This document shows positions 1 to 64,000 of a stretch of 64,000 bases of DNA, piece after piece (the stretch's first letter is position 1; the number at the start of each line of letters is the position of its first letter). Under the pieces are notes generated by a model. That model saw only the letters and a program-made list of their open reading frames with translations, had not been told where the DNA came from and searched no databases. The DNA is from an uncultured Clostridia bacterium (GTDB lineage: Bacteria; Bacillota; Clostridia; TANB77; CAG-465). The position numbers and the translations under genes were made by a program. Where the stretch lies: contig CALWOC010000001.1 in assembly GCA_944383015.1 (NCBI GenBank), positions 363,976-427,975 on the forward strand, written 5' to 3'.

Positions 1-291
1 ATCTTGTTTTAGTTTTTCATATAGTGGAAAATCTTTTAAATATATTAAATTTCTTGCTGTTATTATTCTATTGTTTCTTACAGCTCCTGGAACACCTATA
101 CCAATTGATTTTGCCTCTTTATAATTTGGAACATCTATTATCATTTCTTTTATTTTTCTATATAATTCTTCAGAAGAACTAACATTTTCTAATGTAGGTT
201 CCCTATTTATATACACTATATCATTATTTTTGTCTACAGCTCCCACTCTAATATTTGTTCCGCCTATATCTATACCAATATACTCTATCAT
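1..291 (-). CDS. ROK-family sugar kinase/regulator, N-terminal part (gene runs off the window start)
   Basis: Minus-strand ORF with ATG at 289-291 preceded by a GGAGGT RBS. The N-terminus MIEYIGIDIGGTNIRVG is the classic ROK/glucokinase ATP-binding motif. Confidence 0.6.
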   Translation of the reverse strand, partial: MIEYIGIDIGGTNIRVGAVDKNNDIVYINREPTLENVSSSEELYRKIKEMIIDVPNYKEAKSIGIGVPGAVRNNRIITARNLIYLKDFPLYEKLKQD

Positions 292-370
292 AAATACCTC
301 CATAAATAATATATACATATTATATCCTATATAATTTTAAATTTCATTACTATTTTTAAATATTTTTTAT

Positions 371-399
371 TGACACTAAACCAAATAAGTGATAGAATA
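371..399 (+). promoter_or_regulatory. sigma-A type promoter for tRNA-Leu (TTGACA-17-TAGAAT)
   Basis: TTGACA at 371-376 and TAGAAT at 394-399 with a 17-nt spacer, about 10 nt upstream of the tRNA 5' end. Confidence 0.5.
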
Positions 400-408
400 T
401 CAATCAGC

Positions 409-497
409 GGGAGTGTGGCGGAACTGGCAGACGCACAGGACTTAAAATCCTGCGAGGGTTAAACCTCGTACCGGTTCGATTCCGGTCATTCCCACCA
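409..497 (+). tRNA. tRNA-Leu (anticodon UAA), long variable arm, encoded CCA
   Basis: Acceptor GGGAGTG pairs with CATTCCC. D-arm GCGGAACTGGCAG, anticodon loop CTTAAAA, long variable arm, T-arm CCGGTTCGATTCCGG, and a CCA end at 495-497. Confidence 0.9.
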
Positions 498-508
498 AAA
501 ATATTAAA

Positions 509-541
509 AAGCGAGTGAACTAAAATCATTCGCTTTTTTTG
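509..541. terminator. intrinsic terminator hairpin between tRNA-Leu and the 3' end of argH
   Basis: GCGAGTGA / TCATTCGC stem followed by a T7 run on the plus strand. It sits between two convergent transcription units. Confidence 0.6.
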
Positions 542-543
542 CT

Positions 544-1911
544 TTAATAAATCTCTTTTAACTCTTCTATTCTTTTTCTTACCTGTACAGGTGAAGGTCC
601 ACCTATAACGTTTCTATTACTTACACACTTCTCTAAACTTATTTCACTATATATATCATCATTAAAATTATTATCAAAACTTTTATATTGCTCAATTGTC
701 ATTTCATCTAATGTAATATTATTTTCAATACAAAATGATACAATTTGACCAACTATCTTATATGCTTTTCTAAATGGCAATCCTTTTTTCACTAAATAAT
801 CAGCACAATCTGTGGCATTAATAAAACCATTTAATGCTGCCTTTTTCATATTTTCCTTAAATATTTTCATTGTTTTTAATAAAGGTGATAGTGTCTCCAT
901 ACATATTTTTACAGTATCTATACTATCAAAAATTGCCTCTTTATCTTCTTGCATATCCTTATTATATGCAAGAGGTATTCCTTTCATCATTGTCAATAGA
1001 GTAATTAAATCCCCATATACTCTTCCTGTTTTTCCTCTTATAAGTTCTGCAATATCTGGATTTTTCTTTTGTGGCATAATTGAAGATCCAGTTGAAAAGG
1101 CGTCATCTAGCTCTATAAACTTAAATTCCCAAGAACACCACATTATAATCTCTTCACTAATTCTAGATAAATGCATCATTATTATAGAAATATTAGATGC
1201 TAATTCTATAACAAAATCTCTATCTGATACGCCATCTAAGCTATTTTGAGTAACATTATAAAAGCCAAGTTCTTCTTTTACAAATTCTCTGTCTATATTA
1301 TATGTAGTTGTAGCTAAAGCACAACTTCCTAAAGGCATTACATTTGTTCTTTTGTATGTATCTTCTAATCTATTTATATCTCTTATAAACATTTCCACAT
1401 ATGCTAATAAATGATGTGCAAAAGTTATTGGCTGAGCTCTTTGCAAATGTGTATAACCAGGCATAACAGTTTCTACATTTTCTTCTGCCTTTTGTAATAA
1501 TTCTTTTATTAGTCCTTTAAGTAATTTTATTAATGTAGTTATTTCCTCTTTTAAATTCATTCTTAAATCTAATGCTACTTGATCATTTCTACTTCTTGCA
1601 GTATGTAATCTTTTTCCAGTATCTCCTAATCTTTTAGTAAGTTCTGCCTCAACGAACATATGTATGTCTTCTGCTTCTTGATCTATTTTTAATATTCCAT
1701 CATTTATATCATACATTATTTTGTTTAATTCACATACAATTTTTTCTGCCTCAACTTTATCTATTATTCCTTGTTTTGATAACATTTTCGCATGTGCAAT
1801 ACTTCCCTGTATATCTTGTTTATACATTCTAAAGTCAAAACTAATTGAAGAGTTAAAATCATTAGTTTTTGTATCTATATTCTTTTTAAATCTTCCTTCC
1901 CATAAAGGCAT
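544..1911 (-). CDS. argH: argininosuccinate lyase
   Basis: The 455-aa ORF has lyase class I (fumarase/aspartase) family signatures throughout, consistent with argininosuccinate lyase. It lies immediately downstream of argG. Confidence 0.93.
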
Positions 1912-1926
1912 TTAAAATCACTCCTA

Positions 1927-3141
1927 TCATTTTATGTTTAACATTTTTTTAGCTCTAATCTTAGTTGGTAATCCATATAAATTAATAAATCCCTTTGAAT
2001 CCTCATGATTGTATTCTTCTTCTTCATCAAAAGATGCAATTTTCTTTGAATATAATGAATATGGACTATTAACTCCTGCATTAATTATATTTCCTTTATA
2101 TAATTTAAGCTTAACTTGTCCAGTAACATTTTCTTGAGTTTTATCTATAAATGCTGATAAAGCTTCTCTTAATGGTGTAAACCAACAAGCATTATATAAT
2201 AACTCTCCAAATTTCTCAGATACTCCTTGTTTATAATGCATAGTATCTTTATCTAAACATATTGTTTCTAAAATTTCATGTGCTTTATATATAATTGTTC
2301 CTCCAGGTGTTTCATATACACCTCTTGATTTCATTCCAACAAGTCTATTTTCTATCATATCTATAATTCCTATTCCATTTCTTCCACCTATGTCATTAAG
2401 TTTTAATATAATATCTAATACACTCATATTAATCCCATTTAATTCCTTAGGAATTCCTTTTTCAAAATATATATTTACTACCTCTTCTTTATCTGGAGCT
2501 TGCTTTGGACTTACTCCCATCTCAAGAATTTTTTCATATTGTGGTTCATTTTTAATATCTTCTAAATCAAGACCTTCATGTGATAAATGCCATAAATTTT
2601 TGTCCTTTGAATAGTTTGTCTTTCTATTTATAGTAAGAGGTATTCCATGTTTTTCCGCATATTCTATTTCTTTTTCTCTTGTTTTTAATTCCCATGTTCT
2701 CCATGGTACAATTACCTCAATGTCTGGTGCAAAGTTCTTAATTCCAAGTTCAAATCTAACTTGATCATTTCCTTTTCCAGTTGCACCATGACATATTGCA
2801 GTTGCACCTTCCTTACTTGCTATTTCAACTAATTTTTTTGCAATTAATGGTCTTGAAAAAGTAGTTCCTAATAAATATGAATTTTCATATTTTGCATTTG
2901 CTTTAATTGCTGGAACTATATAGTCATTTACTAGTTCATTTTTTAAATCCAATATGTATGCTTTTGACGCCCCAGCTTTTATTGCCTTTTCTTCAAGTCC
3001 AACTAATTCTGACTCTCCTTGTCCTACATCTGCTGTTACTGTTATTATTTCAGCTCCTTTATAGTTTTCTTTTAACCAAGTGATCATTACAGAAGTATCT
3101 AGTCCTCCTGAATAAGATAATACTATTTTTTTGTGTTCCAT
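1927..3141 (-). CDS. argG: argininosuccinate synthase
   Basis: The 404-aa ORF starts [18 protein letters not shown], the PP-loop SGGxDTS motif, and has full-length ArgG similarity. RBS AGAGGAGAA. Confidence 0.93.
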
Positions 3142-3183
3142 TAAAATTCTCCTCTCTTTTTATGTATTTAATTAAAATTAGTA

Positions 3184-3249
3184 TTATCTACGTCTTCGTT
3201 TAGGCCAACCACTATAAAAGAACTGTTTATAACTTGCATTTTCTTTCAT
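3184..3249 (-). CDS. 21-codon mini-ORF ending in four Arg codons (MKENASYKQFFYSGWPKRRRR), between the T-box terminator and argG
   Basis: ATG at 3247-3249 on the minus strand with an AAGGAG RBS at a 7-nt spacing. The last sense codons are CGA AGA CGT AGA, then TAA at 3184-3186. It is too short for the ORF track. Confidence 0.4.
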   Translation of the reverse strand: MKENASYKQFFYSGWPKRRRR

Positions 3250-3289
3250 AATGTTTTCTCCTTTCAAATTCTATATTCAACTAGGGTAC

Positions 3290-3546
3290 AAAAAAGCACC
3301 TCTAGTTATTTCTAGAGGTGCTTTATGCACGGTACCACTCTAGTTGCCTATAAATTATATAGACCACTCATTTACCTGTAACGTAGGCTATACGTACTAT
3401 CATACTTTTACTTTAATAATTTCAGTTCTGATAGTCACTCCTGAGCTCTCTTCACATATCATCCACTGTTTGGCTCACACCACCCCAAATTCGCTTTAGC
3501 TTCATAATATACTACTCTCTCAATCAACGCTTTAATATTAACATGT
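3290..3546 (-). ncRNA. T-box riboswitch leader upstream of argG, including an intrinsic terminator at 3290-3321
   Basis: The minus-strand RNA carries a GAGAGAGUAGU Stem-I base and the T-box core AACUAGAGUGGUACCGUGC. The antiterminator is CUAGAG / UGGUACC bulge / GUGC-AUAAA-GCAC / CUCUAG. The mutually exclusive terminator is GCACCUCUAG-AAAUAA-CUAGAGGUGC followed by U6. Confidence 0.75.
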
Positions 3547-3552
3547 ATAGAT

Positions 3553-3581
3553 ATATTAACATATTTTTAATTAATTGTCAA
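3553..3581 (-). promoter_or_regulatory. sigma-A promoter for the arg T-box leader (TTGACA-17-TAATAT on the minus strand)
   Basis: Minus-strand TTGACA (plus 3576-3581) and TAATAT (plus 3553-3558) with a 17-nt spacer. Confidence 0.5.
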
Positions 3582-3679
3582 CATAAATTATATTGTATTT
3601 TTATGTTAACTATGTTATAATATTAATTGATGGATATATTTTTTAATCTGTTAAATTAATATTAGAGGAGGATGAACAT

Positions 3680-4066
3680 ATGGAAAAATCATATGAAGTT
3701 GCCGCAAATTGGTGGGCAAAAAGAATTAAAAATTTTAAAAGATTTGACAATGGAGAAAGTGATAAAAATAATTTCCTAGCATCACTATTAGCTACTCAAA
3801 ATGCACTTAACTCTATGCCAAGTGAAGAACAGCTATTAACATTTGAAAAGGCTTTAGCTAAACTAATTAAAGATGAACTTAAATCTAAAGATGAAGTTAT
3901 TGCAAAAGTAGATTATGATCCAAATGAATTACTTTTAAATGCTGCAAAGGAGGCTGGTATAAGTAAAACTGTTTTTCCTTGGAAAACAATTGTTTGGGTT
4001 AAAGATAATAAAGTTACAGTACGTGATGGATATAATGCAAAAGTTGAAATTATATACCAAAAATAA
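3680..4066 (+). CDS. hypothetical protein (128 aa)
   Basis: Clean ORF with a GAGGAGG RBS, followed by a terminator. No motif I recognise. Confidence 0.65.
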   Translation: MEKSYEVAANWWAKRIKNFKRFDNGESDKNNFLASLLATQNALNSMPSEEQLLTFEKALAKLIKDELKSKDEVIAKVDYDPNELLLNAAKEAGISKTVFPWKTIVWVKDNKVTVRDGYNAKVEIIYQK

Positions 4067-4069
4067 AAA

Positions 4070-4101
4070 GGACTCACATCAAATTGATGTGAGCCCTTTT
4101 T
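4070..4101. terminator. bidirectional intrinsic terminator between the 3680 gene and adhE
   Basis: GACTCACATC / GATGTGAGCC hairpin with a T-run at 4097-4101 and an A-run upstream. Confidence 0.6.
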
Positions 4102-4104
4102 ATA

Positions 4105-6696
4105 TTATTTTTCTTCTCCATAATATGCATCTATTAGTATTTGCTTTAAATCTTCAACTAATGGTAGCTTTGGATTTGCTGTTGTACATTGATCTTCAAA
4201 AGCTTTATATGCAAGTTCTTCAACTTTTTGCATATATTCTTCCTCATCAATTCCTTCATCTTTAAATGACATTGACATATTCATACTCTTCATTAATTCA
4301 CGTATTGCATTAATTAATGAATCTATTCCTTCTTGAGTATTTTTTGCAGGAAATCCTTGTCTTTTTGCAATATCTGCATATCTTTTATCTGCAACAAAAT
4401 ATTCATATTTTGGGAAAGATACAAATTTATCTGGCATAATTGAATTGTATTTAATTACATATGGAAGTAAAATTGCATTTGCTCTTCCATGAGGAACATG
4501 ATACTCTGCTCCAATTTTATGAGCAAGTGAATGATTTATTCCTAAGAAAGCATTTGAAAAAGCCATACCTGCAATAGTACTTGCATTATGCATTTTTTCT
4601 CTAGCTTCTTTATCATCTGATGAATTATATGATCTTACTAAATATTTAAATACTAATTCAACAGCTTTTTCTGCCAAACCATCAGTATAATCATTTGCCA
4701 TATTAGATACATATGCCTCAAGAGCATGTGTTAATACATCCATACCTGTATCTGCAACACTTTTTGCTGGTAAAGAATATACAAGTTCTGGATCAACAAT
4801 AGCTACTGTTGGAACTAAAGCATAATCTGCAAGTGGATATTTCATATTATTAACCTTATCTGAAATAACAGCAAATGAAGTTGTTTCTGAACCAGTACCA
4901 CTTGTTGTTGGTATAGCAACCATCTTAGCTTTTTTACCTAAATCTTCAATTTTATATACTCTTTTTCTTATATCCATAAACTTATTTTTCATAGCATCTA
5001 AATCTACTTCTGGTTGCTCATATAAAAGCCACATTCCTTTAGCAGCATCAATTGCACTTCCACCACCAAGGGCTATAATACAATCTGGTTCAAATTTATT
5101 CATTATATCTACACCTTTATTTATTGTGTCAAAAGATGGATCTGGTTCAACTTGATCAAAAATATATGAATGAACTTTATTTTTTCTATTTCTTAAATAA
5201 TATAATATTTTATCTACATATCCAAGTTTTACCATTGCTTTATCTGTTACAATAAATACTCTAGAAATATCTCTCATAACTTGTAAATATTGAATTGCAC
5301 CAGGTTCAAAAAAGATTTTATTTGGAACTTTAAACCACTGCATATTAACCCTCCTCTTTGCCATTCTTTTAATGTTTATTAAATTAACAGCTGAAACATT
5401 CGATGTAGTTGAATTTCCTCCAAAGGTACCACATCCAAGTGTTAAAGATGGTAAATTTGTATTATATATATCACCAATTGCTCCATGTGTTGATGGTGAA
5501 TTTACAATAATTCTTCCTGCTTTCATTGTATTACCAAATTTTTCTATTATATCTTTATCCTCTGCATGAATAACAGCTGAATGTCCAAGACCACCATAGC
5601 TTAATAATTTACTTGCTATATCCAAAGCTTCAGTTTCATCTTTAACTATATAATATGCAAGAATTGGACTTAATTTTTCTCTAGATAATGGGTATTCATC
5701 TCCAACACCATCTAGTTTTGCAATTAATATTTTTGTTTTTTCATCAACATTTATGCCAGCATTTTTTGCAATTGTATATGCTGACTGACCAACTATTGAA
5801 GAATTAACATTTAATACGCCATTCTTTTCAACAATAACATATTTTTGTAATTTTTCTTTTTCTTTTTCATTTAAAAAATAACATCCATACTCTTTCATAA
5901 GTTTTTCAAACTCGTTTTTTATTTCTTTATCTACTATTACAGATTGCTCTGAAGCACAAATCATTCCGTTATCAAAAGTTTTTGACATAATTAAATCTGT
6001 AACTGAAGTTCTAAGCTTTGCACTCTTATGAATATAACAAGGAACATTTCCAGGTCCTACTCCAAGAGCTGGTTTTCCACAAGAGTATGCAGACTTAACC
6101 ATGCCAGAACCACCTGTTGCAAGAATTATCTTAACATCTTTATGATTCATCAAAGCATTTGTTGCCTCTATTGATGGAGTTTCAATCCATTGTATACAAT
6201 TTTTAGGTGCTCCTGCTCTAACAGCTGCATCTAAAACTGTCTTTGCTGCTGCAATACTACATTGTTGTGCAGAAGGATGAAAGCCAAATATAATAGGATT
6301 TCTAGTTTTTACTGCAATTAAAGATTTAAAAATTGTTGTAGATGTTGGATTTGTAACTGGTGTTACTCCAGCTATTATTCCAACTGGCTCTGCTACTAAC
6401 TCATAATCTTCTAATTCATTATCTTCAATAACTCCAACTGTTTTATTATATTTTATATTATGATAAATATATTCAGAGGCAAATATATTTTTTGTAACCT
6501 TATCTTCTACTACACCTCTTTTTGTTTCTTCAACTGCAAGTCTAGCAAGTTCCATATGCTTTGTATTTGCAGCTATTGACATTTGTTTAACTATTTCATC
6601 AATTTTTGTTTGATCTAATTTCATATACTCTTGTTCCGCTTCTTTTGCTTTTCTAACAAATTCATTAATCATATCTGTTACATTTATTTCTTCCAT
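4105..6696 (-). CDS. adhE: bifunctional acetaldehyde-CoA/alcohol dehydrogenase
   Basis: The 863-aa ORF has an N-terminal aldehyde dehydrogenase half and a C-terminal iron-containing alcohol dehydrogenase half, which is the typical AdhE architecture. Confidence 0.93.
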
Positions 6697-6897
6697 AAGT
6701 GTCCTCCTCTTTTAAAAAACCTATTATGATTTTAGCACGAAGAAATTGGTTTATCAAGCAGAATGTTTTAATTCAACAATTTATTTTTTTATATGCAAAA
6801 AAGTATTTACGTACGTACTTTTTTAAGATATAATATAAAGTATTTATATATTGATTATTTTTACAAAAATAAATACAATATATTTATAGGTGAATAT

Positions 6898-7569
6898 ATG
6901 GACAATACATTAAATTATGAAAAAAAGAAATTTAAAGATGAATTTAATTTTTATAAATTATTTTGGATATTTTATATAGGCGGTATTTCAGGTGTAATTG
7001 TTGAAACTATATGGTGTATATTAACTAATGGGTATTTTGAATATAGAACAGCTTTAATACTAGAACCAATAAATCCAGTATATGGAGTTGGAGCATTAAT
7101 TATATCGTTATTATTATATAATTTTAAAAAATATAATAACTTTGTATTATACTCTGCTTCTTTTATAATAGGCGGAATATTTGAAACCCTATGCAGTTTA
7201 TTTCAAGAACTACTTTTTGGAACTGTATCTTGGATGTATAAGCCAAGTAATTTAGGAATTCTTGGAAATAGAACTAGCTTAATATATTGTTTCTTTTGGG
7301 GATTTTTAGGTATAATTTGGATTAGGGTTATTTATCCGTTTTTATCTAAAATCGTAGATAAATTCTATAACAATTTTACTAAAGTATTAACATTTATATT
7401 AGTAACACTTTTATCTATTGATATAATATTTTCAAGTGGAGCTTTACTTAGGCAAAAAGAAAGAAGGAATAATATTCCTCCTCAAAATAGTATTGATAAA
7501 TTTTATGACATTAACTTTTCAGACAATGTCTTAAAATTTTTCTATCACAATATAACAGTAATAGATTAA
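6898..7569 (+). CDS. polytopic membrane protein of unknown function (about 223 aa from ATG 6898)
   Basis: The upstream part of the 258-aa track ORF has no RBS. ATG 6898 (MDNTLNYEKK) follows AGGTGA. There are multiple hydrophobic helices. Confidence 0.55.
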   Translation: MDNTLNYEKKKFKDEFNFYKLFWIFYIGGISGVIVETIWCILTNGYFEYRTALILEPINPVYGVGALIISLLLYNFKKYNNFVLYSASFIIGGIFETLCSLFQELLFGTVSWMYKPSNLGILGNRTSLIYCFFWGFLGIIWIRVIYPFLSKIVDKFYNNFTKVLTFILVTLLSIDIIFSSGALLRQKERRNNIPPQNSIDKFYDINFSDNVLKFFYHNITVID

Positions 7570-7914
7570 TTAAATCGTTGCAAAATTATTTTAGAATATA
7601 GTCTATCTATATTCTTTTTTTCGTCTTATTATATAATTATATCTTTTAATTTACTCCCTCCTTTTTTATTACAAATTAAACCTATTCTAAGAACTAAAAT
7701 ACTACTTTTTGCTTTATAGGATAGACTTTTTTAGTTTTCATATCTTTTTTCGTATAGTAGTTCTCTTTATGTACAAAGTTATTATACAACTTTTAAATTG
7801 ATTGTATATATTTTTGATTTTATTCGAGCTTTTTTGCTATTAATTTGTCGTTTTAAAAAATAGTAATCACAAAAAAATATCTTATTCATACCATATACCA
7901 AGGAGGAATTAATA

Positions 7915-8583
7915 ATGGAAGAAAACAAAATCAAAATACCAATGCTTGGAAGTAAAGCACCAAGATTTAATGCAAATTCTACTTTCGGTCCATTAAAACT
8001 TACAGACTTCATAGGAAAATGGTTAGTACTCTTTTGTCATCCTTCAGATTTTACTCCTATTTGTACTACTGAAATAATTTCTTTTGCAAAACTTAATGAC
8101 GAATTTAGTAGAAGAAATTGCAGCCTATTAGGGCTAAGTGTTGATAGCAATCCTTCACACATTGCTTGGATAAAAGATATAGAAAAAAATACAGGAACAT
8201 CTATTCCTTTTCCTATAATATCTGATACAAATAAAGAAATTGCAAATCAATATGGAATGCTATCAAATATAAACGATGATAGTCAAACAGTAAGAAATGT
8301 ATACATAATAGACCCAAATCAAATAATAAGATGCATTCTTATTTATCCTGCTCAAAATGGAAGAAATATAACTGAAATTTTAAGGATGGTAGATGCTCTA
8401 CAAATGACTGATAATGAAAATGTTTTAACTCCAGCAAATTGGGTGCCTGGTAGTTCTACTGTAGCACCATCACCGCAAAATTATTTAGAAATGATGGAAA
8501 AAATGAAGGTAAATAATCCTAATAACTGTTTAGACTGGTATTTATGTTTTAATAAAGAAAATAACAATATAAGGAGATGGTAA
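7915..8583 (+). CDS. peroxiredoxin (1-Cys Prx / AhpC-TSA family)
   Basis: WLVLFCHPSDFTPICTTE peroxidatic-Cys motif with thioredoxin-fold similarity over 222 aa. RBS AAGGAGG. Confidence 0.88.
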   Translation: MEENKIKIPMLGSKAPRFNANSTFGPLKLTDFIGKWLVLFCHPSDFTPICTTEIISFAKLNDEFSRRNCSLLGLSVDSNPSHIAWIKDIEKNTGTSIPFPIISDTNKEIANQYGMLSNINDDSQTVRNVYIIDPNQIIRCILIYPAQNGRNITEILRMVDALQMTDNENVLTPANWVPGSSTVAPSPQNYLEMMEKMKVNNPNNCLDWYLCFNKENNNIRRW

Positions 8584-8584
8584 T

Positions 8585-8710
8585 ATGAATAATTGTTGTA
8601 ATAATTCACAAAACAATTCTGGAAACTGCATAACAGATTTATTTTGTAATGGTAACTTTATACTAATTTTACTATTACTGATACTTTTATTTTGTTTTTG
8701 TGGATGTTAA
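8585..8710 (+). CDS. 41-aa Cys-rich small membrane peptide (MNNCCNNSQNNSGNCITDLFCNGNFILILLLLILLFCFCGC)
   Basis: ATG at 8585 lies 1 nt after the peroxiredoxin stop, with an AAGGAG RBS 9 nt upstream. There are 9 Cys in 41 aa, a hydrophilic N-half, a hydrophobic C-half, and a terminator hairpin follows. It is below the ORF-track length cut-off. Confidence 0.4.
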   Translation: MNNCCNNSQNNSGNCITDLFCNGNFILILLLLILLFCFCGC

Positions 8711-8725
8711 AAAAGAATATAGAAT

Positions 8726-9277
8726 TTATCTATATTCTTCTTTTTGTGCTTTTTTTATAATACCATTTATATACTTATCTTTTCCTAAAGTATAACTTTG
8801 TCTATCATTTTTATATTTATTGTATAACTTAAGTTTAAGTTTCTCATACTTTTTTGCTTCATCTATATTTCTATTTAAGTAATCTCTAAATAAAATATAA
8901 TTTTTAGCTGTACTGCTATTTTCTGGTAATACATGAATAAATGCTTTTACTTTACCATTCTCCTCTTTTCTAATTAAAAAATCTCCTCCCTTTGTAGGCT
9001 CTTCTTTTATTGTATAAATATCACTTGCAACATTTTTCTTTACAAACTCTATAAATTCATCTAAATTATTACAAGTAATTAAAATGTCTATAATCGGTTT
9101 TGATTTTATTCCTTTAATTGCAGTACTTCCAACGTGCTCAATTTTAACATAAAAACCATCTAATATTTTTTCAAGATTAAGCTTTTCCTCATTAAAAATT
9201 TTAGTATAGTTATCATTATATTCTAATAATTCTAAAGTACCTCTTTTTAATCCTTGATTTTCCACATTATTCACCAT
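8726..9277 (-). CDS. GrpB-family protein (nucleotidyltransferase-like)
   Basis: Similar to the GrpB/UPF0157 family. I chose the Met at 9277 as the start, giving a short overlap with the upstream exonuclease gene. Confidence 0.7.
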   Translation of the reverse strand: MVNNVENQGLKRGTLELLEYNDNYTKIFNEEKLNLEKILDGFYVKIEHVGSTAIKGIKSKPIIDILITCNNLDEFIEFVKKNVASDIYTIKEEPTKGGDFLIRKEENGKVKAFIHVLPENSSTAKNYILFRDYLNRNIDEAKKYEKLKLKLYNKYKNDRQSYTLGKDKYINGIIKKAQKEEYR

Positions 9278-9785
9278 TATACATCTTTCTAATATTGTTA
9301 TATACATCTAGAGTTATCTCACAATCTCTTAAAGATCTATGAGCTCCACTATAATCTATATTAAATCTATTTGCCAGTGTTTCTAATTTATAATTTGGCA
9401 CATCTTTTACAATAGCTCTAGATAAAAGTAGTGTATCCATTGAATCCATTCGTACACCTTTACCTAATTCTTTTTTCATATAGACATCAAGAAAACTCAT
9501 ATCAAACTTGGCATTATGCGCCATAAGTCTCATTCCAAATGAAAATTCATCAAATACTTTTAGTGCTTCTTTGGTACTTAAGCCTTCGTCTACCATCTCA
9601 TTTGTGATTCCAGTAAGATTTGTTATAAACCAAGAAAGAGGTCTTGATGGTCTAACAAAAACATCCATTGTATCTACAACTTTATTATCTATAACTTTTA
9701 TAGCACCAATTTCTATTATTTCACTATTTTTAGGACTAAGACCTGTTGTTTCTAAGTCAACTATTACAAAACTATCCTCAAACAT
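9267..9785 (-). CDS. DnaQ-like 3'-5' exonuclease domain protein
   Basis: Exo I motif VIVDLETTG, with further conserved acidic and His/Tyr motifs (MAHNAKFD, YSGAHRSLRD). Confidence 0.85.
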   Translation of the reverse strand: MFEDSFVIVDLETTGLSPKNSEIIEIGAIKVIDNKVVDTMDVFVRPSRPLSWFITNLTGITNEMVDEGLSTKEALKVFDEFSFGMRLMAHNAKFDMSFLDVYMKKELGKGVRMDSMDTLLLSRAIVKDVPNYKLETLANRFNIDYSGAHRSLRDCEITLDVYNNIRKMYNGE

Positions 9786-9868
9786 ATTTCTTCCTCGCTT
9801 CTTACCGCAATATTATACATTATGTAACTAAAATTTGCAAATAAAATCATATAATTTACTTTAAAGTA

Positions 9869-9897
9869 TTGACTAAACTACATTACAGTGCTAAAAT
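9869..9897 (+). promoter_or_regulatory. sigma-A promoter for the metK leader (TTGACT-17-TAAAAT)
   Basis: TTGACT at 9869-9874 and TAAAAT at 9892-9897 with a 17-nt spacer. Confidence 0.5.
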
Positions 9898-9913
9898 AGT
9901 GTCACGTTAAAAT

Positions 9914-10046
9914 ATATCTTATCCAGAGTGACTGAGGGACAGGCCCTATGAAGTCCAGCAACCTGCAAAAATGTAAGGTGCTAATTCCTGCGGCATGACC
10001 GAAAGATAAGTTTTCTCGACTAGCTTGCCGTAGCTAGTCTTTTTTT
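9914..10046 (+). ncRNA. SAM-I (S-box) riboswitch with expression-platform terminator (10018-10046)
   Basis: UCUUAUCCAGAGUGACUGAGGGACAGGCCCUAUGAAGUCCAGCAACC...GGUGCUAAUUCCUGCGG...GAAAGAUAAG matches the S-box consensus blocks. The terminator GACTAGCTTGCCGTAGCTAGTC plus T7 follows. It is immediately upstream of metK. Confidence 0.85.
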
Positions 10047-10087
10047 ATACATGCCGATATTTTAATACTATGTTAGGGGGAATATTT

Positions 10088-11245
10088 ATGACAAATTACT
10101 TATTTACTTCTGAATCAGTTACAAGTGGTCACCCAGACAAAGTATGTGATTTTATTTCTGATTCAATACTTGATGCTGCTCTTAAAGAAGATGAGAATTC
10201 AAGAGTAGCATGCGAAACATCTATTTCAAAAGACACAATATTTATCTTTGGAGAAATATCTACAAAAGCAAACTTAGACTATGAAAAAATTGCTAAAGAT
10301 ACTCTAAAAAAAATAGGATATACAACAAAAGGAAGTGGCTTTGATGTAGATAATTGTAAAGTTATTATAGGTATACAAGAACAATCTAGTGATATTGCTC
10401 AAGGTGTAAATTCTTCGTATGATAACAGCAAAACTCTAGGAGCAGGCGATCAGGGAATAATGTTTGGATATGCATGTGATGAAACGGATGAACTAATGCC
10501 ACTACCAATATCACTTGCACACAAATTAGCAAAGAGGTTAGAAGAAACAAGAAATAAAAATATATTAGATTATTTAATGCCAGATGGTAAAACTCAAGTT
10601 ACTGTAGAATATAAAAATAATATACCAGAAAGAATTGATACAATTGTAGTTTCTACTCAACATAAAGATACTATATCTATAGAGAAACTAAGAAAAGATG
10701 TATATGAAAATATAATTTTACCTACAGTACCAAACACTATGCTTGATGATAAGACTAAAATATTTATAAATCCAACTGGTAGATTTGTTATTGGTGGTCC
10801 AGAGAGTGATAGTGGACTTACTGGTAGAAAAATCATAGTTGACACTTATGGTGGTTATGCTCGACATGGTGGCGGAGCTTTTAGTGGAAAAGATCCAACA
10901 AAAGTAGATAGAAGTGCTGCATATATGGCAAGATATGTAGCAAAAAATATTGTAAAAGCAAAACTTGCAAAAAAATGTGAAATTCAATTGTCTTATGCTA
11001 TTGGAGTATCAAAGCCAGTATCAATATATATAAATACATTTAACACCAATACTATACCTGAAGAAAAAATACTTAATATAATAAATACTTTATTTGATTT
11101 TACTCCAGAAGAAATTATTAAAACTTTAAATCTTCGTATGCCTATCTATTCTAATTTATCTCATTATGGTAATATTGGAAGAGAAGACTTAAATGTATCT
11201 TTTGAAAAAACAGATAAAGTTGATGAAATACTAAAATTAGTTTAA
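10088..11245 (+). CDS. metK: S-adenosylmethionine synthetase
   Basis: [18 protein letters not shown]..., [12 protein letters not shown] and [19 protein letters not shown] motifs. The start is at ATG 10088 after a GGGGGA RBS. The 10070 ATG has no RBS. Confidence 0.93.
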
Positions 11246-11254
11246 AAATAAAGC

Positions 11255-11312
11255 GCACTCCAAATGCTGACTAAAAATTCAACATTTGGAGTGCACTTCT
11301 TTGTTTTTTTTT
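11255..11312. terminator. intrinsic terminator after metK
   Basis: GCACTCCAAATG / CATTTGGAGTGC 12-bp stem followed by a T-rich run. Confidence 0.5.
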
Positions 11313-11342
11313 CAATTTTTTTATCAAATTTCATTTTTTAAT

Positions 11343-12206
11343 CTATTTAAAAATAACGGAGTATTCACACTCATACTCTTTAAGAGAATCTAACATTATA
11401 TTGTCTTTTTTCTCTTTAAACTGTTGATTGGAATCAACATAATCCGCTGTAGTAAGCCATGGTTCAATACATACAAACGGAGCTTCTTTTTTAGCCCAAA
11501 TAGCTAAATACTTAAAACTCGAAAAACACAACTCTAACCTTGTATTTTCATTTTCTATCAACCTAATCTTATCTGAGTTTAAATTACTCATTATGATCGC
11601 ATCATGCATAAAAGTATCCTTTTTTATTTCAAGACACCTATTATTAGATAAAAGACTACTATTTATATAATTATTCTTATACGATATTAACCCATTATCT
11701 AACTGATAAAACCTTATATTTTCCTCTAACTTCTCAAACTCAAGCCTGTATTTATTATTTTTTAAATCTATCACAAACGCAGGATGACCGCCTACCCCAA
11801 AAAACATTGCTTTATCATCTAAATTTTTAATTCTATATTTTATAGTAAGCTTATTATTATCCACTAAATACGAAACATATAGTTCAAATTTATACGGATA
11901 CATTTTCAATGTTTCTTCGTTATATCTTAATACATACGTATGTTCCCTTTCTGATATCGATACAATGTCAAACTTCATGTCGCGCGCAAATCCATGTTGT
12001 GACATATTATATTTTTTTCCATCAATTATTGTAGTATTATTCTTTAAGCTTCCAACAATTGGAAAAAGGATTGGAGCTCTTCTTTTCCAGTATATCTTAC
12101 CATTTTTGTCTAAAACTTTCTCACCTTGATGTAAATATTCTTTTCCATTATATTTTATACTAGTAAGTTCTGCTCCATTAGGTGTAGTTATAATTTCTAA
12201 ATTCAC
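11343..12206 (-). CDS. aldose 1-epimerase family protein
   Basis: Mutarotase-like conserved His/Glu residues and the FGVGGHPAF motif. The probable start is GTG after GGAGG. Confidence 0.75.
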   Translation of the reverse strand: MNLEIITTPNGAELTSIKYNGKEYLHQGEKVLDKNGKIYWKRRAPILFPIVGSLKNNTTIIDGKKYNMSQHGFARDMKFDIVSISEREHTYVLRYNEETLKMYPYKFELYVSYLVDNNKLTIKYRIKNLDDKAMFFGVGGHPAFVIDLKNNKYRLEFEKLEENIRFYQLDNGLISYKNNYINSSLLSNNRCLEIKKDTFMHDAIIMSNLNSDKIRLIENENTRLELCFSSFKYLAIWAKKEAPFVCIEPWLTTADYVDSNQQFKEKKDNIMLDSLKEYECEYSVIFK

Positions 12207-12471
12207 CTTAAGCCTCCTATCAAAAAGGAATTCATTATATCATACTTTCAATATATTTACAAGTTTTTATTTAAAATTTTTTAATAAATTCTACAAATTT
12301 CATTAATATTTGCTAAAAACCTACATAAAAATAGTGTACATATATATCTAATTTAATCAAAAAGGCACTAATTTTACCTTTTTTTAGCAAAATAAATATT
12401 CTACATTATTTTAAATCTAAATTCTATTAAAATTGAATTAAAAAAGAAAAGTGGAATAAAAATTCCACTTT

Positions 12472-12864
12472 TTAGATATAATTTAAATCAATATTTCTTA
12501 ATTGAAAAATAGATTGACTATTTGCTAAAAATTCTTCTATAGCTTTTAAACTATCACTTTTAAATCTTTTTAATGTTACTGTACATTCTTTTACTGTTTT
12601 TTCAAAAACAAATCTTACACAAATAGTTTTATATTCATCATCTATACTCTCAGAACTAATTTTATGAACTCTAGTTCCATTATTTAGTTTTAATGGATGT
12701 CCTGGAACATAAACAATTTCATTTTTGCTAATTTTCTCCTTTTGGATTGCTGTCTTATTTCTTTCAATTCCATTTCTATCTTCAATCCAATCACTAATTT
12801 GGTCTTTAACAGCCTCCTCCTTAATTTCTTGTCTTAATTGATTCATACGTATATTATTACACAT
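12472..12864 (-). CDS. hypothetical protein
   Basis: ORF with an AGGAGTG RBS before ATG 12864. No motif I recognise. Confidence 0.45.
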   Translation of the reverse strand: MCNNIRMNQLRQEIKEEAVKDQISDWIEDRNGIERNKTAIQKEKISKNEIVYVPGHPLKLNNGTRVHKISSESIDDEYKTICVRFVFEKTVKECTVTLKRFKSDSLKAIEEFLANSQSIFQLRNIDLNYI

Positions 12865-13033
12865 AAAAACCACTCCTTCCTAAAATTATTTTTCTTTGAA
12901 GCAAATATTTTTTTGTTTACATAATTAATTATACACTTTTTATATTATTATGTCAAGGTTCTATGCGATTATATATAGTAATTTATATTATTCTTAGAAA
13001 AAAGAGAAGATAGTATAACTATCTTCCCTATAT

Positions 13034-13279
13034 CTATGCTGCACGTCTTGAAAGCTGAAGTTCTGTTCCAATAATATCCTCTACTATATCGACTGGAACT
13101 TTTACAATTCTTTTAGCCCCTTGTTCAAAGACTACCATGTCTTTTACTAAATATTTAGTAAAATTCTCTGACATATATGCCTTTTGAACAGCTTTTCTAA
13201 AAGCATAGCTTCCATATTTTCCTTCCTTCAAGACATTAAATGTCTCTTCTTTTTTTAATAAATTCTTTAGTTTTTTCAT
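13034..13279 (-). CDS. hypothetical small basic protein (81 aa)
   Basis: An RBS-supported ORF downstream of a conserved extended -10 promoter module at 13425-13446. Confidence 0.5.
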   Translation of the reverse strand: MKKLKNLLKKEETFNVLKEGKYGSYAFRKAVQKAYMSENFTKYLVKDMVVFEQGAKRIVKVPVDIVEDIIGTELQLSRRAA

Positions 13280-13495
13280 AAAAACAACCTCTTTCCTTAG
13301 TAATGTTATATACGTTAAAATAAAAGAACGACACTAGTAATAAAGAGTGTGCAGCATATAAATGCTCCAAAATTTCTTTGCATAACTAGAGTATAATTTC
13401 ACTCTTTTAAAATAATATATATACACTTATATTATACCACATTTTAAGCTATTTTTCAAATTTAGAGACTACATAAAAAAACTAGAGCAATTGCT

Positions 13496-13879
13496 CTAGT
13501 AATCAAGATTTAAATCTTCTATATCTTCTTCAGATTCACATTTAATTAGTTCATCTTCAAAATCAAATAAAGATAAATTTGTTCTAATATCCATTGTATA
13601 AGGTACTCTATTTCCTATTATATAATTTGATCTTTTTATTTCTTCATCTTTTTCTTTAAAAATAATTCTTACTGTTTTCTCATCATTAAAAGGTGAATAT
13701 TCTTCTTCTTCATCTTCTCTTACAAAAATTTCTAATATTTTACATTTATCATTAATTACTAATGGTTTACTAAACTCATAGTAAAAATGATCCTCATACT
13801 TAGTAGCTGCATTAACAGCTTCTACATTTTGTCTTTCTTTAGACTTCCTTTCTAATTTGCTTAAAGCACTTTTTTTCAT
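13496..13879 (-). CDS. hypothetical acidic protein (127 aa)
   Basis: ORF with a GGAGGAG RBS. Confidence 0.5.
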   Translation of the reverse strand: MKKSALSKLERKSKERQNVEAVNAATKYEDHFYYEFSKPLVINDKCKILEIFVREDEEEEYSPFNDEKTVRIIFKEKDEEIKRSNYIIGNRVPYTMDIRTNLSLFDFEDELIKCESEEDIEDLNLDY

Positions 13880-14050
13880 AATATCTTCTCCTCCATTATA
13901 TTAAAAATTTTGCATTTTATATAAAGAATTAATTTATCATGTATAATTATATCTGATCTTTAAAATTCTAAATGCGCTATAATTATATCACATTTTTAAA
14001 CTTATGTCAACTTTTAATATAAAAAGGCAGTGTTTGTTCACTGCCATTTA

Positions 14051-14719
14051 CTATTTTTCTTCTTTTTTTATATCTTCTACAAATTCCTCTCCAAATTTAT
14101 CTTCTAGTTCTTCTTCTGAAACCTCATTATTTTCCTCTTTAGTATTATTTTCCAATTTATTATATTCATCTTCATGTAACTGTATATCAATATTAGTATT
14201 TTGTGGTAATTCTATTACCCTATCTGTATTTACTTTTTGTTTAGATTTTTGTTGCATTTTCCAAATTGCTCTTTTAAACATACGTGTTATTTTATCTACT
14301 ACATTTGTTTCTTCTGGTACAACCATCAACATATTTTTTAGCATTTTATCTTCTTCTTTATCTTGCTTTGAACCCTTATATGCAAGAAGCTCTTCTTTCC
14401 AAACCCCAAAATCATTTTTTCTAATACTTTCTTCTAGTTCAAAGATTCTTCTTGTTATATCATTTAATTGGTCATAATCTACTATTCCACCATTTCTAAA
14501 TCTATAAAACACACTTTTATATGAAATACATTTATTTATTATATATTTTAATTCTTTTTCTGAAAGCTCATCTTTATGTTCTTCAATTTTTTCTTCTAGA
14601 CCATCCACTAGTTGATCTGCTTTTGCTATATTTGCTATCTTCTCTAAAATATCTTTTTGAAGATCCTTGTCCATGTTAGGGTCACTTTCAATCGTATCAA
14701 AGATTTCTCTTATTTCCAT
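14051..14719 (-). CDS. hypothetical charged protein (222 aa)
   Basis: ORF with a GGAGGGGAG RBS and a Lys/Glu-rich low-complexity C-terminus. Confidence 0.5.
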   Translation of the reverse strand: MEIREIFDTIESDPNMDKDLQKDILEKIANIAKADQLVDGLEEKIEEHKDELSEKELKYIINKCISYKSVFYRFRNGGIVDYDQLNDITRRIFELEESIRKNDFGVWKEELLAYKGSKQDKEEDKMLKNMLMVVPEETNVVDKITRMFKRAIWKMQQKSKQKVNTDRVIELPQNTNIDIQLHEDEYNKLENNTKEENNEVSEEELEDKFGEEFVEDIKKEEK

Positions 14720-14795
14720 ATACTCCCCTCCAGTATTAACTTATCATATTTAATTATATAATCTTTTACCACAAAAAACAATAACTTTTTAATAA

Positions 14796-15359
14796 TTACT
14801 TATTTTGATTTAATTTATCTATTATTTTTTTATATACTAACTTCATATGTGGTTCTGTTGAAAGTTCAACAACCTTATTAATATCTTGCCAAGCTATATT
14901 ACTATTTTCATCTGGCTTAATCTTTATATTTTTGCTTTCATCTGCCTCAAAAATATATGCTACTGAAAGATGTATATGAGCATTTAAATATTTTCCTTTT
15001 TTAAAATGTCCAGCTACTGGTAATGTATCAATTGATGTTATATTACCATTATTTAATACTTTTAAATTCTTAATAGAAGTTTCCTCTTTTACCTCTTTTA
15101 TAGCAACATCTAATAGGTTTTCATCTCCATCAGCATGTCCACCAGTCCATCCCCATGAATTATATATATTATGATATATCATTAATACCTTATCTCTGTT
15201 TTTATTTACTACAAAACCAGAAGAAGTAAAATGTACAATTTCATTTTCTCTTAGAAAAATATTATCAAATTTATTAATACAATTTATTATAAACTCTTTA
15301 TCCCTTTTTTCCTGATCATTAAATGGAATATAATTTAATATTTCTTCTTGTATACTCAT
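14796..15359 (-). CDS. NUDIX hydrolase
   Basis: Nudix box GGHADGDENLLDVAIKEVKEETSI. The start is at ATG 15359 after AGGTGA. Confidence 0.85.
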   Translation of the reverse strand: MSIQEEILNYIPFNDQEKRDKEFIINCINKFDNIFLRENEIVHFTSSGFVVNKNRDKVLMIYHNIYNSWGWTGGHADGDENLLDVAIKEVKEETSIKNLKVLNNGNITSIDTLPVAGHFKKGKYLNAHIHLSVAYIFEADESKNIKIKPDENSNIAWQDINKVVELSTEPHMKLVYKKIIDKLNQNK

Positions 15360-15418
15360 ATTTATCACCTAAGATATATTTTTATTATATTCCATTTAAC
15401 AGAAAAACTCAATATGAA

Positions 15419-16258
15419 TCAAAGCAAAACACCCTCATAGACAGTTTCTGCAGTTCCGATCATGCTAAGTTCACTTGTTAATTCATTATATACTATTTCT
15501 AAAATTCCACCTTTTAAATTCACATTACAAATATTTTCTGTAACTCCATTTAAATATCCAGCAATAACTGATGCTGTTGCGCCTGTTCCACAAGCTAAAG
15601 TCTCTCCAACGCCTCTTTCCCAAACTCTAACTTTTATATTTTCTCTATCTATTATTTGTACAAATTCTACATTTGTTCTATCTTTAAAAATTTCTAGATT
15701 TTCAATTTCTTTTCCGTACTTTTCTATATCGACACTATCTACATCATCTACAAAAACAACACTATGAATATTTCCAACAGAAAGACATGTAATATATATT
15801 TCTTTATCTAATACATCAAATCTCTCATTTATAATTACATCTTTTGGATAATTTATCTCAAGTATATCCGTATTAAATTTAGGTACTCCCATGTTTACTT
15901 TTATATTTTTTACAATATTATCCTCAACATATACTTCAACATCCTTAATCCCAGACTTTGTTCCAATTCTCATGCTTTTCTTTCTAACTATACCTTTTTC
16001 ATATGCATATTTTGCAACACATCTTATCCCATTTCCACACATATTAGCTTCACTACCATCAGGATTAAATATTCTAAAATTAACATCTGCTCCACTATTA
16101 TCATCTTTATATATAAATATACATCCATCTGAACCAATGCCAAAATTTCTATTTGAAATTTTCTTAGTAAGTAAAGACATATTATCTATATGCTCTTCAT
16201 CATTATTAATATATACATAATCGTTGCCACAGCCTTGCATTTTAGTAAAACGTATCAA
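15419..16258 (-). CDS. dapF: diaminopimelate epimerase
   Basis: NPDGSEANMCGNGIRC and ERGVGETLACGTGATAS catalytic-Cys motifs. The probable start is TTG, giving MIRFTKMQGCGNDYVYI, with a GAGGTGA RBS. Confidence 0.88.
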   Translation of the reverse strand: MIRFTKMQGCGNDYVYINNDEEHIDNMSLLTKKISNRNFGIGSDGCIFIYKDDNSGADVNFRIFNPDGSEANMCGNGIRCVAKYAYEKGIVRKKSMRIGTKSGIKDVEVYVEDNIVKNIKVNMGVPKFNTDILEINYPKDVIINERFDVLDKEIYITCLSVGNIHSVVFVDDVDSVDIEKYGKEIENLEIFKDRTNVEFVQIIDRENIKVRVWERGVGETLACGTGATASVIAGYLNGVTENICNVNLKGGILEIVYNELTSELSMIGTAETVYEGVLL

Positions 16259-16306
16259 AAAAATCACCTCATGTTAAAGTATATGAGGTGATTTTATAAT
16301 TTATGT

Positions 16307-17200
16307 TTATGTATTAGATAAATCAAATAACGGTACATATTCTTCTTCATGTTCACCAAGCTCTTGAATATATCCATTTTCTATATTTAGATCAATTAAG
16401 TAATCTTCTATTTCTTTTAACTCTTCCTTACTTATTTTTCTATTAATCTCTGGATATTTAATTGCATCTCCAGAAGGAAAATATTGTGCCATTACACTTA
16501 CTAATGCTTTATTCTTAAATTTTTCTGAAATTTTCTTTAGTACCATTTTAGAGTTTAATACATTATTAGGAAGTATCATATGTCTAATAATTACTCCTTT
16601 TTTCATTATTCCATTATCGTCAAAAACTGGTTTTCCTACTTGCTTTATCATCTCTTCTATACTAGCCAATGCTGATTCTACATAATTATTCACACCAGAA
16701 TATTTAGTAGAAAGTCTATTAGTAGCATATTTAAAATCTGGCAAATATATATCTATATATCCTTCTAGTTTTTTTATCATCTCAACTTTTTCATAGCCAC
16801 TTGAATTATATACAATTGGTATATTTAAACCATTTTCTTTAGCAATTTTAATTGCTTCTATTATACTTTCTACATACATAGTAGGGGTAACTAAATTAAT
16901 ATTATTTACGCCTCTTGACTGTTGCTCTAAAAAAATATCTGCAAGTCTTTGCACACCTATTTCTTTTCCAAAACCATCTCGTGAAATCTTAAAATTTTGA
17001 CAATATACACATCTTAAATTACAATTTGAAAAAAATACTGTACCAGATCCATTTTTACCACTAATACATGGCTCCTCAAAATTATGTATTGAGGCAAGAG
17101 CAACTTTTATTTTATCTGATGCTTTACACGCACCAAGTTTATATCTTCTATCTACTCCACATTCACGTGGACACATCTTACAATTTACATATTCTGACAT
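16307..17200 (-). CDS. radical SAM protein (PflX / COG1313-like activating-enzyme homologue)
   Basis: The CNLRCVYCQN motif (CxxxCxxC) plus an N-terminal Cys cluster. The start is ATG 17200 after AGGTG. Confidence 0.8.
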   Translation of the reverse strand: MSEYVNCKMCPRECGVDRRYKLGACKASDKIKVALASIHNFEEPCISGKNGSGTVFFSNCNLRCVYCQNFKISRDGFGKEIGVQRLADIFLEQQSRGVNNINLVTPTMYVESIIEAIKIAKENGLNIPIVYNSSGYEKVEMIKKLEGYIDIYLPDFKYATNRLSTKYSGVNNYVESALASIEEMIKQVGKPVFDDNGIMKKGVIIRHMILPNNVLNSKMVLKKISEKFKNKALVSVMAQYFPSGDAIKYPEINRKISKEELKEIEDYLIDLNIENGYIQELGEHEEEYVPLFDLSNT

Positions 17201-17241
17201 AATTAACACCTAATTTATTATATCATATTATACAATACCAC

Positions 17242-17417
17242 TTGAATTTTTAAAATCTAAATGATATAATATAATTGTAGTAAGCTCAAACACGGAAGAG
17301 CTCGTCATAGACGGTGTGTCAGTTCGAATCTGATCTACTTGCTTCAATCCTTGTGATTGGGGTAATCCTTTTTAATAATTTTTTTTCAAGCTATCCCTTC
17401 GGGGGTAGCCTTTTTAT
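17242..17417 (+). ncRNA. candidate small RNA (about 140 nt): extended -10 promoter at 17242-17270, transcript about 17277-17417, intrinsic terminator at 17389-17417
   Basis: TTGAAT-17-TGaTATAAT promoter. The body contains a tRNA T-arm-like GGUGUGUCAGUUCGAAUCUGAUC element. The terminator is GCTATCCC-TTCG-GGGGTAGC plus T5. No ORF or RBS is present. Confidence 0.3.
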
Positions 17418-17843
17418 ATTAAAAAAAAACAAAAAAAAGAACATTGAAAGTTCTCAATGTTTCTTTTTAAATAAAGTGGGATACATCTGGACTAAAATCC
17501 AAATATACTTCATCTTACTAAGTTTGCACCACTAGATGTTTTCGATGAAATGCAGTCTTTGCTTGATACTAACCAGTTTAAAATATAAGTGCCAAGCTCA
17601 AACAAATTTGCAACGTATCATATAACTTGCTAAAATACATCATATCAACTAAAAGTTAATAGATAATATAATAACAAATTCAAACCACTTTTTAATACGT
17701 TTTACAATCTTTTTTTACACTTTCTCGTTAAATCTTTAATAGATTAAACCTTCGTTTAAATCCATATACAAAGACATTAGCGATCAAATGCATCCCTTAG
17801 CTTTACTTCCAAGAAACTGACATGCAACCTACTTCAAATGCAA

Positions 17844-19028
17844 TTAACCAACGATGCCGTTGATATTTACGTCAAATGTTTGGCTGCTTATTGCGTTGCT
17901 TACTTCAACTGTTAATACAGTAGCATCTGCTCCAGTATTGATTGTAAGGATTTCTCCATCAAAGCTATAATCCATTCCGTCAAGTCCGTTGATAACTACG
18001 TCATCTCCAGATACTCTAAATTGTAATTGGCTGTTAACATATGCTGTATAACCGTCAATAGCTTCAACAGATACTTCTTCTAAAGTTGGTTCTTCAACAA
18101 CTGGCTCTTCAACTTCTGGTAATTCCTCAGCTGGTTCTTCAACGTCTGTGACTACATTGTTGCTGTTGTTAGCTTCAGTAACTTCTTCAACTGTAACTTC
18201 ACCATCAGCTGGTGTTGTAACAACTTCAGTTGTTTCTGTAGCTTCAAACATGTTGTCTAAATCTTCGTCATCTGATACAATGTCGTCTTTTGTGTCTTCT
18301 GTTGTTTCTGTCTCAACGTTAGTTGAAGGTTCTTCACCTTCGTTTACAAGATCTTCTGCTGAATCAGTATCGATTTCAACCTTTTGAGTCTCATCTTTTT
18401 CTTCTTCAACTTCTTGATCTTTTGTAATTACAGTGATATCTCCGTTTGGAGTTTCGATTGTATCTACTTTATCACCGTTTTCTTTCGCTTCTTCCACTGC
18501 TTTTTCAGTATCAGCTAATTCCTTAGAATTATCTTCTACTTTGATTTCTGCAGTAGTATCAGCTACTGTTGTTTCAGCTTTAGCTGGAGTTTTAGAGTTT
18601 TCCTCTGTTTCTTCCAACTTTTCATCCTCTGGGCAATAACCTCTTGCAGGTCTTGCTACTGAAGATGTAGCTTCAGCTTCTTGTTCAACTGATTCTTCAG
18701 CTGGTTCTTCAGATTCCTCTGATTCTTCAACTGTTTCCTCTTGTTGAACATTAACTTCTGGTTGTACCTCTTCTTGATGACAGAAGTACTTGTGGTAAGT
18801 TCCAATACCAATTAAAGCAAAAATTACTAAAACAATAGCAATTTTACCTCTCTTAGTAAAAGTCTCACCATTAAGTTTACTTACAGCAACGAATGCTGCG
18901 ATCATGATTGCAACAATGATACATACGGTAAATACCATACAATCTAGTGTTGCTAGTTCAAATGCAGTAACACCTGCAATTGCTCCTGTTGCCATTTTGG
19001 CAATGTCCTTTTTAACTGTTTTTTCCAT
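17844..19028 (-). CDS. membrane-anchored acidic (Glu/Thr/Val-rich) low-complexity protein, paralog A
   Basis: The start is ATG 19028 after GAGAGGAG. N-terminal TM helices are followed by a long acidic region containing RGYCPEDEKLEETEENSK and KAVEEAKENGDKV, motifs shared with the 19508-20224 product. Confidence 0.65.
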   Translation of the reverse strand: MEKTVKKDIAKMATGAIAGVTAFELATLDCMVFTVCIIVAIMIAAFVAVSKLNGETFTKRGKIAIVLVIFALIGIGTYHKYFCHQEEVQPEVNVQQEETVEESEESEEPAEESVEQEAEATSSVARPARGYCPEDEKLEETEENSKTPAKAETTVADTTAEIKVEDNSKELADTEKAVEEAKENGDKVDTIETPNGDITVITKDQEVEEEKDETQKVEIDTDSAEDLVNEGEEPSTNVETETTEDTKDDIVSDDEDLDNMFEATETTEVVTTPADGEVTVEEVTEANNSNNVVTDVEEPAEELPEVEEPVVEEPTLEEVSVEAIDGYTAYVNSQLQFRVSGDDVVINGLDGMDYSFDGEILTINTGADATVLTVEVSNAISSQTFDVNINGIVG

Positions 19029-19507
19029 AATTCTTCTCCTCTCTAATACATAGCTGGAAAAACTATGCATTAATTAAATAATATTTACGCTTAAGGTGCG
19101 CATAACCTACCAAAAATCGCAGTTTACACAATCACTAAATGTAAAACGTATAGTTAAATGACAAAATTTCCAGTATTTTTATTATACTAGAATTCATTAT
19201 ACTTTTTAGTTAAACATTTTAAAGCAATTGCTTTAAATACGAACATATTTTGATACTTATATTATACCACATTTTTATGTAAATTTCAAATTGAATAATC
19301 TTTGTTAAGTATTGACTTTCCAACGATTATCAATCATCATCACACAAAAGGTAATAATATAAATATTGGTACTTATATTATACCACTTTTTTTATCTTTT
19401 TTCAATTTTATGTAATGTTTTTTTAAAAAATCTTTATGTTAATTTATTATATATACATAAAAAAAAGACACCATATTAAAATATGGTATCTTAAATTAAT
19501 ATTTTAT

Positions 19508-20224
19508 TTATCTTTCAAAGCCTTCAGGAGCCTCTTTTGCCTTATTTTCATTAATAGCATCTTTTGCAGTACTTGTATCAATATTAACTTTCTTCTTATT
19601 TGTATCTTCTTCTTTTTGTTTTTCTGGTTCTTCAGTTTTTGTTACAGTAGTAATTGTTGTATCTTTATTTGTCTCATTTTTATTAGCATTATTTTGTCCT
19701 AAACCAGTTTGTACTTTATCTCCTTTTTCTTTTGCTTCTTCTACCGCTTTAGTAGTTTCTTCTTCTTCTTTAGAATTATCTACATGTTGAACAGTAGCTT
19801 TTTCTTCTTTAGAAGTTGTCTTTGTAGTTTCTTCTTTACTATTCTCATTAGTTTCTTTCATCTTTTCTTCAGGTGGACAATATCCCCTATTAGATGAACC
19901 TTTATTAGTCTCAACTTTTTCAGTTACTACTTCTTGATCTTTATTTTGATCTTTGTTATCATCAGTCTTAGTTACTACAGAATTACTATTATTATCATTT
20001 ACAATATCTCTTTGTTTTGGTCTATTCATAGCAAAATATGACATACCTATTGCAGTAAGTGTAACACCAACAATTGCAGCCATTTTTAAAATATCTGTAA
20101 ATCTTTTTCCTTTTTTATCTACTCTATTTCTTTCATTTTCTTCTAATTTTTTATAGCCATCTCTTAATTCTTTTACAGAATTTAAATCAAACCCATTATT
20201 TTTTTCTACATTTTTATTCTTCAT
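19508..20224 (-). CDS. membrane-anchored acidic low-complexity protein, paralog B
   Basis: AGGAGG RBS, a single TM helix, and RGYCPPEEKMKETNENSK with KAVEEAKEKGDKV motifs about 110 aa homologous to paralog A. Confidence 0.65.
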   Translation of the reverse strand: MKNKNVEKNNGFDLNSVKELRDGYKKLEENERNRVDKKGKRFTDILKMAAIVGVTLTAIGMSYFAMNRPKQRDIVNDNNSNSVVTKTDDNKDQNKDQEVVTEKVETNKGSSNRGYCPPEEKMKETNENSKEETTKTTSKEEKATVQHVDNSKEEEETTKAVEEAKEKGDKVQTGLGQNNANKNETNKDTTITTVTKTEEPEKQKEEDTNKKKVNIDTSTAKDAINENKAKEAPEGFER

Positions 20225-20242
20225 AATTAATTCCTCCTATTA

Positions 20243-20473
20243 CTACTTCTTCTCTTCTTTTTTATCTTTTATCATTTCTTCTAAGTTTGCAATACTTTCA
20301 TCATAAAATTTTTCTTCTTCTCTAATAGCCTCAATATTTTTTCTTATTTTCTCAATTTCTTTACGATATAAGTTTGCTATCTCTCTTTGAGTTTCAATAT
20401 CAATTTCATCTTGTGAAATTTCTCCTCTATCAAACTTATCTTTTAATTCTTTAATTTTCTTCATATCTTTCAT
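20243..20473 (-). CDS. small coiled-coil protein (76 aa)
   Basis: ATG 20473 follows a GAGGAGG RBS. A TGGTATAAT extended -10 lies about 35 nt upstream. Confidence 0.5.
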   Translation of the reverse strand: MKDMKKIKELKDKFDRGEISQDEIDIETQREIANLYRKEIEKIRKNIEAIREEEKFYDESIANLEEMIKDKKEEKK

Positions 20474-20669
20474 AATATTCCTCCTCAAAACTCGATTATT
20501 TAATACATTATAATTATACCATTTTTAAGTAATTTTGTCAAGTTATGTAAACTCAATTACTAATATTTTATACAATTATATCTGCAAATACTATACACTA
20601 ATTGTACACTATATTTTAAAATTTTTTCAACATTTTTTTAATTATTAACATAAAATTTAATTTTTTGTA

Positions 20670-20698
20670 TTGAAATCTAAAAAACATTATGTTATACT
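20670..20698 (+). promoter_or_regulatory. sigma-A promoter for the valS T-box leader (TTGAAA-17-TGtTATACT)
   Basis: Hexamers and an extended -10 TG seen directly. Confidence 0.5.
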
Positions 20699-20704
20699 TA
20701 GAAC

Positions 20705-20973
20705 ATAATTAAATTAAATGCAAAGAACAAGAGGAGTAAGATAAAGGTTGTTTTTAGAGAGAAAGATTCATAGGCTGAAAGATCTTTTAAATAAACATAT
20801 CTGAAGGTAGCTTGGGAGCTGGTATACTGAAGTTTTATTATGTGTAAGTATACTCCGTTACAGTCGGTAAATCTGTTAATTAAGTGCATACAAATAGCTT
20901 GTATGAATTAAGGTGGTACCGCGAATCACAGTCATTCGTCCTTAAAATATTAAGGATTAATGACTGTTTTTTT
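20705..20973 (+). ncRNA. T-box riboswitch leader of the (small ORF)-valS operon
   Basis: Near-consensus T-box AATTAAGGTGGTACCGCG at 20916-20933, an AGAGAGA Stem-I element, and the terminator CAGTCATT...AATGACTG plus T7 at 20936-20973. The candidate specifier GUA (Val) lies in GAAGGUAGC at about 20803-20811. Confidence 0.85.
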
Positions 20974-20992
20974 ATGAAAGGAGAAGTATATT

Positions 20993-21190
20993 ATGCTTAG
21001 AGATTTTGGAATATTTATAGCACTCGTCTGTCTTTTAATTGCTGTAATTGTAATATTAAATGCTAGATGGATTATTCATTGTATAGATAATAGTAAAGAT
21101 TTAGAAAATAAAATGGTAGGAAAAATAAAGATAGTCGCAACATTTGTAAGCATGATATCTTTATATATAGTAGCCATTTTAATTAGATAA
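20993..21190 (+). CDS. 65-aa two-helix small membrane protein between the T-box and valS
   Basis: AAAGGAGAAG RBS. Hydrophobic helices IFIALVCLLIAVIVIL and IVATFVSMISLYIVAIL. It ends 16 nt before the valS start. Confidence 0.5.
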   Translation: MLRDFGIFIALVCLLIAVIVILNARWIIHCIDNSKDLENKMVGKIKIVATFVSMISLYIVAILIR

Positions 21191-21206
21191 AAAGGAGAGA
21201 TGAGAA

Positions 21207-23822
21207 ATGGAAAATAACTTTAATTATCAAAAAAGAGAAGAAGAAATATATAAAAATTGGGAAGAAAAAGGCTATTTTAAATGTGAGATAAAAGAAGGTC
21301 AAAAACCTTTTACTATATCAATGCCTCCTCCAAATGTAACTGCTAAGCTTCATATTGGTCACGCACTAGTAAATACAATTCAAGATATTTTTATACGTTA
21401 TCATAGACTAAAGGGAGAACCTACACTTTGGATTCCTGGTACAGACCATGCAAGTATAGCAACAGAAGTAAAAGTTGTTGAAAAAATAAAAAAAGAAGGT
21501 AAAACAAAACAAGAACTTGGTAGAGAAGGATTTTTAAAAGAAGCTTGGGAATGGAAAGAAAAATATGGAGGAGAAATAACAAAACAATTAAGAAAATTAG
21601 GCTGTTCTTGTGACTGGTCTAAAGAAAGATTTACAATGGATCAAGGATGTTCAGATGCAGTTTTAGAAGTATTTGAAAGAATGTATAACAAAGGGCTAAT
21701 ATATAAAGGAAAAAGAATTGTTAACTGGTGTCCTAATTGTAAAACTCCTATATCTGATATAGAAGTAGATTACGAAGAAGTCCCTTCTTCACTTTGGTAT
21801 ATTAAATACCCTATTGAAAATAGTGACGAGTATCTAACAGTTGCTACAACTAGACCTGAAACAATGCTTGGAGACACTGCTGTTGCAGTAGCACCAGATG
21901 ATGAAAGATATACAAAATATGTAGGTAAAAGAGTTTACTTACCAATAGTAGGAAAATATATACCTATCATTGCTGATAGATATGTTGAAAAAGAATTTGG
22001 AACTGGTGTTGTTAAAATGACTCCTGCACATGATCCAAATGACTATAAAGTTGGAGAAAGGCATAACTTAGATATAATTAATATCTTAAATGATGATGCA
22101 ACTTTAAATGAAAACGCTGGCGAATATCAAGGGTTAACTACTCTACAAGCAAGAGAAAAAATAGTTGATAGACTAGATAAAGAAGGATATTTAATAAAAA
22201 TTGAACCATATACTCACAATGTTGGTAGTTGTTATAGATGTCATACAACAATTGAACCTTATATTTCTAACCAATGGTTTGTTCATATGAAAGATTTAGT
22301 TAAGCCAGCAATTGAAGCTGTAAAAAATGATGAAACAATGTTCGTACCAAAAAGATTTGAAAAAATGTATTTTAACTGGATGGAAAACATTGAAGATTGG
22401 TGTATTTCAAGACAGCTATGGTGGGGACATAGAATTCCAGCATATTATTGTGATAAATGCAATAAAATCACAGTTTCAAAAACACCAATAACAACATGTG
22501 AATGCGGTGGACATCTAACACAAGATGAAGATACTTTAGATACATGGTTTTCATCTGCACTATGGCCATTTTCTATACTAGGCTGGCCACAAAAAACTAA
22601 GGAGCTAGAATACTTCTATCCTAACTCAATGCTTGTTACTGGATATGATATTATAACTTTCTGGGTATCAAAAATGATATTTTCTGGAATTGAATATATG
22701 GGAGAAGTTCCATTTAAACATGTATTTATAAATGGACTTGTTAGAGATGCTAAAGGAAGAAAAATGTCTAAATCTTTAGGAAATGGCGTAGATCCATTAG
22801 ATGTTATTAGAGATTACGGAACAGATTCTTTAAGATTATCTTTAATTCAAAATATAACACCAGGTAATGACGTAAGATATATTCCAGAAAAAGTTGAAGC
22901 ATCTAGAAATTTTGCAAATAAATTATGGAATGCTGCAAGATTTGCAAATAACTATTTAAAAGATCTATCTATAGATAAACCAGAAAATTTAATGCCTGAA
23001 GATAAATGGATTTTAACAAAACTTTCTAAAGCTATAAAGGATGTAGAAAGTAATATAGATAAATTTGAAATTGGTGTTGCTGTACAAATAATATATGATT
23101 TTATTTGGAATGATATATGTGATTGGTACATTGAAATGATAAAACCTAGATTATATAATCCAGATAATAAGACATATGAAACAGCTATTTGGACTTTAAA
23201 TTATGTGCTTATTTCTGCAACAAAACTACTTCATCCATATATGCCATTTATTACAGAAGAAGTATATTTAAATTTAAAACATGAAAAAGACTCAATAATG
23301 CTTGAATTACTACCAGAACCAATATACAACTATGAAGAAGAAGAAAAAGTAATCGATTGTATTAATAATATGATAAGACAAATACGTAATACTAGAGCGA
23401 CTATGGATATAACAGGATCTAAAAAAACTTCAGCTCAAATAAATATAAACGACAATTCATTTAAAAATATATTTGATGACTCAGTAGAATATTTCAAAAA
23501 GTTAGCATATATTGAGAATATTGAGTTTATAACTAATATTGAAGATGCTAATCCTAAATATTCTGCACATCATGATGAAAAAATAAATGTATTCTTAAAT
23601 ATGTCTAATGCAATAGATATTAATGCTGAAATTGAAAAATTAGAAAAAGAAAAACAAACAGCTTTATCTGAATTAAAAAGAGCTAATGGTATGCTGGCAA
23701 ATGAAAAATTCGTAAGCAAAGCTCCTGAAAAATTAATAGAAGCGGAAAAAGAGAAAGTTCAAAAATATACAGAATTACTTGAAAAAATTGAAGGCAGATT
23801 AAAAGAACTAACTAATAACTAA
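21207..23822 (+). CDS. valS: valyl-tRNA synthetase
   Basis: HIGH motif (PPNVTAKLHIGHAL), KMSKS, and the C-terminal coiled-coil of ValRS. 871 aa. Confidence 0.95.
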   Translation: MENNFNYQKREEEIYKNWEEKGYFKCEIKEGQKPFTISMPPPNVTAKLHIGHALVNTIQDIFIRYHRLKGEPTLWIPGTDHASIATEVKVVEKIKKEGKTKQELGREGFLKEAWEWKEKYGGEITKQLRKLGCSCDWSKERFTMDQGCSDAVLEVFERMYNKGLIYKGKRIVNWCPNCKTPISDIEVDYEEVPSSLWYIKYPIENSDEYLTVATTRPETMLGDTAVAVAPDDERYTKYVGKRVYLPIVGKYIPIIADRYVEKEFGTGVVKMTPAHDPNDYKVGERHNLDIINILNDDATLNENAGEYQGLTTLQAREKIVDRLDKEGYLIKIEPYTHNVGSCYRCHTTIEPYISNQWFVHMKDLVKPAIEAVKNDETMFVPKRFEKMYFNWMENIEDWCISRQLWWGHRIPAYYCDKCNKITVSKTPITTCECGGHLTQDEDTLDTWFSSALWPFSILGWPQKTKELEYFYPNSMLVTGYDIITFWVSKMIFSGIEYMGEVPFKHVFINGLVRDAKGRKMSKSLGNGVDPLDVIRDYGTDSLRLSLIQNITPGNDVRYIPEKVEASRNFANKLWNAARFANNYLKDLSIDKPENLMPEDKWILTKLSKAIKDVESNIDKFEIGVAVQIIYDFIWNDICDWYIEMIKPRLYNPDNKTYETAIWTLNYVLISATKLLHPYMPFITEEVYLNLKHEKDSIMLELLPEPIYNYEEEEKVIDCINNMIRQIRNTRATMDITGSKKTSAQININDNSFKNIFDDSVEYFKKLAYIENIEFITNIEDANPKYSAHHDEKINVFLNMSNAIDINAEIEKLEKEKQTALSELKRANGMLANEKFVSKAPEKLIEAEKEKVQKYTELLEKIEGRLKELTNN

Positions 23823-23927
23823 AAACAATATAAAAGGTGATAGTAATACTATCATCTTTTATTATTGTCACATTGACTACACATTTTTATTATGATATAA
23901 TTTTAAAAGTACTAAGGAGATACAATT

Positions 23928-24851
23928 ATGAAAAAAAGATTAATATATATGTGTATGATTATTGTTTTGGTTGTAGTTTGTACCTGCTCAAATTTTGTTG
24001 TAGCAGTTTCTATACCAAGACTTGCTATTAGTGGACCAAGTTCTGGAACAGTAGAAGTTGGTGGTACAATAAGATATACAGTAAATATATACAATAATGC
24101 TACAAATGTAACCTTAAAGGGTAGCGATATTAGAATAAGTGGTGTAACAGCAAATATTAGTGTAGAAGGTTCTGGAAATTCACAACGTACTATTGTTCTA
24201 AGTAATATTCAAGGAAGTGTTGGTAGCGTTGGCTATATTTCATATATAGCTGGTGGAGTTGCTAGCAATTCAGCCGGTGGTTCTAGAGAAATGAATGTTA
24301 CTTCAACTTCATTTACAATTGTTGCTACAGTAAATAATGATCCTGCGCCTTCTGAACCATCTGGTGGAAATGACAATAATTATAACAACAATTATAATAA
24401 CAATACAACTCTTCCACCTTCCAATAATGAAGAACCTGCTCAAAACGAAGAGCCAGAAGAAGAAAATGACGATAAAACTCCGCCAACTATGGAGATTGGC
24501 AATTTATCTGAAACAGAAGTAGAAATAGGAGATACAATTTCTTTTAATGTAGCATATAAAGATGAAACAGAAATGGGAGATGTAACTCTAGAGACTAAAG
24601 ATATTACACTTTACGGCTTTACCGCGAATATAAACATATCAGGAGAAGGAAGTACTAGAACAGTTACCTTATCTAATATACAAGGTAACTTAGGAGGATT
24701 AAAATATGTAAAAATTGCCAAAAAGACAGCCAAAGACAAAGCAGGTAACGAAGTAAATGAAACTGGTACAACATCAATGTTTAAAGTTATAAGTAAAGAC
24801 ACTAAAAACAAACCAGATGACTGGATTGAAAATCCAAATACTGGTAGATAA
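23928..24851 (+). CDS. secreted protein with two internal about 100-aa repeat domains and an Asn/Tyr-rich linker
   Basis: Signal peptide MKKRLIYMCMIIVLVVVCTCS. The repeats are ...VTANISVEGSGNSQRTIVLSNIQGSVG... and ...FTANINISGEGSTRTVTLSNIQGNLG.... A TTGACT-17-TATAAT promoter lies upstream and a terminator follows. Confidence 0.7.
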   Translation: MKKRLIYMCMIIVLVVVCTCSNFVVAVSIPRLAISGPSSGTVEVGGTIRYTVNIYNNATNVTLKGSDIRISGVTANISVEGSGNSQRTIVLSNIQGSVGSVGYISYIAGGVASNSAGGSREMNVTSTSFTIVATVNNDPAPSEPSGGNDNNYNNNYNNNTTLPPSNNEEPAQNEEPEEENDDKTPPTMEIGNLSETEVEIGDTISFNVAYKDETEMGDVTLETKDITLYGFTANINISGEGSTRTVTLSNIQGNLGGLKYVKIAKKTAKDKAGNEVNETGTTSMFKVISKDTKNKPDDWIENPNTGR

Positions 24852-24972
24852 AAAATATGCTGATACTATTCAGCATATTTTTTATTATTGACAAATTAAT
24901 AGTATTTTGTTATAATGTTTACATAAGATATGTTTTATGTATCAAAATATAATTATTTTAGGTGGTGATAAT

Positions 24973-25161
24973 ATGTCTAGATCAATTCTAGTATCAATTT
25001 TAGTTGCAATTTTTATAATATTTGCAATTGCAACATATATTGTTAATATATACAAATCATCTCTTCCTATAGAACCAACATATTACTTTGTTAATGCAGA
25101 GCCTATTGTTAAAGTTATAGGGCCAAAGACTATGTATATAGAAACAAATGATAAACACTAA
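24973..25161 (+). CDS. small membrane protein (about 62 aa)
   Basis: AGGTGGTGA RBS before ATG 24973, one TM helix, and a terminator hairpin at about 25156-25185. Confidence 0.4.
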   Translation: MSRSILVSILVAIFIIFAIATYIVNIYKSSLPIEPTYYFVNAEPIVKVIGPKTMYIETNDKH

Positions 25162-25185
25162 GTTTAAAAACTTAGTGTTTATTTT

Positions 25186-25509
25186 TCAATTTACTTGTAT
25201 GTTTATACTAAATTTATCTATTGGTCTTCTACAACCAGTTAAGTTAATATAATCGTATATATCTTCTTCCATCTCATTTTCAGATAAGTCATCTTTAAAT
25301 TTTAATCTATTTTTTATTCCACCTATTCTATTTCTGACAATAAATGGTAATTCATCTGAAACAGTACTTATTTGCTTTAAAAGAAAAATAGGAAATCCTT
25401 TTTCTTTAGCACTAATTAAATTTTCTATATTAACAGAAGAAATAAATAAATTATCCTTCTTTTCAATTTTTAAAATATTAAGCTCGTCCCATAAAACTTC
25501 TATTGACAT
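25186..25509 (-). CDS. hypothetical protein (107 aa), directly abutting the upstream 340-aa gene
   Basis: The ORF start abuts the stop of 25510-26532. I recognise no motif. Confidence 0.45.
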   Translation of the reverse strand: MSIEVLWDELNILKIEKKDNLFISSVNIENLISAKEKGFPIFLLKQISTVSDELPFIVRNRIGGIKNRLKFKDDLSENEMEEDIYDYINLTGCRRPIDKFSINIQVN

Positions 25510-26532
25510 TTAAACTTCCTCCATTTCTTTTTCATAATATTTATTATCCATTAGCTTTAAGTAATCTATTCCTAAACATTCACATATATTCTGCAATCTA
25601 TTATCCCATATTACACGCACAAATTCCTTATATTCAAATGGAATTTTAGCATCTATCTTTTTTTCAACACATTTAATTGCCTCATCAATATTCATATTAT
25701 TAGCACATTCTCTTGCAAAATTTAAATTTTCCTCATCTTTATCTATTAAATAATACAAAGTATCCTCCCAATATGGATACTCATATTCTCTTTTATAGTC
25801 TGGTACCCCTGCATCAAAATAACATAAATTCATTCTATCTGCTAACATGTCATCATCATCTAACATATCATATATTTCATCGGTATTAAAATTTGAACCT
25901 AAAGAATATGTATTATGACTTAATGGTGCAAGCTCAATACTCTGTTCGTCATTTTCATTATTTCCTACTATAAAATCAAAATCACTTACTTTTCTGTCTG
26001 TAGAAAGTGTAAAAATATCTGCTATACATACTTTCTCTATATCCTTAATACATTCTTTTTCTTCTCTTTTATCTATTACTTCTGATCTACAGTATTCATG
26101 TACTGCCTCAAATAAATCTTCAATATTATATTCTTCCTCTGAAGTCAAATATTTCTTACATTCTAAAAGTTCATTTCCATTAATAATAAACTGATTATAT
26201 GAATAATCACTTATTATATTATCTGAAATAAGTGCAAGTTTATTATCATACTTAGCTATATTTGAACTTACTGTTTTTATTCCAACTTGTTTCATAAGCT
26301 CTTCATATAATAATTCTGAATAAACATTATAATTGTTATCCAAATATTCATTTTTTACTGGTTTAACATATATATACTTTTCTTCCCCTCCTTCTTTTAC
26401 TTTTAACCAAAAATTATTATCTTCATATCCATCAATATAATATGGATATGTTTTTTCAGATGGATTTTTATTTAAGTACTTATCCAAATCTATAATTCCA
26501 TCTTTTCTAAAGTTTTCTATATTTTCATTCAT
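25510..26532 (-). CDS. hypothetical acidic protein (340 aa)
   Basis: Long ORF in an AT-rich context with no confident family assignment. Confidence 0.5.
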   Translation of the reverse strand: MNENIENFRKDGIIDLDKYLNKNPSEKTYPYYIDGYEDNNFWLKVKEGGEEKYIYVKPVKNEYLDNNYNVYSELLYEELMKQVGIKTVSSNIAKYDNKLALISDNIISDYSYNQFIINGNELLECKKYLTSEEEYNIEDLFEAVHEYCRSEVIDKREEKECIKDIEKVCIADIFTLSTDRKVSDFDFIVGNNENDEQSIELAPLSHNTYSLGSNFNTDEIYDMLDDDDMLADRMNLCYFDAGVPDYKREYEYPYWEDTLYYLIDKDEENLNFARECANNMNIDEAIKCVEKKIDAKIPFEYKEFVRVIWDNRLQNICECLGIDYLKLMDNKYYEKEMEEV

Positions 26533-26668
26533 AATTACTCACCCCGCAATATATATACCATACTTTAATTAAAACAGGGTAATAAAATAATAACGTTTTC
26601 TTTGTAAGTTTACGCGATAAAAAAAAGCATTACTACATTTTTTGTAGTAATGCTTCTTAAATATTATA

Positions 26669-26854
26669 TTATTCTTCTACTGGAACAGGTGCTCCCATTG
26701 GACAAACAGATGCGCAAGTTCCACAAGCTATACATTTTTCTGGATCAATTTCATATTTTCCATCTCCCATAGATATAGCTCCTTGTGGGCAATTCATTTC
26801 ACATGCTCCACATGATATACAATCATCGTTTATTCTATATTTCATTACTTTCAC
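26669..26854 (-). CDS. fdx: 2x[4Fe-4S] clostridial-type ferredoxin
   Basis: Two CxxCxxCxxxCP clusters: CISCGACEMNCP and CIACGTCASVCP. Confidence 0.9.
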   Translation of the reverse strand: MKVMKYRINDDCISCGACEMNCPQGAISMGDGKYEIDPEKCIACGTCASVCPMGAPVPVEE

Positions 26855-26868
26855 CTCCTAATAATCTC

Positions 26869-27747
26869 TTACTCTATTATATCCTCAACGTTATTTTCGT
26901 CTATTTCAATATCTTCTAATTTTTCTTCCTTTTTATTATGCTTTGGTGACATTTTTATCTTATCAACAGGATAAGTCTCATATCTTTCCTCTTCTTCATC
27001 ATCAATCCCAAACCTAATTTTAACTGTTAAATTCAAAATGTCTACAGATGTAACTTTTCCTTTTTCTTTTTCACCTTTTACCTTAACTATTTCACCAACT
27101 TTAGGAAGTTTTTTTAAATTCTCTTTATATAACTCTTCTTCATATCTTAAACAACACATTAGCTTACCACAAGCACCAGATAACTTTGACATATTAATCT
27201 GTAATCCTTGCTCTTTTGCCATTTTTATTGTGACTGGCTCAAAATTTTGTAAATGTGTCCTACAACAAACTTCCTTTCCACACATTCCAAGTGTTGGATA
27301 CTCTCTTACTTCGTCTCTTGGACCAATTTGTCTAAGTTCAATTCTTGCTCTATACTTAGATGCAATAATTTTTACAAGCTCTCTAAAATCTACTCTTTCC
27401 TCTGAAACAAAATATATTGTTAGCTTTGTTCCATCAAGCGTATATTCTGCAGTTAAAAGTTTCATATCTAAATTAAGCTCTTTTGCTTGGACTTTACAAA
27501 ATTCTAAAGCCTCTTTAGCTTTATCGTCCATTTCTTTTTGCATTTTAAAATCTTCTTCAGTAGCAATTCTTTTTATAGCTGGTAATTCTTCACCTTCTTC
27601 TAATTCTAGAATTTTAGATACAACACCAATTTCCTCACCTTTTTCTGTATCTGCTACAACACTATCCGATATTTTTATTTCATCGTTATCTGTTATATAA
27701 AAAGAAAGTTTTCCTGTTCTTTTAAATCTTATTCCTACTTTCTTCAT
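26869..27747 (-). CDS. yaaT: PSP1-domain stage 0 sporulation protein YaaT/RicT
   Basis: PSP1 C-terminal domain with conserved Cys (GMCGKEVCCRTHL ... GACGKLMCCLRYE). It sits in the conserved position downstream of holB. Confidence 0.88.
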   Translation of the reverse strand: MKKVGIRFKRTGKLSFYITDNDEIKISDSVVADTEKGEEIGVVSKILELEEGEELPAIKRIATEEDFKMQKEMDDKAKEALEFCKVQAKELNLDMKLLTAEYTLDGTKLTIYFVSEERVDFRELVKIIASKYRARIELRQIGPRDEVREYPTLGMCGKEVCCRTHLQNFEPVTIKMAKEQGLQINMSKLSGACGKLMCCLRYEEELYKENLKKLPKVGEIVKVKGEKEKGKVTSVDILNLTVKIRFGIDDEEEERYETYPVDKIKMSPKHNKKEEKLEDIEIDENNVEDIIE

Positions 27748-28590
27748 TTATTCCTCCTTGATACTATCTATTAATCTTAGTAACATACTATCTATTATTA
27801 TATCATAATTTCCATTAAATTTTAATCTATTTTTTGCATTTTCTACTATTTTCACACAATTATATTGATGGTTTATAAATAATATATATTCTAAATAATC
27901 CAAAAGATCATCATTTGAAAAATTTATATTTGTAGAATGCTTAAGTACTTTAACAGTATTACATTCTTTTAACAAGCTATATAGCTCGTCCACCATTTCA
28001 AACTTTTCAAGTAATTTATTGTTAATAACATCTTCAGCTTTTCCAATAGAGCCGTTTAAAAATTCTACAATATTATCATTAAATATAATATTATATTTCT
28101 TATATATGTAGCTTTTTAATTCTTCAGATGTTATTCCCTCAAAAGGAATTTGTGTTACTCTTGAAAGTATAGTGCTTAAAAAAGAACTAATATTAGAAGA
28201 AACTAAAATTATAGTTATATATCTAGGAGGTTCTTCTAACGTCTTAAGAAGTGTGTTTTGTGCAGCAATGTTTAATAATTCAGCATTATCTATAATATAT
28301 ACCTTTCTATCTCCTGCAACAGGAACTATATATAAGTCATCTATAAGTTCTTTCCTTATTTGCTCTACTAGAATATCTTTTTTATCTGCTATTTTGGATA
28401 TAATCTTAAAATCTGGATTGTTACTTAAATTATTTGTATCAAGTATTTTTTTAGCAAATTCACATGCAAGCTTTAGCTTACCTATACCACTATTACCAAA
28501 AAATAGATATGAATGTGAAATATTGCCAGTTTCAATTATTTTGCTTAAAATATCTTTCTGTTTTTTATGTCCAACAATATCCTCAAACAT
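27748..28590 (-). CDS. holB: DNA polymerase III delta' subunit
   Basis: The N-terminal IVGHKKQKDILSKIIETGNISHSYLFFGNSGIGK is an AAA+ clamp-loader fold with a degenerate Walker A, typical of delta'. Confidence 0.85.
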   Translation of the reverse strand: MFEDIVGHKKQKDILSKIIETGNISHSYLFFGNSGIGKLKLACEFAKKILDTNNLSNNPDFKIISKIADKKDILVEQIRKELIDDLYIVPVAGDRKVYIIDNAELLNIAAQNTLLKTLEEPPRYITIILVSSNISSFLSTILSRVTQIPFEGITSEELKSYIYKKYNIIFNDNIVEFLNGSIGKAEDVINNKLLEKFEMVDELYSLLKECNTVKVLKHSTNINFSNDDLLDYLEYILFINHQYNCVKIVENAKNRLKFNGNYDIIIDSMLLRLIDSIKEE

Positions 28591-28608
28591 ATCTATTCTC
28601 CTTTATCT

Positions 28609-29427
28609 TTAATCTATTGAACCAAATCTAGAAAATGGCCATATTCTACATACAATATATCCATTTACTCTATCATATGGTATGCATCCAAAACTTCTTG
28701 AATCTTTACTCTGTTCTCTATTATCTCCCATTACATATATAGTATTTTCTGGAACTATAACATCTGAGTATTCCTCTTCTTGTGTTTCTGTCTTAACCTC
28801 TCTTAAATATTCCTCTTCTAATTTTTCTCCATTTCTATAAACATTTCCATCTTTTATCTCAATATGATCTCCTGGTAATCCAATTACTCTTTTAATATAA
28901 CTTACTTTATTTACATCTAAAAATTCATATAGGAATAAAGTTAAACCTGTATAATTTTCATATTGAGCAGTATAAAGTGTCTCATCTGTATCTAAATATA
29001 ACTTATTGTCTATTGGTGCTTCAAAAGTAATAATATCTCCATATTCAAATTTATTTCCTTTAAGCCAAGGTCTTATTGTTAATACTTTTTCTCCATCTTC
29101 AATTGTTGGATACATTGATGCCTGCTTTACTGTAGGCGCGCAAATCAAGAAATAATTAATTAATAAATAAGCAACAAAAGCTACTGCAAAGCAAATTACC
29201 CAATCCAAAACTTCTCTTAAAACACTTCTTGTTTTTGCCTTAACTTTTTCTGTCTCCTCTTTTTGTTGATAGTCAATATCATCATAGTACTGCTCACTAT
29301 CTACTTCAACTTTTTCTTTTTTCATTTCTTCCTCTTTAGTGATTTCTTCTTTTGTAGCTACATTTTCTTGTGATACTTTATTAGTATCTTGTTTTTTTTC
29401 TAACTCTTCCTTGTTTTCATTATCCAT
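28609..29427 (-). CDS. lepB: signal peptidase I with an acidic N-terminal extension
   Basis: SMYPT (box B), GDHIEIKDG and YVMGDNREQSKDSR (boxes D/E), and a TM helix. Confidence 0.85.
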   Translation of the reverse strand: MDNENKEELEKKQDTNKVSQENVATKEEITKEEEMKKEKVEVDSEQYYDDIDYQQKEETEKVKAKTRSVLREVLDWVICFAVAFVAYLLINYFLICAPTVKQASMYPTIEDGEKVLTIRPWLKGNKFEYGDIITFEAPIDNKLYLDTDETLYTAQYENYTGLTLFLYEFLDVNKVSYIKRVIGLPGDHIEIKDGNVYRNGEKLEEEYLREVKTETQEEEYSDVIVPENTIYVMGDNREQSKDSRSFGCIPYDRVNGYIVCRIWPFSRFGSID

Positions 29428-29471
29428 ATCTTTTGTTTACCTCCTATAACTTATTATTAACATACATCTAT

Positions 29472-31415
29472 TTAGTGTATGTTAGCACCATTTTCTAAAG
29501 TACCATTAATATTATCTAGTACTAATAATTTTACCACATCATCATCTCCTGCTGCAAGTAGCATTCCATTAGATTCAGTTCCACAAAGTTTAGCAGGTTT
29601 TAAATTAGTCACAACAACAACTTGCTTATTTTCTAATTCCTCTTCTTTATAATATGGTACAAGTCCTGATACAATTGTTCTTAATTCTTTTTCTCCAACA
29701 TCTACTTGTAACTTATATAATTTCTTAGACTTTTCTATTCTTTCTACTTTTTTTATTTGTCCAACTTTAAGCTCCACCTTATCTAAGTCATCTATACTAA
29801 TTATTCCTTTTCTTTCTTCTTGCATTTCTTCCTCTTTTTCATCTTCTACTTTAAACAATTCTTCTGTCTTTTCAATTCTTGGAAATAATATTTCTCCCTT
29901 TGAAACTTTTGTTCCATTTTTTATTACTCCAAATTCTTTTGAAGACTCCCATGTTGTTTCATCACTATTTACACCAATTTGATTAAATATTTTCTTTGGT
30001 GTATCTACAAAGAAGCATTGTAGTGGAATAGCTATAATTCTAATTGTTTCTACTAAATTATATAGTACTTGATTTAACCTGTCTTTGTTTTCCTCTTTTG
30101 CAAGAATCCAAGGCATACTTAAATCTATATACTTATTTGCCTTAGAGATTAGCTTCCAAATCTCAGATATTGCTGCATTAGTTTTTAAATCATCCATATA
30201 ATTTTCAAAATTAATAATAGTTTCTTTTGCAGTATCAATTAAATCTTTATCTATATCTTCGTCCGCAAGATTATCGTTTTTTACTATAATACCATCATTA
30301 TATTTTTCAACCATTGCAGTTACTCTACTTACTAAATTTCCTAAATCGTTAGATAAATCTGAATTTACCTTTTCTACAAATAAATCTTCTGAAAAATTTC
30401 CATCTTCTCCAAATGTTACCTCTTTTATTAAATAATACCTTAAAGCATCAACGCTAGTATCTCTTATATAAATTCTTGGATCTTTATAATTACCAAAAGA
30501 TTTACTTATTTTATTACCATTTACAACAAGCCAGCCATGACCAAATATTTTTTTAGGCAATGGTAAATCTAATGCCATTAATATTGCTGGCCATATAATT
30601 GAATGAAATCTAAATATTTCTTTTCCAACCAAATGTAAATCAGCAGGCCAATACTTCTTCATCATTTCATCATTATTTGTTGTATATCCAAGAGCAGTTA
30701 TATAATTTGTTAAAGCATCAAGCCAAACATATACAGTATGTTTAGGATCAGACAAAACTCTAATTCCCCAATCTATAGTTGTTCTAGTTACACACAAATC
30801 TTCTAATCCTTTATCAAAAAAGTTTTTAATCATTTCATTTTTTCTTTTTTCTGGTTCTAAAAACTCTGGATGCTCTTCATAGTATTTTAGTAATCTATCT
30901 GCATACTTTGATAACCTAAAGAAATAGCTTTCTTCTTTTACTTCTTTTACTTCTCTTCCACAATCTGGACATTTTCCATCTACAAGTTGTGTTTCTGTCC
31001 AAAATGACTCACATGGCGTACAATAAAGTCCCTTATATTCTCCTTTATATATATCACCTTTTTCTAGTAGTTTTTCAAATATTTTTTGAACAGCTTTTAC
31101 ATGATATTCATCTGTTGTTCTCATATATTTATCATACGATATATCTAGTATTTTCCATAACTCTTTTGCTTTAACTGTAAAGTCATCAACATATTTTTTA
31201 GGAGTAATCCCTTGTGCTTTTGCCTTCTCCTGAATTTTTTGTCCATGCTCATCTGTGCCTGTCATAAAAAATACATCATAACCTCTTAATCTTTTATATC
31301 TTGCAAGTGTATCTGCCATTAAAGTACAATAACATGTTCCCACATGAAAATCTCCGCTTGGATAATATATAGGTGTTGTTATGTAGTATTTCTTATTTTC
31401 TTCCATTAATTTCAC
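29472..31415 (-). CDS. metG: methionyl-tRNA synthetase (with C-terminal tRNA-binding domain)
   Basis: The HIGH-region analogue GDFHVGTCYCTLMADTLARY, KMSKS (KISKSFGN), a zinc-knuckle Cys, and a C-terminal EMAP-like domain. Confidence 0.93.
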   Translation of the reverse strand: MKLMEENKKYYITTPIYYPSGDFHVGTCYCTLMADTLARYKRLRGYDVFFMTGTDEHGQKIQEKAKAQGITPKKYVDDFTVKAKELWKILDISYDKYMRTTDEYHVKAVQKIFEKLLEKGDIYKGEYKGLYCTPCESFWTETQLVDGKCPDCGREVKEVKEESYFFRLSKYADRLLKYYEEHPEFLEPEKRKNEMIKNFFDKGLEDLCVTRTTIDWGIRVLSDPKHTVYVWLDALTNYITALGYTTNNDEMMKKYWPADLHLVGKEIFRFHSIIWPAILMALDLPLPKKIFGHGWLVVNGNKISKSFGNYKDPRIYIRDTSVDALRYYLIKEVTFGEDGNFSEDLFVEKVNSDLSNDLGNLVSRVTAMVEKYNDGIIVKNDNLADEDIDKDLIDTAKETIINFENYMDDLKTNAAISEIWKLISKANKYIDLSMPWILAKEENKDRLNQVLYNLVETIRIIAIPLQCFFVDTPKKIFNQIGVNSDETTWESSKEFGVIKNGTKVSKGEILFPRIEKTEELFKVEDEKEEEMQEERKGIISIDDLDKVELKVGQIKKVERIEKSKKLYKLQVDVGEKELRTIVSGLVPYYKEEELENKQVVVVTNLKPAKLCGTESNGMLLAAGDDDVVKLLVLDNINGTLENGANIH

Positions 31416-31819
31416 TCCTTATCTATACTAACTACAGCCATCGCTATAGCATTATCTCTTACATGAGAAATACTTAAATCTATTTTTATTTTATATTTAA
31501 TAAATACATCTTCTAAAGATTTATTTATGACATTTACTTTAGGTCTTCTCTTAAAAGCTTCATCATTAATAATCTCAACATCTAAAAATTTTGGTGTATA
31601 ATCTGATTCTACTGTAAACTTAGATATCGCTTTATATATAGCTTCTTTAGAAGCAAATCTACCAGCATATCTTTGAAATTTAACATCATTATTTTCACTT
31701 TTTTCTATGTCCTCAATTTCTCTTATAGAAAAAATATTAGTTTTAAATCTCTCGTTATTTGCCATTGCTTTTTTTATTCTATCTACTTCAATAATATCTG
31801 TCCCACAGTATACTTTCAT
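31412..31819 (-). CDS. acpS: holo-[acyl-carrier-protein] synthase
   Basis: GTDIIEVDRI and AGRFASKEAIYKA motifs. The 4-nt ATGA overlap with metG suggests translational coupling. Confidence 0.8.
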   Translation of the reverse strand: MKVYCGTDIIEVDRIKKAMANNERFKTNIFSIREIEDIEKSENNDVKFQRYAGRFASKEAIYKAISKFTVESDYTPKFLDVEIINDEAFKRRPKVNVINKSLEDVFIKYKIKIDLSISHVRDNAIAMAVVSIDKE

Positions 31820-32026
31820 AAATACATCCTTTCAAAACAATTAAAATGTAATCATATATTTACACAATATATCTTATACTTTTTAGCCAATAAAGTCAAT
31901 AATTTCAAGCAAATTAAAGAAAAACTCTTGCTAAAGTTTACAAAGATATGTATAATTTTTATCTATAAAAATTATACAATCAAGCAAAGCTTTATTTTTA
32001 TGGTATAATATTATTAAATTTTTAGG

Positions 32027-32527
32027 GTGAAATTTATGAAAATATTAAAGCATTTATATAAATATCTATGGATATATACTACAATATTACTATTAATTTT
32101 CATTGTAATTATAAAAATACTTGAAATGAATAATTTAGCATTTAGAATTTATATTCTAATTACAATGACCATAATAATTGTTATAGGATATATAATAAGC
32201 TTCATCAGGTTCTATAAGGAATCAAATAATGAAGTAAAATACAATGCAAATATAATCCTCGCACTACTTACAATATACTTAATATTTAATTGGAAAGGTC
32301 TACTATTACTATATTCTGCCAGAGTTCCTAATGAAGAAGAATATACATTAAATGAGAAAAGATACATTGTTCATACTGGTGGTTTTTTAACAGATACAGA
32401 AATAGTAATATATGAATATATAAATGATTTTGTATATAAGATACCAAGTTTATATACTGATTTTGTTAGCGGAGGTTACGATTCGATTTATAACATATAT
32501 AATTATGTACCTGATATTCCACAATAA
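32027..32527 (+). CDS. hypothetical membrane protein (166 aa)
   Basis: AGGGTGA RBS with two or three hydrophobic helices. Confidence 0.5.
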   Translation: MKFMKILKHLYKYLWIYTTILLLIFIVIIKILEMNNLAFRIYILITMTIIIVIGYIISFIRFYKESNNEVKYNANIILALLTIYLIFNWKGLLLLYSARVPNEEEYTLNEKRYIVHTGGFLTDTEIVIYEYINDFVYKIPSLYTDFVSGGYDSIYNIYNYVPDIPQ

Positions 32528-32581
32528 ATAATATTTCATTAAAGGAAATATATAAAATTAATGAACTTAGATAATTTCTAA

Positions 32582-32610
32582 TTGACAATACAAAAAAATT
32601 ATAGTATTAT
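32582..32610 (+). promoter_or_regulatory. sigma-A promoter for the ilv leader (TTGACA-17-TATTAT)
   Basis: Hexamers with a 17-nt spacer seen directly. Confidence 0.5.
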
Positions 32611-32643
32611 ATAGTCATTATAAATTGAAAGGAAGTAATTTAA

Positions 32644-32694
32644 ATGAAAAATATTAATGTAACTTTAAAACTAGTCGGACTACTACTTATTTAA
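32644..32694 (+). CDS. 16-aa branched-chain-amino-acid-rich leader peptide MKNINVTLKLVGLLLI
   Basis: AAAGGAAG RBS 8 nt before the ATG. Eight of the last 11 codons are Leu/Val/Ile (CTA GTC GGA CTA CTA CTT ATT), then TAA. Confidence 0.55.
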   Translation: MKNINVTLKLVGLLLI

Positions 32695-32810
32695 GCACTG
32701 GTATCTACTGTAGATACGAGTGCATTTGGTCGTACCTACAGTAGTCTTAAAGTTATATTATAATATAAAAGTATCTAAGACTATGTAGGTAAAACTACAT
32801 AGTCTTTTTT
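32695..32810 (+). promoter_or_regulatory. transcription attenuator with alternative hairpins and an intrinsic terminator (32776-32810) upstream of ilvBN
   Basis: Hairpin GCACTGGTATCTACTGTAGATACGAGTGC sits right at the leader stop. CTACAGTAG can pair with either CTACTGTAG or the terminator arm. The terminator is AAGACTATGTAG-GTAAAA-CTACATAGTCTT plus T6. No T-box core is present. Confidence 0.55.
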
Positions 32811-32852
32811 ATACTAAATTTTAATTTATATATAAATATGGAGGTGTTTAAA

Positions 32853-34589
32853 ATGTGGATAACAGGAGCTGAATTATTTGTAAAAGCTTTAAAAGAAGAA
32901 AATGTAGATACATTATTTGCATATCCAGGAGGTCAAGCAATAGACTTATTTGATGCATTATATGGACAAAAAGATATAAATGTAATATTACCAAGACATG
33001 AACAAGCGCTAGTTCATGAAGCTGATGGCTATGCAAGAGCTACAGGAAAGGTGGGCGTATGCTTAGTCACAAGTGGACCTGGTGCAACAAATCTTGTTAC
33101 TGGTGTTGCAACAGCAAACTATGACTCTGTACCACTTGTATGTTTTACTGGTCAAGTCCCAACATATCTTATTGGAAACGATGCTTTTCAAGAAGTAGAT
33201 ACTATAGGAATTATGCGTAGTATATGCAAATACGCTGTAACAGTAAGAAAAAGAGAAGACTTAGCAAGAATAATACACAATGCATTCTATATTGCAAAAA
33301 GTGGCAAACCAGGAGTTGTTGTAGTAGATATTCCTAAAGATATACAACTAGCTCTTGGTAGTGATGATTATCCAAAAGATATACATATTAGAGGATACAA
33401 TCCTAATACTTCAGTTCATATTGGTCAAGTAAATAAAGCAATGGAAATCTTATCTAAATCTAAAAAGCCTGTATTTTTAATAGGTGGAGGTGTAAATATT
33501 GCACATGCTAATGAAGAAATGACTAAACTTGCCGAAATTACGGGTATACCAGTTATTACAACAATAATGGGAAAAGGTGCTATCCCAACCACACATGAAC
33601 TATATATTGGAAATATTGGAATACATGGTAGCTATGCAGCAAATACTGCTATATCCAACTGTGATGTACTATTCTCAATTGGTACTAGATTTAATGATAG
33701 AATTACTGGAAAAATCGAAGAATTTGCAAAAAATGCAACAATAATTCATGTAGATATAGATCCTGCTGCAATTTCAAAAAATATTTCTGTTGATATTCCT
33801 ATTGTAGCAGATGCAAAAATTGCAATAGAAGCTATAATAAAAAAAGCTAAAAAATTAAATATAGAAGATTGGCAAAAAGAAATAAAATCATGGAAAGAAA
33901 ACTATCCAATAAAAATGTCATATGAGTCTAATATACTTACTCCTGAATATATAATAAAAACAATAAACAAAATGTATAAAAATGCTATTATTACTACTGA
34001 TGTTGGTCAAAACCAGCTTTGGACAACGCAGTTTATTGATATAGATAATAATAAAAGACTTCTTACTTCAGGTGGACTTGGAACTATGGGTTATGGACTT
34101 CCTGCTGCAATAGGTGCAAAAATTGCATGTCCAAATAAAGATGTTATATCTATCTCTGGAGATGGTGGAATTCAAATGAATATTCAAGAACTTGCAACAG
34201 CAATATGTCAGGAGCTACCTATTGTCGTATGTATATTAAATAATGGATATTTAGGAAACGTTAGACAATGGCAGGAAATGTTTTATAACAAACGTTACTC
34301 CTCTACTTGTTTAAAATACAGAAAATCTTGCGATAAAAATTGCAAAAATAAAGATAAATGTTGTCCTGAATATACACCTAATTTTATAAAACTTGCTGAA
34401 AGTTATGGCTGTCAAGCTATACGAGTTTATGAAAAGTCTGAGGTAGAAAAAGCTTTTAAAATTGCAAAGAAAAACAAAAAGTCACCAACAATAATAGAGT
34501 TTATTATTGACGACTCTTTAAATGTTTTACCTATGGTTCCACCAGGTAACCCACTTGAAGATATGATATTAGATAAGGAGGAAAATTAA
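32853..34589 (+). CDS. ilvB: acetolactate synthase large subunit
   Basis: TPP-enzyme motifs (GPGATNLVTG, GDGGIQMNIQELAT). The start is ATG 32853 after GGAGGTG. Confidence 0.9.
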   Translation: MWITGAELFVKALKEENVDTLFAYPGGQAIDLFDALYGQKDINVILPRHEQALVHEADGYARATGKVGVCLVTSGPGATNLVTGVATANYDSVPLVCFTGQVPTYLIGNDAFQEVDTIGIMRSICKYAVTVRKREDLARIIHNAFYIAKSGKPGVVVVDIPKDIQLALGSDDYPKDIHIRGYNPNTSVHIGQVNKAMEILSKSKKPVFLIGGGVNIAHANEEMTKLAEITGIPVITTIMGKGAIPTTHELYIGNIGIHGSYAANTAISNCDVLFSIGTRFNDRITGKIEEFAKNATIIHVDIDPAAISKNISVDIPIVADAKIAIEAIIKKAKKLNIEDWQKEIKSWKENYPIKMSYESNILTPEYIIKTINKMYKNAIITTDVGQNQLWTTQFIDIDNNKRLLTSGGLGTMGYGLPAAIGAKIACPNKDVISISGDGGIQMNIQELATAICQELPIVVCILNNGYLGNVRQWQEMFYNKRYSSTCLKYRKSCDKNCKNKDKCCPEYTPNFIKLAESYGCQAIRVYEKSEVEKAFKIAKKNKKSPTIIEFIIDDSLNVLPMVPPGNPLEDMILDKEEN

Positions 34590-34590
34590 T

Positions 34591-35091
34591 ATGAAAAAAA
34601 GATGGATAGGATTATTTGTAGAAAATGAAATAGGTGTACTTGCTAGAATATCAGGATTATTTTCCTCAAAATCATATAATATTGAAAGTTTAACTGTAGG
34701 TACAACTGAAGATCCAACAATATCACGTATGACAATTTCTATGATTTCAGATGATAAGACTTTTGAACAAATAAAAAAACAATTAAATAGAAGTGTAGAA
34801 GTAATAAAAGTTGTAGACTATACTAACGTACCAATTCACAATAAAGAACTACTATATATTAAGATTAATAATTGCTCTGAAAAAGACAGAATTGATATAT
34901 TTAGACTTTCAGATGTATACAAATTTAAAATAATAGATTACAATCAAAAATCAATTATAATTGAATGGGTTGCAATAGAATCTAATATAAACGAACTAAT
35001 TAAATTATTTAGTGCATTATTTCTAAATAGAATAGAGGTTGTTCGCGGAGGAAGTGTTGCTATTGAGTCTATAGGGATAGCAAATAAATAA
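34591..35091 (+). CDS. ilvN: acetolactate synthase small (regulatory) subunit
   Basis: N-terminal ACT domain (GVLARISGLFSSKSYNIESLTV). It is coupled to the ilvB stop. Confidence 0.88.
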   Translation: MKKRWIGLFVENEIGVLARISGLFSSKSYNIESLTVGTTEDPTISRMTISMISDDKTFEQIKKQLNRSVEVIKVVDYTNVPIHNKELLYIKINNCSEKDRIDIFRLSDVYKFKIIDYNQKSIIIEWVAIESNINELIKLFSALFLNRIEVVRGGSVAIESIGIANK

Positions 35092-35422
35092 TAATTTAAA
35101 ATATCTTTCACATCTACTTAGTATGTGTTACAATATAAATGATATTAAAGAAGTAATAAGATATAAATAATAACATATTAAAAAATGAAGCTTTAAAACC
35201 AACAATATATATAATAGAAGAACTAGTCAGTGAAAAAAATAATTCACAATCATATGTGGAAATTAATAATCTAATAGAATATATATATCAAAAATTTATA
35301 TTTAAAAACTATAATATAAATTTAGATATTGCTTCACCTTTTAGTGCTACAAAAGTATATTCAAACAATGACAAAACTTTGTTTGAATATATGTTAATGT
35401 TAAACGATAAAAATAATACAAT

Positions 35423-35465
35423 TAATATTAATAAATATTAATAAATATTAATAAATGTTAATTAA
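35423..35465. repeat. short tandem repeat, about 4 copies of a 10-mer (ATAAATATTA)
   Basis: ATTAATATTA ATAAATATTA ATAAATATTA ATAAATGTTA in a non-coding AT-rich stretch. Confidence 0.5.
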
Positions 35466-35675
35466 ATGATATTAAATACTTATCTTCTATAATAAAGAGC
35501 ATATACAAATAATTATGGTAAATTTATTTAATTTTTTATTAAAATAAACAAAAATTAAATATAATATCTATTTTAACTTAATTTAACTATACTGTAAAAT
35601 AATAATGTTTATAAAGATAAATATGTATAAAAAAACCATTTTGAATTTAACTTCAAAATGGTTCAATTTTACATT

Positions 35676-36143
35676 TTATTCTAATAAAGTTATTCCTTCT
35701 CCATTACGCTCAAAATTAATTTTTCCATCTTCATAATATAATTTATATTCTTGAGTATGTTTCATATAACCTATATCATCTTGAATAATTTCTATTGATA
35801 TAGTATGAGTTTCCTCTAAATACTTCGTATATATAGTATATGTAATTTCCTTATCTTCATCTATTTTTTCAATATTTTTTAATTTTAAAGAATTTGATTC
35901 AGAAAATTCTTCATTTGTTATAATATTTTTTAAAGCTGATGTATCTAAAGATATATTCCCATCATTAGTATTTATTGTAGTTAATACATCTTTATATATA
36001 TTACTTAAAACAGCTATTTGAACATTCTCATTTTTAATTAATTTATCATAGTTATTAGTACCAAATATAAAAATCATAGCTAATACTAAAGCAATGATTA
36101 TAATTAAAATTATTATACTAATTGGAATCAGTTTTGATTTCAT
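35676..36143 (-). CDS. N-terminally membrane-anchored small protein, tandem paralog 1
   Basis: A TM helix followed by an about 120-aa domain. It shares LKNI/KNIEKI/GKINFE-type motifs with 36520-36963. Confidence 0.55.
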   Translation of the reverse strand: MKSKLIPISIIILIIIIALVLAMIFIFGTNNYDKLIKNENVQIAVLSNIYKDVLTTINTNDGNISLDTSALKNIITNEEFSESNSLKLKNIEKIDEDKEITYTIYTKYLEETHTISIEIIQDDIGYMKHTQEYKLYYEDGKINFERNGEGITLLE

Positions 36144-36519
36144 AATATCACTCCCATTTAAAGTATATATTATTAAATATTAATTATCAATAGTTTCAAA
36201 AAATAATATAAAATATTTTAACTTAGCGATAAATCATACTTGTTCTTATAGTCCTCAAGAAGACTTTAAATATTTGGTATATAATGATTTAATATCATTT
36301 ACATCTGAACTTGATATATTATCAATACTGTATAATATCTATACATTACATTAGAAGAGTTGTTATTGTTAGCTAATCCTAGTGCAAGTCCAATCTTATG
36401 CATAAATACAGCCTTTAAGTTATAGTAGTGGTAGAACCATTATTAAATGAAAGATTTGAATTTAAAGTAATAACAGCGTTATTTATAGTATTTACTGAAT
36501 GATATAATATAAAAGTCAG

Positions 36520-36963
36520 TTATGAAACTACTATTAGTCCATTGTCATATTTTTCATAATTAATTTTACCATTTTTAATTTTTAAAATATATTTTTGTTT
36601 TACCATATTTCCAAAATTGTCAGAAAGAACTAATTCTACGATTTTTTTTTCTGAATTATACTTCAATGACAATATATAATTCGATTCTGAATCGGCACGA
36701 TTTATTTCTATATTTCTTAATTTAAATATTGAACTATCATCAAAGTATTCTTTTGTGACTAAGTTTTTAATAGTTGAATCGTCTAATAAAATGTTAGAAT
36801 TTTTTATACTTGATTCCAAAATGAATTCTGTATACATCTTACTTAAAACTTCAACTTGATTTTGATTATTAATAAAAACTTTTTTATTTGAATTAAAAAT
36901 TAATAGTATAATTAAAAAGAATACTATTAAAATAGTTATAAAAACTATTATTATTTTTTTCAT
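36520..36963 (-). CDS. N-terminally membrane-anchored small protein, tandem paralog 2
   Basis: Same architecture and shared motifs (IKNLVTKEYF, NIEINR, GKINYEKYDNG). Confidence 0.55.
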   Translation of the reverse strand: MKKIIIVFITILIVFFLIILLIFNSNKKVFINNQNQVEVLSKMYTEFILESSIKNSNILLDDSTIKNLVTKEYFDDSSIFKLRNIEINRADSESNYILSLKYNSEKKIVELVLSDNFGNMVKQKYILKIKNGKINYEKYDNGLIVVS

Positions 36964-37012
36964 TAAATCACCGCCTATATTATAACATATAAGCTTTTCA
37001 TAATCAATTTAA

Positions 37013-37146
37013 ATATGGCAATCGCTTAAAAAACAGAAATTAAATTACAAACATATCATTTTACATAATTTTATTAGTTATGTTATCAAAAAAATTAATA
37101 TCTATTTAAATTTCATTTTTAAAAATATTTTAAGCGATTGCCATAT
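37013..37146. repeat. perfect 19-bp inverted repeat (ATATGGCAATCGCTTAAAA / TTTTAAGCGATTGCCATAT) flanking a 96-bp AT-rich segment between divergent genes
   Basis: IR-L at 37013-37031 and IR-R at 37128-37146. The intervening segment is 37032-37127. Confidence 0.6.
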
Positions 37147-37214
37147 ATTAATTGAGAAAAGAAAAATATTGTGATAATATTGAAATATAGTGAGAAAATT
37201 AAAATGGTGATAAA

Positions 37215-38096
37215 ATGAATAATAATCAATTAATAGAAAACTTTATAAAAGAAAACGATTTTGATAAAGGAATATTAGAAGATTCAAAAATTAATAGTAC
37301 AGAAGAAATAAGTTATGTCATAGACAAAAATGGATTTCATAAAAATCCTCAAAAAGAATACATTTGTATCGCAGATATAATAGGAGATAACATAAATGGA
37401 AATAAAACTAATAATCTTTTAAATGAATTACAATCATTATTTTCAGAAAATAAAGGAAATAAATATAATATAAGAAGCAATTCAATGTTAAAATACACAT
37501 CAGAAAACATTATACAAGGTTTAAGTGAAAGTTTTAATAAGGAGCCAATATCAATTGCTGAAGTGAAAAAGGATAAATATATAATAAAAAATAATGGAAG
37601 ACATAGATGCGCATTACTAAAAGCACACTATTTAAAGGAACTTTCAAAATGTAAAAACGAGGCTGATAAGCAGAATTTAAAATCAAAATATACTATACCT
37701 GCTGAAGTTGAAAGATTGGATGTTATTAAAACATATTCAAAATATTTATTAAAATTAGCTAAAAATAAATTTCATACTCAAGAAGAGTTAGACAAGAATT
37801 ATATAAGAACCGGAAAATTAATAATAACAGATGATAATGGTAATTCAAAAACATATTCTGACGAGGAGTTAGTTAAATATGTAAAAAGTATGGTTGATAA
37901 AATACCAGAAAATGAGTTAAAGAATACTATACCAAGATTATATTCTAAAGAAGAATATTTTAAAGAATATGCAGATACTAATTTAAGAGAAACATGTATT
38001 GAAAAATCAATTACAGAATGGTCCAAAATCAATTCTGAAGATAAAGAAAAAACAGTATATATATCTAGAGAAAGAGAGGTTAGAAATAATGACTAA
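37215..38096 (+). CDS. hypothetical protein (293 aa)
   Basis: ORF with no family I recognise. It overlaps the next gene by 8 nt. Confidence 0.55.
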   Translation: MNNNQLIENFIKENDFDKGILEDSKINSTEEISYVIDKNGFHKNPQKEYICIADIIGDNINGNKTNNLLNELQSLFSENKGNKYNIRSNSMLKYTSENIIQGLSESFNKEPISIAEVKKDKYIIKNNGRHRCALLKAHYLKELSKCKNEADKQNLKSKYTIPAEVERLDVIKTYSKYLLKLAKNKFHTQEELDKNYIRTGKLIITDDNGNSKTYSDEELVKYVKSMVDKIPENELKNTIPRLYSKEEYFKEYADTNLRETCIEKSITEWSKINSEDKEKTVYISREREVRNND

Positions 38097-38439
38097 TTTA
38101 GTATTAATAGATAAAGAAAATTATCCTAGAATTTATGATGAAAGTATAGATAAATATTTATTGATTGATGAGCAAAAAAATATAATTGGAATATCAACAA
38201 TTAATAACTCACTAAATTTTAACAAAATTAGAATTAATATAATAGATGACTATAGAGGAAATGGTTATGGAAAATTATTATTTCAAAAAACTTTAGATGA
38301 GTACAAGAACAAATATAATGATAAAGAATTATACTTTAAAGTTCAAAATAAGAATTTGTTTAACATTATTTTATATAAACAAGGAGCAGTTAATATCAAT
38401 AATGACGATGGAATATTAGAATATATATTACCATTATAA
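38089..38439 (+). CDS. GNAT-family N-acetyltransferase (about 116 aa)
   Basis: RGNGYGKLLFQK matches the GNAT motif A (R/Q-x-x-G-x-G/A). The start is ATG 38089 after an AGAGAGG RBS. Confidence 0.65.
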   Translation: MTNLVLIDKENYPRIYDESIDKYLLIDEQKNIIGISTINNSLNFNKIRINIIDDYRGNGYGKLLFQKTLDEYKNKYNDKELYFKVQNKNLFNIILYKQGAVNINNDDGILEYILPL

Positions 38440-38451
38440 CAGAGGTGTATT

Positions 38452-38931
38452 ATGGAATTAAGAGTTACTTCAATAAAAGAAGCGAAAAGAAGTTTAAATA
38501 CATTAAAATTATCAAATATAAAAGCTATAATTATATCATCATACAAAGATGATATAGATACAATATCAGATGAAAATAAATTATTGATAGAATTTGATGA
38601 TTTGAATTATCAATGTCAAAATTCATTTAACAGAAATTTAGCTAAAAAAATTAAAGAATTTATAGCTAAAATAGATTTAGATAAAAATAAATTATATGTT
38701 TGTTGTGATTCTGGAGAATCAAGAAGCTCAGCAGTTGCAGCTTGTATTTTACGAAAATATGGCGAAAATGAAAATAAAATATGGAAAGATGCTAGTTATC
38801 ATCCTAATATTTTAGTATATAGTATATTATGCGAAGAATTAGGCTTGAAAAATTCGAAAATTAGATTAAAATACAAAACTTACATTAATAATAAAGCACT
38901 ACAAAAAAAGATTAAGTTTGCAAAAAAATAA
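38452..38931 (+). CDS. CX5R-motif phosphatase-like protein (PTP/DUSP-like P-loop)
   Basis: VCCDSGESRSSAVAACIL fits HCxxGxxRS(x5)AY of dual-specificity/tyrosine phosphatases. 159 aa. Confidence 0.45.
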   Translation: MELRVTSIKEAKRSLNTLKLSNIKAIIISSYKDDIDTISDENKLLIEFDDLNYQCQNSFNRNLAKKIKEFIAKIDLDKNKLYVCCDSGESRSSAVAACILRKYGENENKIWKDASYHPNILVYSILCEELGLKNSKIRLKYKTYINNKALQKKIKFAKK

Positions 38932-39156
38932 TATAAAGAACGTAGTTTTTTATAACTTTAAAAATTAAATGAGTATTATACGAAAAATAATTTGTTACAA
39001 GAGAAAAAATCTAATGATACAACAAAAGATAATATAATTAATAATAAAACAGATGAAGATAAACTAAATGAATCTTTAGAAAATTATGAAAGGTAGTAAT
39101 ATGAGCCTTGCTATGTTGTTTTAGCAAGGCAAAACTTTAATTTTATTATGCGTGTT

Positions 39157-39361
39157 ATTTTGACCGCAGGTAGTTGAGTAACGAAGGTTATGCTTATATC
39201 AATGGTTGTAGAGTTTTTTGCGGGTATTTTCAAATAAAAATAATCCCCAAACTGTCTTTTTTTAACCCCAAAAATCTTTGAAAGCATTGGTATTACTGAC
39301 TGCGGTGCAATTAACCCGCAGAAAAATTTATTAAGAAAAAGTTGCGGGTACTTTTGACGTA
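39157..39361. repeat. cluster of five GC-rich CTGCGG / TGCGGGTA-type motifs in both orientations within 205 bp
   Basis: TGACCGCAGGTAG (39159), TTTTTTGCGGGTATTTT (39215), GACTGCGGTGCAATTAACCCGCAGAAAAA (39298-39326, which also forms a local hairpin), and AAAGTTGCGGGTACTTTT (39338). The region is about 25% GC, non-coding and convergent. Confidence 0.4.
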
Positions 39362-39469
39362 AAATATGAAAAAATAATTTAAACTAAAATAAACTATAAA
39401 AAATAATACTAGCTAAAAAGTCAGTATTATCAATACTTTGAAAGAATAATATAAAATATTTTAAAATAA

Positions 39470-39497
39470 AAAAAAAGAGGTTAAAAACCTCTAAAAT
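39470..39497 (-). terminator. intrinsic terminator of tRNA-Pro
   Basis: On the minus strand, an AGAGGTT-TTTA-AACCTCT stem followed by T9. Confidence 0.6.
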
Positions 39498-39573
39498 TGG
39501 TCGGAGTGACAGGACCCGAACCTGCGACCTCATGGTCCCAAACCACGCGCTCTACCAACTGAGCTACACCCCG
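39498..39573 (-). tRNA. tRNA-Pro (anticodon UGG), encoded CCA
   Basis: Minus-strand CGGGGTGTAGCTCAGTTGGTAGAGCGCGTGGTTTGGGACCATGAGGTCGCAGGTTCGGGTCCTGTCACTCCGACCA is a cloverleaf with anticodon loop UUUGGGA. Confidence 0.9.
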
Positions 39574-39713
39574 ATACGAAGATAATTATAACACCAGTTA
39601 TATAAAAAATCAATAGTTTTTACAAAATATTTTATAAATTTATATAATATTAATATATGCGAAAAATAAAAAAATGATAATTATAAATAGCGAACACTAA
39701 GTCCGCTATTTTA

Positions 39714-40325
39714 TTATTTATAACTATTACTTCCTTGATATGGTTCTTCATATGGTAAGTATAATTCTGGATTTATAGTATCAATTGTTATTTCTTGATC
39801 CTCTACTACATACCAAATATCTGGATTCCCTCCAAAATATTCTTTTAAAGTTTTCTGTATACTATCAAAAATTGTATATACTAATGTTTTATCATCATTA
39901 ATTTCAGTTTTACCATTTCCAATATAAGAATCTGAATTAAATGGAGCAGAATTTGAGCTAAAATTAACTGTAATTCCCCCCTTTCCATTTATTATATCAA
40001 TTACTTCTATATTATATCCTATAGCTTTACCAATTTCATTAATTATTTGCTTAGCCTGTTCCATAACATCTTTATTTTTATCAATATTTACTTTATATTC
40101 TTCAAAATTATTCTCTGTACCAATATATATTGTTGTATTATCCTCATCACTGCTAGTATTTGATTCTTCATCATTTACAAAACTATTATTATCATTATTA
40201 ATATCCTCTGATTGAGTATTATTACTATTATTTATATTATCTTTTATTGACAAATATTTATATCCAAAAAATACAACAGCCACAATTAATATCATTATAA
40301 TAATGGTAATTATTACATTTTTCAA
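39714..40325 (-). CDS. N-terminally anchored secreted protein, possibly a GerMN-like domain; last gene of the His-leader operon
   Basis: A TM helix, an Asn/Asp-rich linker and an about 120-aa globular C-domain. It lies 2 nt after the upstream gene's stop. Confidence 0.5.
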   Translation of the reverse strand: MKNVIITIIIMILIVAVVFFGYKYLSIKDNINNSNNTQSEDINNDNNSFVNDEESNTSSDEDNTTIYIGTENNFEEYKVNIDKNKDVMEQAKQIINEIGKAIGYNIEVIDIINGKGGITVNFSSNSAPFNSDSYIGNGKTEINDDKTLVYTIFDSIQKTLKEYFGGNPDIWYVVEDQEITIDTINPELYLPYEEPYQGSNSYK

Positions 40326-40327
40326 GA

Positions 40328-41413
40328 CTAATCACCTTCTTTATCTATTTTATAATTAAAGATATTTTTACTAGTTGTCTGATCAGTCCATTGTTTCACA
40401 TATTTATAATATGTTTTGGTTGCTATATCATTATTTTTTCCAAATAGTATTGAATATATTAAATATTCATCCCAAATCATTAAATCCTCTATTTTAGTTC
40501 TATCTTGTATTAAAGAAAAATCATTTAAAAATTTCTTTAATCCTTCAAGCTTGTGATTTACTTCTTCGCCTTTTTTAGTTCTAATATATGAGTTGAATGG
40601 ATCAATAACATTATATGACATTAATGTTATTGTAAATACTATTCCTCCTACTAGTACAGATAATATAAAAGCAGGAATTAAATATAGTAATAAAATTTGT
40701 TTCCAATGCTCCCCAACTCCTTCAACACCGTAAAATACAAAAGCAAATACACATGTATATATAATAAGAGCTATTATAACTGCTTTTAATACCTTTAAAA
40801 CTATTTTTCCTATACTCTGATCTTTCTTTTTTAATAGTCCATGTTCTTGTGCATCTTCACATGCTTTTAAGGAAAACATATAAAAATTCATATTTGTAAT
40901 TTTTCCATCTTTTATTGAATCTAATAGCATTTTTTCATTTCTAGTTATATTATCTGGTATATTATTAACAATTATTTTTTCATTTTTCTCATCTAAATCA
41001 ATAATTTTTTTTAATTTCAAATGTAACAACGCAGCAGATATATCACAAACCGGTTCTAATTTTATATCGTCAACTCTTCTTAACTCTGTTGGTGAATATC
41101 CATATAATATATCTCTATAATATTCTTTACTCTCAGTTAAGTCTTCTGCAGATAATTTATTGCTTTTAGCTTGTTTTAACCCTATACTAATACCAATCCA
41201 TACAAGTATTGGTATAAAGTTCTTTAATATTACACTACCACCATAAAATACGAAAGCGTAAATAACATATTTTATTATATTTTCCTGTGGAACATTTTCT
41301 ATTCCCGTTAAATCTTCTGATGATATTCCAGTATAAACACTAAAACAAACACTAATAACTATATATATCCAAAAACAAAACGATAATATATTCCAAATTA
41401 AGCTTCTTCTCAT
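40328..41413 (-). CDS. polytopic membrane protein (about 6 TM, two soluble domains); middle gene of the operon
   Basis: Two hydrophobic clusters (residues about 1-80 and 205-265) separated by and followed by hydrophilic domains. Confidence 0.55.
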   Translation of the reverse strand: MRRSLIWNILSFCFWIYIVISVCFSVYTGISSEDLTGIENVPQENIIKYVIYAFVFYGGSVILKNFIPILVWIGISIGLKQAKSNKLSAEDLTESKEYYRDILYGYSPTELRRVDDIKLEPVCDISAALLHLKLKKIIDLDEKNEKIIVNNIPDNITRNEKMLLDSIKDGKITNMNFYMFSLKACEDAQEHGLLKKKDQSIGKIVLKVLKAVIIALIIYTCVFAFVFYGVEGVGEHWKQILLLYLIPAFILSVLVGGIVFTITLMSYNVIDPFNSYIRTKKGEEVNHKLEGLKKFLNDFSLIQDRTKIEDLMIWDEYLIYSILFGKNNDIATKTYYKYVKQWTDQTTSKNIFNYKIDKEGD

Positions 41414-41465
41414 ATATTACTTCACCAATTTAATGTTATCATAAACTTTAAAAATTTAAAACAAT

Positions 41466-42269
41466 TTATTTACTATTTTCATATACAAAGCCTGAAACTA
41501 TACCTTTATCTAACATATCACCTTTAATATCCAATTTGACACTTATAGTATATCCAGATGGTTGTAATATATCTACTTCTTTCTTTTCTTTTTTTAAATA
41601 TAAATATATTGATGTTGCTAAACTTCCACTACCACACGCAGTCTCATAATATAACGTATCTACAGATTTTACCCATATAACAGGATTAATTTTTAAATTT
41701 TCATCTACATTTTCAAGTAATATAACTCCAACAGCTTCTGATTTGAAATTAAATTCTTTCATTAATTTTTTTAGTTCTAGCTTTGTCTTTTCTTCATTTT
41801 CCTTTAATTTTTTTATATACTCATTTGATTCCTCTATGTCTACAACAATTAAAGTTATTCCATCTAAATTTACAATACCATACTTCTCATTTAATTCTAT
41901 TATCTCACTTATGCCTCTTTTTAATTCCATATTTGCATAAACAATATTATTCTTAGTTATTCCTCCTATTATTTTTCCATTATATCCTGATACACTTAAA
42001 CTAATTTTCCCTATATTACCATTCAAAATTTCATATATAGCGCATCTAGTTGCATTTACGCAAAACTCTCCTCCTGCCATTTCTAATATTTTTTTATCTT
42101 TATCTAAGAAACCTACTTGTTCAACATCTTTGTTTTCTTTTAAAATGTAATCATTTATTATTTTTCTTTCTTCTTTGGCATAGCTTAAACCATATACTAT
42201 TCCTGTCTTATTTCCTCCTGGATTTAATATTTTGTAATTAACATTTTCTAATTTTAACATTTTTACCAC
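41466..42269 (-). CDS. DapF-fold PLP-independent racemase/epimerase-like protein with both catalytic Cys; first gene of the operon
   Basis: EMAGGEFCVNATRCAIYEI aligns with the DapF SxxNMCGNGxRC motif. YETACGSGSLATSIY aligns with the DapF ETLACGTGATAS motif. Compare the bona fide dapF at 15419-16258. AGGTGGT RBS. Confidence 0.65.
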   Translation of the reverse strand: MVKMLKLENVNYKILNPGGNKTGIVYGLSYAKEERKIINDYILKENKDVEQVGFLDKDKKILEMAGGEFCVNATRCAIYEILNGNIGKISLSVSGYNGKIIGGITKNNIVYANMELKRGISEIIELNEKYGIVNLDGITLIVVDIEESNEYIKKLKENEEKTKLELKKLMKEFNFKSEAVGVILLENVDENLKINPVIWVKSVDTLYYETACGSGSLATSIYLYLKKEKKEVDILQPSGYTISVKLDIKGDMLDKGIVSGFVYENSK

Positions 42270-42291
42270 CTTTTTCCTTTCTAACTATAAA

Positions 42292-42356
42292 CAAAAAAGA
42301 CATATAATAAAGCTACCCGTAAGTTTTATCCCTACAAATAGCTTTATTATATGTCT
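42292..42356 (-). terminator. strong intrinsic terminator/attenuator in the leader of the DapF-like operon
   Basis: On the minus strand, an 18-bp stem AGACATATAATAAAGCTA ... TAGCTTTATTATATGTCT followed by T6. It is 23 nt upstream of the operon's first start codon. Confidence 0.6.
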
Positions 42357-42428
42357 ATCTAAAGAATATTTTTTAACTATCGTAGGTACAGCAATCTAAG
42401 CTTGTACCTACGCATAAAATAATGCTAG

Positions 42429-42482
42429 CTACAAGCTCCTACGATGATGATGTATATTTGTTAAAAATATTCTTGTATTCAT
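42429..42482 (-). CDS. 17-aa leader peptide MNTRIFLTNIHHHRRSL with three consecutive His codons
   Basis: AAGGAG RBS 7 nt before ATG 42480-42482 on the minus strand. CAT CAT CAT CGT AGG AGC TTG TAG. It is followed immediately by a segment resembling the terminator's 3' arm. Confidence 0.5.
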   Translation of the reverse strand: MNTRIFLTNIHHHRRSL

Positions 42483-42513
42483 AATAATTCTCCTTTTCTT
42501 TATAGTTTTTAAT

Positions 42514-42542
42514 ATATTAACAAAAAAAGTGTTATTTGTCAA
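42514..42542 (-). promoter_or_regulatory. sigma-A promoter for the His-leader operon (TTGACA-17-TAATAT on the minus strand)
   Basis: Minus-strand TTGACA (plus 42537-42542) and TAATAT (plus 42514-42519) with a 17-nt spacer. Confidence 0.5.
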
Positions 42543-42570
42543 ATGTAATTGATACCTTAAGATTATGAAC

Positions 42571-44094
42571 TTATTGTTTTGTATTCTTATTTCCTAAAAT
42601 ATTTACAATCTGATTAAATATTTCTATATTATCAACAACAACTATATCTAAACTTTGTATAACACGAGTTATTGCCTGATAAAGCATATTTAATGGCGGA
42701 TACACATTATTTACCATATGTATTGCATTTAATTTTTTATCTTCACCATAATAAAAATGCTTATCAATAATTATATAAACATTTTCAAACTCCTGCCCTA
42801 TTACTTGATGAGTTACTCCAACAGAATTTTCATTGTGACAAGTAAATTCAAATCCAACCGTTCCATTTTGAGGATACAAAGTAGGTGTAAAAGGAATATA
42901 ACTTATTCCTTTTCTAGATATAATATAGTCATTTGCCTCTTTATATGTATTAAAGTATGTTATATTTATATCATCATTATTAAATATATTTCTATCATTA
43001 TATTTATTTAAATTCCACATAACTGAAATAAAATTAGCAAGTTCTCGATTGGTTCTAATCTTCTTAGTAAGTTGAAGTCTTTCTTCTCCAAACTGTTCAT
43101 TTATTAATTGAAAAATCCCATTTTCTTCCATATTTATTATTTGTTTTCTATCTCCACAAATAATAATGGCTATATTATTATCTTTAGCAAATTCAATTAT
43201 TTCATTAAATTGTTTCATTCTTATTCTTTGAACTTCATCTATTATAATTACATATATATTTTTATTTAAAGCGTACTTATAATGTTTTATTGCAAATATT
43301 CCCCATTCATACTTATCTATTAGCTTTAAATGACCATTATTTAAAAAACCACAATGGATTATATTTACTTTTAACTTATTTTTAACCAACTTTTTAGCCA
43401 TATCATAAACTAATAAAGTTTTACCAGTACCAGCATCACCTTGAATTACAAAACTCTTTTTACCATTTTCAATGTCTACTATAATCTTTTTTTCTATGTT
43501 TTCTTGTTGTTCTGTTAAAAAATATAATGAATCCATAAAAGCATCCGTTTTATTAAAAGGAGAAATTAAGTAATATGATGTTTTAAATAATTTATTTAAA
43601 TTATATTCTTTACATTTTTTATTATCTTTTAAAATATTTATAAACTCAAAAAAGCTTAATTCCCTTATGTAATTATTATCTAAAATATATAATTTACTTT
43701 CTAACTGAACATACGCTATTAAGACCATATGTTTTCCTAAGAAATTTAAATAATACTTATTTCTATTTAATTGTTTTTCTATCTTATCTATATTAGGAAT
43801 TTCTCGCTTATATTCAATGTTTAATATCATATCTTCACTTATTCTTAACAAATCGAATTCTTTCCCTATTTGTGGTATTTTGTATCCCAAATAAAAATAA
43901 TTATATATCGAATAGTCTGTATTATTATTTAAATTTTCTTCTATTTTACATACTAAGCTTTCTAGTGAATCTAATTCATTTTCTTTTATCTCAATGTTAT
44001 AATCTTTACCTATAAGACTTAAATACTCTTTGTCTATTTTACCGCCATTAGCTCTATAAATATCAACTAATGATTTTAAGTTAATAGATTTCAT
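42571..44094 (-). CDS. NERD-like N-terminal domain fused to a DUF2075/SF1-helicase-like P-loop NTPase
   Basis: Walker A IQGDAGTGKTLL, Walker B YVIIIDEVQR (DExQ), and an N-terminal ...DLLRISEDMILNIEYKRE nuclease-like D...E.K pattern. Confidence 0.6.
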   Translation of the reverse strand: MKSINLKSLVDIYRANGGKIDKEYLSLIGKDYNIEIKENELDSLESLVCKIEENLNNNTDYSIYNYFYLGYKIPQIGKEFDLLRISEDMILNIEYKREIPNIDKIEKQLNRNKYYLNFLGKHMVLIAYVQLESKLYILDNNYIRELSFFEFINILKDNKKCKEYNLNKLFKTSYYLISPFNKTDAFMDSLYFLTEQQENIEKKIIVDIENGKKSFVIQGDAGTGKTLLVYDMAKKLVKNKLKVNIIHCGFLNNGHLKLIDKYEWGIFAIKHYKYALNKNIYVIIIDEVQRIRMKQFNEIIEFAKDNNIAIIICGDRKQIINMEENGIFQLINEQFGEERLQLTKKIRTNRELANFISVMWNLNKYNDRNIFNNDDINITYFNTYKEANDYIISRKGISYIPFTPTLYPQNGTVGFEFTCHNENSVGVTHQVIGQEFENVYIIIDKHFYYGEDKKLNAIHMVNNVYPPLNMLYQAITRVIQSLDIVVVDNIEIFNQIVNILGNKNTKQ

Positions 44095-44167
44095 ATATCG
44101 TTCTCCTACAATTATAAAAATAGAATATCATATATAAAATAATTATACAATCATATAAGTTTTACAT

Positions 44168-44914
44168 TTATTTTCTTAAAGCTATGATATCATCATATAA
44201 CATACAAAATTGTTCATTAATCTGCCTATTTTCATGATAATGTCCAAAATACCATTTTTTAAACTTTGTCTTCTCATATATTTGTTGTAAATAATCTGTT
44301 AAAAAGTCTTCATTATAATCATTACTAATTAATCTTTGAACATTAGTTGGTGCACAATGTGAAATAATATAATCTACCTCATAGTTTACCTTTTCCAAAT
44401 TTAATATTCCATTTTGCATTTCTTCTTTTGTTGGAAGTTCTAAATCCCACCATGAAAAATCCCTAATTCTAAATTGTGCCCCTCTTTTTCTATACTTATA
44501 TATTTTTTCTTGCTCTTCTAAATTTAATATACCATCTTTTATATCATGTGAACTTGCTCCACCAAAAGTAAATATTTTCTTTCCACCTATATTAAATACT
44601 TCTCCTCGCATCAAATGAATAACTGAGTCTCTAATTTTATGGACTTTACCTCCATTCCATTTTTCTACCGGATAATTATATAATCTTGTAAAATTCTCAT
44701 GATTACCATCTACAAATAATTTTGTAAAATTTTTATTATTTAACCAATCTAACCAATATTTTTCTCTCTTACTTTCTATTATATAATCCCACACACCACC
44801 AAAATCTCCACAAATAATAACATAATCTTCTTTTGTCATTTGTCTTTGCATTGGAAAATTATCTGTAGAGAATCTAGTTAAATCCGAATGACAATCACCT
44901 GTAATATAAATCAT
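44168..44914 (-). CDS. calcineurin-like metallophosphoesterase
   Basis: GDCHSD, ICGDFGG, VDGNHE and ISHCAP motif series. Confidence 0.8.
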   Translation of the reverse strand: MIYITGDCHSDLTRFSTDNFPMQRQMTKEDYVIICGDFGGVWDYIIESKREKYWLDWLNNKNFTKLFVDGNHENFTRLYNYPVEKWNGGKVHKIRDSVIHLMRGEVFNIGGKKIFTFGGASSHDIKDGILNLEEQEKIYKYRKRGAQFRIRDFSWWDLELPTKEEMQNGILNLEKVNYEVDYIISHCAPTNVQRLISNDYNEDFLTDYLQQIYEKTKFKKWYFGHYHENRQINEQFCMLYDDIIALRK

Positions 44915-45043
44915 TTTTTAACTCCTTATTATACCTAAAATTAAATATTTATAACTATTATACAATAAAAGTATTATAAAATAAAAGACATAAGAGAAAA
45001 AAGAAAAAGTGTGCCGTAATACATTACAGCACACTAAAAAGAC

Positions 45044-46900
45044 TCATTTCAAAATTATGGAACTATTTGGAACAAGCTTTTTTACTTTCTGTGGACCAGA
45101 AGTGTAAAGTACATCGTTTGCACTAACAAAATCTAAGTCAAACGATTTATCTGATATATTTACACCAACATAAATTCTTTCATCTCCCGTCAAGGACTCT
45201 CGAGCAAACGTACAAAGACCACCATGGAAAATAAGAGGTATAAATCTAGCATCCTTTAAGAAAGAGCTTTCGTTTCGTATTTTACCAAGTAAACGGTAAA
45301 ATTCAATAAGTTCAACATCTTCTCTTCCCCAAGGATAAGTTTTCCTGTTATGTGGATCTTTATATCCATATACACCTGCTTCATCTCCGTAATAAAGGCA
45401 CGGATTTCCAGGTAAGAAATATTGAATTACAGACATATGCTTAAGAAGTTCTTTGCCTCTTCTATACGTATCAAGATCCATATAATCGTTATTTGCTTGC
45501 CAGTATCTATCGGTACCATTAGCTGGTCCTTTTGCAAGACGAGTTATCGCTCTTTCGATATCATGCCCAGATATCATATTCATCATAGCGTCAAGATTGT
45601 CTTTAGGATAATTCTCAATTGTTCTCAAGATTGCATCAAGAAGACCTTCTGCATCCTTATTTTCAAAATACCAAAACAATGCATCTTTATATACATAATT
45701 CATTGCACTATCTAATGTATTTTGAGTAAAGTAATGCTTTCTTTCTCCATATGCCTCTTTAGTAGAAACATCTTCCCATACTTCTCCAATAACTGATGGT
45801 TGAGAATCATACACTCTTTCATCTTTAATAGATTTAGACAACCTATACAACATATAATTTGTAAGTTCATCTACAACATCAAACCTAAAACCTGAAGCAC
45901 CAAGTCTAATCCATTTCTTAACAACACCACAGAAAAATTCTATAACTTCTTCCTGTTGTTTATTAAGCTTTGGTAATGTATCAAATCCCCACCAAGAATC
46001 ATATCCGTTAGGGTAATTGAAAAAGCAATACCAATTATAATATGGACTATCCGGACTTGTATAAGCTCCAACTGTTGCATAGCGTCCTTCCTTATTAAAG
46101 TAGACACTATCAGAACCTGTGTGATTAAACACTCCATCAAGTATTATCCTTATTCCCCTTTTTTTTGCCTCTTCGCAAAGCTTTTTAAAGTCTTCCTCTT
46201 TACCGAGTAAAGGATCAATCTTCATATAGTCTGCTGTGTTATAACGATGATTAGAATGAGCTTCAAAAATTGGATTTAGATAAATAATAGTAGTACCTAA
46301 AGATGCTATATAATCTAATTTTTGAGTTATTCCATTCAAATCTCCGCCAAAGTAATCATTATTTAAAATGATACCTTTTTCATTAGGCAAATAATCCGGA
46401 TTTTCGTACCAATCTTGATGAATTTTTCTATCCTGCGGTACATTTTCTTTTGGAGCTCCCGAATTATAAAATCTATCCGGAAATATCTGATAGAAAATCG
46501 CTCCTTTCATAAAATCTGGAACTGAGATATCCTTTGTAAAGGTCGTAAGCTGAAAGCATTCATTCTCCTCTCCACCAAAGCAAGATTTTGAAAACCTATC
46601 CCTACGAACTTCAACATACTTTCCGTTAATGTTCAAAGTAAAGTAATAATAATAGACATCCGCACATTCAGGCACAAAAGTACAAGAATAATAATTGTTA
46701 TTAAATGAAGCACTTGACAGTTTCAAATCAATTTCTTGCCTTTCATCCCATTTATCTATTCTAAAGATAACAAGCTTTGGATTTTCTATCACACTAACTT
46801 TATCTAACCGTATGCTAAACTTTACTTCTGTTCCTTCTTTCGTCGGGCCAATTGGATCTTTACATTTAGGATCCAAACTGCAGAAAATTTCGTTAATCAT
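45044..46900 (-). CDS. GH13 alpha-amylase family enzyme (neopullulanase / cyclomaltodextrinase-like)
   Basis: GH13 conserved regions AIFYQIFPDRF, GIRIILDGVFNHTG, GFRFDVVDEL, EVWE and SGHDIER. There is an N-terminal extra domain. Confidence 0.88.
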   Translation of the reverse strand: MINEIFCSLDPKCKDPIGPTKEGTEVKFSIRLDKVSVIENPKLVIFRIDKWDERQEIDLKLSSASFNNNYYSCTFVPECADVYYYYFTLNINGKYVEVRRDRFSKSCFGGEENECFQLTTFTKDISVPDFMKGAIFYQIFPDRFYNSGAPKENVPQDRKIHQDWYENPDYLPNEKGIILNNDYFGGDLNGITQKLDYIASLGTTIIYLNPIFEAHSNHRYNTADYMKIDPLLGKEEDFKKLCEEAKKRGIRIILDGVFNHTGSDSVYFNKEGRYATVGAYTSPDSPYYNWYCFFNYPNGYDSWWGFDTLPKLNKQQEEVIEFFCGVVKKWIRLGASGFRFDVVDELTNYMLYRLSKSIKDERVYDSQPSVIGEVWEDVSTKEAYGERKHYFTQNTLDSAMNYVYKDALFWYFENKDAEGLLDAILRTIENYPKDNLDAMMNMISGHDIERAITRLAKGPANGTDRYWQANNDYMDLDTYRRGKELLKHMSVIQYFLPGNPCLYYGDEAGVYGYKDPHNRKTYPWGREDVELIEFYRLLGKIRNESSFLKDARFIPLIFHGGLCTFARESLTGDERIYVGVNISDKSFDLDFVSANDVLYTSGPQKVKKLVPNSSIILK

Positions 46901-47110
46901 CTTTTTCTCCTCCTAACTAAAATAATTATTTTAGTCGTAAAATGTCGACTATAAAATATATTTATCACAAGGTGATTTAAAAGTCAACAAAAACAATATT
47001 TCTATTAATATTTTTATTATTAGTATTAATTTTTATGCTGAAGCTATTAATATTAAATTAACAAATTAAAAAATAAAAACATACAATACTATATAAAAGT
47101 AGGTGATAAA

Positions 47111-47554
47111 ATGTATTCAGATAGAGAACTACTAGCAAGAATTATAATGTGTGAAGCTGGAGGAGAGGGAGATAATGGAATGAAAGCTGTAGCTTCAGTT
47201 ATAATGAATAGAGTAAACTCAAATGAAGGAGAATATTTTAGAATATCTCAAGGTGGAAACATACGAAATATAGTATTTCAAACCGGACAATTTAACTGTG
47301 CAACAGAGATGTTAAAAGGTGCATATAATGCTCAAAACATATATAACATGAACCCCACAGACGAACATTATTCAATAGCTGATTGGGCTTTAAGTGGTAA
47401 TATTTTAAATGAGGTGGGAACATGCCTTTGGTTTATGAATCCATATAGGCCAACATGTCCAAAAGAGTTTCCATATAATGGAACTGGTAGATTACATACT
47501 AGAATATTAAATCATTGCTTTTTTGCACCTACTGAGATTTATGCTACTACTTAA
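47111..47554 (+). CDS. cwlJ: spore cortex-lytic / cell-wall hydrolase, CwlJ/SleB catalytic-domain family
   Basis: LARIIMCEAGGEGDNGMKAVASVIMNRV is the Hydrolase_2 domain signature. A CATACAATA sporulation-type -10-like element lies about 20 nt upstream. Confidence 0.8.
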   Translation: MYSDRELLARIIMCEAGGEGDNGMKAVASVIMNRVNSNEGEYFRISQGGNIRNIVFQTGQFNCATEMLKGAYNAQNIYNMNPTDEHYSIADWALSGNILNEVGTCLWFMNPYRPTCPKEFPYNGTGRLHTRILNHCFFAPTEIYATT

Positions 47555-47575
47555 TATAGAAAGGAGATATTAATT

Positions 47576-47908
47576 ATGATTAACAATACAGACAATCGTC
47601 AAGTTGCTGAACTTAACAACAACACAACAAGTCCTTCAAATATGCCTGAAACCCTTACAAATTCTATTTATACTCCGGCATTTTTAAGAAATTACATAGG
47701 CAAATTACTAAAAGTTGAATTTTTAATAGGAACATCCAACTTACAAGATAGAATTGGTATATTACTTGAAGTTGGAGCAAGCTATATTGTATTGCGTTCT
47801 GTTCAAGATAACAATTTACTTTACTGTGATATATTCTCTATAAAATTTGTTACTATTTCAAATAATTCTTTTATTTATAATACTCCACCATTTCAATATG
47901 GGATGTAA
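47576..47908 (+). CDS. gerQ: GerQ/YwdL-like spore coat protein (tentative)
   Basis: Small protein immediately downstream of cwlJ, as in B. subtilis cwlJ-gerQ. C-terminal LLKVEFLIG...GILLEVGASYIVL-type region. Confidence 0.5.
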   Translation: MINNTDNRQVAELNNNTTSPSNMPETLTNSIYTPAFLRNYIGKLLKVEFLIGTSNLQDRIGILLEVGASYIVLRSVQDNNLLYCDIFSIKFVTISNNSFIYNTPPFQYGM

Positions 47909-47916
47909 AAAAACTG

Positions 47917-64000: not shown

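Follow-up and report, generated by a model that had tools for sequence, protein, structure and literature searches.

The argG-argH operon of the window (the whole stretch of 64,000 nucleotides analysed here) is preceded by a leader of two parts, an arginine-specific T-box riboswitch and, downstream of its terminator, a conserved and apparently translated mini-ORF (hereafter uORF) tied to arginine genes. Our main reading, to which we give roughly even odds (a probability of about 0.5), is that the uORF encodes an arrest-type peptide which would serve as a second, translational arginine sensor in series with the T-box. An earlier note on this DNA had proposed a two-layer tRNA and translation sensor at this site. 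Because the uORF proves to be real, conserved and associated with arginine genes, a tandem of this kind is a reasonable reading; the Arg T-box and the arginine-linked uORF of that proposal both hold up, while sensing of arginine by the uORF is a step that we infer.

All elements lie on the minus strand (Table 1). The promoter described in the earlier note is present, with 10 of 12 hexamer positions matching in addition to the TG extension, and the first position of the T-box model follows about 17 nt downstream of it. The uORF stop and the argG ATG are separated by 42 nt (40 had been given in the earlier note), argG has a Shine-Dalgarno (SD) sequence, GAGAGGAG, 7 nt upstream of its ATG, and argH follows argG after a gap of 15 nt.

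Table 1. Features of the argG-argH leader and operon in the window
Feature	Position	Strand	Details
Promoter, SigA/sigma-70 type	3581..3553	minus	-35 TTGACA (3581..3576), 17-nt spacer, TG-extended -10 TAATAT (3558..3553)
T-box leader RNA	3536..3311	minus	RF00230; Stem I with K-turn, specifier loop, AG bulge and distal loop; Stem II/IIA-B; Stem III; antiterminator
AG bulge of Stem I	3491..3497	minus	AGCGA variant of AGAGA; aligned to model positions 44-48
Specifier codon AGA (Arg)	3449..3447	minus	covariance-model alignment, model positions 87-94
Antiterminator	3343..3312	minus	CUAGAG / UGGUACC / GUGC-AUAAA-GCAC / CUCUAG; fold, -9.4 kcal/mol
Intrinsic terminator	3324..3290	minus	13-bp stem AAAGCACCUCUAG / CUAGAGGUGCUUU, loop AAAUAA, U6 tract; fold
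uORF Shine-Dalgarno sequence	3264..3258	minus	AAAGGAG, 8 nt upstream of ATG
uORF, 21 codons and stop	3249..3184	minus	encodes MKENASYKQFFYSGWPKRRRR, then stop; ATG 3249, TAA 3186-3184
Conserved uORF core, codons 7-19	3231..3193	minus	Y-K-Q-F-F-Y-S-G-W-P-K-R-R; ends CGA (3198..3196), AGA (3195..3193)
Non-conserved uORF tail	3192..3184	minus	CGT AGA TAA; source of the window's RRRR-stop appearance
argG, argininosuccinate synthase, 404 aa	3141..1927	minus	NF001770, 591 bits against a cut-off of 334
argH, argininosuccinate lyase, 455 aa	1911..544	minus	TIGR00838, 664 bits against a cut-off of 279.5

The T-box recognised in the earlier note is confirmed as a full-length match to the Rfam family RF00230 (model positions 1-219 of 219), scoring 117.7 bits where the gathering score is 93 (E = 2.1e-25). 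The covariance-model alignment suggested there for calling the specifier gives an arginine codon, AGA, in a specifier loop that reads GAA-G-AGA-G (3453..3446), with a purine, G3446, directly 3' of the codon. The candidate first put forward, CGA within AAGCGAA (3491-3497), aligns instead to the AG bulge of Stem I, which is AGCGA in nearly all relatives; the guess had named the right amino acid, if only by luck, and the wrong nucleotides. Arginine is the amino acid that matches the regulated genes, argG and argH, and each of the 31 T-boxes read from related argG or ABC-transporter leaders has an Arg specifier (AGA in 25, AGG in two, CGU or CGC in four). Arginine specificity of the argG-argH T-box is, on this sequence evidence, supported.

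The antiterminator and the terminator with its U6 tract both fold as they had been described. The T-box bulge UGGUACC (3337..3331) lies inside the antiterminator, and its UGGU can pair with the 3' end ACCA of tRNA-Arg; the window carries no tRNA-Arg genes of its own, and in a relative (L004) tRNA-Arg(UCU) and tRNA-Arg(ACG) both end A73-CCA. The terminator was established by folding, a terminator scan not having flagged it; at -21.3 kcal/mol (z = -4.94) its fold was matched in stability by 0 of 200 shuffles. It shares GCACCUCUAG with the antiterminator, and the two folds are mutually exclusive.

The 21-codon ORF with its strong ribosome-binding site, also described in the earlier note, is conserved after the T-box terminator in 22 distinct DNA versions, which are phylogenetically related so that counts among them overstate independence, and in database peptides P0001-P0016; from the metagenome pattern matches, 8 of 18 were discarded as chance, since they fall within coding sequence on GC-richer contigs. 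All 22 versions keep frame 0 open; frames +1 and +2 are each open in none of the 22. Variation is concentrated at third codon positions (entropy per codon position 3.19, 4.68 and 8.97), all four codons being used for Gly14, and the N-terminal length shifts by whole codons, with 8, 9 or 10 before the core. In 22 of 22, a purine block resembling an SD stands ahead of the ATG, whose columns are invariant. The existence of the uORF and, to judge from these patterns, its translation are strongly supported.

Short ORFs are common at 26.6% GC, and the window by itself is compatible with a chance, functionless ORF in an AT-rich spacer. The core DNA pattern, however, has one match in the window against 0.00 expected, and the uORF is kept across two operon types and across leaders whose ArgG proteins share only 73-90% identity. 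The chance reading is refuted by these conservation data, and we give it negligible probability.

The open frame, the whole-codon indels, the third-position wobble and the constant presence of SD and ATG also argue against a reading in which the conserved block serves as an element of the RNA or DNA itself (an RNA that binds a protein or metabolite, an operator for ArgR or the degenerate remnant of a second T-box discriminator) and the ORF is incidental. That reading draws on the lack of synonymous variation at TAT-AGT and CGA-AGA, on a strong over-use of TTC (68%, against 9% in the window's genes), on relatives in which a second, Stem-I-less discriminator module occupies the uORF slot, and on UAUAGUGGU, which by eye loosely resembles the junction of Stem III and the T-box sequence. 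Against it, RNAalifold found 0 conserved pairs among the uORF versions, an Rfam E-value scan of 3120-3320 returned noise only and no family, and the ARG-box consensus matched the window 178 times where 210 matches were expected, so without enrichment. The sole ARG-box match in the leader (3166-3183) has three mismatches, which is chance level and no convincing site, and no tandem 18-bp boxes were found near the promoter. We regard an incidental ORF within such an element as highly unlikely.

Two further candidates were considered and rejected. A stretch over the uORF start, ATGAAAGAAAATGCAAGT, resembles the Bacillus ArgR operator consensus by eye; it is unconserved in relatives, and the scan was unenriched. 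The idea that the uORF arose from a duplicated 5' end of argG (NYKKIVLAYSGG compared with NYKKFFYSGW) gave p = 0.02-0.5, depending on the pair, when local alignments were compared with shuffles, which is non-significant.

The family consensus of the core is Y-K-K-F-F-Y-S-G-W-x-[KR]-[RLI]-R, and within the set derived from DNA the residues S, G, W and R19 do not vary. R19 is always AGA, the same codon as the T-box specifier. Position 18 is Arg, Leu or Ile among relatives, and only one Arg codon is invariant for that reason; wherever position 18 is Arg it is encoded by CGA, which makes up 2.7% of the Arg codons in the window's genes, and CGA-AGA shows no synonymous variation. A single invariant Arg codon is a thin basis for a sensor that works through hungry codons alone. 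Beyond R19 the relatives extend for 0-23 more codons in unrelated tails, and the stop lies anywhere from -14 to +69 nt relative to the ATG that follows.

The earlier note had not mentioned this core, Y-K-K-F-F-Y-S-G-W-x-K-R-R, and had drawn attention instead to the last four codons of the uORF, CGA AGA CGT AGA, all of them Arg. This is true of the window and is no property of the element: of these four Arg positions the element conserves only the first two, and the second (AGA) alone never varies. Apart from the window, only L001 has the RRRR-stop tail; in L003 and P0002 the peptide reads RRRNNTINYQILK before the stop, with what appears by eye to be a 1-nt indel in the tail relative to the window. 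Conservation in related leaders, which the note had proposed to check, accordingly holds for the mini-ORF in its 22 DNA versions and not for the tail. Where a non-Arg specifier together with an unconserved mini-ORF had been named as grounds for dropping the idea, the specifier is found to be Arg and the mini-ORF to be conserved.

The genomic setting of the uORF links it to arginine regulation. A full Arg T-box precedes every copy for which enough upstream sequence is available, and in every readable copy the downstream gene is argG-argH or a polar-amino-acid ABC transporter, of the Lys/Arg/Orn type in relatives; the exception is L108, in which no argG is called ahead of argH. P0002 is listed in 378 blocks of a public assembly collection and lies directly upstream of argG-argH in 5 of the 5 places shown. 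Some closely related Arg T-box leaders (L008, L009, L035 and L039) lack the uORF, which is therefore dispensable, and two of these (L008 and L009) keep argGH without it. That the mini-ORF is a conserved, apparently translated element tied to arginine genes is supported by this distribution. The arrangement recurs independently in Erysipelotrichaceae-like argG leaders with CGU-specifier T-boxes, in which different short ORFs containing CGA-CGA come directly after the terminator.

Gene callers miss the uORF or annotate it as a hypothetical protein. Where they do predict it in public assemblies, the product is a protein of 24-70 aa, and this, with the conserved amino-acid sequence and the good initiation signals, suggests another possibility: a small basic peptide acting in trans, for example on ArgG or the transporter, and merely co-transcribed. 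Such a role sits poorly with a conservation that ends at residue 19 and is followed by a C-terminus of 0 to more than 20 unrelated residues, which would be unusual for a folded or binding peptide; with the uORF travelling with the T-box leader ahead of two unrelated operon types; and with its absence from the close relatives that retain argGH. Moreover, an exhaustive profile search of 1.84 billion representatives recovered just 10 short peptides of the same kind and no longer homologue. Searches with the uORF peptide gave 0 matches in NCBIfam and 0 among PDB chains, with no likeness to any solved nascent chain, and no similar DNA was found in the plasmid collection. We consider the chances of a trans-acting peptide to be very slight.

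How might an arrest-type uORF act in series with the T-box? The AGA specifier would read the anticodon of tRNA-Arg(UCU), and uncharged tRNA would stabilise the antiterminator through UGGU:ACCA pairing, allowing RNA polymerase to pass the 13-bp terminator. Transcripts that read through would carry a strongly initiated mini-gene, on which a ribosome may pause or arrest when residue 18 occupies the P site and the A site requires Arg-tRNA(UCU); owing to the aromatic nascent chain and the basic-X-basic end, this step would be slow and would depend on the supply of Arg-tRNA. Paused or queued ribosomes would then raise expression of the downstream genes, the least supported step of the scheme. The anatomy of the uORF is arrest-like in that about 13 conserved residues (Y7 to R19) end abruptly and are followed by a variable tail and stop position, and the [KR]-[RLI]-R of the core constitutes a +X+ motif, which is known to hamper peptide-bond formation in macrolide-bound ribosomes (PMC8298421, PMC12583479). 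A more specific proposal, which we advance tentatively and think somewhat unlikely, is that the uORF represents a new bacterial arrest-peptide class with the core F-F-Y-S-G-W-x-(K/R)-X-R, in which the aromatic chain would take the macrolide's role and the peptide bond to Arg-tRNA(UCU) would be rate-limiting, the whole being coupled in series to a T-box for that same tRNA.

The step from a paused ribosome to output was considered through the RNA between the uORF and argG. In three relatives (L006, L016 and L093) the codons for F-F-Y are predicted to mask the downstream SD, whose unpaired probability rises from 0.01-0.03 to 0.42-0.84 with a stalled or queued ribosome over these codons; masking is partial in five further relatives and absent in the window. 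In several relatives output may thus come from unmasking of the downstream SD paired to the F-F-Y codons. For the window itself, an accessible argG SD (0.81-0.86) is predicted in every state modelled, and the energy of its pairing with the F-F-Y codons (-6.4 kcal/mol) equals the mean of controls made with other genes' SDs (-6.44), so that this anti-SD model was rejected as a mechanism for the window and is retained as a partial mechanism in relatives only. Also rejected for the window was a hairpin that would pair the F-F-Y codons with the start region of the uORF, 95 of 500 shuffles being as good. Since no such pairing of the SD is predicted in the window, output there would have to come from protection of the mRNA or from blocking of premature termination, which again is among the least supported steps.

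A simpler view of the same uORF is that the Arg codons alone sense Arg-tRNA, the peptide sequence being irrelevant, as in his, trp and leu leaders or in rtpLP. Arg codons placed after an Arg T-box, the rare CGA kept wherever position 18 is Arg, the unrelated CGA-CGA mini-ORFs of the Erysipelotrichaceae-like leaders and the precedent of rtpLP are all consistent with this, but leaders of this kind have no need of 13 residues kept at the amino-acid level with synonymous variation, and here a single Arg codon is invariant, position 18 allowing Leu or Ile. Neither a terminator nor an antiterminator follows the uORF: a terminator scan found no terminator-like site after it, the region between uORF and argG is unstructured (z = +1.35), and a test for his/trp/leu-type attenuation found no leader ORF overlapping alternative antiterminator and terminator hairpins. 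The distance from stop to SD also varies. We therefore judge sensing by codons alone to be unlikely.

The conserved nascent-chain core, stopping at a defined site, and the dedication of the element to arginine synthesis and uptake genes could also be read as a brake of the kind known from the fungal arginine attenuator peptide (AAP), in which high free arginine would stall the ribosome and cut the expression that leaks through the T-box. Sensing of a free amino acid within the ribosome is known for TnaC, SpeFL and the fungal AAP, which counts for such a brake. However, a ribosome stalled 40-90 nt from the downstream SD cannot sterically block it, stalling exposes rather than hides the SD where RNA pairing is predicted, and the uORF has no sequence likeness to any solved nascent chain. 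A free-arginine brake seems to us distinctly unlikely.

If an arrest-type uORF does act in series with the T-box, the ribosome would itself report on arginine supply, and argGH synthesis and artPQM-like uptake would be gated twice by one tRNA species, in abundant gut Clostridia and by a compact system of about 70 nt. The uORF is found in widespread uncultured gut Clostridia, one version alone occurring in 378 public assembly blocks. Should its peptide prove to cause arrest, it would join TnaC and SpeFL on the short list of those that respond to an amino acid, and would offer a drug-free case of the +X+ problem at the peptidyl-transferase centre. To our knowledge, no bacterial leader peptide dedicated to arginine biosynthesis and having a conserved peptide sequence is known, and the sole characterised tandem of T-box and leader peptide is that of B. 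subtilis rtpLP, which concerns tryptophan.

T-boxes are textbook regulators, and the earlier note's suggestion that one on argGH departs from known control does not stand: T-boxes specific for Arg are on record for arginine genes, which makes the T-box half of this leader routine; the uORF half is not. Such Arg T-boxes were reportedly also described by Vitreschak and colleagues in RNA in 2008. The T-box layer counts as already known because Arg T-boxes on argG, argH and artPQM have been published for C. difficile relatives; those listed for C. difficile, C. bartlettii and C. hiranonis are on argG, argH, argCJBDF and artPQM (Sun et al. 2013, BMC Genomics 14:597, Additional file 2). The Peptostreptococcaceae examples (C. 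difficile 630, C. bartlettii and C. hiranonis) have in common with the window the RF00230 family, Arg specificity and argG(H) or polar-amino-acid ABC transporter targets, whereas the window comes from a different, uncultured and very AT-rich lineage of gut Clostridia. Our literature search found no report of a uORF in the Peptostreptococcaceae leaders, and no arginine leader or arrest peptide linked to argG or to a T-box.

In the leader of Salmonella speF, translation of a uORF with Arg codons, orf34/SpeFL, responds to arginine or Arg-tRNA (PMC6386406), and the fungal AAP is another uORF that responds in this way. Both differ from the uORF described here in having unrelated sequences, other organisms and outputs, and no T-box. 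Bacterial arrest peptides and erm attenuators (ErmDL, ErmCL, ErmBL, TnaC, SpeFL, SecM, MifM and CliM) resemble it in design, being short uORFs with a nascent chain conserved up to a defined codon. Their characteristic pattern, about 10-17 conserved residues that end at the arrest codon with freedom downstream, is seen in Y7-R19, and the uORF ends basic-X-basic as in the +X+ arrest motif (PMC8298421, PMC12583479). Erm-like pairing of an SD with uORF codons, to be freed by a stalled ribosome, is predicted in some relatives, whereas the window has no SD-masking helix; a stalled ribosome can also stabilise the mRNA, which is a second output known for such systems (PMC9178857). The uORF differs from known arrest peptides in lacking sequence likeness to them, in being drug-free and in having arginine genes as targets, and its arrest is predicted only.

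The nearest precedent for the tandem is B. subtilis rtpLP. In the rtpA leader, the rtpLP ORF, which contains three Trp codons, lies downstream of a Trp T-box, and rtpLP works through a stop codon that adjoins the rtpA SD. Here the uORF stop shifts among relatives, with 42 nt between it and the argG ATG in the window, and a stop adjoining the regulated SD is found neither in the window nor as a general rule across relatives; since the distance from stop to SD is unconserved, blockade by the stop codon as in rtpLP is not a general mechanism. The two also differ in amino acid and in target genes (rtpA, as against argG-argH), and only the Trp codons are needed in rtpLP, whereas the uORF has a conserved 13-residue core with a single invariant Arg codon. 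Control of the anti-TRAP gene rtpA by a T-box together with tRNA-dependent ribosome stalling in a leader peptide is described in PMC10327191 (citing Chen & Yanofsky 2003, 2004). What the two leaders have in common is a T-box followed by a short translated ORF with codons for the same amino acid: the AGA of the uORF, 3' of the terminator, is cognate to the AGA specifier, and the Erysipelotrichaceae-like CGA-CGA uORFs accompany CGU specifiers. In both leaders the charging of one tRNA would be read twice.

The leader of argG-argH combines a T-box with a 21-codon ORF (uORF) lying between the T-box terminator and argG. Folding reproduced both alternative 3' structures, antiterminator and terminator, as an earlier note on this sequence had drawn them, and none of 200 shuffles was as stable as the terminator (z = -4.9). 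The distance from the uORF stop to the argG ATG, put at 40 nt in that note, measures 42 nt. Divergent from argG and adjoining its promoter is a 128-aa ORF (3680-4066, plus strand) with no NCBIfam match.

Layout of the argG-argH leader in the window
Feature	Position	Strand	Basis
Promoter TTGACA-17 nt-TAATAT, TG-extended	3581..3553	-	sequence
T-box, full-length RF00230 match	3536..3311	-	Rfam, 117.7 bits (gathering score 93)
Antiterminator CUAGAG/UGGUACC/GUGC-AUAAA-GCAC/CUCUAG	3343..3312	-	folding, -9.4 kcal/mol
Terminator, 13-bp stem, AAAUAA loop, six U	3324..3290	-	folding, -21.3 kcal/mol
SD AAAGGAG of uORF	3264..3258	-	sequence
uORF, 21 codons, product MKENASYKQFFYSGWPKRRRR	ATG 3249, stop TAA 3186-3184	-	sequence
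argG	3141..1927	-	NCBIfam, well over cut-off
argH	1911..544	-	NCBIfam, well over cut-off

The full-length Rfam match bears out the T-box, and its specifier could be called from the covariance-model alignment: the eight unpaired positions of the specifier loop read G-A-A-G-A-G-A-G, which gives AGA (Arg) at 3449..3447 on the minus strand, followed by the usual purine. The candidate first put forward, tentatively, CGA in AAGCGAA (3491-3497), was right as to amino acid but misplaced, as it aligns to the Stem I AG bulge, which here reads AGCGA in place of AGAGA. The assignment to arginine is secure despite those wrong coordinates because all 31 related leaders read carry an Arg codon in the specifier column (AGA in 25, AGG in 2, and CGU/CGC in 4, all from an Erysipelotrichaceae-like group); we regard an Arg (AGA) T-box as virtually certain. 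The bulge sequence UGGU fits a tRNA ending A73-CCA, an ending that both tRNA-Arg genes found in the related locus L004 have. Directly upstream of its T-box-uORF-argG unit, L004 has another unit (1177-2197) in which a second, near-identical Arg (AGA) T-box drives a GNAT-type acetyltransferase ORF (1455-2006); after that ORF come genes for tRNA-Arg(ACG) and tRNA-Arg(UCU), the very pair that reads CGA-AGA in the uORF. Many related leaders also carry a Stem-I-less antiterminator/terminator module about 110 nt past the first: L008 (990-1100; T-box model positions 108-219, 25 bits), L007, L009, L011, L015, L082, L092 and L095-L097. L008 and L009 carry the module alone, the window the uORF alone, and several loci both.

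An Arg T-box on argGH is not new, since Sun et al. (2013, BMC Genomics 14:597, Additional file 2) list such regulons for C. difficile 630 ('argG; argCJBDF; argH; artPQM'), C. bartlettii ('argG; argF; argCJBD; artPQM') and C. hiranonis ('argG; artPQM'). The logic in the window is the same, but the lineage differs: the window is very AT-rich (26.6% GC), and the closest ArgG relatives (73-90% identical) belong to MAGs of uncultured Clostridia, Candidatus Scatovivens among them. A consensus scan of the window for ArgR operators gave 178 matches against 210 expected by chance, none convincing in the leader; the best ARG-box-like matches, each with one mismatch (35640-35657 and 36650-36667), fall inside an AT-rich stretch (35400-36900) of repeated near-palindromes (TATTAATAAATATTAATA).

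The uORF itself is kept in relatives, a check that the earlier note proposed. Among ArgG-anchored loci from species-representative genomes, an SD-preceded ORF occupies the same post-terminator slot in L001-L007, L010, L011, L015, L016 and L049, and is absent from the leaders of some close relatives (L008, L009, L035 and L039). A metagenome scan with a degenerate core pattern gave 18 matches, of which 10 were genuine and 8 were discarded as lying within coding regions of GC-richer contigs, and a profile search of a protein collection returned 15 uORF-type peptides of 24-70 aa. For one of these database versions, P0002, the assembly collection lists 378 blocks, and in all five places shown it directly precedes argG-argH; more divergent versions are likewise upstream of argG-argH. 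What follows the uORF is either argG or a Lys/Arg/Orn-type ABC transporter, starting with the gene for its substrate-binding protein; L005 has the transporter and then argG-argH, and in L108 argH comes next, no argG having been called there. A full Rfam T-box precedes every copy with enough upstream sequence. When 1.84 billion cluster representatives were searched exhaustively with a profile, only ten matches came back, all short uORF-type peptides; the peptide is not a piece of any larger protein family. Judging from sequence, we put at roughly 85% the probability that the uORF is conserved, translated and tied to the Arg T-box.

Could the region instead be conserved as RNA? The comparison favours coding. 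The frame from ATG to AGA is open in all 22 distinct versions, which are related by descent, and each other frame in none; the N-terminal part varies in whole codons (8, 9 or 10 ahead of the core), the ATG is invariant and a purine-rich SD is always upstream. Summed column entropy over the core rises from 3.19 and 4.68 at codon positions 1 and 2 to 8.97 at position 3, and at Gly14 all four codons occur, with the first two bases fixed. RNAalifold predicted no conserved base pairs in the region, and no Rfam family was found there at permissive thresholds. A ViennaRNA hairpin seen in the window only, between the start codon region and the F-F-Y codons of the core, was rejected (95 of 500 column shuffles were as good).

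The consensus reads M-K-E-x-x-x-Y-K-K-[F/Y]-[F/A/C]-Y-S-G-W-x-[K/R]-[R/L/I]-R, then Q, R, C, W or stop, beyond which the sequences are unrelated to one another and the position of the stop ranges from 69 nt ahead of the downstream gene to 14 nt within it. The four terminal Arg codons originally singled out are real in the window but not a conserved feature, being shared, with the stop, by L001 only; the close relatives L003 and P0002 read RRRNNTINYQILK and then stop, differing from the window by a single-nucleotide indel in the tail (by eye). The only invariant Arg is the second, AGA (3195..3193), identical to the T-box specifier codon. The first of the pair, where present, is always CGA, a codon that accounts for only 2.7% of arginines across the genes of the window (AGA, 81.6%); no synonymous change was seen in TAT-AGT or CGA-AGA, and TTC encodes 68% of the Phe residues, compared with 9% across those genes. 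Peptide conservation alone is insufficient to explain these constraints. In several relatives the uORF core, N-Y-K-K-F-F-Y-S-G-W, also resembles the ArgG N-terminus, N-Y-K-K-I-V-L-A-Y-S-G-G, which could hint at origin by partial duplication; the corresponding segments of the window are 3193-3231 and 3141-3100 (both minus strand), and shuffle tests were not significant (p = 0.02-0.5).

The T-box step is standard. For the uORF, about 13 conserved residues, conservation ending at one codon and free sequence beyond fit the anatomy of an arrest or pausing peptide better than that of a plain hungry-codon leader. The upper exit tunnel would be filled by these residues, the last three of which form a basic-X-basic (+X+) motif, known to hamper peptide-bond formation in macrolide-bound ribosomes (PMC8298421, PMC12583479). 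From this anatomy and ending we infer that the ribosome would pause when AGA enters its A site while residue 18 is in the P site, for a time set by the supply of Arg-tRNA(UCU), the tRNA that the T-box reads. Half of the argG leaders with CGU T-boxes in the Erysipelotrichaceae-like group (3/6) have short SD-preceded ORFs directly after the terminator, unrelated to the uORF (L041, ~1053-1088, L055 and L073; MKSRRRKHIET, MSEDRRCLL..., MEGRRCKL...); these begin M-K-S-R-R-R, M-E-G-R-R-C or M-S-E-D-R-R-C, all with CGA-CGA, and this different design speaks for the Arg codons of the uORF having a role. Three sister leaders (L013, L028 and L029) lack such an ORF. Of the two-layer tRNA/translation sensor envisaged earlier, the Arg T-box and the conserved uORF stand; a translational arginine or Arg-tRNA sensing role for the uORF is an even bet, and its action through nascent-peptide-assisted arrest a tentative, rather doubtful proposal.

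The step from pause to output is the weakest part. At three loci, L006, L016 and L093, the downstream SD region (UAUAGGAGGA) shows complementarity to the F-F-Y codons (UUCUUCUAUA), and the SD is predicted to be paired (unpaired probability 0.01-0.03) until a ribosome covers the uORF, modelled as a stalled ribosome with its 5' edge at -15 to -18 nt or a queued second ribosome, when the value rises to 0.42-0.84, an erm-like logic. Partial unmasking of the same kind is predicted at five other loci. The window's argG SD is predicted to be open in every state modelled (0.81-0.86) and pairs with the F-F-Y codons no better than 47 other SD regions do; here a geometry-independent output would be needed, candidates being protection of the mRNA or a block on premature termination. 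SD blockade by a terminating ribosome, as in rtpLP, the leader-peptide ORF of B. subtilis rtpA (anti-TRAP), cannot be the general mechanism, given that the stop has no fixed position.

Elsewhere in the window, at 20714-23822 (plus strand), a second T-box (129.7 bits; specifier loop GAA-G-GUA-G, Val) likewise has a small ORF between terminator and regulated gene: an SD-preceded, hydrophobic 64-codon ORF (20994-21189), by its looks a membrane peptide, ahead of valS (21207-23822). At 9916-11245 (plus strand) an ordinary SAM-I riboswitch (83.5 bits) is immediately 5' of metK. The uORF peptide matched no known leader or arrest peptide in sequence, and literature searches found no arginine leader or arrest peptide tied to argG or a T-box. 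In architecture, the nearest precedent is the anti-TRAP leader of B. subtilis, which joins a Trp T-box to a leader peptide on which ribosomes stall in a tRNA-dependent way (PMC10327191, citing Chen & Yanofsky, Science 2003, Mol Cell 2004). Both place a T-box and a leader ORF in tandem, but the arrangement described here involves another amino acid and a conserved peptide, and dispenses with the stop-next-to-SD geometry.

Follow-up and report, generated by a model that had tools for sequence, protein, structure and literature searches.

An uncultured gut Clostridia bacterium carries, in front of ilvB-ilvN, a leader that is probably a ribosome-mediated (leader-peptide) transcription attenuator sensing charged tRNA-Leu and tRNA-Val, a reading to which we assign a probability of about 0.8. 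Expression of ilvBN is most likely turned on by a shortage of Leu/Val. The leader lies within a window of 64,000 nucleotides, the whole stretch of DNA that was analysed. The organism is represented by an uncultured MAG, and translation of the leader ORF and read-through dependent on branched-chain amino acids (BCAA) are predictions; we infer that the ORF is translated, that transcription and translation are coupled, that the strands fold in a kinetic order and that the response is specific for particular amino acids.

Organization of the leader and its reading frame

The elements of the locus, all on the forward strand, are as follows.

32582-32610 (+): sigma-70-type promoter-like site, TTGACA (32582-87), 17 nt spacer, TATTAT (32605-10); 11/12 consensus matches
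32628-32635 (+): RBS AAAGGAAG of the leader ORF, 8 nt 5' of the ATG
32644-32694 (+): leader ORF, 16 codons plus TAA (ATG 32644, TAA 32692-32694), encoding MKNINVTLKLVGLLLI
32655-32684 (+): segment A, i.e., A1 (32655-66) and A2 (32677-84), within the leader ORF; pairs with segment C
32695-32723 (+): hairpin B, GCACU-G-GUAUCUA-CUG-UAGAUAC-G-AGUGC, first base directly 3' of the stop codon; -15.7 kcal/mol
32730-32760 (+): segment C, pivot strand; pairs with the 3' half of hairpin B (B3'; 32705-19:32730-44), with A1/A2 or with D
32776-32791 (+): segment D, 5' arm of the terminator; as the alternative partner of C it forms the antiterminator
32777-32810 (+): intrinsic terminator, 12-bp stem (32777-88:32795-806), loop GUAAAA, T6 (32805-10); -16.9 kcal/mol
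32853-34589 (+): ilvB, RBS GGAGGTG at 32840-46; TIGR00118 at 738 bits (cut-off 538)
34591-35091 (+): ilvN, acetolactate synthase small-subunit model NF008864 at 155 bits (cut-off 119)

The products of ilvB and ilvN are the large and small subunits of a biosynthetic-type AHAS, and Pfam domains concur. The terminator ends 42 nt before ilvB, and the transcript would run for ~190 nt from its start to the terminator, 51 nt of which are leader ORF. Both TTGACA and the ..TATAGTATTAT.. stretch are also found 5' of orthologous leaders. Because the promoter scan overall was not enriched relative to shuffles, we treat this site as a putative promoter, with a predicted transcription start near 32617. No CodY box with ≤3 mismatches was found near the ilvB promoter, and the window-wide count of such boxes was at chance level.

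The preliminary description had claimed a 16-codon ORF rich in Leu, Val and Ile with a good RBS, a stop codon abutting a strong hairpin, and mutually exclusive antiterminator and terminator structures followed by T6. We found each of these elements in place: the ORF at 32644-32694 with its RBS at 32628-32635, hairpin B starting at 32695 with a 0 nt spacer in 10/10 leaders, and B loop:C, C:D and D:E pairings that are real and conserved. A naive count would place the ORF one base too far 3'. The segments quoted there were located at 32705-13 inside hairpin B (CTACTGTAG), 32735-49 (CCTACAGTAGTCTTA), 32776-89 (TAAGACTATGTAGG) and 32795-806 (CTACATAGTCTT, whose last two bases are the first two T of the terminator T6). 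While the helices named in that list of pairings stand, the pairing of the leader codons with segment C was missing from it, and this is the best-covarying helix.

Leu in the leader ORF is encoded by UUA, CUA (three times) and CUU, and Val by GUA and GUC. Leu, Val and Ile account for 9 of the 15 post-Met residues, compared with 23.5% in the ORFs of the window (binomial P = 0.003, post hoc), and the five Leu residues have a P of 0.005. Two of the codons used are rare in the window ORFs, where CUA makes up 10.7% of Leu codons and GUC 2.3% of Val codons. We propose codons 10-15 (L V G L L L) as the candidate sensing codons.

Comparison with relatives revealed ten distinct leaders, nine of them from species-level genomes and the tenth from a metagenome contig (L208); their ilvB orthologues are 79-100% identical. 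The leader ORF is present wherever the terminator is retained (10/10 distinct leaders), so that the outcome named in the preliminary description as a refutation, a terminator without the ORF, did not occur. Its length is 16, 14 or 13 codons, all indels are in-frame, and the RBS, ATG, reading frame and stop position are retained in 10/10; no other frame is open across all nine aligned leaders. L8, V and the LL(L) run occur in every leader, and the Ile positions vary. Conservation of the ORF at the nucleotide level is confounded with the RNA-pairing role of the same bases. The RBS region GAAAGGAAGTAAT is the same in 7 orthologues of the alignment (designated A1), GAAAGGAAGTAATT is also found in L208, and two leaders (L009 and L010) have AGAGGG in place of GAAAGGAAGTAAT. 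In the minimum-free-energy structure, the leader RBS is located in a hairpin loop.

These features bear on whether the attenuator might be real and yet be read by a trans-acting factor (i.e., an RNA-binding protein, a small RNA or a small molecule acting at hairpin B or segment C), with the ORF being incidental. Such a factor could account for the unusual conservation of hairpin B and of the terminator loop GGUAAAACU, which is invariant in 10/10 leaders, and the constraint of A:C pairing could in principle explain why the ORF is conserved. It would not be expected to preserve RBS spacing, an ATG, in-frame indels, a single open frame and a stop codon abutting hairpin B in 10/10 leaders, nor to bring an enrichment of BCAA codons that fits the regulated pathway. 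Furthermore, no riboswitch or protein-binding leader in Rfam matched, even at E up to 10, and the leader has no multi-helix junction of the kind typical of aptamers; the best Rfam matches on the leader region were to unrelated families (E ≥1.9) and involved the terminator hairpin only. We therefore consider a trans-acting reader unlikely and favor a translating ribosome as the sensor.

Alternative pairings and the predicted effect of ribosome position

The C:D, D:E, A:C and B3':C helices compete for common strands, and all were found in 10/10 leaders. The A:C helices (32655-66:32749-60 and 32677-84:32740-47) are in the minimum-free-energy structure, and the 3' half and loop of hairpin B (32705-19) are complementary to segment C. 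In the C:D antiterminator, 32735-40 pairs with 32784-89 and 32742-49 with 32776-83, with G32741 bulged; by inspection, 32790-91 may extend it by two pairs with 32733-34. The combined states have energies of -31.9 kcal/mol (B+CD), -34.7 kcal/mol (BC+DE) and -47.1 kcal/mol (A1+A2+B+DE), and we regard the alternatives as nearly isoenergetic. The terminator scan detects the ilvB leader site (shuffle expectation 0.0), and the 216-nt leader folds with a z-score of -5.9, with equal folding in 0/200 shuffles.

We propose a mechanism in which five strands would interact: A (the leader codons), B5'/B3' (the hairpin arms), C (the pivot) and D and E (the terminator arms). When the ribosome is absent or has been released, A:C would form around an intact hairpin B, leaving D to pair with E, and RNA polymerase would stop at T6; segment A not covered by a ribosome is thus proposed to act, in the folding models, as a protector (anti-antiterminator) through segment C. 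When Leu and Val are plentiful, the ribosome would reach the last codon or the stop codon, where its leading edge would have to open hairpin B from the 5' arm; once released, B3' would capture C, D:E would form and transcription would terminate. When Leu or Val is scarce, the ribosome would stall on the conserved L-V-G-L-L codons (including the rare CUA and GUC) and cover A. Hairpin B would stay closed, D would be the sole partner left for C, and the C:D antiterminator would form before E is synthesized, allowing the polymerase to continue into ilvBN.

Folding with and without a ribosome footprint, for the window leader and eight orthologues, followed the classical attenuation logic as a matter of thermodynamic modelling only: the antiterminator is predicted when the ribosome stalls on the conserved Leu/Val codons, and the terminator when the ribosome is absent or has reached the stop codon. 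The footprint was assumed to extend from -15 to +12 of the A site, and the predicted read-through window varies with this choice. For the full transcript, the terminator probability was 0.98 without a ribosome; the antiterminator prevailed (0.77-0.95) when the A site was placed on codons 9-13, and the terminator was back at 0.97 for codons 14-17. In transcripts ending before E, the antiterminator reached ~0.94 in the leaders modelled when the A site was on the conserved Val/Leu codons, and this high state persists until the last Leu codon or the one before it. With the A site at the last codon or stop codon, the antiterminator in these transcripts fell in 9/9 leaders (to 0.00-0.02 in four and 0.17-0.55 in five). 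These models suggest that the position of the ribosome, on the regulatory codons or on the stop codon, selects the fold.

In four orthologues (L006, L008, L009 and L010), the terminator is preferred at full-length equilibrium even with a stalled ribosome, and the model therefore rests on kinetic, co-transcriptional folding. Full-length equilibrium folding as the sole model was rejected because these four orthologues never form the antiterminator under it; folding before E is made gives a consistent picture.

In the truncated-transcript model, a stall anywhere from approximately codon 2 to the last Leu codon favors the antiterminator, and a peptide this short, whose Ile positions are not conserved, might sense general translation capacity (i.e., antibiotics or global slowing, as in the ermC and bmrCD leaders) and not Leu/Val specifically. 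The regulated genes, however, encode a biosynthetic AHAS and not a resistance function, and what is conserved is L8, V and LL(L), with rare CUA and GUC codons, which make the response to tRNA charging as sensitive as possible. A BCAA-rich leader peptide also attenuates E. coli ilvBN (PMC6123439). A general translation sensor is thus unlikely, and we retain Leu/Val as the signal.

Covariation among orthologous leaders

All 10 leaders have hairpin B, with energies between -14.7 and -15.7 kcal/mol and no base separating it from the stop codon. In the columns of the alignment, hairpin B seemed unpaired in L009 and L010, and we rejected this as an alignment-register artefact; folding per sequence revealed an equivalent hairpin whose stem is rebuilt from different bases.

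The terminated-state helices are those that covary. Helix A1:C is 96.5% paired with four pairs changed on both sides, A2:C is 94.7% paired, B3':C (14 bp) is 97.6% paired with three pairs changed on both sides, and the terminator stem is 97.2% paired, also with three. For the states as wholes, pairing reaches 97.1% in A1+BC+DE (10 pairs changed on both sides; 26-52% paired in slid registers) and 94.8% in A1+A2+B+DE (nine such pairs); both were matched by 0/500 shuffles, a test that is inflated by kinship in this sample of 9-10 fairly close sequences. A1, B3':C and D:E were also predicted independently by RNAalifold. Together, this comparison of sequences supports A:C, B3':C and D:E as helices of the predicted terminated states.

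For B+CD, the observed values were reached by 60-148 of 500 shuffles on four of five measures, and by 488 on further pair types. Across the 10 leaders the energy of C:D ranges from -12.4 to -16.6 kcal/mol, and its core of nine pairs is invariant. Because the core does not vary, covariation speaks neither for nor against the C:D antiterminator. Per-column identity is 83-89% in segments A to E and 51% in the C-D spacer.

The same data bear on a leader with no regulatory role, i.e., a constitutive leaky terminator or mRNA-stability structure in which the pairings are accidents of repeated sequence. Against this, the 10 leaders retain four helices that exclude one another and are matched in stability, while the C-D spacer falls to 51% identity; compensatory changes in three helices and the folding z-score of -5.9 also speak against it. 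Close relatives do express ilvBN from a plain promoter without the element, and even so we consider a non-regulatory leader very unlikely in comparison with an attenuator.

T-boxes, relatives without the leader, and known attenuators

The preliminary description had classed the leader as an attenuator and not a T-box, and the covariance model agrees. The T-box family (RF00230) gave no match at its gathering threshold of 93 bits, nor any at E ≤10 on 32450-32900, while the T-boxes before valS and argGH in the same window, which served as positive controls, scored 117.7-129.7 bits. A regular-expression search of 32528-32852 found no GGTGG.ACC-type T-box core. A T-box or other known riboswitch that has diverged beyond easy recognition is thus highly improbable, despite the T-box found here in the ilvB of more distant Clostridia: there is no match at threshold or at E up to 10 where the window's own T-boxes reach 118 and 130 bits, the core sequence is absent, and a leader of ~190 nt minus a 51 nt ORF has no room for Stem I, the specifier loop and the rest.

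The companion claim, that ilvB is normally under T-box control, holds for the more distant Clostridia and fails for some other relatives, whose ilvB has neither a leader peptide nor a T-box. Seven ilvB loci (L017, L018, L021, L022, L023, L030 and L031) carry a T-box above the Rfam threshold, at 107-124 bits, and T-box-bearing orthologues show AGGTGGTACCACGG or an AACACGG variant. A T-box is found at the same place in these distant orthologues, and the site is therefore a usual point of amino-acid-responsive attenuation. T-box leaders thus share with the ilvBN leader both genomic position and amino-acid-responsive antitermination; they sense uncharged tRNA directly by RNA-RNA contacts, whereas the leader studied here has no T-box features and uses a predicted translated ORF.

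Among close relatives, the element is missing from one subclade (L005 and L201-207) and from L209. The leader seems to have been present in the ancestor of one small clade and to have been lost at least twice. Extending the search for ilvB homologues yielded one new leader (L208) and a leader-less sister subclade. An nhmmer profile found no extra copies of the leader in the window or in loci L001-L200, and none before other genes. A metagenome scan with CCTACARTAGN{28,58}GGTAAAACT returned at least 120 stretches, and three of the matches listed (L083, L158 and L194) were real, all identical to known types; the pattern is too permissive. Members of this narrow group of gut bacteria differ in what lies before ilvB: some have a leader peptide, some a T-box, others a palindromic site or just a plain promoter. 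This points to fast exchange of sensing modules at one regulatory position. Annotation of the element would prevent the short ORF and terminator from being misread in MAGs.

That a leader-peptide attenuator would be noteworthy in such a genome was overstated, since Bacillota already have documented cases of ribosome-mediated attenuation at ilv/leu genes, shown by experiment in S. aureus and Listeria and predicted in L. lactis and Streptococcus (PMC5794164, PMC6123439). Attenuators of the his-leader type are also predicted in the C. difficile group (PMC9413887). The leader is a further case of a known switch type, BCAA leader-peptide control being already known in Bacillota, and it leaves the understanding of attenuation itself unchanged. 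What it adds, from the class Clostridia, is a comparatively supported instance of attenuation by the classical ribosome-mediated route, at a gene for which more distant Clostridia have a T-box. At ~190 nt and with a peptide of 13-16 codons, the leader would be small enough to serve as a compact model, or as a synthetic-biology part, for sensing Leu/Val in low-GC anaerobes.

Similar leaders are found elsewhere in Bacillota. The S. aureus ilvD leader and L. monocytogenes ilv-leu also have a short Leu-rich ORF, with a terminator and antiterminator that replace the B. subtilis-type T-box (PMC5794164, PMC6123439); these differ in belonging to Bacilli, in their longer peptide (26 aa in S. aureus), in controlling a whole ilv-leu operon and in being combined with CodY. 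Lactococcus lactis, a low-GC Gram-positive, has a leu-ilv leader that is predicted to be a BCAA leader-peptide attenuator (cited in PMC5794164); it resembles the present leader in mechanism only. The ilvB-OMG, ilvB and ilvB-II motifs of the Breaker laboratory are structured ilvB leaders with BCAA/Thr-rich uORFs that have been reinterpreted as attenuators (PMC10272879). They come from other lineages (Corynebacterium, Leptospira and mixed phyla), the present leader has no Rfam match to them, and its diagnostic strings are absent from the supplementary alignments of PMC10272879.

The closest parallel in regulated genes is E. coli ilvBN, where a short BCAA-rich leader ORF (ivbL; 32 aa, 11 of them BCAA residues) attenuates genes for the large and small subunits of AHAS (PMC6123439; PMC344613, by its title as cited in PMC10272879). 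Both leaders have protector, antiterminator and terminator alternatives and an intrinsic terminator before ilvB. The E. coli ivbL leader has a bivalent response to Leu and Val, and the conserved codons of the Clostridia leader are likewise Leu and Val. The two differ in peptide length (13-16 aa here, 32 aa there) and in phylum, and have no detectable similarity by sequence or covariance model. They also differ in geometry: here the stop codon lies ~40 nt 5' of the pivot, and the arrival of the ribosome would be relayed by the stop-abutting hairpin without direct covering of the next strand.

More tentatively, and with the odds somewhat against it, the leader may be a clade-restricted attenuator that arose within a single lineage of uncultured gut Clostridia at ilvB (a T-box gene in more distant Clostridia), was lost at least twice and uses a relay not described for classical attenuators. 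In such a relay, the terminating ribosome would melt a lock hairpin abutting the stop codon and would not cover the antiterminator strand; the freed anti-antiterminator would capture the pivot ~40 nt 3', and pairing of the coding region with the pivot would make termination the default without a ribosome. The his leader of Salmonella and E. coli is a chain of mutually exclusive hairpins in which the position of the ribosome shifts the register and thereby decides whether the last pair (the terminator) forms or the one before it. The leader studied here shares this hairpin-cascade logic and differs in amino acid, length and sequence. It also has an odd number of strands (B5', B3', C, D and E), complemented by the pairing of the coding region with C.

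Leader elements upstream of ilvB-ilvN

Reading through positions 32200-33100 and locating each substring exactly placed an ordered series of elements in front of ilvB and ilvN. The ilvB product scored 738 bits against TIGR00118 (biosynthetic-type acetolactate synthase [AHAS] large subunit; cut-off 538), and ilvN matched the AHAS small subunit model.

Elements of the ilvB-ilvN leader and the genes behind it
32582-32610, +, promoter-like site (TTGACA, 17 nt, TATTAT; 11/12 matches)
32628-35, +, leader RBS, AAAGGAAG
32644-32694, +, leader ORF, MKNINVTLKLVGLLLI, then TAA
32695-32723, +, hairpin B (-15.7 kcal/mol), whose first base is the base after the stop codon
32730-60, +, segment C (pivot strand)
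32761-75, +, AU-rich C-D spacer
32777-88 : 32795-806, +, terminator D:E (loop GUAAAA; T6 to 32810)
32853 (start), +, ilvB (RBS GGAGGTG, 32840-46)
34591-35091, +, ilvN

These include the elements that the preliminary description had noted, and further analyses confirmed them. In a terminator scan, 0.0 sites like D:E were expected in the shuffled region, and the folding energy of the 216-nt leader was -60.4 kcal/mol versus -36.7 ± 4.0 in shuffles (z = -5.9). Leu, Val and Ile account for 9/15 post-Met residues of the leader peptide versus 23.5% in 35 window ORFs (P = 0.003, post hoc), and the leader ORF uses rare codons for Leu (CUA, 10.7% of Leu codons) and Val (GUC, 2.3% of Val codons) in a window of 26.6% G+C. 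ilvBN stands alone in the 64-kb window, with no other ilv or leu genes. Several of the surrounding ORFs (32027-32527, +; 35676-36143, -; 36520-36963, -; 37215-38096, +) match no Pfam family, nor any NCBIfam family in the cases tested.

The leader had also been described as lacking a T-box. Indeed, a covariance-model scan of the whole window at Rfam gathering thresholds returned no match to the leader, yet detected T-boxes at 20714-20946 (+) before valS (21207-23822) and at 3311-3536 (-) before argG-argH (3141-544, minus strand), as well as a SAM riboswitch at 9916-10012 (+) before metK (10070-11245). When 32450-32900 was compared permissively with Rfam (E up to 10), only chance matches to the terminator hairpin came back, and a string search of the leader found no T-box core; we thus rejected T-box identity. 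A CodY-box search found none at the ilvB promoter. The argGH T-box lies on an arginine biosynthesis operon; T-boxes are found there less often than in front of tRNA synthetase genes.

Alternative helices and ribosome position

The leader can form six helices. We compared these across up to ten distinct leaders, from the window and from the ilvB loci of relatives L002-L004, L006-L010 and L208.

Helices of the window leader, with the energy range over the ten leaders where computed
32655-66 : 32749-60, +, A1, leader codons with C
32677-84 : 32740-47, +, A2, leader codons with C
32695-99 : 32719-23 and 32701-07 : 32711-17, +, B, lock hairpin (-14.7 to -15.7 kcal/mol)
32705-13 : 32736-44 and 32715-19 : 32730-34, +, B3':C, anti-antiterminator (-12.5 to -18.2 kcal/mol)
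32735-40 : 32784-89 and 32742-49 : 32776-83, +, C:D, antiterminator (-12.4 to -16.6 kcal/mol)
32777-88 : 32795-806, +, D:E, terminator (-15.7 to -18.4 kcal/mol)

Per-sequence folding recovered B, B3':C, C:D and D:E with matched stabilities in 10/10 leaders; C:D and D:E share strands, which bears out the earlier proposal of mutually exclusive terminator and antiterminator segments. What the analysis shows is that the elements exist, how far they are conserved and what their computed energetics are. RNAalifold independently predicted A1, B3':C and D:E from an alignment of nine distinct leaders (alignment A1). The combination A1+B3':C+D:E had 97.1% of cells paired and 10 pairs changed on both sides, which 0/500 shuffles equalled, and slid registers gave only 26-52% paired; A1+A2+B+D:E had 94.8% of cells paired and 9 pairs changed on both sides (0/500 shuffles). 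Compensation is seen in L006, where ACUUUAA in the leader strand and UUAAAGU in C become ACUCUAA and UUAGAGU, and in B3':C of L009/L010, where C-G and A-U become U-A and G-C; the loop pair C:G is replaced by U:G (L004, L006) or by U:A (L007). In B+C:D, the nine core pairs are invariant and covariation statistics were no better than shuffles, so the case for the antiterminator is conserved complementarity rather than covariation.

Column identity was 0.83-0.89 in functional segments versus 0.51 in the C-D spacer. Hairpin loops usually drift; the terminator loop and flanks GGUAAAACU (32788-32796; alignment columns 180-188) are invariant in 10/10 leaders. By inspection, GGUA in this stretch could add two pairs to the antiterminator, joining 32790-91 to 32733-34, and AAAAC within it is conserved too.

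When a ribosome was modelled by holding -15 to +12 of the A-site first base single-stranded, its position switched the predicted fold of the full leader transcript of the window, as the preliminary attenuator reading anticipates. The ribosome-free fold combined A:C and hairpin B with the terminator (P = 0.98). The antiterminator reached 0.77-0.95 when the A site was at codons 9-13 (K L V G L). With the A site at codons 14-17 (stop included), A1 reformed behind the ribosome, hairpin B opened, and B3':C (0.87-0.98) and the terminator (0.97) prevailed. Full-length equilibrium folding of some orthologues always preferred the terminator, as would be expected if the decision is kinetic. In transcripts ending just before E, the antiterminator was ~0.94 in nine/nine leaders with the A site on the conserved Val/Leu codons, stayed at that level as far as the last or penultimate Leu codon, and fell at the last codon or stop codon in 9/9 (to 0.00-0.02 in four leaders and 0.17-0.55 in the other five). 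Modelled state energies were closely balanced, at -31.9 (B+CD), -34.7 (BC+DE) and -47.1 kcal/mol (A1+A2+B+DE).

These results support attenuation of ilvB-ilvN by a leader peptide. In the model that follows we infer that the ORF is translated and coupled to transcription, and likewise the kinetics of folding and the amino acids sensed. A ribosome stalled at Leu or Val codons would hide the leader strand and leave hairpin B closed, making D the sole partner for C and allowing read-through. A ribosome at the stop codon would have to unwind the 5' arm of B, freeing B3' to capture C and cause termination. In an untranslated leader, A:C pairing would likewise lead to termination.

The predicted leader peptide and known attenuators

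Comparison with relatives favours the same reading: in 10/10 distinct leaders the ORF is in the same frame, with 0 nt between its stop codon (TAA or TAG) and hairpin B.

Leader peptides
Window: MKNINVTLKLVGLLLI
L002: MRNINVTLKLVGLLLI
L003 and L008: MKNINVTLKLVGLLLR
L004: MNNINITLIVGLLI
L006: MKNINKTLTVGLLI
L208: MKNVNKTLTVGLLI
L007: MKNINVTLNVLLLS
L009: MNKSNIVLVGLLR
L010: MNKSSIVLVGLLR

Every difference in ORF length is a multiple of three, the two alternative frames are stop-interrupted in every aligned leader, and orthologous leaders retain the RBS and ATG. Leu8, a Val that precedes G/L and the closing Leu-Leu are invariant; the Ile positions vary, as does the last residue. This pattern points to Leu and Val as the likely sensed amino acids. 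Both are made from acetolactate, the product of AHAS. In L009 (~2750-2795), and at the same place in L010, a terminator-like hairpin AAAACAACTCAAATAAAACTGAGTTGTTTTTTT lies between the conserved promoter (TTGACA at 2724) and leader RBS (2802). None of the remaining eight leaders has this hairpin, which may be an inserted element or may act as a second terminator or as a stabiliser of the 5' end.

Ribosome-mediated attenuation of branched-chain amino acid (BCAA) operons is textbook knowledge in enterobacteria, including ilvBN, whose leader has 32 aa with 11 BCAA residues (PMC6123439). Among Bacillota, experiments have demonstrated it for S. aureus and L. monocytogenes; there are also predictions for L. 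lactis, Streptococcus and Corynebacterium (PMC5794164, PMC6123439, PMC10272879). Predicted His-leader attenuators occur in Firmicutes without T-box or HisR control, the C. difficile group among them (PMC9413887), and an earlier paper remarks that regular leader peptides have taken the place of T-boxes in Firmicutes (PMC2965389). We found no description of a BCAA leader peptide in Clostridia in the literature searched. Every testable hallmark of leader-peptide attenuators is present in the ilvB-ilvN leader, which by sequence is a new family: it matches no Rfam family and nothing in the ilvB-OMG supplement (PMC10272879). In architecture it departs modestly from known attenuators, through the proposed relay by a hairpin that abuts the stop codon. 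It is a clean comparative example, though a mechanistically expected one.

Distribution of the leader among ilvB loci

An ilvB protein scan with one genome per species gave 80 loci, whose upstream regions we compared. The leader is present in L001 (same species, uncultured Clostridia MAG; ilvB 99% identical) and in L002-L004 and L006-L010 (79-94% identical). A protein search with ten contig look-ups extended the set (L201-L214 range) and added one leader, L208; an nhmmer leader profile found no further copy in the window or the 200 loci L001-L200. T-boxes occupy the ilvB position, at 107-124 bits (above the Rfam threshold), in L017 ([Clostridium] fimetarium), L018, L021, L022, L023, L030 and L031, and L013 has a T-box core string but scores below the threshold.

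In a sister subclade, L005 and L201-L207, whose ilvB is 86-88% identical to that of the window, the region before ilvB lacks the leader ORF, hairpin B and the terminator. Its members share a plain promoter ~70-110 nt before ilvB (TTTATGATATAAT..CGACAAAA) with an extended -10, TTT(A/G)TGATATAAT, then CGACAAAA. Since the genes upstream of ilvB vary among them and the leader elements are absent, the attenuator was probably lost or replaced while ilvBN was retained. The leader is likewise missing from L209/L210 and L211-L214. In L209 and L210 (ilvB 79% identical), an argB/argA-like gene with AA_kinase and acetyltransferase domains (1-948) precedes ilvB (1001) by ~50 nt with no leader, which suggests co-transcription of ilvB with an arginine-pathway gene. 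In a neighbour-joining ilvB tree, one clade holds every leader-bearing lineage together with L209 and the L005 subclade, which have no leader. This is most simply read as a single origin at the clade base and at least two losses. The leader illustrates how regulation at ilvB turns over.

In many Lachnospiraceae, Acetobacterium and related loci (L011, L015, L016, L019, L024-L027, L032, L034), a same-strand upstream gene and its terminator hairpin are followed by a conserved palindrome (e.g., ATGCAAGCAAGTACATGCAT) just before the ilvB RBS, ~20-50 nt before ilvB (locus ~2950-2990). This palindrome may be an operator or small hairpin, and hence a third regulatory solution at ilvB. The product of the gene upstream of it ends ...FGYTFLKASFG.... 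Among the protein homologues, P0090 (770 aa, 74% identical to ilvB) carries TPP-enzyme and small-subunit ACT/ALS_ss_C domains together. Either the two AHAS subunits, large and small, are fused in this protein, or the gene call reads through a lost stop codon.

Follow-up and report, generated by a model that had tools for sequence, protein, structure and literature searches.

A predicted His-codon leader-peptide attenuator in front of a putative histidine racemase operon in uncultured gut Clostridia

The hisL leader of Escherichia coli contains seven His codons, and leader-peptide attenuation also controls an aminoacyl-tRNA synthetase operon in this species, pheST, by means of the pheM leader. 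In the enterobacterial his leader, stalling of the ribosome on the His codons favours the antiterminator (PMC9413887). In Firmicutes, His leader-peptide attenuators were predicted by Naville and Gautheret in 2010 (PMC2965389) and by Ashniev et al. in 2022 (PMC9413887); the published cases come from cultured species, where the leader precedes a his operon, hisZ or hisS*, and for bacilli hisZ and a paralogue of hisS had been described as targets before (PMC2965389, PMC9413887). T-box(His) elements of Firmicutes also sense the charging of tRNA-His, and control hisS, his operons and His transporters by a choice between terminator and antiterminator (PMC9413887).

We analysed a window of 64,000 nucleotides from an uncultured Clostridia bacterium, on the minus strand of which an initial annotation had read a His-codon attenuator. 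All the sequence elements of this locus are present on that strand at the places where they had been read, in the order promoter, RBS, mini-ORF, terminator and three-gene operon. In our opinion the leader is quite probably a ribosome-mediated attenuator that senses charged tRNA-His and controls the three-gene operon, the first product of which is most likely a histidine racemase.

The sigma-70-type promoter (42514..42542), described beforehand as a consensus TTGACA-17-TAATAT, was located with TTGACA at 42542-42537, a 17-nt spacer containing TG, and TAATAT at 42519-42514. By itself such a match is at chance level in the AT-rich DNA of the window (31 found versus 30.7 expected); however, 53 of the 55 related leaders retain TTGACA-17-TAnnnT, 18-45 nt 5' of the ATG of the mini-ORF and with a spacer of 17 nt in every case. 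The AAGGAG ribosome-binding site, also read by the initial annotation, lies at 42490..42495 and is followed by a leader ORF of 17 codons and a stop (42429..42482; MNTRIFLTNIHHHRRSL), in which the sensor codons CAU CAU CAU (His11-13, 42444..42452) are, as had been noticed, directly followed by the Arg-Arg codons CGT AGG (42443-42438). Of the 55 leaders, 54 have a purine-rich RBS, and as many have, downstream of the promoter and ahead of the first structural gene, a short ORF with both ATG and RBS.

The leader family consists of 55 distinct sequences coding for 44 distinct peptides, from uncultured gut Clostridia. Of 80 genome loci scanned with a nucleotide profile, 23 have the leader 5' of a racemase homologue, on the same strand every time, and all 23 leaders carry M-x3-IFLNQL-HHH-RRSL-stop; a further 38 came from a motif search in metagenomes. 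Since 30 of the 55 leaders were gathered with a pattern demanding CATCATYAT, the invariance of HHH in these is by construction; among the 25 ascertained without the motif, 24 have HHH and the remaining one HHY. Length differences (14-19 codons) are all in frame among the 55 leaders, the stop lies 4 codons past HHH in 53 of them, and the Leu codon preceding HHH changes synonymously, including at its first position (UUA 35, CUA 8, UUG 2). The bases of the His codons are unpaired in the predicted structures, so that their invariance is best explained by coding. Indeed, the orthologous loci, on which the initial annotation had staked its own reading, conserve the mini-ORF, the HHH run and the terminator.

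With the enterobacterial hisL, this leader shares a short ORF predicted to be translated, consecutive His codons, mutually exclusive hairpins, an intrinsic terminator and targets in his biosynthesis. It differs from the E. coli leader by its three His codons instead of seven, by competition among five segments, one of the resulting states being an additional closed one made with the Arg-Arg codons, and by a predicted target range that takes in hisS, a racemase, deacylases and a transporter; from pheM it differs in amino acid, phylum and sequence, and pheM is without accessory metabolic genes. No match to the Rfam His_leader family (RF00514) was obtained with the leader, even at E <= 10. The published Firmicutes His attenuators, with 3-5 His codons and a terminator/antiterminator choice, belong to the same phylum and follow the same principle. 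In Lutispora and Terrisporobacter (PMC9413887, Additional file 6) the parts even come in the same order as here, with the His run, a stop located within a strand whose partner lies further downstream, a small hairpin, then ..AUAG(G/A)UACAA.., ..GUAGCUAUGAUGGG.. and the terminator; the 55-leader profile scored three published leaders at 1-7 bits (best of 300 shuffles, 3 bits), a similarity that is not significant. The present family, unlike the published cases, belongs to gut Clostridia that are uncultured, and its predicted targets extend to operons for racemases, deacylases and transporters. T-box(His) elements likewise sense tRNA-His charging but, unlike this leader, they read the uncharged tRNA directly and have no ORF; in an Rfam search the T-box model (RF00230) matched neither the leader (E <= 10) nor 17 related loci, and the same search detected two T-boxes elsewhere in the window, before valS and before argG-argH.

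The ORF of gene 1 (41466..42269, minus strand) opens with GTG at 42269, 23 nt past the U-run of the terminator, as had been read; its start is likely the ATG at 42260, since the closest homologues are 264 aa long and called from that ATG, which would make the product 264 aa rather than the 267 aa first given. Its best matches among solved structures are HisR (E = 4e-15) and CntK, and in NCBIfam it matches HisR (2e-19) and CntK (9e-19) without reaching the equivalog cut-offs (70.3 bits vs 400 and 67.9 vs 300, respectively); judged by these scores, it belongs to a subfamily separate from both equivalogs. The Pfam label that the database has precomputed is PF26317 (CntK_N). An AlphaFold model (pLDDT 92.7) is nearest to HisR and CntK by Foldseek, and not to DapF, proline racemase or PhzF; the search gave HisR/CntK for the top nine matches (E = 1e-16 to 1e-19, TM 0.67-0.74) versus E 1e-11 and TM of about 0.56 for DapF. 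The initial annotation had placed the protein in the DapF superfamily, with both cysteines and distinct from a real dapF at 15.4 kb. That distinction holds: dapF lies at 16267-15419 (minus strand) with 199 bits for PF01678, and we rejected gene 1 as a DapF because it scores only 19.2 bits with this model (cut-off 34.7), over one stretch and not two copies, and groups with HisR and CntK.

Gene 1 shares with HisR of Fusobacterium nucleatum (PDB 9CR1/9CR6) and CntK of Staphylococcus aureus (PDB 6JIS), the only two histidine racemases known to be cofactor-independent, a DapF-like two-domain fold and the GGEFCxNA and ExxC motifs, at about 19-26% identity. E50, E68, C70, N72, E209 and C212 are invariant in 21 members of its family and align with E49, E65, C67, N69, E206 and C209 of HisR; both catalytic cysteines (C70 and C212), which in this type of enzyme sit at the N-termini of the central helices, are thereby kept, as are all three proposed imidazole-binding glutamates (E50, E68 and E209). 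E65 and E206 of HisR and E46 of CntK (equivalent to HisR E49) were proposed as ligands of the imidazole ring, these roles being themselves models, and CntK belongs to the staphylopine cluster, HisR being encoded by an orphan gene without an assigned role (PMC11602996). The context of gene 1 differs from both: its homologues are found in a His-starvation regulon and in the neighbourhood of hisS, and in some genomes one is fused to HisRS. Taken with the structural model, these similarities suggest that gene 1 codes for a cofactor-independent racemase of the HisR/CntK type, most likely a histidine racemase.

Gene 2 (40328..41413, minus strand) codes for a polytopic membrane protein with a DUF2207_C domain (PF20990, 76.5 bits). 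Gene 3 (39714..40325, minus strand), of 203 aa, has an N-terminal membrane anchor and a low-complexity linker, and is conserved alongside genes 1 and 2 only in the close relatives L001-L003. It had been labelled GerMN-like; this label found no support in Pfam, where no GerMN match was detected at E <= 0.1.

On other contigs, the leader precedes hisS or hisS-racemase fusions, hisZ-hisG-hisIE and hisG-hisIE, an SBP_bac_3 amino-acid ABC binding protein followed by an ORF that we read by eye as its permease, and a GNAT with an ArgE/DapE-type deacylase; in L114, a DUF2207_C protein follows hisG-hisIE behind a leader of the family. Since it stands in front of hisS, hisZ-hisG-hisIE, an ABC transporter and ArgE/DapE-type deacylases, the leader marks a histidine regulon, and the genes that it would control (hisS, hisZ-hisG-hisIE, hisG-hisIE and the ABC binding protein) lie in histidine metabolism. 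In addition, a second, unrelated leader type (..HHVWSENHPY..), with in-frame His codons, is found 5' of racemase/deacylase operons in six other genomes; it has the classical 1:2 / 2:3 / 3:4 logic and is unambiguously of the starvation-ON type.

The 241-nt leader folds with -79.2 kcal/mol, compared with -38.4 +/- 4.0 for shuffles (z = -10.3), and contains competing segments. Segment A5' (CGUAGG, the Arg-Arg codons, 42438..42443) pairs with CCUACG of segment C in the ribosome-free closed state. This helix appears in the minimum-energy fold, A5' is the partner of C in 16 of 25 free transcripts, and its pair counts in alignment A2 are CG 19, UA 3 and UG 2. Segment A3' (AGCUUGUAGCUA, 42426..42437; Ser-Leu-stop and 3 nt) pairs with segment B (GUAGGUACAAGCU, 42399..42411) in a helix with 97.5% of cells paired, retained with different sequences in L030 (ACACUUGUG/CACAGGUGU) and L047 (AGUGCUUA/UAAGCACU) and capped by a small hairpin (GCAU-UAUUUU-AUGC, 42412..42425) that varies in sequence among leaders but recurs as a short hairpin. 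Segment B, 95.6% paired, has C as its other partner and then acts as a predicted anti-antiterminator; a flanking pair covaries (CG 26, UA 4, UG 4), and C/U changes in A5' and in B go together with G/A changes in C. Segment C itself (CUGUACCUACGAUAGU, 42376..42391) has three alternative partners: A5', B and the terminator 5' arm. Two additional pairings proposed for the leader, AGCUUGUA/UACAAGCU and (C)GUAGGUAC/GUACCUAC(G), were both found.

The intrinsic terminator has its 5' arm at 42331..42356 and its 3' arm with the U-run at 42292..42323 (arm 42323-42298); it is present as had been announced, with a stem of 26 bp in the fold (42356-42331 / 42323-42298), not 18, and with five U after the stem, six if the last stem U is included. 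A terminator scan gave 2 sites versus 0.5 expected. The terminator helix shows compensatory changes, with 7 pairs changed on both sides (helices 3-4); for the closed state together with the terminator, 95% of cells are paired and 9 pairs changed on both sides, a result reached by 0 of 500 shuffles. The conserved antiterminator pairs CCUACGAUAGU of segment C (42386-42376) with GCUAUUUGUAGG, the inner part of the terminator 5' arm (42342-42331). This C:T5' duplex has -11.1 kcal/mol in the window, with a median of -11.0 and z = -4.7 over 54 leaders, and is 97.5% pairable. CUAUUUGUAGG of the 5' arm is nearly invariant and its terminator partner varies, as expected if the strand has two partners. 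The antiterminator proposed by the initial annotation was another strand, UAGCUAGCAUUAUUUUAUG, directly after the stop; we rejected it for the family because its strong pairing with the terminator 5' arm (-10.1 kcal/mol, z = -2.9) is specific to this window and not conserved (median z -0.1 over 54 leaders). The cap hairpin is a part of this strand.

The strength of the nucleotide conservation in A, B, C and T5', greater than a peptide needs, could point to an RNA switch independent of the peptide, with an incidental mini-ORF: a metabolite riboswitch, or an antiterminator protein like HutP or TRAP reading the repeated (G)UAGG / UAG, since the leader has three GUAGG and many UAG. Moreover, C:T5' is invariant in the alignment of related leaders, and B:C is almost so; for both, the evidence is conserved complementarity without covariation or compensatory change. 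Against such a switch stand the conserved ATG, RBS and frame, the in-frame indels, the synonymous Leu codons and the invariance of CAUCAUCAU, which is unpaired, and the mutually exclusive pairings fully explain the repeated GUAGG/CCUAC. The spacing of UAG in the leader is irregular, unlike that of HutP or TRAP sites, the leader matches no Rfam family, and the second, unrelated leader likewise has in-frame His codons. We regard this explanation as very improbable.

We folded transcripts cut ahead of the terminator 3' arm with the ribosome as a mask extending through the first base of the A-site codon plus 12, an assumed footprint on which the predicted states depend. As the initial annotation had supposed, masking separates states, here three: antiterminator, terminator and a ribosome-free closed state. 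The partner of C is the terminator 5' arm in all 25 leaders when the A site is on His1, and in 24 of the 25 when it is on His2; once the ribosome is at the stop, the partner of C is B in 24 of 25. Six of the 25 ribosome-free transcripts gave the antiterminator. In a codon-by-codon scan of 52 leaders, the antiterminator fraction drops from 0.9-1.0 to 0.19 or less in a one-codon step, which shifts from just after His3 to after His1 when the footprint is changed from A+9 to A+15. The terminator is present in every full-length minimum-energy fold, so antitermination must be kinetic. The analysis shows that the sequence elements are conserved and complementary, that each state has its thermodynamic preference, and which genes the regulon contains.

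From these observations we infer that the leader is translated, that ribosomes stall in it, and in which direction it regulates. Transcription would start from the 42542-42514 promoter and the 17-codon ORF would be translated. When His-tRNA is scarce, the ribosome would stall when the first or second His codon enters the A site, and its footprint would hide the 5' half of the ORF together with some or all of CGUAGG. Downstream of it, AGCUUGUAGCUA would pair with GUAGGUACAAGCU and hold segment B, so that CCUACGAUAGU would be free to pair with GCUAUUUGUAGG once this arm is made; the terminator would be blocked and the operon transcribed. When histidine is sufficient, the ribosome would advance to the stop codon, itself part of the A3' strand, and melt A3':B; GUAGGUACA would then pair with UGUACCUAC, the terminator would form and transcription would stop. 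If the ribosome is absent, a closed structure made of AAUAUUUUUAAC:GUUAAAAAAUAUU, CGUAGG:CCUACG and A3':B would sequester C, and termination would again be allowed. The conservation among orthologues, the his-gene regulon and the grouping of the racemase support this logic, which the initial annotation had borrowed from the enterobacterial his attenuator, and the operon is most likely switched on when histidine is short.

The opposite direction, in which His stalling favours termination and sufficient histidine induces the operon, would suit an enzyme making D-histidine out of surplus L-histidine, and the odd number of competing segments (A, B, C, T5', T3') would permit it, as B:C and the terminator form if a His-stalled ribosome masks all of A. 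Indeed, with His3 in the A site, B:C and the terminator state are already predicted in 18 of 25 leaders; a ribosome held up at His1 or His2, the hungry codons that it reaches first, leads to the antiterminator in 24-25 of 25, and the flip comes only after the ribosome is past the His run. Since the leader would also control hisS, hisZ-hisG-hisIE and amino-acid uptake, all needed under starvation, and since the second leader type is starvation-ON, we give this direction very little credit. It is just as hard to believe that the nascent peptide IFLNQLHHHRRSL is itself the sensor, an arrest peptide that would respond, like TnaC to tryptophan, to a ligand such as free histidine: its conservation extends well past the His run, and L011 keeps Arg-Arg by AGA AGA codons that break A5':C pairing, which hints at selection on the peptide itself, but residues 2-4 vary freely, R to C and S to G are tolerated, the regulon is of the biosynthetic or starvation type, and helices that are themselves conserved take in most of the conserved codons (AUAUUUUUAAA pairs with UUUAAAAAUAU, and CGUAGGAGCUUGUAA with B and C), so that RNA constraints explain most of the conservation.

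His leader-peptide attenuators in Firmicutes were predicted before, and what is unusual here is the regulon. With the leader read as an attenuator responding to charged tRNA-His, the racemase may, by a weaker inference, supply L-histidine from D-histidine when L-histidine is short. The type of switch is classical; what is new is its link to a racemase and to the enzyme that charges the histidine tRNA.

On the minus strand of the window we located the leader elements described in the initial annotation: a promoter with a -35 box TTGACA (42542-42537), a 17-nt spacer and a -10 box TAATAT (42519-42514), an AAGGAG ribosome-binding site (42495-42490) and a 17-codon ORF, MNTRIFLTNIHHHRRSL plus its stop codon (42482-42429), in which CAT CAT CAT (42452-42444) is directly followed by CGT AGG. 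By itself, the promoter match is at chance level in this DNA of 26% G+C. The announced terminator before the first gene is present (arms 42356-42331 and 42323-42298 on the same strand, then a U-run), but its stem, given as 18 bp, folds as 26 bp. Unlike in most relatives, the inner terminator stem has no directly adjoining U-run in the window, and the entire 26-bp hairpin is the terminator here. The leader (241 nt) folds at -79.2 kcal/mol, compared with -38.4 ± 4.0 kcal/mol for shuffled sequences (z = -10.3), and a terminator scan of 3.4 kb returned the leader hairpin and one further site, with 0.5 expected. The operon comprises gene 1 (42269-41466), gene 2 (41413-40328) and gene 3 (40325-39714), all on the minus strand. 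The ORF of gene 1 does open at GTG 42269, but the likelier start is ATG 42260, since the nearest homologues, of 264 aa, are called from that ATG.

The surroundings of this operon were also inspected. Directly downstream of it lies a tRNA-Pro(UGG) gene (39498-39573, minus strand) with its own TG-extended promoter (39613-39585), followed by a terminator (39492-39476); the tRNA is also found behind the operon of L001, the closest related locus (8690-8762). The gene just upstream of the leader, 42571-44094 (minus strand), codes for a P-loop protein of 507 aa whose domains resemble AAA_30 and Schlafen-group-3 helicases; it is unrelated to the operon and is not at that position in L001.

Gene 1 belongs to a racemase family for which the protein database gave 835 relatives. 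In L001 (86% identity, same three-gene operon), the leader has one extra in-frame codon, MNKRGFLTINIHHHRRSL, and in the related locus L007 (53% identity) the same leader, with the peptide MKLRIFLNELHHYRRSL, precedes a different operon, hisS-racemase-M20 hydrolase. Searching 80 genome loci that encode family members with a profile of these three leaders gave the leader in 23, on the coding strand every time, and either directly 5' of the racemase gene or 5' of a hisS gene preceding it. Metagenome contigs scanned with the exact pattern CATCATYATYGTAGGRGCKTGTAR gave 38 further loci. The deduplicated set contains 55 distinct leaders with 44 distinct peptides; one locus, L066, was excluded from the counts as a weak profile match with a divergent ORF (..WHYHCRRT), which does not cleanly follow the three-state pairing scheme described below.

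We observed that the peptide has 17 codons in 44 of the 55 leaders and 14, 16, 18 or 19 in the others; lengths vary by whole codons, so every indel is in frame. A ribosome-binding site is present in 54 leaders, the stop codon lies four codons past HHH in 53, and TTGACA-17-TAnnnT is found 18-45 nt 5' of the leader ATG in 53. Before HHH, Leu is encoded by UUA (35), CUA (8) or UUG (2), a synonymous first-position change. Since 30 of the 55 leaders were collected by a pattern containing the His codons, HHH is not independent there; among the 25 found without that pattern, 24 have HHH and the remaining one HHY. The mini-ORF and its His run are thus clearly kept in related loci, contrary to the loss that, according to the initial annotation, would have refuted it. 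In the predicted structures the His codons stay unpaired, and their invariance is therefore best explained by a coding role.

Downstream of the His codons, alignments revealed five conserved strands, which in the window (minus strand) are A5', CGUAGG, corresponding to the Arg-Arg codons (42443-42438); A3', AGCUUGUAGCUA, with the stop inside (42437-42426) and a small variable hairpin next to it; B, GUAGGUACAAGCU (42411-42399); C, CUGUACCUACGAUAGU (42391-42376); and the terminator 5' arm, T5', with its inner part GCUAUUUGUAGG (42342-42331). C may pair with A5', B or T5', and B with A3' or C. Taking the closed state together with the terminator, 95% of the cells are paired with nine pairs changed on both sides, a result reached by 0 of 500 shuffles. 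The base 5' of GUAGG, in both A5' and B, changes from C to U together with a G to A change after CCUAC in C (pairs with C: CG 19, UA 3 and UG 2 for A5'; CG 26, UA 4 and UG 4 for B). Different sequences with the helix kept are found for A3':B in two related loci, L030 and L047, and in L047 also for B:C. In the main family, B:C and C:T5' can pair in 95.6% and 97.5% of cases, respectively, and covariation sought in these two helices was not found because their strands are invariant. With RNAalifold on 38 trimmed leaders, B:C was the sole helix recovered. Finally, CUAUUUGUAGG, part of the terminator 5' arm, hardly varies, whereas its terminator partner varies freely, including G-U pairs and mismatches; a strand that has two partners should behave in this way.

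Three pairings had been proposed in the initial annotation. Two of them correspond to A3':B and B:C. The third, in which the segment directly after the stop acts as antiterminator by pairing with the terminator 5' arm, is strong in the window only (-10.1 kcal/mol, z = -2.9; -6.4 kcal/mol, z = -0.4 in L001); its median z of -0.1 over 54 leaders is that of chance, and we rejected it. Over 54 leaders, C:T5' has a median of -11.0 kcal/mol (z = -4.7), and it forms in constrained folds of the window leader. We consider it fairly probable that the exact three-state scheme is as drawn here.

In the L011 leader (3227-3452 of that related locus), Arg-Arg after HHH is kept via AGA AGA and not CGU AGG, with the A5':C pairing destroyed; these codons may reflect selection on the Arg-Arg of the peptide, which is unexplained by the RNA model.

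The effect of ribosome position was modelled on transcripts cut just before the terminator 3' arm, in which everything from the 5' end to 12 nt past the first base of the A-site codon was masked. With the first His codon in the A site, the terminator 5' arm is the partner of CCUAC in all 25 leaders, and with the second in 24. When the stop codon occupies the A site, the partner of CCUAC is segment B in 24 of 25; without a ribosome it is A5' in 16, T5' in 6 and B in 3. At the third His codon 18 of the 25 leaders have already flipped, a result that depends on the assumed footprint. The ribosome was also moved codon by codon along 52 leaders with three footprint lengths (A+9, A+12 and A+15). The antiterminator fraction is 0.8-1.0 at all upstream codons, drops in a one-codon step to 0.19 and is at most 0.13 by the next codon, the step falling after His3, His2 and His1 with A+9, A+12 and A+15, respectively. 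In these folds, the His run would thus be the last positions where a stalled ribosome still permits antitermination, which is the arrangement expected of regulatory codons. Full-length minimum-energy folds always hold the terminator, so that antitermination would have to be kinetic and co-transcriptional, as in classical attenuators.

The genes found behind the same leader give the strongest argument for histidine specificity and starvation induction. We found hisS, full-length or as a HisRS-racemase fusion, hisZ-hisG-hisIE (in three contigs, L096, L109 and L125) or hisG-hisIE (in L114), and in L103 an SBP_bac_3 amino-acid-binding protein whose next ORF encodes a putative permease, from its hydrophobic sequence. 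Biosynthesis, cognate synthetase and uptake are the classical targets of systems sensing uncharged tRNA-His (PMC9413887). The racemase gene follows by itself or with a deacylase; other leaders precede a GNAT acetyltransferase with an ArgE/DapE-family M20 deacylase, the deacylase by itself, a PRTase-like gene or a GtrII-like membrane protein. No histidine-catabolic genes were found behind the leader in the contigs carrying it. The leader is real and strongly conserved, and we judge the initial reading, a His-codon leader-peptide attenuator, to be essentially right and very likely. So far, the regulon delimited in this way comprises hisS, hisZG-IE, an ABC transporter, GNAT with an ArgE/DapE-type deacylase, the racemase and a DUF2207_C protein, and the 24-nt leader core can serve as a ready tag by which genes responding to histidine are recognised in gut Clostridia that are uncultured and very AT-rich.

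A conserved pair, in which a GNAT acetyltransferase (about 195 aa, ..VFSGPPYNEKYTEEELE..) is joined by an M20 deacylase of ArgE/DapE type, follows the His leader in L101 (4736-6342), L105, L112, L117, L121, L091 and L097, which suggests N-acyl-histidine turnover within the regulon.

Is this regulator of a known family? An Rfam search of the leader (E <= 10) gave only spurious microRNA-like matches to the terminator hairpin and no T-box, riboswitch or His_leader; in 17 related loci no regulatory RNA family was found. T-boxes do occur elsewhere in the window, 5' of valS (20714-20946, plus strand; valS 21207-23822) and of argG-argH (3311-3536, minus strand; genes 3141-544), as does a SAM riboswitch (9916-10012, plus strand). 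The absence of a T-box at the His leader is therefore real. In a single organism, T-boxes precede Val and Arg genes but a leader peptide serves for His, which makes this a clean example of one sensor replacing another. The proposed mechanism is the one known from the enterobacterial his leader, although our leader has no match to RF00514. His leader peptides have already been predicted in bacilli, 5' of hisZ and of a hisS paralogue (PMC2965389); for his operons, such predictions exist in the B. cereus group, in Erysipelotrichales, and in Peptostreptococcaceae together with Lutispora (PMC9413887). In the leaders of Lutispora and Terrisporobacter the parts follow each other as they do in ours (PMC9413887), but in a profile search against the published Peptostreptococcaceae/Lutispora leaders the similarity was not significant. 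The switch itself is textbook biology, with comparable His leaders predicted earlier in other Firmicutes; as a sequence family the leader is new, the kind of regulator is known, and its added value is the regulon that it reveals.

A second type of ORF, M..(R/V)HHVWSENHPY.., preceded by a ribosome-binding site, lies 5' of racemase/deacylase operons in six family loci that lack the first leader: L013 (4666-4752, the same as L004:5666-5752), L017, L022 (3776-3865), L038 (1591-1677), L064 and L077. It is unrelated to the first and has classical 1:2, 2:3 and 3:4 hairpins. Its segment 1, GUAUGGAGUG, which directly follows His-His, nearly repeats the sequence of the terminator 5' arm; CACCCAUAC is the pairing partner of both. 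In masked folds, 1:2 forms and the terminator arm is free when there is no ribosome, a ribosome on the His codons leads to 2:3, and one at the stop leaves no competitor of the terminator. Short leaders also exist, HHHF followed by a stop in L020, L052 and L074, and WHHRRSA in L047. Two unrelated designs have thus arrived at His codons ahead of one and the same gene family, which strengthens the functional link.

What does gene 1 encode? Among solved structures, its closest relatives by sequence are HisR (E = 4e-15) and CntK (E = 5e-10), the histidine racemases of Fusobacterium nucleatum and Staphylococcus aureus. The NCBIfam models agree (HisR 2e-19, CntK 9e-19), with scores far under the equivalog cut-offs. 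Gene 1 had been described as distinct from the real dapF of the window, and this is borne out by Pfam DAP_epimerase, which gives it 19 bits (cut-off 34.7) versus 199 bits for the true DapF. With its AlphaFold model (pLDDT 92.7), the top nine Foldseek hits are HisR/CntK (E = 1e-16 to 1e-19, TM 0.67-0.74), ahead of DapF (1e-11, TM about 0.56). Residues E50, E68, C70, N72, E209 and C212 are invariant in 21 family members and align with HisR E49, E65, C67, N69, E206 and C209, which are the catalytic cysteines and residues proposed to bind carboxylate and imidazole (PMC11602996). Given these matches in sequence, fold and residues, we consider the predicted histidine racemase activity likely. The protein belongs to a distinct subfamily; in the database it carries the precomputed label PF26317 CntK_N.

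Gene 2 encodes a DUF2207_C membrane protein. Gene 3 encodes a protein with an N-terminal anchor, for which the earlier description as GerMN-like found no support from Pfam or NCBIfam, and neither database assigned it to another family. Both accompany the racemase in this lineage only (L001-L003). A 413-aa DUF2207_C membrane protein is also encoded by L114 (7500-8741, minus strand), where the same His leader is followed by hisG-hisIE and then, as third gene, by this one; DUF2207_C is thereby associated with the histidine regulon a second time, independently.

The racemase is also linked to HisRS. hisS lies within 5 kb of a racemase homologue in 36 of the 80 genome loci; these 36 are spread over several phyla, with Clostridia, Oscillospiraceae, Lachnospiraceae, Bacteroidales and several Patescibacteria among them. 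At least eight contigs have a complete HisRS and the racemase joined in one uninterrupted ORF of 687-703 aa (L012:3705-5777, L023:3708-5771, L027:547-2622, L028:1765-3876 and L029:3508-5619; also L099, L122 and L124). The fusion ORF scores above the cut-off of the hisS equivalog model (343 against 287 bits) and has its C-terminal racemase domain at residues 433-686. The split of L007 into hisS and an anticodon-domain-racemase gene was at first taken as a partial fusion; it is probably a frameshifted fusion, because other genomes have uninterrupted 687-703-aa ORFs or separate genes. In the library searched, no paper names "histidine racemase" together with "histidyl-tRNA synthetase".

The authors of the HisR structure regarded the physiological role of such enzymes as unclear (PMC11602996). 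The predicted starvation control and the fusion to the charging enzyme point to a supply of L-histidine from D-histidine. When L-histidine is short, HisRS, uptake, deacylases and racemase would be induced together, and the racemase would turn D-histidine, either free or freed by the ArgE/DapE-type deacylase, into L-histidine for tRNA charging. In some species, substrate might be handed over directly inside the single HisRS-racemase fusion protein. In the window, the racemase would be teamed with the DUF2207_C membrane protein and the anchored, extracellular protein, which could be a module for uptake or capture of the D-form. That HisR/CntK-like racemases are histidine-salvage enzymes of a His-starvation regulon is a tentative proposal, which we judge possible rather than probable. 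A HisR/CntK-like racemase is now placed under predicted histidine-starvation control, which, with the hisS adjacency and the fusions, makes D-histidine salvage a directly testable idea. If true, it would be the first physiological role for HisR-type enzymes and the first functional context for a DUF2207_C protein.
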